From the IMG/VR virus record IMGVR_UViG_3300044491_001439: a stretch of 20,000 nt of DNA, one strand, 5' to 3'. Both the position numbers and the translations under genes were made by a program. How positions within the stretch are numbered: position 1 is the stretch's first letter; every line of letters starts with the position of its first letter. Origin of the DNA: an uncultured virus (IMG/VR IMGVR_UViG_3300044491_001439) (taxonomy: Duplodnaviria; Heunggongvirae; Uroviricota; Caudoviricetes; Kyanoviridae). Below, one piece after another: positions 1 through 20,000 of the stretch. The notes under the pieces are model-generated. The model did no database searches and was not told where the DNA came from. It saw nothing but the letters and a program-made list of their open reading frames with translations.

Positions 1-1565
1 GTTGACGGGAAGAAGTTATCAGGAGTCTCTTCGCCAGGGAATTGATTTCCAGGTGGTTTAGAACCACCGGTAGGAATCTCCGGAGGATTCCAAGTAGGAA
101 CACCACCAACAAAAATAACTTTAGTTGGTTCCGGATCCAAATAATCTAAAGATTCTGGACAATTCAAACGCTCTCCAGTATCACCGTCTTCAATTTGACC
201 TATTAACTTATCAAGGAAATCTTCCTCGTCATCATCAGTACCACAATCATTACATTCTTTAGTGGATTCAGCACACTTTGAACTCGGTCCACTACAGTTG
301 ATGCCAAGGAAAGACATTACTTTTTGGATTGCTGATGATACTAGGTCAACAGAACCACCAATAAGAGATAAAATTTGTTGTATAGGTCCTAGAACTGTTG
401 ATATCAACCCATCAATCAACGACAAGATTTGATTAAGAATACCATCAATCAAGTTTTTGATTGCACATGCTGCTGGAGAGAAAATCTCCATAATGAAATC
501 AAATAATAAGTTCGTCAACCAACTTACTAACTTATCAATCAAATCCTCAATAGCACAACCTAATGCTTGCAAGATTTTATCGAGTACTTTCTTGATTCTT
601 TTTAAGATATTACCTTTAGGTTTAACAGTATCAAAATCTGATTTTGGATCTACAGGTACTTTTTCTTTCTGCTCTTCTGGTACGTTGAGACCCAGTGCTG
701 CTTTAACTAAAAATTCAATACCTTCACGAATTTTTCTAATGATTTCTGACTGAATCCTACCGACAAGACTTCTTACAAGTCTTGTAACTCTACCAATATG
801 ATAACGAGCAATCGCTACTTTATCATACAAGAATCCATTTACTTTACTGACATAAAAACTTCCAAGTTGACCACCAGATGCCTGGTTTGCTGCCAACATA
901 TCACCCACGATGTTAGTCAGTTGCTTGCCGAAGTTACTCTCCGTACCGCAAGTAGGGTTAGCGAGGGTAACACAAGTCTTCATTCCAATAGGGTTTGCTT
1001 CACTGTGCTTACCACGTAATGCAGCGATGATAGCGGGAGCACCATCCTCTAGATTAGCACGACAAGCATCAGGTTCACCACCATCACAATTCCCCCCAGT
1101 TTCTTCGTCTACACCACCTTGTCTATCTTGTGAACGATGTGTCTGTGATTTAGTTTTTGGATCTGTATAGGTAACTAATCCTTTACCTTCACCGGAGTCT
1201 TGTGGTTCATCAAGTTTTACTTCAGTCGCACCAGCAGTGTGACCAATCGATCCCATAATGATTGGCTTTTGCTTATCATTATCAAGGAAGAATCCGGTTA
1301 CCCAGTTACCTGCACGTAGTTCTACGGACGCACCCGTAACGCCACCGTCACTAAATGGTGTCGTAACCGGCAACATTACCTGTGCCCAAGGCAAATCCTT
1401 GGTAGGAGTAGCGTCCTTTAGGTTATGTCCTATAATTCTAACACGATACCTTCCAGACTCTTTTGGGTCATCAGTATTAGATGTTTCAACCTGACCAATC
1501 CACCAATGAAATCCATCTTCACCAACCTGGTGAGTCTGCATTAATGATGATAATACGGGATCCAT
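1..1565 (-). CDS. gp5: gp5-like baseplate hub/spike protein, N-terminal part (continues past the left window edge)
   Basis: Not in the ORF track. ATG at 1565 reads MDPVLSSLMQTHQVGEDGFHWWIGQVETSNTDDPKESGRYRVRIIGHNLKDATPTKDLPWAQVMLPVT...WVTGFFLDNDKQKPIIMGSI, matching the gp5 OB-fold motifs (WWIGQV, GRYRVRI.G, LPWA.V..P, GFFLD....P.I.G). A late promoter motif lies just upstream. Confidence 0.9.
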   Translation of the reverse strand, partial: MDPVLSSLMQTHQVGEDGFHWWIGQVETSNTDDPKESGRYRVRIIGHNLKDATPTKDLPWAQVMLPVTTPFSDGGVTGASVELRAGNWVTGFFLDNDKQKPIIMGSIGHTAGATEVKLDEPQDSGEGKGLVTYTDPKTKSQTHRSQDRQGGVDEETGGNCDGGEPDACRANLEDGAPAIIAALRGKHSEANPIGMKTCVTLANPTCGTESNFGKQLTNIVGDMLAANQASGGQLGSFYVSKVNGFLYDKVAIARYHIGRVTRLVRSLVGRIQSEIIRKIREGIEFLVKAALGLNVPEEQKEKVPVDPKSDFDTVKPKGNILKRIKKVLDKILQALGCAIEDLIDKLVSWLTNLLFDFIMEIFSPAACAIKNLIDGILNQILSLIDGLISTVLGPIQQILSLIGGSVDLVSSAIQKVMSFLGINCSGPSSKCAESTKECNDCGTDDDEEDFLDKLIGQIEDGDTGERLNCPESLDYLDPEPTKVIFVGGVPTWNPPEIPTGGSKPPGNQFPGEETPDNFFPS

Positions 1566-1585
1566 ATCAAACAGCAGTTACGTAT

Positions 1586-1592
1586 TATTTAT
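1586..1592 (-). promoter_or_regulatory. T4-type late promoter (ATAAATA) for gp5
   Basis: ATAAATA on the minus strand about 20 nt upstream of the gp5 ATG; resembles T4 TATAAATA. Confidence 0.7.
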
Positions 1593-3004
1593 TAGGCAGT
1601 TTCTGCCTTTGAATCTTCATCTCTTCGACCATAAGAATCACGAATCAACGTAAGATGGGTATTACCTTTAATATTCTTGAAATCATAAGCGTGATTCAGT
1701 TTAGAAATCAGATACACACCACTATGTTCTGGATCATATGGTTCTTCTTTTCTGTCAGGTGTGGCAATCATATTAGGAATAAAAATCTCAACTGTTTGTC
1801 CTACCTTGAGTTCAGGATGCAATGGAATAGTAATCTTTGCTTCTTGATTATTAATACTATTCATCCGAGAAATAGACTGGGAAATATAACTCTTCTGCCA
1901 GTCAGGGAACTCGGCAGCATTACTACCACCATCTTTTTTCTCTGGAGATGCGATTTCTTTTTCATTAAACCAAGTTTCATGATCAATCAATGCTGACATG
2001 ATTCTTGTTGGTTTAGATGCTAAATCAGATTGACCTTTCAACAAACCAGATTGAGAACCAAGATGACTCTGATCTTTAAACGAATCTTTTAATGAAAATG
2101 CAAACTCTTCATAAGAACCTGTGCTGTAGTTATAGAAACATACTACGGAAGAGAATGTTCCCATTCTCAACTTGGTGAGCATATCAATCTCTTGTTTAAA
2201 ATCAATAGATAAAATCTTATTTAATTTAGATTGTCCAAGTTCATTATTCTCTTGATAGAGTTGTATAACTGGAGGATTTTTCTCAAGAGAGTTTAATCTA
2301 TCAATAGAGTTAAAATTATATCCATCATAGTTCTCATAGAATAAGTATCCGGCACTGCCACTCATCTTACCGTAAGAACCAGAGTCTATGTCAGCAACAC
2401 CACCTTGTCCATCCGTTCCACCACCAGCACCACCGCCTGATGCAGTACTACTATTATTTGCATCTTGTGCTACTGTTTTTTGTAACAGTCCGCTGATGAT
2501 TGAAAAAGGAGTCTTCTTTCCTGGATGAAATCTAACTTTAAATAGTGTCGGATCTGTCTTAATTTCTTTCTCTGTAGATAAGTTTTCTTTCAACAAACTA
2601 CTAACAATAGCATCAGGTTTACCTGTCAGTAGTTTAGGTAATCTGATTGTCTCATTAATCAATGCCTCTTTGGATATCATACCAAGTTTGTATACTTGTA
2701 CTCTATCAGCACTGAATCTATCAAAGACTCTAAACACCTTAAAGTTATATACAATCTCTTCTTCATCTTGTCCTTCAAGAACAATCTCGATATCTTCATA
2801 CCCCTGAATAGGAAGACTTGCAATCAGGTTTCCACCAGAGTCAGAAATAACAGCAATAGCCTCAAGAGTAGGCATTGCGATATTCTCAAAGTAATAAAAG
2901 TTCTGCACCAAATCAGTGATGACTTTCTCATCACCACTGACAGAAGTAATAGTTACTTTCTTTGGTTTAAAACTAGAAGCGTATTGTAAATCTTCTTGTG
3001 CCAT
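1592..3004 (-). CDS. Baseplate hub structural protein, probably gp27/Mu gp44-like (470 aa)
   Basis: Directly upstream of gp5. Contains YFENI...IsDSG...LPIQGYE, GYLFYENYDGYNFNSID and C-terminal LKVGQTV...SGVYLISKLNHAY...TLIRDS, typical of contractile-tail hub proteins. Confidence 0.65.
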   Translation of the reverse strand: MAQEDLQYASSFKPKKVTITSVSGDEKVITDLVQNFYYFENIAMPTLEAIAVISDSGGNLIASLPIQGYEDIEIVLEGQDEEEIVYNFKVFRVFDRFSADRVQVYKLGMISKEALINETIRLPKLLTGKPDAIVSSLLKENLSTEKEIKTDPTLFKVRFHPGKKTPFSIISGLLQKTVAQDANNSSTASGGGAGGGTDGQGGVADIDSGSYGKMSGSAGYLFYENYDGYNFNSIDRLNSLEKNPPVIQLYQENNELGQSKLNKILSIDFKQEIDMLTKLRMGTFSSVVCFYNYSTGSYEEFAFSLKDSFKDQSHLGSQSGLLKGQSDLASKPTRIMSALIDHETWFNEKEIASPEKKDGGSNAAEFPDWQKSYISQSISRMNSINNQEAKITIPLHPELKVGQTVEIFIPNMIATPDRKEEPYDPEHSGVYLISKLNHAYDFKNIKGNTHLTLIRDSYGRRDEDSKAETA

Positions 3005-3005
3005 A

Positions 3006-5561
3006 TTATCCTACTAGTGGTGATGCAAACATGGATGTTAAATTATTAGTGTCACCCTCTTTAACAACAGTTTGTTGTGGTGTTGGAGGTTTATTCGTGC
3101 CTGCAGATTGTTGCTGCCCCGCAGAAGTATTTAACATAGCAACTTGAGTTGCACCCGACCCACCAGTATTTTTATCTGGTTTCTGTAGTGCTGCTTGTGT
3201 CTGACCAGGTGTTTCTGATGAAGTTGGAGAACTAATTGCTGATCGTCTTTTACCTTCTTTAATAAAAGATTTAACTACAGCAGCATTTTTACCATTGCTT
3301 GTATCAATAGGCATCTTATGGTAAAACAACGCAAAACCTTTAGTAGTTTTATATGCATTATGCATTTTGCCATTATGCATAAAGTGTATTCTATCTCCTG
3401 TCTTTGCTCCGAAGTTCTGGGTAATTAATTGTGAATCTGTAGGTATCATAGATTCCGGAGAATCTGTAGAATCTACGATATCGTCTTCTGTACTTGATGG
3501 GGGAGTTTGACCCATCTTACTAACAGTTTCATACCAGTCTCTACTTCTTTGTATCGAAATACCTTTATTATAAACAAAGTATTGATCTTTAAATAGTTTT
3601 CTTACCTTATCTTTTTCTGCATCGGTAAGATTTGGTTTCTTAAGTAAATCTAACAGTTCTGTATGCCCTCTGGCAGCAATTTCTTTAATCATCGCCGCTG
3701 CATTTGCGCGAAGACCTTCGTCTCCACTACCTTGAAGTCCTGCTACTGTTGGATCAATCCCCCTTGCTTTTAACTCATCCAACAATACTTTTTCCCGACC
3801 GCCTTGCCAACTAACAGCACCATATGCAGTCTTGCCGCCATCATCATGAGTACCAAGAATAAGAGATCTACTTAAACTATTCTCTCGTCCTATTTCTGCC
3901 AAGGCAAGTTTTGCACCTTCTTCAGATAATCCTTGTTTTTCAAACTCTGCTCCCATCACATCGGCCACTTCCTTTTGAGAAGCACTACCACCACTGCCGC
4001 CACCACCAGTAGTAGATCCACCACCGCCGCCTCCGCCGCCGCCACCGCCACCAGAAACTTTCTTTAACTTTTCAAATAAGTTACTAAAGAATCCTTTCTT
4101 CTTTGCTTCAGTTTTATCTTTATTTTTAGTATCAGAATCACCCTTACTACTCTTTTGTCCAGTTACTTTATTAGCAAGACTATTAGGCAACCCAAATACA
4201 TCAGCGATAGGTCTTGCTACCTTGGCAATTTCACCCGCAAAAGAATCACCCTCTGGTCCCAGTTGATTCATCAAGTTAGTGACGGATGATAGTATTGTAC
4301 CACCAGCAACCATCATAGGCAGTGACATTGCATCCATTAATGGTTGTGTCATAGCATCAGAACCACTACTAGATTTCGATGCCATACCAAGATTTAAATC
4401 AGTAAATCCTACCTTACCACCAAGGTTAGATGTTCCCTTCTCAAATGATTGTGGTTTAGATGACACTGCAGAAGTTTTGGGCGTCATAGCAGGAGTTTCT
4501 GGTACAGGTCTTACCTTACCATCCATCGCACTTGGTTCACCTTGAGTATAGTTGTTGTCTAATGGAACAACCATCTCATCGCCATGCAACTTGGCAAGAT
4601 AACCACTATCAGGACCAGAAACAATACCACCAGTCTCTGCTTCTGGCGGTTTGTTGGGGTCGTCAGCATCAGGTTCTTGTCTAGGTGTATCTGCTATATT
4701 ATCTGTATCTAAATCTGATTCTTCACCTTCATCTTCAGGAGTCATCACATTATCAACGACATTACTATCAGCAGCATTTTTAACTGCTGCTCCACCACTC
4801 ATTTTTTGAGCACCTTGTTTATCATCAGTGGTTTTCTTTTGTAATGCTGTCTGTGCATTAATAGCAGCAGCAATAGCATCTAACTTTGCTTCAATAGTAT
4901 CAGTTCTTTCACTCAATTGAGCAATAACATCAGTCTTGATTGCCTGTACGTCACTGGCAATATTCTTTGTCTCGCCAAGTGTATTATTGATAGACTGTGC
5001 AGTCTGTTCAAGTGATGATGCAATGGCACTTACTGCAGTAAGAATATCTTCTCGTGATACTCTACTCTTACCAGTTCCTGATGCTGATGATGCAGTTTCT
5101 TCTGCCGTATCAGGTATCATCTCTTCGGATGATTCTACCTTTTCAGGAGCTCTCTTGGCACTTACAAATGCATAGTTATCAAACTGTTCTCGAAATCTTT
5201 CAACTTCAGACAGTTTCTTTATCTCTTTACCGTCAGCGCCTCTATTGTCTACAAAGTTCCAGAACTGTGCCTTGGGATTCTTCAGCAGTTTGACACGATC
5301 AACTGTCTGTTGAATGTCTTGCTTCTTACCACTGATGTATGATCCACCGAACTTACTCTTCAGTGCTGCCTTGAAAAAGAATCCTTTTTCTACACCAAGT
5401 TCATCTAAACTATCATATCCTGCTTTCTTTGCCTTTTCTTCTGCTGCCTCTCGCTCTTCTCTGGCAAATTTACGCGCAGCAATAACCTTGGAGATCATTG
5501 CCCCAATATGGTCCTTTCCTGGTTGAGAAGTGTCGTTAAAGCCGACTGTTCCTGCTGCCAT
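3006..5561 (-). CDS. Tape-measure/hub-like virion protein with a phage tail lysozyme-like domain (851 aa)
   Basis: Coiled-coil region, an ETGG..LHGDEMVVP motif and a Gly-rich linker. These are followed by GLSEEGAKLALAEIGRENSL...AYGAVSWQGGR, which resembles Phage_lysozyme2 (catalytic E; G..QW...R). Confidence 0.7.
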   Translation of the reverse strand: MAAGTVGFNDTSQPGKDHIGAMISKVIAARKFAREEREAAEEKAKKAGYDSLDELGVEKGFFFKAALKSKFGGSYISGKKQDIQQTVDRVKLLKNPKAQFWNFVDNRGADGKEIKKLSEVERFREQFDNYAFVSAKRAPEKVESSEEMIPDTAEETASSASGTGKSRVSREDILTAVSAIASSLEQTAQSINNTLGETKNIASDVQAIKTDVIAQLSERTDTIEAKLDAIAAAINAQTALQKKTTDDKQGAQKMSGGAAVKNAADSNVVDNVMTPEDEGEESDLDTDNIADTPRQEPDADDPNKPPEAETGGIVSGPDSGYLAKLHGDEMVVPLDNNYTQGEPSAMDGKVRPVPETPAMTPKTSAVSSKPQSFEKGTSNLGGKVGFTDLNLGMASKSSSGSDAMTQPLMDAMSLPMMVAGGTILSSVTNLMNQLGPEGDSFAGEIAKVARPIADVFGLPNSLANKVTGQKSSKGDSDTKNKDKTEAKKKGFFSNLFEKLKKVSGGGGGGGGGGGGSTTGGGGSGGSASQKEVADVMGAEFEKQGLSEEGAKLALAEIGRENSLSRSLILGTHDDGGKTAYGAVSWQGGREKVLLDELKARGIDPTVAGLQGSGDEGLRANAAAMIKEIAARGHTELLDLLKKPNLTDAEKDKVRKLFKDQYFVYNKGISIQRSRDWYETVSKMGQTPPSSTEDDIVDSTDSPESMIPTDSQLITQNFGAKTGDRIHFMHNGKMHNAYKTTKGFALFYHKMPIDTSNGKNAAVVKSFIKEGKRRSAISSPTSSETPGQTQAALQKPDKNTGGSGATQVAMLNTSAGQQQSAGTNKPPTPQQTVVKEGDTNNLTSMFASPLVG

Positions 5562-5581
5562 TAGTTATGCCTCTATGCCTT

Positions 5582-5588
5582 TATTTAT
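5582..5588 (-). promoter_or_regulatory. T4-type late promoter (ATAAATA)
   Basis: ATAAATA in the short intergenic gap, about 20 nt upstream of the ATG at 5561. Confidence 0.7.
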
Positions 5589-5590
5589 TT

Positions 5591-8407
5591 TCAAGCAAAT
5601 AGTTTTTGCATCAGTAAAGTTTTTGATGCTGATGTAGTAGGTTTTCTTGTTACTATAGTACCACCACCACCCATAGGCATCGGTGCCATAGGTGGTGTAT
5701 TATTTACCACAATAATCTGTTGTCCCATCCCACCCTCTTCATCATCATCATACATAAGAACTTCAGGAGCATATGCTCTAGTGGCAGCAATCACCTCATC
5801 TGTTGACTGTGCTGCGTTAAATGCATCAAGCATATCAGATACTGGTTTAAAAGAAGCAACCAGGTTTTTCATAACCTTTTCTTTTCCTCTATCACCAACG
5901 ACAATCTGTGTTGGTACTGATGGAGTATCCCCACCTTCACCATATACTACACTGTCTTCTTGTGGTGCTTGCTTACCATTTTCATCATACAGTCCATGTG
6001 CTACAAATGCATTTGAACCAGAAACTTTAGCAGTTACACCAAAACCTCCAGTACGATACTTAAGACCTTCAGTTTTTAATGGGAAAGGAACTTTTGCTCC
6101 AGGATATGATGCACCACCAATCTGCAAGTCAATACCACCTTGTGACCCACGACCAGAACTATGTACCTCCTGTCCTCGTTTTACTTTCTCTTTGATAATC
6201 GCTGGGGTATCAGATTCTTTAACAGTGTACCCCAATCTACCAATGTAGATACTCTTTTTACCTTGGAAATGCTTAACTACTTTTTCTGCTACTGCTCTTG
6301 CATCAGCATTACCAGCTGAAGAGGTAATATTTCCATCTTGATAACTACCAGGACCAATATGATAATGTATGCCACCAGACGCTCCAGAGTTGCCCTGAAT
6401 AAACTTACCATTTCCTCCAAATTTACCACCATTACCATCATCATCATTAACGTCAACTTCGGGTGGCATTCTTATGCCAAATAACTTTAGCATACCACCA
6501 AAGAATCCGGTCACCCCACCCTTCATTTTATCGAGCATTTTTTCTTCTGCTATTCCACCTTCAGGTCCAAACTCATCTGGATTTATATTCTCTTCATCAT
6601 CACTCTTCTTTTTAGCATCTTTTATCGTAGTATCAATACCAGCAAATGATCCACCAACATTTGTCTGTGCGAGTGTTGCAGGTACATCAAAGAACTTTGT
6701 CAATGCGTTGGCAGATTGCTTAAACATAGGAGCAACTAAAGATGCTGCTGGTCCTGCTTGTGTCAAGAAGTTAGCAGATGCTCCAATCAATGCTCCACCA
6801 ATAGGCGACAGTGCGTTGCCTGTCATATCTTGATTCTTTGTACCAGATTCATACCGATCTGCAGGAATAATTGCTTCAGTACCATGTAATACTGCAGGTC
6901 CAGGTTTTGTTAAACCACCAGTTTCTTTCTGTTGTGGGGTTTCTTGTTTTTTAGGTGTAGAACCACCCCCGCCAGTCAGTGCATCATACAAGAATCCACC
7001 CACCATATCTCCAAGAACACCACCAATAACAGTTCCAACAAATGGAATGGGGATGAACGTTCCTAAAACTCCACCAAGAGTAGCACCCACTGCTTTTGCT
7101 GCTGCTCTACCTACAGGTTCTCCTAACATCAGTGAGACAGCAAAATCAATCAATCCACCAAAGATAGGGATGCGTTTTATAATAGGACGCATCAATCCTA
7201 ATGCTGCTTTCTTAACAAATGCTTGAGTTGCTTTAACAGCACCTGCTTGGGCTAATTTCTTACCTCCTATCTGTAATGCACTTCTAGTTACAACTCTTTG
7301 AGCACCACGTCTACCAGCATCAGCACTAATACCAAGTGCTTTTTTTGTTACAGATTGTATAAGTTTTTTAGGAGCAAATTTTGCTAACTTATTTCTAAAA
7401 AGTCTAACAATCGCTCGTACTTTTTTAGGAGCAAATTTTTTCCATAGTTTACCAAGAGCTTTCTTAATCCACCCAGTAATATAACCAGGTGATCCCGCTT
7501 TTCTAGGATCAAAACCTTTTATATCTTCTGTTCCTGCAGCATCAATAACATCGTCTTGTTCATCAATAGCAGCATCAATTTCTGCATCATCAAGTTCTTT
7601 TTTCTTTAATGCGGTCTGTGCTTCAAATGCTTCTAGAATACCATCGAATCTATCATTAAGACCATCATGACTGGTCTCAATCTGATTAAGATTGCTTACA
7701 GTGGTCCCTAACGCAGCACCAATAAGAGCATTCTGCTTTTTCAGTTCATTATCAATACTACCAAGTTGTCCTTGGATTTTTTGTAATGATCCAACAAGTG
7801 TTGATAAAATCTTGGTGTTTGATACCCCAGTAGATTTCTTTGTCTTTTGATAATCTGTTCCTTGCTTTTGATTTACTGCATCGATAAATGATTGCGGTAA
7901 AATATCTGTAATGTCTGATATATCGCCCGTTTCTTCCGATACATCTGCTTCTTCTATTACTTCGTCTACTACCTCAACTGCTTCTTCAATGTTCTCTTTT
8001 ACTTCTTCTTCTGCTTCCTCTACAATCTCTTCTGCTTCTTCTTCTACTTCTTCTTCTTTCTTTTCTTCAGCAACAGATGTATCAGTAAATCCTTCCGTAC
8101 CAGCCGTTTTTAAATATCTCTCAACAATCCATTCTTGATATGTTCTCTCATCCTGACCACTGGTACTACCAGTCTCAAACATAGGATATCCATCGATATC
8201 CTTCTTCATATTCTTGATAATTATATCAGCATCTTTATCGGAGAGTTTCTTCTCCAACATAGAAAAGTAACTGGTGCCACTATCATCCGTGCCGCCAGTT
8301 AACTTTGCTTTTAATCTATCAAAGATGCGATCCTTCTGTCCACCACCAGGCACACCTTTCCTATACCATCTTACGATATCTTTTGGTGCTGGGGTGTTGA
8401 AGTTCAT
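5591..8407 (-). CDS. Tape-measure/hub-like virion protein with an M23-peptidase-like domain (938 aa)
   Basis: Acidic region, coiled coil and a glycine-zipper hydrophobic segment (GATLGGVLGTFIPIPFVGTVIGGVLG). Also an ETGG..LHGTEAIIP motif and the M23-like motifs GNSGASGGIHYH, H...GGIDL and GGFG...AHG. Confidence 0.7.
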   Translation of the reverse strand: MNFNTPAPKDIVRWYRKGVPGGGQKDRIFDRLKAKLTGGTDDSGTSYFSMLEKKLSDKDADIIIKNMKKDIDGYPMFETGSTSGQDERTYQEWIVERYLKTAGTEGFTDTSVAEEKKEEEVEEEAEEIVEEAEEEVKENIEEAVEVVDEVIEEADVSEETGDISDITDILPQSFIDAVNQKQGTDYQKTKKSTGVSNTKILSTLVGSLQKIQGQLGSIDNELKKQNALIGAALGTTVSNLNQIETSHDGLNDRFDGILEAFEAQTALKKKELDDAEIDAAIDEQDDVIDAAGTEDIKGFDPRKAGSPGYITGWIKKALGKLWKKFAPKKVRAIVRLFRNKLAKFAPKKLIQSVTKKALGISADAGRRGAQRVVTRSALQIGGKKLAQAGAVKATQAFVKKAALGLMRPIIKRIPIFGGLIDFAVSLMLGEPVGRAAAKAVGATLGGVLGTFIPIPFVGTVIGGVLGDMVGGFLYDALTGGGGSTPKKQETPQQKETGGLTKPGPAVLHGTEAIIPADRYESGTKNQDMTGNALSPIGGALIGASANFLTQAGPAASLVAPMFKQSANALTKFFDVPATLAQTNVGGSFAGIDTTIKDAKKKSDDEENINPDEFGPEGGIAEEKMLDKMKGGVTGFFGGMLKLFGIRMPPEVDVNDDDGNGGKFGGNGKFIQGNSGASGGIHYHIGPGSYQDGNITSSAGNADARAVAEKVVKHFQGKKSIYIGRLGYTVKESDTPAIIKEKVKRGQEVHSSGRGSQGGIDLQIGGASYPGAKVPFPLKTEGLKYRTGGFGVTAKVSGSNAFVAHGLYDENGKQAPQEDSVVYGEGGDTPSVPTQIVVGDRGKEKVMKNLVASFKPVSDMLDAFNAAQSTDEVIAATRAYAPEVLMYDDDEEGGMGQQIIVVNNTPPMAPMPMGGGGTIVTRKPTTSASKTLLMQKLFA

Positions 8408-8601
8408 CTACGAGCCTTTGCTTCCTCTGCTTTTTTCTTTTCCTCTTGAATATGTTGAATTAGAAGAGCAGTATAAACTTCTCTTTCCCACGGCATGAGG
8501 TGTTCAATCTCCGTCAAAGAGTATTTATGGTACTGCATCAAAGCAAAGTTAGTTTTGTAATAGCCCTCCAAACTATTCTGGAAGACCGCTATGCGAAAAA
8601 A
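8404..8601 (-). CDS. gp51: gp51-like baseplate hub assembly reading frame (possibly reached by -1 frameshift from gp26; internal TTG at 8571 and ATG at 8538)
   Basis: Not in the ORF track. The frame reads FFRIAVFQNSLEGYYKTNFALMQYHKYSLTEIEHLMPWEREVYTALLIQHIQEEKKKAEEAKARR*, with the YY.TNF.LMQ.HKYSL.EIE..MPWER..Y motif of T4-like gp51. Its stop overlaps the next start (ATGA). Confidence 0.8.
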   Translation of the reverse strand, partial: FFRIAVFQNSLEGYYKTNFALMQYHKYSLTEIEHLMPWEREVYTALLIQHIQEEKKKAEEAKARR

Positions 8602-9302
8602 CTTTGCAATCCCTCAATAGTATACTCACATTCATTACCAGTATTAGGATTCAACACCTTAAATGTGTGTAGTAAGCGAGGCATAGTCTCATAAAAGTTT
8701 TGAATTGCTTCAAACTGTTTGCTGGTCAACCCCTCAACAAACTCACGAAACTCTTTCTTTGTGGTAGTTGTAGAATCATATACATCTTCACCATCAAAAA
8801 TTTGCTCAATATGTTCAGCAATAAAGTTGAAAATATGCTCTGGATCTAAATCTTTGTTGAGAAACTGCGATTCAATAAATCTATCCATACTTGGATAATT
8901 GAGCATAATCCCCATATCGTCTGTAAGCATAATCTTTCTACTATGCTTATCATCTTTCTTTACCTCAACCTCATCAATATTGATTGATGCTTTTGCTTGA
9001 GTTTCGTTATCATCAGTACAAGTTACCGTCATTTCGATAACTTCACCGACAGCAGCAGCACGAATCTTAAGAAATAGGTACTCCAGATCGAATGATGGTA
9101 GTTGATCAACTTTTACTCTAGATAATACACATGCTCGCAATGTGTTTTTTACAGCAGTAATTACTTCTTTCTCATTATCAGATTCTAATGCTAAAAGTAG
9201 TACTTTTTCTTCTTTAACAAGAAATGGTCTATATTTTACAGTTTTCCCGGTAGAAGGCAACGTAAGTTCATACGTAGGTACGCCAAGTTTAGGTAATGCC
9301 AT
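8589..9302 (-). CDS. gp26: Baseplate hub subunit/assembly protein gp26 (237 aa)
   Basis: MALPK...YELTLPSTGK.VKYRPFLVKEEK.LL.A, FDLEY.FL.IRA..VGE and C-terminal EGLQSFF. Confidence 0.92.
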   Translation of the reverse strand: MALPKLGVPTYELTLPSTGKTVKYRPFLVKEEKVLLLALESDNEKEVITAVKNTLRACVLSRVKVDQLPSFDLEYLFLKIRAAAVGEVIEMTVTCTDDNETQAKASINIDEVEVKKDDKHSRKIMLTDDMGIMLNYPSMDRFIESQFLNKDLDPEHIFNFIAEHIEQIFDGEDVYDSTTTTKKEFREFVEGLTSKQFEAIQNFYETMPRLLHTFKVLNPNTGNECEYTIEGLQSFFA

Positions 9303-9324
9303 TGATATGTGAGTTCAAATCGTA

Positions 9325-9335
9325 TATTTATTTAG
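9325..9335 (-). promoter_or_regulatory. Late promoter (CTAAATAAATA, two overlapping copies) for gp26
   Basis: Motif about 23 nt upstream of the gp26 ATG. Confidence 0.7.
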
Positions 9336-9410
9336 TTCGACTTTTTGAGTCAATTTTTGGTGGCGATTTTTTTTCGACTTTTTTGTAACTGAAAAGTCAA
9401 ATTTGCCTTA

Positions 9411-10133
9411 CTAGTGTTGATCAGTACCATCGTTAAGAACAACAGTATGTTTTTGATAGTAAAAGTTAGCAGTTACCTTGGTGATCTGTGAAGTACCATA
9501 GGACAACGGAATAGAATCAATAGAATATGGATAAACATTTTCCAAGATGTAACTAATCGGTACTCGGGAGTTAGGAGCGGATCTACCCTTTTCAGTTTTG
9601 GTAATTTTTACCTTCTGACACATATATTGTTCAGGATATTTCAGTCGTATCGCTCTGGTTATTGGATTGGGTTGTGTATTCTTTACTGCCTCTAAATTAC
9701 TTTTCTCCTTATTGATAGGAGAATCATTTTGATTACCATCAAAGATATAGTTATGCCAACCCGTAATAAATTTGAGTGGTATCATATTAGCATCACACAT
9801 CCATGTGAGTGACAAATCACTGTAAAATCTGGCATATGGATAACTAATCTGACTTTCTCCCATAACTCTACCACTCAACTGTCCTACTGCTGCCTGTACA
9901 TTAGGAAGTTGTGCTTCATCACAAAGCATCTGAACTAATCCACCCATATTAGTTGCATTAGTGGACCCACCAATGCCTTCAATACCACATTTTTCTTTAA
10001 GGTAGTCGGTTAACCCTAACCCACTACCTTTTTTCTCATCCTTATTCGGAAGATTAAACTCAACATCATAACCATTAGAGAAGGACATCCCCCCCTGTTT
10101 AGCAATAGATTGTATGAAAGTATCTAATGACAC
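9411..10133 (-). CDS. Tail-tube-fold baseplate protein, gp54/gp19-like (likely GTG start at 10133)
   Basis: LCDEAQLPN...YPYAR.YSDLSLTW.CD...Y.LEN.YPYSIDSIPLSYG.SQ.TKVTANFYY is typical of tube-initiator proteins. The GTG start fits the late promoter at 10161-10168. Confidence 0.7.
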   Translation of the reverse strand: MSLDTFIQSIAKQGGMSFSNGYDVEFNLPNKDEKKGSGLGLTDYLKEKCGIEGIGGSTNATNMGGLVQMLCDEAQLPNVQAAVGQLSGRVMGESQISYPYARFYSDLSLTWMCDANMIPLKFITGWHNYIFDGNQNDSPINKEKSNLEAVKNTQPNPITRAIRLKYPEQYMCQKVKITKTEKGRSAPNSRVPISYILENVYPYSIDSIPLSYGTSQITKVTANFYYQKHTVVLNDGTDQH

Positions 10134-10168
10134 GCTAAATAAAAATAGTTGGTCCATCTATATTTAGC
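10134..10168. promoter_or_regulatory. Pair of face-to-face late promoters (GCTAAATA on each strand) serving divergent genes
   Basis: cac-GCTAAATA(10134-10141)...TATTTAGC(10161-10168)-atg, an exact 8-bp inverted repeat bounded by the two start codons. Confidence 0.7.
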
Positions 10169-10633
10169 ATGGCATATTCAGGCATTTATAAGCCAACTAA
10201 CCCACGGAAGTACAAAGGAAATCCAACCAGAATAATTTATCGCTCGCTATGGGAGCGTAAATTTATGTTCTTCTGTGATCATAATGGTAGCATCATCGAG
10301 TGGGGTAGTGAGGAAATAATTATTCCTTACAAGTGTCCTACTGACGGAAGAGTACATAGATATTATCCAGACTTTTACATCAAAGTAAAAGATAAGAGTG
10401 GTAAATATCAAAAGTATATTATTGAAGTGAAACCTAAAAAACAAACACAACCACCTAATGAAAAACCCAAACGCAAAACTGTCGCTTGGAAAAAAGAAGT
10501 CTTTACATTTATGAAGAACCGTGCCAAATGGGACGCTGCTGAAGACTTTTGTGAGGATAGACAGATGAAATTTTTAATCCTTACCGAAGATCATTTAGGA
10601 GTAGGAAGATCTAATGGCAAAAACAAAAAGTAA
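10169..10633 (+). CDS. gp4: Head completion nuclease gp4 (TnsA-N-like PD-(D/E)XK fold)
   Basis: YSG.YKP.NP.KYKGNPT.IIYRSLWERKFM..CD.N..I.EWGSEE..IPY...HRYYPDF...IEVKP...N.AKW.AA. Confidence 0.93.
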   Translation: MAYSGIYKPTNPRKYKGNPTRIIYRSLWERKFMFFCDHNGSIIEWGSEEIIIPYKCPTDGRVHRYYPDFYIKVKDKSGKYQKYIIEVKPKKQTQPPNEKPKRKTVAWKKEVFTFMKNRAKWDAAEDFCEDRQMKFLILTEDHLGVGRSNGKNKK

Positions 10634-11285
10634 AGGGTTCGGAGGAACTGCTAATACATATAAAACTATCTTTGAAAAAGTTAGTGATGCAACGAACGGA
10701 GAAAAAAAATCCGTGTCCTGGTATAGGGACAAGGTAAAGTCACTTTCATCTACATATAAAACAGAACCACAAAGAGTATTAGAAATCGAAAAACGTGATC
10801 GATATGATACTCAACAAGATGAAAATATTTTACGGACCACAGTAAGAGATGGTCACTTATATTTGTTTGAGTACGAAGCAAAAACAAAGAGTCTACCATA
10901 CTACGATAAGTTTCCATTAGTCTATGTAATAAAAGACTTTGGCAATGAATTTTATGGTGCTAATTTACATTACTTAAGACCCAAAGCAAGAGTTAAAGTA
11001 ATTCAGAAACTAGAACGTGGATTCATTGACCTACCCAAGATAATCATACATAAATATATAAAGACACATTGTAAAAGTCCTTTCTTGGATCTTGCTATAG
11101 ATGAGTGGGAGACATCTATCTTCTTACCTGTTGAAGACTTCGTTATTACAAAAGGATCTGGTAACATTGCATACGATAAAGAATCTGTATGGGATGAAAT
11201 TTCTAAAAAAGATCAGGATCGTATCAAAGCACAACGAGTTATCAAAGGTTATGGTAAACAGTCAGACAAGGAGATGGTACAGTAA
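10614..11285 (+). CDS. gp2: DNA end protector protein gp2
   Basis: GHLYLFEY.AKTK.LPYYDKFPLV...GANLHYL.P..R...HKY...W...FLPVEDF; adjacent to gp4. Confidence 0.88.
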   Translation: MAKTKSKGFGGTANTYKTIFEKVSDATNGEKKSVSWYRDKVKSLSSTYKTEPQRVLEIEKRDRYDTQQDENILRTTVRDGHLYLFEYEAKTKSLPYYDKFPLVYVIKDFGNEFYGANLHYLRPKARVKVIQKLERGFIDLPKIIIHKYIKTHCKSPFLDLAIDEWETSIFLPVEDFVITKGSGNIAYDKESVWDEISKKDQDRIKAQRVIKGYGKQSDKEMVQ

Positions 11286-12277
11286 TGGGTAGGTCCGAGC
11301 AAAAGAGAAAAGAAAGAGACGCTGCTGCTGCAAGAGCTGCTAAAAAACGTCAAGAGGAAGTGGCAGAAGCGGCTTCGGAAGCAGTAGCAGCAGTAAAAAA
11401 ACTTAAGCTTAAACCCTCTAAATTCGGCAGTTTAAATTTAGAATCTTCTACTTATAGATACCCATATAGTAACGCACGAATCGAAGGAGACACTGACTAC
11501 GTTACATTTGAATTCTTTAAATACAAGCCACCGTTTAAAACTGGAGGTGCGTCAGGTAACGCAGAAGAATATTCAGAATCTATAGATTTTAATGACAGCG
11601 AGAATATTTTAGGAGACAAATCTGGCAAGAATATTATAATGTATATGCCTGAAGATGTTCAGTCAGAATATGGTGCAAACTGGTCTGGTGCTGGTTTTGG
11701 GTTTCTTGCTGGTCGTTTGATGAAAGCAATGAGTGGAGACTTCAATTTAGGAGACACTATTACAGATCTTGGCGACGAGGCAAGAAAAAAAGCAGCAGAC
11801 TTCCTCGTAAGTAATGCTAACAAGGCATTAGGTTCTGGAGTGACTCTCAACCAAGCATTAGGAGGAATTGGTGGTACGATTGTGAATCCTAATGTAGAAA
11901 TGATGTATGAATCTCCAGAGATGAGAACATTTTCATTGACTTACAAAATGTTTGCGTCTAACGTAGAAGAAACAAATCAAATTCGTGCGATTTGCAACAC
12001 CTTTAAAAAAAATATACTTCCATCATTTGGAGGTGGTGCTTTTATTAATGTCCCAAATGTAGTACGGGTAACTTTTATGACAGGCAGCAGTCCGAATCCA
12101 TTTGTATCACAGTTTAAACCTTGTGCTATCACTAATGTATCCATTAACTATACACCTGATGGTTCATGGTCTTCATATGAAGGAGGAGCACCAGTTGCTA
12201 CTAACATAACAATCAACTTTGCAGAGTTGAAGATGCTGTTTGCAGAAGATATCACTATTGGAGCAGCGTCTTTCTAA
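11285..12277 (+). CDS. gp48: Baseplate tail tube cap gp48
   Basis: YRYP...DYV.F.F, I.MYMP, NPN.EM.Y.SP..RTFS..YK, FKPCAITNVS.NYTPDG, F.EL; followed by gp53. Confidence 0.88.
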   Translation: MGRSEQKRKERDAAAARAAKKRQEEVAEAASEAVAAVKKLKLKPSKFGSLNLESSTYRYPYSNARIEGDTDYVTFEFFKYKPPFKTGGASGNAEEYSESIDFNDSENILGDKSGKNIIMYMPEDVQSEYGANWSGAGFGFLAGRLMKAMSGDFNLGDTITDLGDEARKKAADFLVSNANKALGSGVTLNQALGGIGGTIVNPNVEMMYESPEMRTFSLTYKMFASNVEETNQIRAICNTFKKNILPSFGGGAFINVPNVVRVTFMTGSSPNPFVSQFKPCAITNVSINYTPDGSWSSYEGGAPVATNITINFAELKMLFAEDITIGAASF

Positions 12278-12957
12278 TGTACTTTAATCTCATTCCTAAC
12301 ATAGAATACGATACTAAACCTATCGGATATCCTTTTACAAGTTCAGACTTTGTAACTGCAAAGAATTTCTTCAGAAGATATGAAATAGTTCCGGAGATCT
12401 TTAGTTCTTCTGTTTACTACAACAAGTATGCAGTAGAAGATGGAGAAACTCCAGCAACTATTTCTAATGCTGCTTACGACACACCATTCTACGACTGGGT
12501 TGTGATACTTACCAACAATATTATTAACCCACTATTTGACTGGCCGATATCATCTTATGCTCTGCAAAAGTACTGCGAAAAGAAGTATGAGAATCCTTAT
12601 GCTCCACTATATTACAAGACCAGAGAAGTAAAAACTAATCAATCATTAACTGGTGATGCTACGCCCAGAAAAGTACCTGTTATTGTGTTGGAAGCGGGTT
12701 TAAAAGTAGATGAATCTTTTTATAATAAATCTTTCAACTATTGGGATGGAACTAATACTGTAACCGTTCCTGGTTCATCAGTATCATATCCAGTGAGTGC
12801 GTTTGATCATGAAGAAGATTTAAATAATAGTCACAGAGAAATCTACTTATTAAAATCAAGATACCTTACACAGTTTGTATCTGAATTTAGAAAAGAAAAT
12901 AACTATAAACAATCATCAGATTTTATTTCAAAACGTCTGAAGAAAACAGGGGTATAA
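12277..12957 (+). CDS. gp53: Baseplate wedge subunit gp53 (LysM-like)
   Basis: MYF..IPNI.Y...KNFFRR...Y.VEDGETP..IS...Y....YDWVV.LTNNI.NP.FDWP...E..LN...REIY.LK. Confidence 0.92.
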   Translation: MYFNLIPNIEYDTKPIGYPFTSSDFVTAKNFFRRYEIVPEIFSSSVYYNKYAVEDGETPATISNAAYDTPFYDWVVILTNNIINPLFDWPISSYALQKYCEKKYENPYAPLYYKTREVKTNQSLTGDATPRKVPVIVLEAGLKVDESFYNKSFNYWDGTNTVTVPGSSVSYPVSAFDHEEDLNNSHREIYLLKSRYLTQFVSEFRKENNYKQSSDFISKRLKKTGV

Positions 12958-12981
12958 AAAAAGGGGGTCATAGACCCCCTT
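12956..12981 (-). terminator. Rho-independent terminator downstream of gp32, between convergent gp53 and gp32
   Basis: Minus strand AAGGGGGTC-TAT-GACCCCCTT, with the 3' arm running into a 7-nt T tract. Confidence 0.85.
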
Positions 12982-12988
12982 CGCTGTA

Positions 12989-13882
12989 TCATTCTTCAGC
13001 AAGTTTTTGGAAGTAAGATAGAGCATCGTCATCATCAGTAGATGATGCGGTGATATCTGGTGAGTTGAAATCATTACTACCAATAGTAGTGGTAGCAACT
13101 GGTTCAAACTCTTCTTCCTGTTGTTCTTGTGCTACTGCACGAGGAGTCGAAAGACCAAGCACAGCATTCAAACGGTTCTCAATAGCTCCATACTCTTTGA
13201 ACTCGCTAGAAGCAGTGAATGCTTCCAGACTGTATGCTTGCTTCCACAATGATTCCATCTCGTCATCATCAGTAGAGAGTGCAGCAGGTGCAGTGAACTC
13301 CGAAGCATCATAGTTCCAGTAACCAGCAATGGTACGGATCTTCAGCTTGAAGTTAGCACCTTCCCAAAAGTCAAATACATTTACAGGAGATTCGTCTTGG
13401 AATTCAGGTTGCATAGCACCGATGATCTTATCATGAATCTTCTTGCCATACTTATAAAGAAATACTTTACCTTCATTTTCAGGGTGCTTGGGGTCACTCA
13501 CAACCAGAACGTTGGAATAGTATTCCAGTTTACGCTTCTGTTTACGAGCAACATCTTTGTCACTCTCAACCCCACTGTTCCACAACTTGTTATTGTGAGC
13601 ACAGACGGGACACTGATCACCATTAGTAGTGAGACAGTTTTCAATCAACCAACCGCCTGGTCCTTGGAAGGCGTGACGGTATAGTTTCGCCCAGGGAAGG
13701 GTTTCCCCTTCAGGAGCGGGAAGGAAACGCAATACTGCATAACCGTTACCGCTAGCGTCAAGTTCGGGCTTCCAGAGACGTTCATCGGCACCACCAGAGG
13801 AAGTGCTGGATTTAGTGAGTTCCTTTTGAAGGAAGTCAAAGTTGGTCTGGGACTTGCGCTTAAGTTCTGCGAAATTAGACAT
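12989..13882 (-). CDS. gp32: Single-stranded DNA-binding protein gp32
   Basis: DERLWKPELD.SGNGYAVLRFLP, H.FQGPGGW.IENCLTT..CPVC, YKYGKKI.DKI, FDFWEGANFKLKI and acidic tail DDDDALSYFQKLAEE. Confidence 0.97.
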   Translation of the reverse strand: MSNFAELKRKSQTNFDFLQKELTKSSTSSGGADERLWKPELDASGNGYAVLRFLPAPEGETLPWAKLYRHAFQGPGGWLIENCLTTNGDQCPVCAHNNKLWNSGVESDKDVARKQKRKLEYYSNVLVVSDPKHPENEGKVFLYKYGKKIHDKIIGAMQPEFQDESPVNVFDFWEGANFKLKIRTIAGYWNYDASEFTAPAALSTDDDEMESLWKQAYSLEAFTASSEFKEYGAIENRLNAVLGLSTPRAVAQEQQEEEFEPVATTTIGSNDFNSPDITASSTDDDDALSYFQKLAEE

Positions 13883-13924
13883 GGATGTTTAGGATAGTTC
13901 GGATTTGGCTTGTATGATCAGGAG

Positions 13925-13966
13925 AGAGCGTATGCTTTAGAGCGTATTCTTTAGAGCGTATGCTTT
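13925..13966. repeat. Tandem repeat, 3 x 14 bp (AGAGCGTATGCTTT; one mismatch in the middle copy)
   Basis: agagcgtatgcttt / agagcgtattcttt / agagcgtatgcttt read directly from the sequence. Confidence 0.95.
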
Positions 13967-14167
13967 CTCGATCACAGATGTGTAGTCTTTCTTACAGATA
14001 GGGAACAGAATTGATCCCATACCCATCATCTCCATGAGCTTATCAAGAACACTAGCACAGTAACCACGTTCGGTTACAGTAGCTTCGGTAACTTGAAACT
14101 TACGTACCAAGTCGTAAAGCTCTTCAGTTTCGTCCATAGAAAGACTGGACAGATCGAATGTTTTCAT
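13937..14167 (-). CDS. Hypothetical protein (76 aa) between a sigma70-type promoter and gp32
   Basis: ATG start about 40 nt after a near-consensus promoter, same strand as neighbours; family not recognised. Confidence 0.7.
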   Translation of the reverse strand: MKTFDLSSLSMDETEELYDLVRKFQVTEATVTERGYCASVLDKLMEMMGMGSILFPICKKDYTSVIEKAYALKNTL

Positions 14168-14208
14168 GATGTTTCTGTTCTGTTTACGTGACCCCGCGTC
14201 ACCAACGT

Positions 14209-14237
14209 ATTATAACACAGGCAGAAGGAGGGGTCAA
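14209..14237 (-). promoter_or_regulatory. Sigma70-type early promoter TTGACC-N17-TATAAT
   Basis: -35 at 14237-14232, -10 at 14214-14209, with TG in the extended -10 position. Confidence 0.85.
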
Positions 14238-14581
14238 GACCCTTCTGCCTCTAATGCTTTCTTCATCATCTCAACTTTGCTGATGAGATCATCAAAGATC
14301 ACGTTCGCGTCCTCATGTTCGCTGGCACCATACATCATAGCAGCCTGCTTAATGCTGTCTGCCATGTCTTGTGCCTCTTGGTTATCTGGTCCACTCAACT
14401 TGAGTCGGGCGTAGAAAACCTTCTGCTTTTCGATCATCTCTTGGAGCACGTTGAAGTATTCCATCTTCTTTTCAGGAGACAGTGCAGGGAATACCACCAT
14501 CGATTTCATGCAATACTCTTGCATCTTTGCAAGTTCTTGTAGGTCTCCCTGGACCATTTCAGATGTAAAGAAGTCACTCAT
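14234..14581 (-). CDS. DUF1825-like cyanobacterial/cyanophage protein (115 aa)
   Basis: MSDFF.SEMVQ..L.E...Q...EKQK.FY.RL.LS..D.EA..M; usual position upstream of gp32. Confidence 0.75.
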   Translation of the reverse strand: MSDFFTSEMVQGDLQELAKMQEYCMKSMVVFPALSPEKKMEYFNVLQEMIEKQKVFYARLKLSGPDNQEAQDMADSIKQAAMMYGASEHEDANVIFDDLISKVEMMKKALEAEGS

Positions 14582-14823
14582 ACCAACAATAGTTTAGCTC
14601 TACTAGTTTTCTTGATGTAGTTTAGTTTTTGTGCGTCGTACTTTAACTTTTCTTTTAGAGGTTTGCTAATCAGTTTAGATACTGATTCGATTTCAATCTC
14701 ATTTGTTTCACAGTAATGAACAATCGCATCAATATAATTCATATTGTTTTCGTATGCAATTTTTTCAACATCCTGCGAGAATTTCGCAGTTGTCATAAAT
14801 TTATCCTCCAGTTTTTCTAGCAT
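14578..14823 (-). CDS. gp33: Late transcription coactivator gp33 (alternative start at 14796 after GGAGG)
   Basis: KFSQDVE......MNYIDAIVHYCE.NEIE.ESV.KLISKPLKEKLK.DA..LN..K.TSRAKL. Confidence 0.92.
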   Translation of the reverse strand: MLEKLEDKFMTTAKFSQDVEKIAYENNMNYIDAIVHYCETNEIEIESVSKLISKPLKEKLKYDAQKLNYIKKTSRAKLLLV

Positions 14824-15496
14824 GTTTTTCTTGATACTCCTTGATATATGCTTGCAATGATAAAAGATATTCTTTTTTTGGCGGAACAACACTTACTTGA
14901 GTGTCACCATTCTCACAAGCAACAATCGTCACTAATTTCTTTACAGTCAACCCGTACACTTCACGCAACATACATGCGTATCCACATTCTTGCACGTAGT
15001 AATCGTAAAGATATCGTTCTCTTTTTGGTTCTGCTGCTGTCTTAAAGTCGATGATAGCCAGTTCCCCTTTATACTCTGCAATGCAGTCCACTCGTCCTGC
15101 AATTTGTAAATAATCAGAGTATAACGCTGCCTCTTGTAAGTATACCCTATTTATATTATCTAGTTCTTTACGAGAAGAGTGGAACATTGTCCACGGCAGT
15201 GGCATATCTTTGTACTTTTTTGTATCAAGTTCGTTGTTGATGTAGTCTTCAACGAGTTTATGATATCGTGTACCTCTACCAGCAGCACGAGAAGTCTTTG
15301 CTTGTGCTGCTTCTTTACCGACTCTTGCTCTCCACTTGGCAAGACCTGCTTGCTTTGCAGAATTGTTACTGATCACAGTAGTGATTGATGGGTACTGCCC
15401 ACCGGTTGGGGTAAGGTAGTAACGTTTACCATCAATCATCTCTGCGTTCATTTCAATCGGTATGATACCATCTACATGATTAAAGATATGCATCAC
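14801..15496 (-). CDS. PD-(D/E)XK exonuclease (T4-like exonuclease A, Cas4/RecB-like)
   Basis: RYY.TP.G..YPSITTV...WR.RVG...RGT..H...E..LYS....AGRVDCIAEY.GELAIIDFKT...Y.VQ...Y. Confidence 0.88.
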   Translation of the reverse strand: MMHIFNHVDGIIPIEMNAEMIDGKRYYLTPTGGQYPSITTVISNNSAKQAGLAKWRARVGKEAAQAKTSRAAGRGTRYHKLVEDYINNELDTKKYKDMPLPWTMFHSSRKELDNINRVYLQEAALYSDYLQIAGRVDCIAEYKGELAIIDFKTAAEPKRERYLYDYYVQECGYACMLREVYGLTVKKLVTIVACENGDTQVSVVPPKKEYLLSLQAYIKEYQEKHARKTGG

Positions 15497-16245
15497 AGAC
15501 CCAGGTTAAGTTTACTAATCAAGTAAGACTTAACGAGACCCGAACGAACAATATCTTCAATACCATACTCAACCATAGAGAACTCTTTCATGTTCTCAAG
15601 GATTTTTTGGAAGTCAATGATACCTGTACGCTCATTAGATTTCTGCAAGTCAGACTGTCTTGCATCACCACAGAACATGATCTTTGTATCTTGACCACAA
15701 CGTGTCATGATTGAATCAAGTTCGTGGAAGTTGAGGTTCTGACACTCATCGATAATAACAATAGCATTATCAAGTGTAGTACCGCGCAAGAATGATGTGG
15801 ACCAGAACGATACTGTCTCTTGTGCTTTCAGATTCTCATACAACATCTCGAATGATGCATCATCAGGCATCTCGAACATGTATTTTACCATATTCTTGTA
15901 TGGAATCTGGTAAAGAGATGCTTTATCTTCATGTGTACCAGGAAGAAAACCAATCTCCCTTGTAGCAACTAATGATCTAACGATATACACCTTATCATAT
16001 GGTGTATACTCATGCAATACATCACGAAGAGCTAGATACAAAGCAACAAATGTTTTGCCTGTACCAGCACACCCATAAGCAAAGATGTTTTGTCCTTTAT
16101 CATACTCCTCAAACATAATCTTTTGATTATCTGTTAGAGGTTCTACAGGTAACAGATAAGAAGAATCAATAGGTTTCTTCCTCTTCATCTGTTTGTTTGA
16201 CATACCATTGATGTCAGGTTGATTACGCTTTCTAGATCTTGGCAT
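15493..16245 (-). CDS. phoH: PhoH-family ATPase
   Basis: Walker A GCAGTGKT, REIGFLPG, FLRGTTLDNA..IIDECQN, GD..QSDL, DIVRSGLV. Confidence 0.96.
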   Translation of the reverse strand: MPRSRKRNQPDINGMSNKQMKRKKPIDSSYLLPVEPLTDNQKIMFEEYDKGQNIFAYGCAGTGKTFVALYLALRDVLHEYTPYDKVYIVRSLVATREIGFLPGTHEDKASLYQIPYKNMVKYMFEMPDDASFEMLYENLKAQETVSFWSTSFLRGTTLDNAIVIIDECQNLNFHELDSIMTRCGQDTKIMFCGDARQSDLQKSNERTGIIDFQKILENMKEFSMVEYGIEDIVRSGLVKSYLISKLNLGL

Positions 16246-16247
16246 AG

Positions 16248-16487
16248 TTACCACTCAATAGTTGAACCACGGACTTTAGATGCACGAGTCATGATATCGT
16301 TCCATCCAGGATGAGTCTTACTCATCTTATGTTTCCATTCACCGACTTCTTGGGCAGAAGCACATCCTGCTGACCAGTCTTTATCCCACTCGGGATTTTC
16401 TTCTCGCCACTTTGAATACTCGATCATGGACATAGAGAGTTCTTTAGTCTCTCCAGTCTCTTTATGTTTAACAGGATATGTAGGCAT
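16248..16487 (-). CDS. Conserved T4-like phage hypothetical protein with FmdB-like MPTY N-terminus (79 aa)
   Basis: MPTYPVKHKETGE...W..ENP.W...GW..I...K..GS; usual position upstream of phoH. Confidence 0.75.
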   Translation of the reverse strand: MPTYPVKHKETGETKELSMSMIEYSKWREENPEWDKDWSAGCASAQEVGEWKHKMSKTHPGWNDIMTRASKVRGSTIEW

Positions 16488-16702
16488 TATTCTTCCTCTT
16501 GGGTCTTTTTATTGAATCCGAATGGACCGATTTTATTTTTAACTCGTTCTTTAATAACTTGTGCGCTTAATGCTTCCATGACTTTCAAAACATCTTCTGC
16601 TTTATTAGGTCCTGGTCCCATACGTTCTACAACGTAGTTATATTTACCAAAGAACTCTTCGGATACATTTTTGTAATCATCTACTGTGATTGGTTCATTC
16701 AT
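16487..16702 (-). CDS. Hypothetical protein (about 71 aa)
   Basis: Coupled to both neighbours (ATGA overlap with the thyX stop, TAATG with the next gene); C-terminal GPFGF. Confidence 0.7.
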   Translation of the reverse strand: MNEPITVDDYKNVSEEFFGKYNYVVERMGPGPNKAEDVLKVMEALSAQVIKERVKNKIGPFGFNKKTQEEE

Positions 16703-17334
16703 TGCCATTCTAATGCCGCTGATACGGTTGGAAATTGTTCAATAAAAACTTGCTTACATTCATTAGCGATATCCATATGCTCTTTCTGTGTGCCATTAGC
16801 AGAACGCAGTTGGATATAATGGATCCATGAGCGACATGAGCCACTCATGTATAATTTTGTGGGTACGGCAAGGGGAAGCACAAAACGAGCACACTCCTTT
16901 GCAATACCATACTCAAGCATCTCTTGATAGAGTTTCATTCCTTCTTCAAAGTGCCGCTGCATTTTGATCTGAAACTCTTGACGGATAAACGGGTCAACAT
17001 TATCAATAGAGTTTTGACGATTCTTTGTGTCTTGCCTACGAAGTTCTGGAAGTGGAATAGTTTCTGCCAACATAGAACTATCAGCATACCTTTGAGAGAA
17101 CTCTTGATATGTGAATGATCTATGTCTCAAAATTTGAGCTGCCAGTCCCCTGGTAGTCTCGATCTCAAGAGTCATGAATGCTTGCTCAAAAACAGACCAG
17201 TGTTGATGATTGACACAGTATTTAAGCAGACCAGAGACTTTAGGATTCTCCTGGTTGTTCGGGTTGCTGACTCTCGCTACGTACCCCATCATCTTCTCTG
17301 CTTCTGGGGTCACTGAAATCAGTTTTACGCTCAT
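16699..17334 (-). CDS. thyX: Flavin-dependent thymidylate synthase ThyX
   Basis: HWSVFEQA, ThyX signature RHRSFTYQEFSQRY, KECARFVLP, RSW.HY..LR....TQKEH. Confidence 0.97.
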   Translation of the reverse strand: MSVKLISVTPEAEKMMGYVARVSNPNNQENPKVSGLLKYCVNHQHWSVFEQAFMTLEIETTRGLAAQILRHRSFTYQEFSQRYADSSMLAETIPLPELRRQDTKNRQNSIDNVDPFIRQEFQIKMQRHFEEGMKLYQEMLEYGIAKECARFVLPLAVPTKLYMSGSCRSWIHYIQLRSANGTQKEHMDIANECKQVFIEQFPTVSAALEWQ

Positions 17335-17479
17335 AACCAAATCCTTTTCTCTTGATAGTTTGTTTTTGTAGTGCTTCCTTTAGAAGTTGATCTGTATAGA
17401 TACCAACAAGATTGTTAATATCTTCTCCGCTCTTGACTGCTCTAGTAAGTGCTTTTTTAATAAGTCTAGATCTTTTCAT
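17240..17479 (-). CDS. Small basic hypothetical protein with a KGFG motif; 3' end overlaps thyX
   Basis: ATG just after a TGnTATAAT element; MKRSRLIKKAL...KRKGFG. The last ~30 codons overlap thyX in another frame. Confidence 0.6.
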   Translation of the reverse strand: MKRSRLIKKALTRAVKSGEDINNLVGIYTDQLLKEALQKQTIKRKGFGYERKTDFSDPRSREDDGVRSESQQPEQPGES

Positions 17480-17484
17480 AAGTT

Positions 17485-17493
17485 ATTATAACA
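17485..17493 (-). promoter_or_regulatory. Extended -10 promoter (TGTTATAAT), possibly giving a near-leaderless mRNA
   Basis: TGtTATAAT ends 5 nt before the ATG at 17479 and lies just downstream of a terminator; the -35 (TATACA) is weak. Confidence 0.55.
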
Positions 17494-17531
17494 CATTTTT
17501 ATTCTTTTGTATACCTTTAGTATTTTAGCAT

Positions 17532-17556
17532 AAAAAAGAGGGGTAACAACCCCTCT
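17532..17556 (-). terminator. Rho-independent terminator after the DUF4278-like gene
   Basis: Minus strand AGAGGGG-TTGTTA-CCCCTCT running into a T tract. Confidence 0.85.
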
Positions 17557-17573
17557 GATTATTTACAAGTAGA

Positions 17574-17741
17574 TCACTTACTGTATGTACGTCCACGATA
17601 ACAGAATGTACCGTGTGTTTCTTTCGATTCGACACATCGTGTATCATACTCAACACCACGATATGTGGCGTGACTGATCTGTGCGTCGTGAAGTGCAGAT
17701 GCCTTGTTGATCTGCTTCTTGATCATTTGCAGTGTGTTCAT
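17574..17741 (-). CDS. DUF4278-like small protein (55 aa, two YRG motifs)
   Basis: MNTLQMIKKQINKASALHDAQISHATYRGVEY...FCYRGRTYSK with an AGGAG Shine-Dalgarno. YRG..Y motifs are characteristic of DUF4278, a family known to follow glutamine riboswitches. Confidence 0.75.
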   Translation of the reverse strand: MNTLQMIKKQINKASALHDAQISHATYRGVEYDTRCVESKETHGTFCYRGRTYSK

Positions 17742-17787
17742 GAGTCTTCTCCTGAAGTTGGGGTGAGGTTTTAAGTCTCCCGTTCCT

Positions 17788-17955
17788 TCAGTCGTTTGCG
17801 TCCCAGTACCACTCACATTCTGGTGATGAGTCCTTAAGGGTCTCGACCAACTCTATCTTCAATAGAGAAGATAGATTCGCATTGTTCTCAATCTTCAGCA
17901 TAATAGCATCAGTTTGAGTACATGAGAGTGTTGTATAGAATAATAGTTCTAGCAT
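17788..17955 (-). CDS. 55-aa ORF embedded in the second aptamer
   Basis: Below the ORF-track cutoff. Reads MLELLFYTTLSCTQTDAIMLKIENNANLSSLLKIELVETLKDSSPECEWYWDAND*, with GGAG about 10 nt upstream. The start overlaps the P2 5' strand and the stop overlaps CGACU-GAA. Confidence 0.7.
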   Translation of the reverse strand: MLELLFYTTLSCTQTDAIMLKIENNANLSSLLKIELVETLKDSSPECEWYWDAND

Positions 17956-17999
17956 GGGATGAACGCTCCGTTCCGCGACTTACTTGCGTCCCCTAGATG

Positions 18000-18007
18000 T
18001 ATAAATA
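18000..18007 (+). promoter_or_regulatory. Exact T4 late promoter TATAAATA for the HNH gene
   Basis: TATAAATA 11 nt upstream of ATG 18019, inside the imperfect inverted repeat CTAGATGTA...TACTTCTAG (17993-18014). Confidence 0.8.
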
Positions 18008-18018
18008 CTTCTAGTTAT

Positions 18019-18399
18019 ATGAGACAGATGGACATTAGACCAATACCTTCTTATCCTGGTTACTTTGCCGATTCCGATGGTAACATCTGGAGTGAGCGTT
18101 GGGGTGAGAGAAAGAAACTCAAACCACACGATAATGGTAGAGGTAGGTTTGGAATTAATATCTGTTACAATCAGAAGAGAACTTATATAAAAGTTCACAG
18201 ATTAGTAGCAGAAGCATTCCACGGATTTGCTGGTGATGAAGTGCATCATATTGATGGCGATCCATCTAATAACAAACCCGATAATCTAAATCCTTTATCT
18301 AAAGAGGATCATATTGATATGCATCACAATAAAGAAGAAAGGATTAGAAAAGCCATCCGACTTTTACAATCAGAAGGTTATACGATCATTGGGGGATGA
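18019..18399 (+). mobile_element. NUMOD4-HNH homing endonuclease gene (I-HmuI-like, 126 aa), antisense to its neighbours
   Basis: NUMOD4-like RPIPSYPGYFADSDGNIWS and HNH motif VHRLVAEAF...VHHIDGDPSNNKPDNL. It is the only credible plus-strand gene in 13-20 kb. Confidence 0.88.
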
Positions 18400-18410
18400 A
18401 CGATGGTATT

Positions 18411-18439
18411 ATTATACCATAACTATTTAGATGTGTCAA
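18411..18439 (-). promoter_or_regulatory. Consensus sigma70 promoter TTGACA-N17-TATAAT, with a CTAAATA late-like motif in the spacer
   Basis: -35 at 18439-18434, -10 at 18416-18411; predicted +1 near 18404, the first base of AUCGUUCA. Confidence 0.9.
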
Positions 18440-18706
18440 TCATTTAGATTTGGTTTCTGCTTTGGATACATATCCGTACAGTTTGGGATTGATTCTACCT
18501 TCTGTTTGAGTAAAGTTAATAAAATCTTTTTTATAATTATCGTAATAATAATCAAAAAGGTCTACTACTTTATTGCAAGTAGCAATATCAAATTTTGTCA
18601 GTCCCTCTTGGACATACTCCACCAGATAAGCTGTGTAAGGTAGCGACTTGTCTTGAGCAAGTGTTGGATCACAATCTTGTTGGAGTATGTTAACACTCTT
18701 TGCCAT
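18440..18706 (-). CDS. Conserved cyanophage hypothetical protein (88 aa)
   Basis: DCDPTLA.DK.LPYTAYLVEY...FDI......DLFDYYYD.YK.....Q.EGR.NPKL.G; coupled to the upstream gene by TAATG. Confidence 0.8.
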   Translation of the reverse strand: MAKSVNILQQDCDPTLAQDKSLPYTAYLVEYVQEGLTKFDIATCNKVVDLFDYYYDNYKKDFINFTQTEGRINPKLYGYVSKAETKSK

Positions 18707-19140
18707 TAAGATCTATTCCCCCATTCAATAGCAGGAAATGCTTCTTCAACACAAGCTCGGGTGATACGATACTTTTTGTTCAGTGCTTTATCTTTTGCCA
18801 GCACAAGAAGTTCTGCTTCTGCTTCCGATAATCCTTCAAGCATCTGGATGAACAGATTCTCTCTCTGCGACTGCTTGAGGGAACTGCTACCGCCCTTGAA
18901 GAACAGATAGAGTTTCCTGTACTCTTTCTCCAGTAAGGTGTGCTCGGTGCCCTCTGGGGCATCGTTCGGGTTGTATGGCACTGGTCCTTCAGGAATAAGA
19001 GACTCTACACTCTCATCAAAGTTGATGATGAGTAAAGAGCGCAAGGCATTAGTATTATTTTCCAACAAGATTTTTATCTTTGCTGCTTTAGTCTTTGCAT
19101 TACTCACTTTTTGGAGCACTTCACTGATTAACATTTTCAT
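18706..19140 (-). CDS. Conserved T4-like phage hypothetical protein downstream of RNase H (144 aa)
   Basis: LISEVL.KVS.AKTK..KI..L...PEG.VPY.PN..P.G..H..L..E...LY.F.KGG...RE..FIQMLEGL...EA. Confidence 0.82.
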   Translation of the reverse strand: MKMLISEVLQKVSNAKTKAAKIKILLENNTNALRSLLIINFDESVESLIPEGPVPYNPNDAPEGTEHTLLEKEYRKLYLFFKGGSSSLKQSQRENLFIQMLEGLSEAEAELLVLAKDKALNKKYRITRACVEEAFPAIEWGNRS

Positions 19141-20000
19141 TTTGTTTGGAATGGCGATAAACGACGAAAGAAAAATTCTTGCATCAGTTCATTCAACTGA
19201 TGTTCTTTGAAATAATCTAAAGGTACTTTCTTTTCAGAAATATTTATAGAGTTATATTGATCCATAATTTTGTCCGCAATTTCTTCAGGCACATAATCAA
19301 AGTCAATAAGTCTTCTATTCCTATGATAATTAAAAAGTTGTTGAGTATCAAGACAGAACTCGTTTGGCGATTGGTCAACCCATTTTGCCATTTTCTTTTG
19401 ACTGATTGGTTTTTGTCGAACTCCTGTTATAAAAGTATCATCTGCTGATAAGAAGTTAGGAATACCATCTGATTTGTCCCCACGAAGTATATGTTCTTTG
19501 ATATACTTTTGTGGATCATCATTAGCAACTGGTCTTTTTGTAATAGGATTAAACTGTTTGATACCAGGATACTTTTGCAACTGAATGAAGTCTTTATCTC
19601 CGGATAAAATAAGAACCTTATCTTCAGATTTTTTATTTCTGCATAGAGTAGCGATTACATCATCTGCTTCTGCTCCATGCACTTCAATCACTTTATATGG
19701 AAAGTATTTTTTGATCTCATCTCTAATCTTATTCAGAACCTCAAAGATGCTACCCCAGTCATGACCAGATTTTTGTCTGTCTTTTTTACGGTTTTGTTTG
19801 TAGTAAGGAAAGACATCCTTACGCCAGTAATGTCTACTGTCATACGCAAGAACTACTTCACCATATTCTTCCATGTATTGTTTCTCATAAGACGAAAGAC
19901 TGGTTAAAACCATATGTCTTACAAGTCTTTCGTCAAGAACATCACGTTTTATTTGAGCCATCAAGTTACTAATCATAACTTGATTCATGTCAATAATAAT
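19137..20000 (-). CDS. rnh: T4-like RNase H / 5'-3' exonuclease (start just outside the window)
   Basis: IIIDMNQ, YWRK..FPYYK..RK, EADDVIA, ILSGDKDFIQL, GDKSDGIPN; the frame stays open to position 20000. Confidence 0.95.
   Translation of the reverse strand: MIIDMNQVMISNLMAQIKRDVLDERLVRHMVLTSLSSYEKQYMEEYGEVVLAYDSRHYWRKDVFPYYKQNRKKDRQKSGHDWGSIFEVLNKIRDEIKKYFPYKVIEVHGAEADDVIATLCRNKKSEDKVLILSGDKDFIQLQKYPGIKQFNPITKRPVANDDPQKYIKEHILRGDKSDGIPNFLSADDTFITGVRQKPISQKKMAKWVDQSPNEFCLDTQQLFNYHRNRRLIDFDYVPEEIADKIMDQYNSINISEKKVPLDYFKEHQLNELMQEFFFRRLSPFQTK

Follow-up and report, generated by a model that had tools for sequence, protein, structure and literature searches.

A predicted HNH homing-endonuclease element in the P2 loop of a cyanomyovirus glutamine-riboswitch aptamer

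How does a nuclease gene come to lie, on the opposite strand, between the two halves of a metabolite-binding RNA, and can the RNA survive its presence? The question is raised by a locus in the window, the 20,000-nt stretch of an uncultured virus of the family Kyanoviridae analyzed here (IMG/VR record IMGVR_UViG_3300044491_001439), where an earlier note, made from the sequence alone, had read an HNH homing endonuclease gene in the P2 loop of a glutamine-riboswitch-like aptamer. In the explanation that we consider the best, with a probability of about 0.8, the insert is a free-standing, I-HmuI-like homing-endonuclease element that appears to have colonized the P2 loop of a glutamine-riboswitch aptamer.

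The riboswitch operon and its tandem aptamers

The features of the locus (Table 1) appear to form an early, sigma-70-driven operon of a T4-like cyanomyovirus that includes a gene for an IF17-like, putative glutamine synthetase inhibitor. The consensus sigma-70 promoter of the earlier note was confirmed on the minus strand, with the -35 element TTGACA at 18439-18434 and the -10 element TATAAT at 18416-18411, preceded by TG; the spacing between the -10 element and the first aptamer base is the same in the window, in S-MbCM7, and in the contigs L005, L088 and L180. The predicted RNA starts at about 18404 and begins with AUCGUUCAUCCCC, the 5' half of aptamer 1, the first of two tandem aptamers upstream of the IF17-like gene. 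This half contains the 5' strands of P1 (18402-18398) and P2 (18396-18392), and the 3' half resumes, as had been noted, at 17993, with the 3' strands of P2 at 17993-17989 and of P1 at 17973-17969.

Table 1. Coordinates of the predicted features of the riboswitch operon and its insert in the window
Feature	Position	Strand	Evidence or remark
Sigma-70-type promoter of the riboswitch operon	18411..18439	-	TTGACA-17-TATAAT, 12/12 matches
Aptamer 1, 5' half AUCGUUCAUCCCC	18392..18404	-	Sequence identical to the 5' half of insertion-free L030
Putative mobile insert filling the P2 loop	17994..18391		398 bp; 394/398 nt the same as in L005
HNH_3 homing-endonuclease gene (predicted), 126 aa + stop	18019..18399	+	Pfam PF13392, phrog_59
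TATAAATA, possible T4-type late promoter of the HNH gene	18000..18007	+	12 nt before ATG 18019
Aptamer 1, 3' half GGGGACGCAAGUAAGUCGCGGAACGGAG	17966..17993	-	Covariance-model match
Aptamer 2, 5' half CGUUCAUCCC, then AUG of ORF55	17953..17965	-	Nearly invariant in 80 contigs
ORF55 (phrog_504), nested in the aptamer 2 P2 loop	17788..17955	-	phrog_504, E 5.8e-25
Aptamer 2, 3' half UGGGACGCAAACGACUGAAGGAACGGGAG	17777..17805	-	Homology with the 3' half of the second aptamer in L088, which is contiguous
Expression-platform helix CUGAAG (17791-17786)/CUUCAG (17757-17752)	17752..17791	-	Covarying form CUAAAG/CUUUAG in contigs
IF17-like gene for a small protein of 55 aa with two YRG motifs	17574..17741	-	phrog_545, E 2.7e-36
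Intrinsic terminator, operon end	17537..17556	-	8-pair stem, 4-nt loop, T run

The conserved aptamer core (CGUUCA; ACG-G/C-AAGUA; GGAACG) is present in the window in the correct order, and outside the loop both halves are the same as in L030 and S-MbCM7, insertion-free alleles that can be aligned to the Rfam consensus over their full length. When a covariance model was trained on 18 insertion-free alleles, it gave one significant match in the window, at 17966-18005 (33.1 bits, E 6.3e-9). The 3' half of aptamer 1 together with the 5' half of aptamer 2 can also be drawn from the sequence as a candidate circularly permuted hairpin, GAACG-GAG-CGUUC.

Rfam searches returned no glutamine aptamer in the window, either at the gathering score or at E <= 10, and no match to RF01739 across the whole 91.7-kb record; a 398-nt loop is too long for Infernal to span. 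Over their whole length, the insertion-free alleles match the Rfam families Glutamine and Glutamine-II at 23.6-30.4 bits, where the gathering scores are 35 (RF01739) and 33 (RF01704). The S-MbCM7 allele, AUCGUUCAUCCC-AUUA-GGGACGCAAG (that is, CCC-AUUA-GGG), scores 30.4 bits against RF01739 (E 0.0027), and the insertion-free S-RIM44 allele 28.8 bits against RF01704. L030, which carries the window's own CCCC/GGGG stem around a 5-nt loop and is identical to the window outside the loop, scores 30.1 bits against RF01704 and 29.7 bits against RF01739, and served as a natural stand-in for the window with the insert deleted in silico. Because the insertion-free alleles of the lineage are themselves below threshold, we regard aptamer 1 as a divergent variant and a putative ligand binder: the core and the covariation of P2 (see below) bear out the glutamine-riboswitch assignment of the earlier note. 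Higher scores against RF01739 were obtained in other loci, namely, 33.1 bits for the second, contiguous aptamer of L088, and 39.9 bits, against the gathering score of 35, for the aptamer of L089, the 3' part of which is canonical and was matched with a local pseudo 5' half.

The span that the earlier note gave to the feature, 17781-18439, has to be divided, as 17781-17965 belongs to the second aptamer, which that note had not described. Aptamer 2 holds ORF55, which encodes a conserved protein of 55 aa, in its P2 loop, and the UGA stop of this ORF falls within the 3' half. Relatives of ORF55 share 49-91% identity, and their DNA shows synonymous changes; a relative is encoded by 340 viral contigs. 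An aptamer 2 allele from sequencing run X9 lacks ORF55 and has a UUCG loop instead. The nested sense ORFs (ORF55, a 66-aa ORF, and the ~70-aa ORF of the DSL-LC02 clade) have their start codon in the 5' strand of P2 and their stop codon in, or slightly past, its 3' strand. Downstream, the expression-platform helix encloses GGAACG and overlaps the Shine-Dalgarno sequence AGGAG (17753-17749). The IF17-like protein matches DUF4278 with E 4.1e-5 and 24.3 bits, slightly below the 25.3 cut-off; this domain is described as belonging to IF17, a factor that inactivates glutamine synthetase (PMC6212724).

Sense ORFs of 140-220 nt occupy these P2 loops in hundreds of phages, with conserved and covarying aptamer halves. 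In a second survey, 7 of 80 loci carried one aptamer alone. Two further nuclease families sit in the leader in sense orientation. One is a phrog_314 'homing endonuclease'-like ORF, placed between the tandem aptamers of L180 and L182 and left as a remnant in L025; the other, an endonuclease VII-like ORF, occupies the P2 loop of a third aptamer of L062. PHROGs alone supply the labels of ORF55, of the 66-aa ORF, and of the L180 and L062 nuclease-like ORFs, Pfam searches of these proteins having returned no match; a GIY-YIG reading of the L180 ORF was dropped for lack of support.

The insert, its HNH gene, and signs of mobility

The insert was delimited by anchors against its second copy, in L005, because the 5' half of the window was put in the wrong place when the entire leader was aligned with MAFFT. 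The boundaries lie exactly within the hairpin loop, 3' of CGUUCA, and hence inside P2 as had been claimed; the location given earlier, 17994-18390, was right, and the end was one base short. The HNH gene is antisense to the riboswitch, and its final two codons and stop lie inside the aptamer 5' half. The full plus-strand ORF spans 17959-18399, the likely start being the ATG at 18019 or 18028, and its TGA stop at 18397-18399 is indeed, as the earlier note had it, made of aptamer bases, being the complement of UCA in CGUUCA.

The protein matches Pfam HNH_3 (PF13392) with E 7.2e-11 and 42 bits (cut-off 24.8) and, among the PHROG HNH endonuclease families, phrog_59 best (E 2e-26). Residues H76, H77, D79, N85, N89 and H98, which include the catalytic His and Asn, are invariant across three HNH clusters. 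Pfam NUMOD4 gave no match in the protein at E <= 0.1, which leaves the HNH part of the original NUMOD4-HNH assignment. The N-terminal 50 residues align with the N-terminal region of I-HmuI (1U3E), the sole solved relative (phmmer E 9.3e-4, residues 6-101 against 3-99). A Foldseek search also led to I-HmuI (E 3.9e-3, TM 0.59), although the AlphaFold model behind it is poor (mean pLDDT 64.7, 5-row alignment), and only this top match was used, as a weak one.

The motif TATAAATA, which cyanomyovirus late promoters presumably resemble, is present upstream of the HNH gene as previously noted, but its frequency in the 20-kb window (3 matches against 1.63 expected, a count reached in 41 of 200 shuffles) is not above chance, and no perfect copy was seen before the HNH genes of L088 and L089. 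No intron family was matched in the window at the Rfam gathering score, nor around the insert at E <= 10; the insert is flanked by the aptamer halves, with no surrounding self-splicing intron detected.

Alleles with a short P2 loop, which the earlier note proposed to seek across relatives, proved to be common: in addition to the isolates S-MbCM7 and S-RIM44, a contiguous aptamer was found in 57 of 64 parsed viral contigs, and none of the 64 encodes the HNH gene; these were the parsable part of 80 loci, the other 16 resisting parsing. In sequencing runs X6 and X2, contigs join 17993 to 18393, with 399 bases left out, or 17990 to 18395, skipping the insert, and coexist with an insert-bearing contig of the same run. 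The element is thus polymorphic for presence and absence at one exact site, and it is more conserved than its surroundings: the inserts of the window and L005 are 99% identical (394/398 nt), the flanks merely 55-76% (66/120 in the upstream 100 nt, 115/174 in ORF55, 128/168 in the IF17-like gene). The HNH proteins of the two are 96% identical, and the ORF55 proteins 49%. The insert was present in contigs from four studies, with 2-8 differences; L005 was the sole contig returned by the metagenome scan.

The HNH clade comprises 3 clusters in total among 5.8 billion proteins. In all three subfamilies verified at the DNA level (window/L005, L087/L088, and L089), the gene occupies the P2 loop of a glutamine aptamer in antisense orientation; the two subfamilies other than window/L005 are 52-58% identical in amino acid sequence, and their hosts are another cyanomyovirus and a podovirus-like contig. 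DSL-LC02 is the insertion-free counterpart of L088. The element-bearing DNA was seen at four loci, and the remaining contexts were deduced from protein C-termini: those of the HNH clusters (..IIGG, ..IIEG, ..IIRR, ..VIPPG) fit an ORF that reads into UCAUCC of the aptamer 5' half. More distant HNH genes (30-40% identical, 11 loci) do not adjoin aptamer halves, and the gene is absent from the 422 matching isolate records, where all HNH matches are below 60% identity.

The HNH genes of the window and L005 differ in 5 codons, all differences being non-synonymous and none synonymous; in these small numbers, there is no sign of purifying selection on HNH. Alleles with the element are scarce: none of the 64 parsed loci has one, and each run shows one low-depth contig with it. 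Such rarity suits a recent invader but also a mildly harmful one. Sequencing-run contigs carry no strand, RNA ends or expression level, and the parts they leave uncovered do not signify absence. We therefore did not accept a contig from the X9 RNA library (17962-18402) as proof of transcription of the insert, as it runs past both promoters and carries no strand, nor the large total depth over the aptamer blocks of the same run, which derives from contigs only.

Homing on the conserved aptamer, as proposed in the earlier note, is supported by the 99% identical insert in diverged flanks, by the occurrence of two more subfamilies of the clade on the same site, by the C-termini, and by the two other nuclease families in the leader. 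In a mixed infection, the nuclease would nick or cut the insertion-free aptamer DNA, and repair off the element-bearing genome would copy the HNH gene into the loop. Cyanophages keep the aptamer core blocks CGTTCATCC and GGACG(C/G)AAGTAAG almost unchanged, as the RNA requires them, and the P2 loop alone is free in length and sequence, so that insertion there spares every conserved nucleotide of the aptamer. The antisense gene would be served by its own candidate late promoter and by a stop codon borrowed from the aptamer, and the early riboswitch transcript and the late HNH transcript would be separated in time. Taken as a whole, the comparisons point to an HNH lineage specialized on a riboswitch aptamer, seemingly a landing site not described before. 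The earlier note knew of no described example, and a literature search for a homing endonuclease in a riboswitch aptamer found no report either.

Fate of the interrupted aptamer and rival explanations

Among the 18 insertion-free alleles, three pairs of P2 show double changes; P1 is invariant, hence uninformative on covariation. The four HNH-bearing P2 stems are all fully paired (5/5 each: UCCCC/GGGGA, UCCCU/AGGGA, UCCGG/UUGGA and UCCUU/AAGGA), and across 13 distinct split stems 63 of the 65 cells pair; re-dealt controls averaged 48 and peaked at 57, and 0 of 2000 reached 63. The ends of the insert are complementary over ~45 nt. The minimum free energy (MFE) structure of the leader retains P1 and P2 and adds 32-33 end-to-end insert pairs in the window and L088, a count attained by none of 60 shuffled inserts; L089 has 12 such pairs, attained by 3 of 60. 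Both helices are also closed in the MFE structures of 35-44 of the 60 shuffled-insert controls, so their presence in the MFE structure is not diagnostic. Given that the complementary ends extend P2, the aptamer halves in the sense transcript could still meet. However, the end-to-end pairing in the window is equal on the HNH-sense strand (32 pairs on each strand); it may act in the HNH mRNA, or be left over from a long P2 stem, instead of rescuing the aptamer. We see about even chances that aptamer 1 still functions when the insert is in place.

It is conceivable, although on the whole unlikely, that the homing endonuclease disables aptamer 1, the loss being cheap owing to the second aptamer or to a dispensable operon; the loop would then be a place that is often cut and repaired rather than one that is neutral in function. 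The symmetry of the end-to-end pairing between the strands of the window suits such a loss, as does the need to close a 398-nt loop by 5 + 5 base pairs, but L088 and L089 fold better on the riboswitch-sense strand (-94.5 and -121.7 kcal/mol, respectively) than on the antisense strand (-85.6 and -114.9 kcal/mol), and the sense ORFs in the loops of hundreds of phages indicate that long loops are compatible with aptamer retention. The lineage model R1 and Rfam both favor a pseudo 5' half at the insert end over the distant true half; nonetheless, the halves are intact in 4 of 4 element-bearing loci, in subfamilies ~45% apart in protein, and the closing pairs are compensatory. The rarity of element-bearing alleles is also what a harmful insertion would produce. 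The loci with a single aptamer imply that one can suffice, yet L089, itself a single-aptamer locus, bears the element with perfect P1 and P2 partners.

We attach very little weight to the possibility that the HNH gene is not mobile but is a domesticated nuclease or an antisense regulator that silences the early IF17-like operon by late transcription. The antisense orientation in 4 of 4 loci and the candidate late promoter facing the early one are what such a regulator calls for, but the distribution is sporadic, the 99% identical insert sits in diverged flanks, the gene is missing from the 422 isolate records and from the 57 of 64 parsed contigs with a contiguous aptamer, element-free alleles occur in the same samples, and the other nuclease families in the leader are sense-oriented. 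Movement of the insert by MITE-like inverted ends, or by illegitimate recombination at the hairpin, with HNH as cargo, is likewise most improbable: the ends do pair extensively (32-33 pairs), but no long gap-free terminal inverted repeat was found in the insert, only 4 short internal pairs, no target-site duplication was seen at the junctions, no transposase is present, and the end complementarity varies in sequence by subfamily, the HNH gene being the common part.

Besides the colonization of the loop by a homing-endonuclease element, we tentatively entertain, at somewhat less than even odds, a broader reading in which the P2 loop is a general gene slot, with the aptamer folding around inserts of 140-550 nt and glutamine gating the nested genes. 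The two aptamer halves would be clamped by the covarying P2 stem, translation of a nested gene would open up the aptamer together with the helix masking the ribosome-binding site of the IF17-like gene, and at least three homing endonuclease families may use the slot, perhaps as vehicles that bring in nested genes. If true, both the riboswitch architecture and the way of gaining genes would be ones of which we found no description.

Significance and comparison with known systems

Homing endonuclease genes persist at sites where their cost is low, such as self-splicing introns, inteins and intergenic gaps. The riboswitch-loop lineage would represent a third solution, in which the host element is not spliced and its conserved parts are not interrupted, while the target of the nuclease is held constant across distant phages by selection on RNA function. 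The nuclease is small and its presumed target, in a conserved RNA gene, would span 20-30 bp, which makes the proposal readily testable. For RNA biology, very long inserts in a loop may be tolerated by a small metabolite-binding aptamer, or the aptamer may be constructed around them; for riboswitch searches, standard covariance models miss all split copies found here, and contiguous cyanomyovirus copies remain sub-threshold. The early phage operon probably responds to glutamine by shutting off the glutamine synthetase of the host and, as such, bears on nitrogen control in marine cyanophage infection.

Like I-HmuI, the HNH protein of the window is a phage nuclease, apparently mobile, with the N-terminal beta region and the HNH_3 catalytic motif in common. 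I-HmuI, however, has 174 aa with a C-terminal DNA-binding domain, and its gene lies within a self-splicing group I intron that interrupts a protein gene, whereas the window protein has 126 aa and is encoded antisense in an unspliced RNA element. Homing-endonuclease ORFs occupy peripheral loops of group I introns, for example T4 td, leaving the core helices intact. The arrangement described here is similar in that the site is a loop of a structured RNA, the core helices are spared, and the target DNA is conserved for its function; it differs in that the host is a ligand-sensing aptamer, the insert is never removed, and the ORF lies on the opposite strand.

The free-standing homing endonucleases of T4-like phages include the Seg and Mob proteins, and intronless homing is known among them. 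F-CphI is a free-standing homing endonuclease that adjoins psbA in cyanophage S-PM2 (PMC6083498). The Seg, Mob and F-CphI enzymes resemble the window HNH in being free-standing, in their sporadic occurrence among close relatives, in having their own promoter (a candidate one for the window HNH), and in the T4-like, for F-CphI cyanophage, setting, but they lie between protein genes and cut neighboring coding sequence. The window HNH lineage is found within a cis-regulatory RNA element, where three subfamilies hold one structural position.

The glnA RNA (RF01739) and the Downstream-peptide, or Glutamine-II, RNA (RF01704) are described as often tandem and located upstream of DUF4278/IF17-like genes (PMC2864571, PMC6212724). 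With glutamine riboswitches so described, the cyanomyovirus aptamers agree in core sequences, in P1 and P2, in the tandem layout and, to judge from a DUF4278 match slightly below the cut-off, probably in their place before a DUF4278-like gene. They differ from the known glutamine riboswitches in scoring below the Rfam thresholds and in having P2 loops that bear genes, the HNH gene in antisense orientation and ORFs of 50-66 aa in sense orientation.

Split aptamer and its uninterrupted alleles

The window comes from a 91.7-kb viral contig, and its minus strand carries genes for ThyX, RNase H and other proteins of T4-like cyanomyoviruses. On this strand, a consensus promoter precedes the 5′ half of a glutamine aptamer (aptamer 1), and the 3′ half resumes beyond an insert that contains an HNH gene in antisense orientation (see the table). 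The stop codon of this gene is the complement of UCA in the aptamer's CGUUCA; its likeliest start is ATG 18019 or 18028, both of which are used in annotations of database relatives. The split aptamer reported in the earlier note is thereby confirmed, with the promoter, both halves, the HNH ORF and the shared stop all in place, and the insert boundaries are as described there except that the upstream one was off by one. The designation of TATAAATA as a late promoter could not be confirmed; this motif occurs three times in 20 kb, which is no excess over chance.

Features of the riboswitch leader and the insert
Feature	Position	Strand	Remarks
Promoter TTGACA-17-TATAAT with TG extension	from 18439	minus	12/12 matches
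Aptamer 1 5′ half, AUCGUUCAUCCCC	18404-18392	minus	six bases past promoter
Unrelated intervening sequence, 398 nt	18391-17994		between aptamer 1 halves
Aptamer 1 3′ half, GGGGACGCAAGUAAGUCGCGGAACGGAG	17993-17966	minus	
HNH ORF	stop TGA 18397-18399	+	carried by + strand of the 398 nt, stop in aptamer 1 5′ half
Candidate late promoter, TATAAATA	12 nt ahead of first HNH ATG	+	
Predicted aptamer 2	17965-17777	minus	
Aptamer 2 5′ half, CGUUCAUCCC	start of 17965-17777	minus	ORF55 AUG directly after P2 5′ strand
ORF55	in aptamer 2 P2 loop	minus	phrog_504, conserved 55 aa; relatives in 340 contigs
Aptamer 2 3′ half, UGGGACGCAAACGACUGAAGGAACGG	end of 17965-17777	minus	contains ORF55 stop UGA

The window yielded no Rfam match to a glutamine aptamer, as expected for a 398-nt loop, which exceeds what a covariance model of about 55 positions can bridge; the test was therefore comparative. 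Insertion-free homologous alleles, as anticipated in the earlier note, are present. The best DNA match reaching the insert among 50,697 phage records, S-MbCM7, stops aligning at window base 17992, one base before the boundary, and continues in the order promoter, AUCGUUCAUCCC, AUUA, GGGACGCAAGUAAGUCGCGGAACGGAG; this allele fits the Rfam Glutamine model end to end (30.4 bits, E 0.0027, gathering score 35), and that of S-RIM44 fits Glutamine-II (28.8 bits, gathering score 33). In a survey of 80 viral contigs found via the neighbouring ORF55, 64 were parsed and 16 fell outside the parsing patterns. A contiguous aptamer is present in 57 of the 64, a 66-aa sense ORF occupies the aptamer loop in six, one has about 95 additional bases downstream of the aptamer, and none carries an HNH gene. 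The allele of locus L030, shared by five identical ones, has the window's own stem (CCCC-AUUGA-GGGG), matches the window base for base outside the loop, and scores 30.1 bits with Glutamine-II and 29.7 bits with Glutamine; it can be regarded as the natural equivalent of deleting the insert in silico.

Glutamine matches were obtained in 6 of 20 scanned loci, all six under the gathering scores (23.6-30.1 bits), and the aptamer 1 class appears to be a sub-threshold variant of the known glutamine riboswitch families. More broadly, glutamine aptamers of T4-like cyanophages (L001, L002, L007-L085, L103-L182) score 23.6-33.1 bits, below the Rfam gathering scores, and are therefore missed by standard annotation; the two marker proteins that served to find the loci nevertheless have relatives encoded in 340 and 407 viral contigs. 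With a covariance model of the lineage built from 18 insertion-free alleles, the sole significant site in the 20-kb window was the 3′ half (17966-18005, 33.1 bits, E 6.3e-9). RNAalifold, applied to the same alleles, gave an invariant P1, a P2 with three compensatory double-change pairs, and a third short helix.

Probable mobility, relatives and predicted folding of the insert

The same insert occupies the same site in another contig, L005 (identical record: L086). The two inserts are identical at 394 of 398 positions, versus 66/120 in the upstream 100 nt, 115/174 in ORF55 DNA and 128/168 in the downstream IF17-like gene; at the protein level, identity is 96% for HNH and 49% for ORF55. P2 is closed by C:G in the window but by U:A in L005. 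An ORF of L005 (1290-1780, minus), situated upstream of the riboswitch promoter, may be a small heat-shock protein gene, judging by its look; the window has phrog_485 and DUF6433 genes in its place. Public sequencing runs from four studies contain the insert on one contig per run, with 2-8 differences. Contigs from runs X6 and X2 skip the insert, joining 17993 to 18393 with three letters between, or 17990 to 18395 with ten, and represent empty alleles in the same samples as the insert. The 91.7-kb record of the window contains a single copy of the element only.

Pfam assigns the HNH ORF to HNH_3 (42 bits versus a cut-off of 24.8, E 7.2e-11), and PHROG matches it to HNH endonuclease families (best E 2e-26); the NUMOD4 domain assigned to it previously found no match in Pfam at E <= 0.1. 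The only solved relative is I-HmuI, an HNH nicking endonuclease encoded in an intron of a Bacillus phage; it was matched over residues 6-101 by phmmer (E 9.3e-4) and by Foldseek (E 3.9e-3, TM 0.59) with a low-confidence query model. Among 5.8 billion sequences, relatives form only three clusters (98, 68 and 52% identity), throughout which the catalytic His and Asn residues are unchanged. The HNH genes of the window and L005, the youngest pair, differ at five positions, all of them non-synonymous, which gives no argument for strong constraint in this pair. The gene is filed as a putative HNH_3, I-HmuI-like free-standing homing endonuclease.

The C-termini of the closest cluster (IIGG, IIEG, IIG, IIRR or IIEDERW) and of the third (VIPPG) would fit ORFs reading into UCAUCC and differing P2 strands. 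DNA was available for two further subfamilies: that of L087/L088, 95% identical to the third cluster, is set in the background of another T4-like cyanomyovirus, and that of L089 adjoins DNA similar to cyanopodovirus S-CBP4 and to DNA polymerase genes of podoviruses. At both loci, the HNH gene lies antisense between CGUUCAUCC and GGACG(G/C)AAGUAAG...GGAACG, and a DUF4278-type gene follows downstream of the split aptamer. DSL-LC02 (CCC-UAU-GGG) represents the empty state of L088. In L089, the 3′ part of the aptamer is canonical and the Rfam threshold is exceeded, but via a local pseudo 5′ half. Eleven loci whose HNH genes are more distant (30-40% identity) lack aptamer halves next to the gene.

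In all three inserts, the end adjoining the aptamer 3′ half contains a sequence that resembles the 5′ half (..UUCAUCU..; window 17994-18005, L089 840-905, and near the HNH start in L088) and is complementary to the region of the HNH start codon. It raises the local Rfam score to 39.9 bits in L089, where the start region is duplicated. The resemblance may be due to chance, or the sequence may be a relic or act as a functional stand-in.

In the predicted minimum free energy (MFE) structure of the 439-nt leader, P1 and P2 are retained and P2 is lengthened by an irregular helix of both insert ends (z = -4.7). Pairs joining the two terminal 45-nt stretches of the insert number 32 (window), 33 (L088) and 12 (L089), versus means of 1.4-2.9 for shuffled inserts, which reached the observed values in 0/60, 0/60 and 3/60 cases, respectively. 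The presence of P1 is uninformative because 35-44 of 60 shuffles retain it. The window's end pairing is equally good on the opposite strand; the better fold belongs to the riboswitch-sense strand in L088 and L089. All split aptamers together give 13 distinct five-pair stems, in which 63 of 65 cells are paired; re-dealt controls averaged 48 and never exceeded 57 (63 reached by 0/2000). We read these results as selection that keeps P2 closed across the insert, though they do not prove ligand sensing.

Second aptamer and ORFs nested in aptamer loops

Downstream of aptamer 1 lies what appears to be a second glutamine aptamer (aptamer 2), with ORF55 in its P2 loop. The ORF stops sooner in S-CAM3 and S-CAM1, where the 3′ half of aptamer 2 is nonetheless unaltered; the L088 homologue is uninterrupted (33.1 bits), and an allele in RNA library X9 has a UUCG loop replacing ORF55. 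The stem reads UCUAUG/CAUAGA in the DSL-LC02 clade versus UCCCA/UGGGA. CUGAAG pairs with CUUCAG (17752-17791), enclosing the GGAACG of aptamer 2 and overlapping the IF17-like gene's Shine-Dalgarno sequence; across loci L006-L085, the helix shows covariation to CUAAAG/CUUUAG, a variant that also turns the ORF55 stop from UGA to UAA. This helix, which is similar to the second hairpin of Glutamine-II, is likely the expression platform. At 17953-17993, where the aptamer 1 3′ half adjoins the aptamer 2 5′ half, a putative GAACG-GAG-CGUUC hairpin could mask the GGAG that precedes the start codon of ORF55, in competition with each of the two aptamers. In X9, summed contig depth over 17752-18003 reaches tens of thousands on the two conserved aptamer blocks versus 0-3,100 on coding sequence, and a 527-nt contig covers 17962-18402; with strandless contigs of many phages, this is only a hint that the leaders are abundant in RNA.

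A second survey classed 80 loci by parsing of leader architecture: tandem contiguous aptamers (37), a single aptamer (7), an ORF in aptamer 1 (7), in aptamer 2 (20) or in both (5), a nuclease-like ORF between the aptamers (2), and no upstream DNA (2). Nested ORFs start in the P2 5′ strand and stop inside or just past the 3′ strand. Sense ORFs of about 66-70 aa occupy the P2 loop of aptamer 1 in L003 (S-CAM3), L004 (S-CAM1), L006, L008, L015, L016, L024 and L052, and likewise in L115, L123, L125-L128, L158, L162, L167, L169, L176 and L177; the L006 type is phrog_6471. Their start codon lies within the 5′ strand and their stop within or adjoining the 3′ strand, as in CUUAUG...CAUAAG or CCUAUG...UGAAUAGG.

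Two other nuclease-like gene families occur in these leaders. L180 (371-961) and L182 encode, in sense orientation between the aptamers, a 196-aa ORF with weak matches to phrog_314 'homing endonuclease' (E 1.8e-5) and phrog_10820 'HNH endonuclease' and none in Pfam; it reads across all of aptamer 2 to the GACUGA stop common to ORF55. L025 retains only the last codons of such an ORF. L062 (1108-1690) has a third aptamer behind ORF55, with a 182-aa sense ORF that is endonuclease VII-like (phrog_1035, E 1e-17; no Pfam match) in its P2 loop, which an 11-pair stem closes. A copy of TATAAATA lies within a hairpin just upstream.

Comparison with known riboswitches and homing endonucleases

The interpretation that an endonuclease gene resides in a riboswitch loop is supported as far as comparative genomics reaches. 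No description of a homing endonuclease gene inside a riboswitch emerged from full-text searches of a collection that covers only part of the subscription literature. The gene-in-loop architecture of the aptamers is a more far-reaching lead than the combination with the HNH insert. Earlier work has established glutamine riboswitches, including tandem arrangements and an association with DUF4278/IF17-like genes (PMC2864571, PMC6212724), and genome papers note such riboswitches in T4-like cyanophages (PMC9964418, PMC9602691). The host element is filed as a putative sub-threshold variant of this riboswitch. Both free-standing and intron-borne nucleases of cyanophages have been described (PMC6083498, PMC3428280). 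What appears to be new is the combination of a homing endonuclease gene with a glutamine aptamer, the mobile element itself being of a known kind.

Follow-up and report, generated by a model that had tools for sequence, protein, structure and literature searches.

Two glutamine-I units in a T4-like cyanophage leader probably form one composite riboswitch with interlocked aptamer cores

How do two glutamine aptamer units fold when neither carries a P3 hairpin of its own? The question is raised by the minus strand of the window, the whole 20,000-nt stretch of viral DNA analysed here, a fragment of a T4-like cyanophage in which two glutamine-I (glnA-type) riboswitch units lie 3′ of a sigma-70-type promoter. 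An earlier note on this DNA had proposed that the units interlock through a shared AGUCG/CGACU helix, and every coordinate that it gave proved correct on the minus strand. It was also right that both units lack a P3 hairpin: only 6 nt separate AAGUA from GGAACG in unit 1 and only 5 nt separate CGCAAA from GAAGG in unit 2, gaps that make such a hairpin impossible in either. Unit 1 holds just the 5′ half of an E-loop and AGUCG (AGUA-AGUCG, 17984-17976), and unit 2 just CGACU and the 3′ half (CGACU-GAA, 17794-17787), the two E-loop halves flanking exact complements. We conclude that this locus is most probably one composite glutamine-I riboswitch with two interlocked aptamer cores, not two independent riboswitches.

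The promoter (18439-18411; features are on the minus strand unless stated) matches the sigma-70 consensus at 12 of 12 positions, with TTGACA at 18439-18434, a 17-nt spacer, TATAAT at 18416-18411 and a TG before the −10 hexamer. It is the sole perfect site within 17400-18700, transcription is predicted to start 1–3 nt upstream of the first riboswitch strand, and relatives have the same −35/−10 layout directly 5′ of CGUUC. An inverted repeat with 7-nt arms and a 4-nt loop (18420-18403) overlaps the −10 hexamer and ends just before that first strand. Arms of at least 6 bp recur in 131 of 208 upstream regions versus 39 of 208 shuffles, and their sequences vary among relatives with complementarity kept; the repeat may be an operator or, if transcription begins further upstream, a 5′ hairpin. 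Unlike that of gifB, the promoter has no NtcA box GTA-N8-TAC: eight matches occur in the window, none of them near 18400-18500, and GTA-N6-TAC alone was seen inside the inverted repeat.

Read from its 5′ end, the doublet opens with strand a (CGUUC, 18402-18398), the 5′ strand of the outer P1, which pairs with strand b′ (GAACG, 17785-17781). Helix P2a then pairs UCCCC (18396-18392) with GGGGA (17993-17989); it is present in the minimum-free-energy (MFE) fold of the 671-nt leader, covaries at all 5 pairs in a 50-doublet alignment, and encloses 398 nt in the window (18391-17994) versus 4–10 nt in relatives, the same helix having a 4-nt loop in S-MbCM7. GGGGA continues into the linking strand CGC (17988-17986; together 17993-17986), which ends in the outer linchpin base C17986. 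Next come AAGUA (17985-17981), the 5′ half of the sole E-loop and a match to AAGUA of the Rfam Glutamine consensus, and X1 (AGUCG, 17980-17976), the 5′ strand of the shared helix that forms the P3 of the outer aptamer. The inner hairpin (17974-17961), also present in the MFE fold, consists of a G, strand a′ (GAACG, 17973-17969), the loop GAG (17968-17966), whose G17968 is the inner linchpin partner, and strand b (CGUUC, 17965-17961). A second P2 helix, P2b, pairs UCCCA (17959-17955) with UGGGA (17805-17801), which runs into another linking strand CGC (17800-17798), ending in the inner linchpin base C17798, and into AAA in the place of unit 1's AAGUA (together 17805-17795). X2 (CGACU, 17794-17790) supplies the 3′ strand of the shared helix and is followed by the 3′ E-loop half GAAG (17789-17786), by b′ as the 3′ strand of the outer P1, and by the outer linchpin partner G17780 (together 17789-17780).

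The outer core assembled in this way, a standard three-way junction, has the P1, the P2 followed by a linking strand, the E-loop with P3 and the long-range linchpin of glutamine-I (RF01739), the halves AAGUA and GAAG flanking a P3 that is an inter-unit helix with no hairpin. The linchpin is a one-base-pair pseudoknot that, in the portions available of three structural papers, is confirmed by crystal structures (PMC6698751, PMC7657543, PMC12510878). The inner core, a second three-way junction that caps the distal end of the shared helix, repeats CGUUCA, a P2 helix, ACGC and GGAACGG in circularly permuted order. Its P1 is a hairpin with a 3-nt loop and its P3 is the shared helix; P2b, a linking strand and a linchpin (C17798:G17968) are retained, and AAA and one C stand in place of an E-loop. 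The arrangement also departs from a simple side-by-side doublet, with one E-loop in common and with P1 and linchpin partners swapped between units.

For comparison, we collected at least 227 non-identical homologous doublets, nearly all on viral contigs. Because the search patterns fixed some bases and the counts cover the matches listed, some exceptions may have escaped notice; covariation was tallied per sequence, irrespective of kinship, and not per independent event. Strand a was located automatically in 219 of the 227 listed doublets (2 corrected by eye) and by eye in 4 more.

The proposed inter-unit helix is conserved across these doublets, its pairing kept through compensatory changes in 45 strand combinations. 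Among the 227 listed, position 1 is paired in 226 (AU 174, GC 40, GU 10, CG 2), position 2 in all 227, position 4 in 224 and position 5 in 224 (GC 206, AU 9, GU 8, CG 1); position 8, found in longer helices, is paired in 100 of 106 (UA 66, GC 25, AU 6, UG 3). Position 3 is a Watson-Crick U-A pair in the window's class and a non-standard C.A, A.C or A.A in 142 of 227. In alignment A1, which holds 50 of 54 compact doublets (L035, L038, L059 and L064 were left out), the nested structure leaves 94.0% of cells paired versus 84.3% in shuffles, a value that 0 of 500 shuffles reached, and sliding the partners by 1–3 columns leaves 30–53%. Pair 39-101 of A1 is GC in 28, AU in 17, GU in 4 and other in 1, and pair 47-94 is GC in 7, UA in 5 and AU in 4, with none unpaired; the rival 2-bp hairpins within units pair in 5 of 44 cells (39-47) and 5 of 16 (94-101). 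Judged from these alignments, the complementarity of AGUCG and CGACU is more than chance. Several pair types also occur in P2b, where, among the 128 listed doublets with a long P2b, positions 1–5 are paired in 128, 128, 128, 127 and 117.

Covariation likewise distinguishes the partners of the P1 strands. Strand a is CGUUC wherever located, and b′ is GAACG in 225 of 227 listed doublets. In 25 of the 227, from two helix classes, the junction-side pair of the inner hairpin is flipped from G-C to C-G (CAACG/CGUUG); strand a is CGUUC in all 25, and b′ reads GAACG in 23 of them and GAACA in the other 2. Nested pairing is perfect in these doublets, and tandem pairing would give C.C and G.G. A scan fixing only the GCAACGG strand found CGUUG next in every real doublet listed; scans for the mixed orders, GCAACGG then CGUUCA and GGAACGG then CGUUGA, returned at least 238 loci, 4 of which passed a loose filter, with no riboswitch among the matches listed. 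Strands a′ and b are separated by a loop of 3 nt in 171 of the 227, 4 nt in 52, 5 nt in 3 and 6 nt in 1, and never shorter than 3 nt; true side-by-side doublets (13 unique) have 6–11-nt linkers and two complete E-loops. Covariation of the bases flanking the P1 strands fails to separate the nested from the tandem model.

The linchpins follow the nested partners as well. For the outer one, C17986:G17780 in the window, the unit 1 linking base and the base after b′ are Watson-Crick in 225 of 227 listed doublets (C:G 152, G:C 73), both states being present within single helix classes, and the tandem reading, which sets the linking base against the base after a′, finds a pair in just 156 of them. 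A search that required G at the linking position and set no condition on the nucleotide following a′ gave C next to b′ in 74 of 74 listed doublets, and C next to a′ in 2 of the same 74. The inner linchpin is Watson-Crick in 220 of 227 listed doublets, including 2 G:C flips.

Folding and model scores point the same way. RNAalifold, run on 50 compact doublets, predicts the outer P1, P2a, the inner hairpin and P2b. Under constrained folding the nested structure lay below the tandem energy in 51 of 53 compact doublets (mean 2.7 kcal/mol), with the tandem fold scored without its pseudoknot, which the programs used cannot score. An Rfam search of the window gave no glutamine-family match at the gathering threshold (35 bits) or at E values up to 10, owing to the long inserts. 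Aligned as nested structures, compact relatives reached 43.6, 41.0 and 38.4 bits (class A) and 40.9 bits (class B) with Rfam Glutamine (threshold 35), and single units in class A and B relatives mostly 23.5–34.1 bits; in class C relatives the best match is unit 2 alone with a 2-bp P3, at 37.2 and 35.3 bits. The glutamine-II model (RF01704) scored 20–31 bits in most relatives against a threshold of 33, with a borderline 34.0 bits on unit 2 of one relative (L175), and covariation backs the nested pairing, not the a:a′ pairing of a glutamine-II pseudoknot. Three covariation signals, RNAalifold, Rfam scores and constrained folding support the structure put forward in the earlier note, in which a permuted inner unit caps the P3 of a canonical outer aptamer.

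The long P2 loops of the window are occupied by genes. An HNH homing-endonuclease gene on the opposite strand (18019-18399, plus strand; Pfam HNH_3, E 7e-11, and several PHROG HNH families) fills the P2a loop, its stop codon overlapping strand a and P2a; the gene is absent at the corresponding place in S-MbCM7 and S-RIM44. In the P2b loop lies a 55-codon gene (17955-17788; phrog_504, E 6e-25), whose start-codon A is the last A of UCCCA and whose stop UGA (17790-17788) takes its U from the end of X2 and its G and A from the start of the 3′ E-loop half. Its start is placed alike in 127 of 128 relatives and its stop in 122 of 127. P2a has 398 nt to bridge and P2b 149 nt of translated sequence, and the aptamer may therefore be able to fold only while the RNA is not being translated. 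RNA-library contigs span both conserved cores and the HNH-bearing form; these contigs carry no strand, start or transcription information.

Other arrangements of the same strands can be weighed against these data. Two side-by-side aptamers would have P1 helices a:a′ and b:b′, with X1 and X2 forming a kissing or pseudoknot helix and unit 1 adopting a glutamine-II-like topology; the earlier note had also entertained tandem P1 helices joined by a kissing helix. The four P1 strands of the window are all standard sequences that permit this pairing, unit 1 has the strand order of glutamine-II, and a′ is transcribed before b′, so a:a′ could form first. Across relatives, however, the inter-unit helix, the flipped inner hairpin and linchpin covariation all disfavour it: both P1 helices would be mismatched at the junction pair in the 25 flipped doublets, and the linchpin would be G.G in 65 and C.C in 71 of the 227 listed. 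The single E-loop and a 3–4-nt linker that suits a hairpin loop also set these doublets apart from true tandems, and we consider the side-by-side arrangement highly improbable. A switch that alternates between nested and tandem pairing as its ON and OFF states, the swap of P1 partners suggested earlier, would exploit the freedom of the window's own strands and a transcription order that favours a:a′ first. It is unlikely given that the swapped pairing, with the same P1 and linchpin mismatches, is not conserved, and the Shine-Dalgarno helix described below already accounts for switching.

A single working aptamer is a possible, if minority, reading: the outer core would sense glutamine, and the inner unit would be a degenerate duplicate that caps P3 and binds nothing. 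Consistent with this, the inner unit has no E-loop, its linchpin is broken in 7 of 227 listed doublets, and its P1 is a covalently closed hairpin that can form without ligand and appears in the ligand-free MFE fold. Yet a plain cap needs neither the near-invariant CGUUCA, ACGC and GGAACGG (invariant alignment columns) nor a linchpin that flips compensatorily, as in the two G:C cases, and glutamine-II, in the part of its structural description available, has no E-loop and relies on precisely these nucleotides to bind glutamine (PMC6698751). Conservation of the 3′ half might also reflect protein coding, as the final codons of the embedded 55-codon gene cover the 3′ strand of P2b, the linking strand and X2, and the gene family is real (phrog_504). 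We give this explanation next to no credence: the gene of S-CAM3 ends before these sequences, and compact forms contradict it, the same RNA sequences being kept in 99 of 227 doublets with a short, gene-less P2b.

The doublet precedes a gene whose Shine-Dalgarno region it could pair with. CUUCAG (17757-17752) complements CUGAAG (17791-17786), overlaps the Shine-Dalgarno sequence AGGAG (17753-17749; together 17757-17749) and is paired in the MFE fold. A complement of at least 5 of 6 bases lies within 22 nt 5′ of a start codon in 152 of 170 relatives (a raw count without a chance control), and raw counts at the variable position of this helix are G:C 47, G:U 63, A:U 40, G:A 2 and A:C 0; we propose that it is the OFF-state helix. 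The regulated gene (17741-17574) encodes a 55-aa DUF4278-like protein with two YRG motifs (phrog_545, E 3e-36) that scores 24.3 bits against Pfam DUF4278 (E 4e-5), below the cut-off of 25.3. An intrinsic-terminator-like hairpin with a T run (17556-17537) closes the unit. DUF4278 genes are tied to glutamine riboswitches in cyanobacteria in the available portion of a previous study (PMC6212724).

That the 3′ E-loop strand can also pair around the Shine-Dalgarno sequence suggests a translational switch turned on by glutamine. The sequence anatomy, the covariation of the nested helices and of both linchpins, and this alternative pairing are observed; whether either core binds ligand, which way expression is regulated and whether sensing is cooperative are matters of inference. 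When glutamine is absent, CUGAAG of the 3′ E-loop strand would pair with CUUCAG at the Shine-Dalgarno site and block DUF4278 translation. Glutamine would stabilise P1, the linking-strand triple and the linchpin pair, and with CUGAAG held in the bound aptamer the ribosome site would be free, an ON switch resembling the Synechocystis gifB leader. A second glutamine probably sits in the inner core, which would pre-organise the outer site through the shared helix; cooperative two-site sensing seems plausible because, by its sequence, the inner unit has lost none of the conserved core nucleotides and has a covarying linchpin of its own. Ribosomes on the embedded gene would have to unfold both the aptamer and the anti-Shine-Dalgarno helix, as its start lies in P2b and its stop in the shared helix and E-loop. 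We raise, as a tentative idea that is more doubtful than probable, that the doublet is a cooperative two-site glutamine sensor with an intramolecular 'domain-swapped' pair of cores and, through its P2-loop genes, also a translation sensor. If true, expression of the DUF4278 protein would be set by competition, on one RNA, between glutamine binding and ribosomes translating the small gene upstream.

Comparison with known systems places the doublet closest to glutamine-I (RF01739, for example Synechocystis gifB), with which it has in common the CGUUC/GAACG P1, P2 directly after CGUUCA, an ACG(C/G) linking strand, the AAGUA/GAAG E-loop flanking P3, the linchpin pair, a DUF4278-type downstream gene and probable translational ON control. 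Unlike glutamine-I, its P3 strands lie ~180 nt apart and are capped by a second, permuted core, and its P2 loops hold whole genes. In the alignment of Weinberg 2010 (PMC2864571), single glnA RNAs have AGUC-loop-GACU as their own P3; unit 1 sequences of such doublets are included and given their own 2-bp P3, and no row of that alignment joins two units. Sherlock 2022 (PMC9481103) lists 157 tandem glutamine doublets under multiple expression platforms and calls them pseudo-cooperative. The tandems catalogued in these two papers also have two cores in one leader but are treated as independent, whereas in the present doublet P3, the P1 partners and a single E-loop are common to both units, which a 3-nt loop separates. 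Glutamine-II (Downstream-peptide motif, RF01704) uses the same ligand-site nucleotides and, as would be required of the inner core, functions with no E-loop; its crystal, in the portion of the report available, is a domain-swapped dimer with a hybrid P1-equivalent helix that resembles the swapped pairing of the doublet (PMC6698751). Glutamine-II is nevertheless a one-unit pseudoknot, and the supported doublet fold is fully nested. In tandem glycine riboswitches, too, two homologous aptamers for one amino acid are physically coupled and act on one expression platform, but each is a complete domain that lies beside the other and touches it through tertiary contacts, with no nesting, permutation or shared helix. 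A full-text literature search, with incomplete coverage of key papers, found no description of a nested or permuted glutamine doublet.

The locus, with flanking genes included in the match, is matched by 417 phage records, and a 2017 survey, in the part of its text available, reported only two glutamine aptamers in cyanophage genomes (PMC5473149). The window's own genome (a 91.7-kb record, estimated 47% complete) has this one doublet only. A scan of cellular genomes yielded 14 loci, 10 of them with doublet features; all sit on contigs of phage-like appearance, drawn from marine MAGs, single-cell assemblies and a single isolate assembly. The nested reading bears on how 'tandem' switches are interpreted and sought. 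Until now, glutamine doublets have been counted as independent neighbours whose only effect is a sharper dose response. Should most of those in phages prove to be single interlocked units with one E-loop and swapped P1 partners, they would represent natural aptamer nesting with circular permutation and a candidate for true cooperative amino-acid sensing, and standard models would be under-detecting them, as a window that scores nothing in Rfam illustrates. Whole genes and a homing endonuclease would then be accommodated in their P2 loops, linking riboswitch folding to translation. As the regulated gene belongs to a glutamine synthetase inactivating-factor-like family, the module may let the phage read or interfere with the nitrogen status of its host.

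On the minus strand, the doublet of glutamine-I (glnA-type) riboswitch units has exactly the coordinates set out in the earlier note. Unit 1 opens with strand a (CGUUC, 18402-18398), directly 3' of the expected transcription start, followed by A and the 5' strand of P2a (UCCCC, 18396-18392), whose partner (GGGGA, 17993-17989) is 398 nt off. The linking strand CGC, the 5' E-loop half AAGUA (17985-17981) and X1, one strand of the inter-unit helix (AGUCG, 17980-17976), come next, then C and GGAACG, which holds strand a' (17973-17969). After the loop GAG, unit 2 begins with strand b (CGUUC, 17965-17961), A and P2b (UCCCA, 17959-17955, with UGGGA, 17805-17801), and continues through CGC, AAA, X2 (CGACU, 17794-17790), the 3' E-loop half GAAG (17789-17786) directly 3' of it, and strand b' (GAACG, 17785-17781), with G next. 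The window sequence makes a P3 helix of its own impossible for either unit, as had been claimed; the one complete E-loop possible joins the unit 1 and unit 2 halves across the X1:X2 helix.

To assemble homologues, we ran pattern scans of IMG/VR viral contigs, leaving different positions free each time and keeping some bases fixed. With the window and three named phages added, these gave at least 227 non-identical doublets, a large, non-exhaustive set, since the patterns fix some bases and the matches listed per scan come to about 120 loci for most scans. Numbered from the E-loop end, the shared helix is paired at position 1 in 226 of the 227 doublets listed (AU 174, GC 40, GU 10, CG 2), at position 2 in all 227, at position 4 in 224 and at position 5 in 224 (GC 206, AU 9, GU 8, CG 1); in longer helices, position 8 is paired in 100 of 106 listed (UA 66, GC 25, AU 6, UG 3). 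The AGUCG/CGACU pairing proposed earlier as the link between the units is kept with compensatory changes among these 227 doublets. AGUCA with UGACU is among the single-case strand combinations, and when X1's eighth base varies (U, G, A), the matching change (A, C, U) falls at the start of X2, and the first base of X1 itself is constant. Position 3 (17978:17792) is U-A in the window's class and C.A, A.C or A.A in 142/227 listed; this non-standard pair is a conserved oddity. In one helix class (class C), both strands are the same 8-nt quasi-palindrome, an identity expected if the doublet came from duplication of one unit.

The available part of the Weinberg 2010 alignment (supplement 5, PMC2864571) gives each unit a separate 2-bp hairpin, the outer pairs of which are formed in only 5/44 cells (unit 1) and 5/16 (unit 2). 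Its single glnA RNAs have a P3 of the form AGUC-loop-GACU, which is the doublet's shared helix, here divided between two units. A MAFFT alignment of 50 of 54 compact doublets (those with short P2 loops) has 94.0% of cells paired in the nested structure versus 84.3% in shuffles, with 0 of 500 shuffles reaching the observed value, and two-sided changes at thirteen pairs.

Two pairings of the P1 strands compete: a nested one, in which a:b' closes an outer aptamer whose P3 is capped by a permuted inner core (a':b), and a tandem one (a:a' and b:b'), with the units joined by a kissing helix. P1 alone is undecisive because all four strands are standard in most doublets, but 25 of the 227 listed, from two helix classes, carry a flipped pair. 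With GCAACGG fixed after a unit 1-type AAGUA segment, the following strand is CGUUG in every real case listed, so the a':b hairpin retains the flipped C-G pair. Strand a stays CGUUC in 25/25 and b' stays GAACG in 23 (read as GAACA in 2), which leaves a:a' and b:b' mismatched. The linchpin separates the folds further. In the accessible text of PMC6698751, ligand touches the first C:G pair as well as a base triple from the G of the CGC linking strand, and on top of the helix sits one long-range pair, which joins the linking base that comes next to the nucleotide following GAACG; Rfam data give this single pair covariation support (PMC7657543 and PMC12510878, in the portions available). The unit 1 linking base is Watson-Crick with the base after b', as the nested fold predicts, in 225/227 listed (C:G 152, G:C 73), versus 156/227 with the base after a', the tandem partner (G.G 65). 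For unit 2 the nested partner, after a', matches in 220/227 listed, two G:C flips included, and the tandem partner, after b', in 153/227. With G set at the unit 1 linking position and no constraint on the nucleotide following a', C stood after b' in 74/74 listed and after a' in 2/74. Both linchpin states are present in the AGCCGACUC class (23 and 38), and their co-occurrence inside single helix classes implies more than one change.

Folding agrees with the nested arrangement. RNAalifold on the 50 compact sequences returned outer P1, P2a, the inner hairpin and P2b. In pseudoknot-free folding with P1 partners forced, 51 of 53 compact doublets favoured the nested fold energetically (mean 2.7 kcal/mol), and the unconstrained optimum was nested in 34/53 and tandem in 2. 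The a'-to-b loop is 3-6 nt, none shorter, across the 227 doublets listed. Genuine side-by-side doublets do exist, at least 13 unique ones on other viral contigs, in which linkers of 6-11 nt separate two units that both have a P3 and a complete E-loop of their own; the nested form is thus a distinct architecture rather than the general look of doublets. Covariation of the shared helix, the P1 partners and the linchpin together supports the nested outer aptamer with permuted inner core and speaks against tandem P1 helices.

The side-by-side doublets (L696, L699, L711 and others) lie on AT-rich viral contigs with unrelated small genes downstream. Ten nested doublets occur among loci L675-L688, in genome collection assemblies labelled Prochlorococcus, Synechococcus, Dehalococcoidia, Verrucomicrobiales, marine Euryarchaeota, Poseidoniales, Nonlabens and uncultured bacterium; several contigs are ~190 kb, cyanomyophage-sized, so these are probably phage DNA binned or co-assembled with cellular genomes.

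No Rfam match was found in the window. The reason shows in relatives that lack its inserts. Unit 1 of phage S-MbCM7 scores 30.4 bits against the Glutamine model (threshold 35), below threshold because P3 is absent. Scores of 43.6, 41.0 and 38.4 bits for compact relatives with the same X helix, and of 40.9 for a class-B relative, are reached only when the alignment starts at unit 1's strand a, ends at unit 2's b' and treats the whole inner unit as a P3 insertion.

The window comes from a T4-like cyanomyophage fragment with thyX, a DUF6433 gene and an RNase H-like gene as neighbours; the viral record that contains it is 91.7 kb long, with an estimated completeness of 47%, and Synechococcus and Prochlorococcus myophages supply its nearest public DNA. 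At the borders of the unit are a perfect sigma-70-type promoter (18439-18411, minus; 12/12 matches) and a terminator-like hairpin (17556-17537, minus). An inverted repeat with 7-nt arms (18403-18420, minus) wraps the -10 hexamer and stops directly 5' of CGUUC; arms of at least 6 bp occur in 131/208 relatives versus 39/208 shuffles, with differing sequences and complementarity kept. Its possible roles are an operator or, should transcription begin upstream, a 5' hairpin that stacks on P1; a box search of the window found no canonical NtcA box at the repeat.

Both P2 loops hold genes. An HNH_3 homing-endonuclease gene (18019-18399, plus) occupies the P2a loop, its stop codon (18397-18399) overlapping strand a. 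That loop is 4 nt in S-MbCM7 and a same-strand 66-codon gene in S-CAM3, marking it as a permissive insertion site. RNA-library contigs with the same HNH insert exist, which does not demonstrate transcription. A 55-codon phrog_504 gene (17955-17788, minus) lies inside the P2b loop. Where P2b exceeds 60 nt, pairs 1-5 form in 128, 128, 128, 127 and 117 of 128 doublets listed, with several pair types, and 86.9% are paired overall versus 65.4% in shuffles (maximum 71.3%); on this pairing evidence, the long P2 helices are real. ATG stands 3-5 nt past CGUUCA (10 nt once) in 127/128 of these. The embedded gene's stop is built from the last U of X2 and GA/AA of the E-loop half in 122/127 listed, so G/A variation in that half still leaves a stop, UGA or UAA.

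The downstream DUF4278-like gene (17741-17574, minus; Pfam 24.3 bits, E 4e-5, cut-off 25.3; phrog_545, E 3e-36) is the apparent target. CUGAAG (17791-17786), the X2 end plus E-loop half, exactly complements CUUCAG (17757-17752), which overlaps the Shine-Dalgarno AGGAG, 7 nt 5' of AUG. The minimum free energy fold of the 671-nt leader contains this helix along with both P2 helices and the inner hairpin, and outer P1 is absent. A complement of at least 5/6 lies within 22 nt upstream of a start codon in 152/170 relatives listed; an E-loop strand A has partner U in 40/40, and G has partner C in 47, U in 63 and A in 2, all counted without a chance control. The layout fits the ON mechanism that the available text of PMC6212724 proposes for the gifB leader. 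Ribosomes translating the embedded gene would be expected to open both the aptamer and the anti-Shine-Dalgarno helix. Separately, GUUCAU (18396-18401, minus) complements AUGAAC at the DUF4278 gene start (17736-17741, minus) and is paired in the same fold, perhaps by coincidence, as this is possible only for the class whose genes start AUGAAC.

The inner unit retains all ligand-site nucleotides of solved structures (CGUUC, GGAACGG and CGC right after P2) and the covarying linchpin pair, with core columns invariant or nearly so; like glutamine-II, it has no E-loop. We give about even chances to this putative second binding site, and cooperativity through the shared helix would be less probable than that. 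Earlier work already describes glutamine riboswitches, including tandem ones and ones in cyanophages, and the accessible parts of those sources (PMC2864571, PMC9481103, PMC9964418) regard the units of doublets as independent; within the literature covered, full-text searches found no glutamine doublet described as nested or permuted, or as having units that share a helix. In its architecture the element is a new form of glutamine-I riboswitch, which in the window is further split by an HNH gene and has a small gene inside it.

Follow-up and report, generated by a model that had tools for sequence, protein, structure and literature searches.

A conserved small-protein gene of T4-like cyanophages nested in an arm of a predicted glutamine riboswitch

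The window analysed here is a stretch of 20,000 nucleotides from an uncultured virus of the Kyanoviridae (IMG/VR record IMGVR_UViG_3300044491_001439). It carries ORF55 (17788..17955), a gene for a small protein of 55 amino acids followed by a TGA stop, surrounded by the parts of a putative riboswitch. ORF55 and all the riboswitch features are found on the minus strand and belong to one transcription unit. Upstream lies a sigma-70-type promoter (TTGACA-17-TATAAT, 18411..18439, minus strand) with 12 of 12 matches to the consensus and a TG before the -10 box. It puts the predicted transcript start a few bases 5' of the motif AUCGUUC, and relatives have equivalent promoters in the same place. The sequence AUCGUUCAUCCCC starts at about 18403 on the minus strand and includes CGUUC(1) (18398..18402), which in compact relatives is aligned by Rfam as the 5' strand of P1 and is here taken as the 5' strand of an outer P1. 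The first hairpin (P2, 17989..18396) follows, in which UCCCC (18396-18392) is predicted to pair with GGGGA (17993-17989). The loop of this hairpin is 3-30 nt in relatives, while that of the window is about 400 nt longer and contains an antisense gene for an HNH homing endonuclease (18028..18399, plus strand; Pfam HNH_3, 6.9e-11; phrog_59, 6e-26). Read on the minus strand, the TGA stop (18397-18399) of the HNH gene gives the UCA of CGUUCAUCC. The same gene is present at the identical site in another locus, L161 (95/100 amino acids), and it appears to be mobile.

Downstream of the first hairpin is the junction strand CGCAAGUA (17981..17988), which matches CG.AAGUA of the glnA consensus in the Rfam alignments. 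In this strand CGC is the counterpart of C17-G18-C19 in the glutamine-II structure, with the residue roles given in the structural passages of PMC6698751. The next segment, AGUCG (17976..17980), is the 5' strand of a predicted helix P3 and pairs with 17794-17790. The hairpin Ha (17961..17973) consists of GAACG (17973-17969), the loop GAG and CGUUC (17965-17961), and the Shine-Dalgarno (SD) sequence of ORF55, GGAG (17969-17966), is thus found within its closing pair and loop. Before the gene the order from 5' to 3' is GGGGACGCAAGUAAGUCGCGGAACGG-AG-CGUUCAUCCC-AUG, the ATG (17955-17953) being placed immediately 3' of CGUUCAUCCC so that UCCC (17959-17956) abuts it. A second predicted hairpin, Hb (17801..17959), has ORF55 as its loop and is formed by UCCCA (17959-17955) and by UGGGA (17805-17801), the latter within the Trp and Asp codons near the end of the gene. 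The terminal codons TGG GAC GCA AAC GAC TGA occupy 17805-17788 and are followed by AGGAACGG, which extends to 17780.

An earlier note on this DNA had placed the ribosome binding site, the start, and the stop of ORF55 within one RNA element, and the coordinates agree with that description. The GGAG lies where GAACG-GAG-CGUUC had been proposed, the AUG and the UCCCA strand have A 17955 in common, and the codons for W-D-A-N-D and the stop (UGG GAC GCA AAC GAC UGA) are at the same time riboswitch sequence. The 3' strand of P3, CGACU (17790..17794), begins with the third position of the Asn codon, takes in the whole of the Asp codon that follows, and ends with the first base (U) of the stop. The stop UGA (17790-17788) is also included in CUGAAG (17786..17791), the 5' strand of a putative anti-SD helix. 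Immediately after comes the 3' strand of the outer P1, GAACG(2) (17785-17781), which together with G 17780 (17780..17785) matches the GGAACGG core of glutamine riboswitches, is aligned as such by Rfam in compact relatives, and is invariant in 232 of 234 unique loci. A spacer then leads to CUUCAGGAG, where the 3' strand of the anti-SD helix, CUUCAG (17757-17752), overlaps AGGAG (17753-17749), the SD sequence of the next gene (together 17749..17757). This gene (17574..17741; phrog_545, 2.7e-36) encodes a DUF4278/IF17-like small protein of 55 amino acids. Its match to Pfam DUF4278 has an E-value of 4.1e-5 and a score of 24.3 bits, 1 bit under the curated cutoff of 25.3. An intrinsic terminator (17537..17556), with an 8-bp stem containing five GC pairs and then a T run, ends the unit.

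T4-like cyanophages carry ORF55 as a genuine small-protein gene. The comparison by tBLASTn and dN/dS across cyanophages that the earlier note had proposed gave, for the 55 residues, 310 phage records with a coverage of at least 80% of the query and 31-91% identity, nearly all of them from Synechococcus or Prochlorococcus myoviruses. An intact ATG-to-stop homologue of 52-56 amino acids is found in 332 of 334 sources (24 GenBank loci, 309 IMG/VR loci and the window), the two misses being loci at contig ends, and the length differences among the 332 are whole codons only. The protein matches phrog_504 over its full length (E 5.8e-25, residues 1-55 on profile positions 1-53 of 53), and in S-MbCM7, Syn1, Syn33, S-SSM7, and S-BM1 it is annotated as the hypothetical protein 'T4-GC_430' ("T4-GC 430"). 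A profile search showed that the family comprises 902 clusters at 90% identity, all of them hypothetical and without a Pfam domain.

The family is under purifying selection. In 4000 random pairs the interior of ORF55 has a pS of 0.647 vs. a pN of 0.294, and for the 2675 pairs with a finite dS above 0.05 dN/dS has a median of 0.25, dS being saturated in 1323 pairs. Eight columns are invariant across 63 diverse sequences. In the 237 unique coding sequences every synonymous codon is used for the invariant residues C13, E37, C50, P48, and Y8; Cys is encoded by TGT in 166 and TGC in 71, Glu by GAA in 124 and GAG in 113, and Pro by four codons. The alignment columns C13 and C50 correspond to C12 and C47 of the protein encoded in the window, which are the two cysteines that the earlier note had remarked on, and both are invariant in 237 of 237. 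Stops interrupt the +1 and +2 sense frames in all 332 loci, and each of the three antisense frames is closed in 325-332 of them. AlphaFold2 with the 63 diverse sequences gave a model with a pLDDT of 80.5 that consists of two helices, residues 12-24 and 30-43.

A search of Pfam with the protein gave no match, a Foldseek search of the model against the PDB gave none at E<=0.001, and the ESM Atlas returned unnamed clusters only. A single peptide pattern found no relatives in 185,579 prokaryote genomes (one per species). When ORF55 was aligned by hhalign to the family of ORFs found in the first hairpin, the two cysteines of each were aligned, but the probability was 4.9% and not significant. The earlier note had also considered that ORF55 might be a leader peptide. 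A regulatory leader peptide would have a sequence that is unconstrained outside its regulatory codons; the eight invariant columns, the dN/dS of 0.25, and the confident two-helix model show that ORF55 is not of this kind, and what is found instead is a family of about 900 clusters and 52-56 amino acids under purifying selection.

The layout with ORF55 inside the riboswitch is shared by 24 of the 25 diverse sources compared and by all but two of the 234 unique loci (232), and the flanking riboswitch halves were found in all 24 ORF55 records that were inspected. This is not a chance arrangement. One of the exceptions, L055, has an atypical 3' flank. The other is S-CAM1 (L086), where the ORF stops early with a diverged tail (...WYWSDHE) and an intact, untranslated UGGGACGCAAACGACUGAAGGAACGG is found as a separate 3' half 11 nt downstream of the stop. 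Since this half has been kept intact outside the coding sequence, the RNA element is maintained for its own sake. The last five codons of ORF55 are nearly without synonymous variation, with a pS of 0.039 in the tail vs. 0.647 in the interior. Asp is encoded by GAC in 236 of 236, Ala by GCA in 235 of 235, Asn by AAC in 184 of 185, and the final Asp by GAC in 229 of 236, whereas at two interior positions Asp is mostly GAT (115 of 119 and 195 of 197).

Where ORF55 is present, the linker after GGAACG starts with GAG and so creates GGAG in 227 of 236 unique loci. The same is true of 0 of the 59 loci that lack ORF55, in which the linker is GAU, GGUA, GAUUU or similar; the loci of both groups are phylogenetically non-independent, but the contrast is nonetheless absolute. 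Judged from this distribution, the SD sequence of ORF55 came together with the gene. The U[G/A]A of the stop and its covariation are also present in ORF-less relatives, and the stop is thus a borrowed, pre-existing feature of the RNA.

Rfam gave no glutamine riboswitch match in the window, neither at the gathering threshold over the whole window nor at E<=10 between 17400 and 18700, and this is expected, since the element is interrupted by two insertions, of 400 nt and 150 nt. A pattern search identified 99 viral stretches where a loop of 3-19 nt, without an ORF, connects CGUUCAUCCC to GGGACGCA.ACGA.U.AAGGAACGG; the loop is UUCG in 40 of the 80 compact loci that were fetched. These compact stretches have the same first unit upstream, and CUU[C/U]AGGAG, which belongs to the anti-SD helix, and a DUF4278 gene downstream. 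Contigs from RNA libraries cover the conserved riboswitch halves heavily and include an ORF-less junction, in which 17804 and 17956 are connected through four letters, and an HNH-less one (run X3), in which 17992 and 18393 are connected through 19 other letters; such contigs may contain DNA and derive from many relatives, so that neither the transcription of this locus nor its transcript ends can be read from them, and bins without coverage carry no information.

The gathering score of RF01739 (at least 35 bits) is reached in nine of 16 compact loci. The remaining seven score 29.8-34.5 bits with RF01739 and 26.0-35.8 bits with RF01704, and one of them, L403, passes the gathering threshold of RF01704 (35.8 vs. 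33). The first unit of S-MbCM7 scores 30.4 bits. Eight of the nine RF01739 matches cover the whole unit of about 86-90 nt as one aptamer and score 38-46 bits, while single units score 30-35 bits. In the whole-unit alignment the first unit contributes CGUUC and the second GAACG to P1, P2 is the first hairpin, and P3 is AGU...ACU. The core strands (CGUUC...GAACG, the hairpin 3' of CGUUCA, CGC, and GGAACGG with its trailing G) are all present in the window, are invariant or nearly so in 234 unique loci, and align to the consensus in relatives. Furthermore, the unit in the window sits in the 5' leader of the DUF4278 gene together with a covarying helix predicted to mask the ribosome binding site. 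By these comparisons, the two riboswitch halves on either side of ORF55 are parts of a single element.

Compensatory changes were found in both Ha and P3; they occur in few lineages (six unique loci each), and the counts are per locus and not per event on a tree. The closing pair of Ha is G:C in 227 unique loci, C:G in six, and mixed in none. For the second pair of P3 the counts of unique loci are about 227 with G:C, six with A:U (from four sequence contexts), one with G:U, and none with A:C. The rare synonymous change of the final Asp codon from GAC to GAU is the 3' half of this compensation, and the pairing of P3 thus stays compensated in lineages that carry ORF55. In the set A4 (35 sequences) 99.2% of the cells are paired and slid controls give 24-47%, while for the anti-SD helix and Ha in the set A2 97.0% of the cells are paired and slid controls lie within 24-54%; none of 500 shuffles reached the covariation score in either case, but both sets were picked to include variants and the shuffle statistics therefore overstate the significance. 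Hb is paired in 100% of the cells in A4 and has a stem of 4-8 bp in 233 unique loci, and compact relatives join its strands with UUCG-type loops. No two-sided change was found in Hb, and a partner-shuffling test on its duplex energy was marginal, six of 300 shuffles being as good. The outer P1 and Hb are invariant and thus carry no covariation information. The first hairpin varies in relatives with its pairing kept (UCCC/GGGA, ACCC/GGGU, GCCC/GGGC, CCUC/GAGG). Taken together, the covariation supports a nested fold, with Ha and a long-range P3, over a separate second aptamer.

In the putative anti-SD helix CU[G/A]AAG (17791-17786), which includes the UGA of ORF55, pairs with CUU[C/U]AG (17757-17752), which overlaps the SD sequence of the DUF4278 gene. 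Among 234 unique loci, of which eight lack the SD pattern and three are atypical, a TAA stop is accompanied by a U in the partner strand in 65 and by a C in none, while a TGA stop is accompanied by a C in 129 and by a U in 29. In A2 the variable pair is GC in 36, AU in 13, and GU in 11 sequences. ViennaRNA predicts this helix with a mean probability of 0.92 (225 unique loci). The helix has its first two bases in common with P3 and the last four in common with GAAGG in the core of the riboswitch, and the two folds would therefore be mutually exclusive. The presence of the stop codon within a covarying helix that masks the SD sequence gives a concrete route for the translational coupling that the earlier note had raised.

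Our preferred reading, which we hold to be somewhat better supported than not, is that ORF55 lies inside a glutamine riboswitch that controls the DUF4278 (IF17-like) gene, and that this riboswitch has a nested fold in which translation and sensing exclude each other. In such a unit the outer P1 (18402-18398/17785-17781) would enclose the first hairpin and P3, and P3 would in turn enclose Ha, with the SD sequence of ORF55, and Hb, with the gene itself as its loop. Glutamine riboswitches located before DUF4278/IF17 genes are described as translational ON switches in passages of two reports, where the ligand stabilises a CGUUC/GAACG pairing in competition with a helix covering the ribosome binding site (PMC6212724; PMC6698751). 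By analogy, glutamine would stabilise P1 and P3 and thereby free the SD sequence of the DUF4278 gene, while the anti-SD helix would form when glutamine is absent. A ribosome on ORF55 would open Hb and P3, and at the last codons it would cover the 3' strand of P3, GAAGG, and the 3' strand of P1. As the ribosome needs the same strands as the sensor, translation of ORF55 and sensing would exclude each other on any one mRNA. The antagonism between folding and translation that the earlier note had envisaged is thus supported, as the ribosome binding site, start, last codons, and stop all overlap conserved riboswitch RNA and the two processes must vie for these nucleotides. A ribosome terminating at the UGA would in addition melt the anti-SD helix and so allow initiation on the DUF4278 gene, which could then be switched on by either glutamine or translation of ORF55. 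How glutamine would act on ORF55 itself is ambiguous, since two G residues of its SD sequence would be paired in the ligand-bound fold. In the window, the insert of 400 nt in the first hairpin may weaken or cripple the sensor.

A wider proposal is put forward more tentatively. The ligand fold might close around a translated gene so that ribosomes on ORF55 gate the sensing of glutamine and terminating ribosomes bypass it. The leader might then combine translation and glutamine level as inputs that determine how much ORF55 protein and IF17-like protein is made during infection, and its hairpins might serve as homing sites for mobile genes.

The units might alternatively be tandem aptamers, CGUUC(1)...GGAACGG(1) and CGUUC(2)-ORF55-GGAACGG(2), each of which binds glutamine, Ha and the anti-SD helix then being ligand-free alternatives. 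Both units do have every core element (CGUUCA, hairpin, CGC, and GGAACGG), each is by itself matched by RF01739 with the single-unit scores given above, and compact copies of each type figure as separate glnA RNAs in the original seed alignment (Weinberg et al., 2010, supplementary file 5). The ends of the ORF55 segment, which would be the second aptamer, also pair when the segment is folded alone (mean probabilities of 0.71 and 0.68; 90 loci). The helices peculiar to such a second aptamer, however, show 88.1% pairing, zero covariation, and five broken cells among 60 sequences chosen for diversity of junction type, the top pair of its P1 being the one that is broken in 5/60. The earlier note had assigned the signals of ORF55 to a second aptamer of this kind; the overlap with riboswitch RNA stands, while the helices of that aptamer do not covary. 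The double change in the closing pair of Ha preserves this hairpin but breaks one pair in each aptamer of the tandem reading, while the outer strands stay CGUUC and GAACG. The covarying P3 (AGUCG/CGACU) would moreover have no role in a purely tandem fold, and Rfam scores the nested unit above the single ones. ViennaRNA gives the tandem pairing of CGUUC(2) with GAACG(2) a probability of about 0.001 when flanks are included, a value that is uninformative for a ligand-stabilised state, and most of the folded stretches did not include CGUUC(1). A tandem arrangement in place of the nested one is therefore regarded as quite unlikely. The inner strands (GGAACGG, CGUUCAUCCC, and GGGACGCAAAC) are nevertheless conserved well beyond what a simple hairpin needs, which fits the tandem fold, so that a two-aptamer state may also be used.

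A different question is whether ORF55 interacts with the RNA at all. The loops may simply tolerate insertions, ORF55 having landed in one of them and borrowed its start context and stop without any interplay beyond shared transcription. Three unrelated inserts are indeed found in the hairpin loops, namely ORF55, the phrog_6471 family (65-66 amino acids, in the first hairpin, 111 locus-strand instances), and the HNH gene (in the window and L161). Cargo-free compact forms are common, and the stop with its covariation occurs also where the ORF is lacking. We consider passive cargo doubtful all the same, since homologues of ORF55 are found only at this position in 232 of 234 unique loci, the GGAG appears in the hairpin loop only with ORF55, the compensatory pairing of P3 has been kept in the lineages with the gene, and with the stop codon itself part of P3 and of the anti-SD helix, the riboswitch and the gene are mechanically unlikely to be independent. 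Far less probable is that ORF55 is untranslated and that the open frame and the conserved residues are by-products of constraint on RNA structure. The first and last codons are constrained by the RNA, and the segment folds somewhat more stably than shuffles (z -2.16), but synonymous change is abundant in the interior where residues are invariant, the length varies in whole codons, the alternative frames are closed, the SD sequence is present only together with the ORF, and AlphaFold2 predicts a two-helix fold with confidence.

In leader-peptide attenuation and translational coupling, as in the trp, erm, and coat-replicase systems, ribosomes on an upstream ORF change the fold of a downstream RNA helix in which the following gene's ribosome binding site is hidden. 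The likeness to the present unit would lie in the remodelled helix; ORF55 differs in encoding a conserved protein under purifying selection and no short sensor peptide, and the RNA to be remodelled would here be an aptamer that binds a metabolite. ORFs, often for homing endonucleases, are carried in peripheral loops by group I introns and other structured RNAs, and here too the predicted RNA fold closes around a coding insert in a terminal loop, with an HNH gene in one of the loops. There is, on the other hand, no splicing, and nucleotides of the start and stop of ORF55 are common to RNA stems. SgrS/SgrT and RNAIII/hld are dual-function RNAs that combine a regulatory structure with the mRNA of a small protein. 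They are trans-acting sRNAs, while the element described here would be a cis-acting riboswitch in which codons and aptamer nucleotides are physically shared.

The closest relatives are the glutamine riboswitches. With glutamine-I (glnA RNA, RF01739) the unit shares the CGUUC/GAACG P1, the hairpin after CGUUCA, the strands CG.AAGUA and GAAGGAACG, and the position in a DUF4278 leader. An alternative helix masking the ribosome binding site, as proposed for gifB in a passage of PMC6212724, is predicted here as well. Compact relatives reach the Rfam threshold, while the window itself has no match. In contrast to glutamine-I, P3 is here long-range, with the core strands in a second copy and the 55-aa gene lying inside it, and the first hairpin holds the antisense HNH gene. 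For glutamine-II (the Downstream-peptide motif, RF01704) CGC and GGAACGG match C17-G18-C19 and G35-G41 of the crystal structure described in part of PMC6698751, and this class is likewise linked to short ORFs and DUF4278 genes; the scores of 24-36 bits range from below the threshold to above it. The short ORF of glutamine-II is, however, downstream of the aptamer, while ORF55 is inside. Tandem glnA RNAs have been noted before, and these likewise have two consecutive units with the same core before one gene (Weinberg et al., 2010). The difference is that the covariation found here favours cross-pairing of the units into a nested fold and that an ORF is embedded. A full-text literature search (Ames and Breaker, 2011, lay outside it) found no published account of an ORF inside a glutamine riboswitch, and in the relevant passages of two cyanophage genome papers glnA RNAs are mentioned only as Rfam matches (PMC9964418; PMC9602691). 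What is new is thus a conserved protein gene nested in an arm of a known riboswitch class.

Riboswitch aptamers are usually treated as compact and non-coding. In this widespread phage version the sensing core seems to be kept while one arm encodes a conserved protein, and single nucleotides would belong at once to a codon, to a stem of the aptamer, and to a helix masking an SD sequence. The frozen synonymous sites at the end of ORF55 are a clean case of overlapping constraint on RNA and protein, and the unit may serve as a natural system for the competition between ribosomes and ligand binding on one RNA. The arrangement suggests a link between translation of ORF55 and nitrogen sensing. An abundant, uncharacterised phage small protein would thereby be connected to nitrogen sensing and to an IF17-like putative regulator of glutamine synthetase, which bears on how cyanophages manipulate the nitrogen metabolism of the host. 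The interrupted core would also explain why scans with covariance models have missed most of the glutamine riboswitches in cyanophages; a survey from 2017 reported only two (PMC5473149), while ORF55 is found in 310 phage records.

Besides ORF55, the 55-aa gene (phrog_504) nested in the leader of the DUF4278 gene, a second family of small proteins, phrog_6471, is found within the glutamine riboswitch, where its genes lie nested in the first hairpin just as ORF55 lies in its own. The phrog_6471 proteins are 65-66 aa long with two invariant cysteines, and the family counts 111 locus-strand instances, carried by the related loci L084, L086, L089, L092, L097, L098, and L101 and by about 100 IMG/VR loci (e.g. 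L106:215-409). The CAU preceding the stop codon pairs with the AUG, and the strands covary, UCUUAUG/CAUAAGA being found in some cases and UCUCAUG/CAUGAGA in others. CGUUCAUCU is located immediately 5' of the ATG, while the stop codon lies within the 3' strand of the stem.

In the window, the loop of the first hairpin contains an antisense HNH endonuclease gene (18028-18399, +). L161 has an HNH gene at the same site, and the two are identical at 95 of 100 amino acids, even though ORF55 of L159, a close relative of L161 from the same query group, is only about half identical to that of the window. This difference in sequence conservation suggests that the HNH gene has homed into conserved riboswitch sequence. 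Contigs without the insert were also found. The HNH gene ends in a TGA whose complementary strand reads UCA within CGUUCAUCC.

Shortly before the start of the HNH gene the window contains TATAAATA (18000-18007, +), which is similar to T4-type late promoters. The same motif is found upstream of the riboswitch unit in many relatives (L088, L090, L092-L095, L102-L104), while others have a sigma-70-type promoter in this position. Judged from these promoter sequences, the time of expression of the unit may thus differ between phages.

The GUUCAU of the inner CGUUCAU (17964-17959, -) is complementary to AUGAAC (17741-17736, -), codons 1 and 2 of the DUF4278 gene. In the minimum-free-energy fold of the window these hexamers pair with each other. 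Relatives in which this gene starts differently lack the complementarity, and the pairing may therefore be incidental.

A subset of the relatives, among them L084, L089, L102, L104, and L355, has an additional conserved hairpin (…ACGGAUCC-stem-GAGAAGGUUAA…) in the spacer separating GGAACGG from the DUF4278 SD, located 3' of the riboswitch and 5' of the anti-SD strand; the window does not have it. In one relative a manA RNA (RF01745, 173 bits; L346:85-274) precedes the glutamine-riboswitch unit by around 80 nt.

In the relative L022 ORF55 lies between CGUUCAUCCC and the 3' half, and the upstream first unit is absent. This locus is a natural single-unit form, and could help to distinguish a tandem fold of two separate aptamers from a nested fold where both halves form a single unit. 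L055 is an atypical relative: its ORF55 is followed by a 3' half that is duplicated in part, by a hairpin with TATAAATA in it, and lastly by a further ACGUUCAUCCC, where an anti-SD strand and a DUF4278 gene would normally stand.
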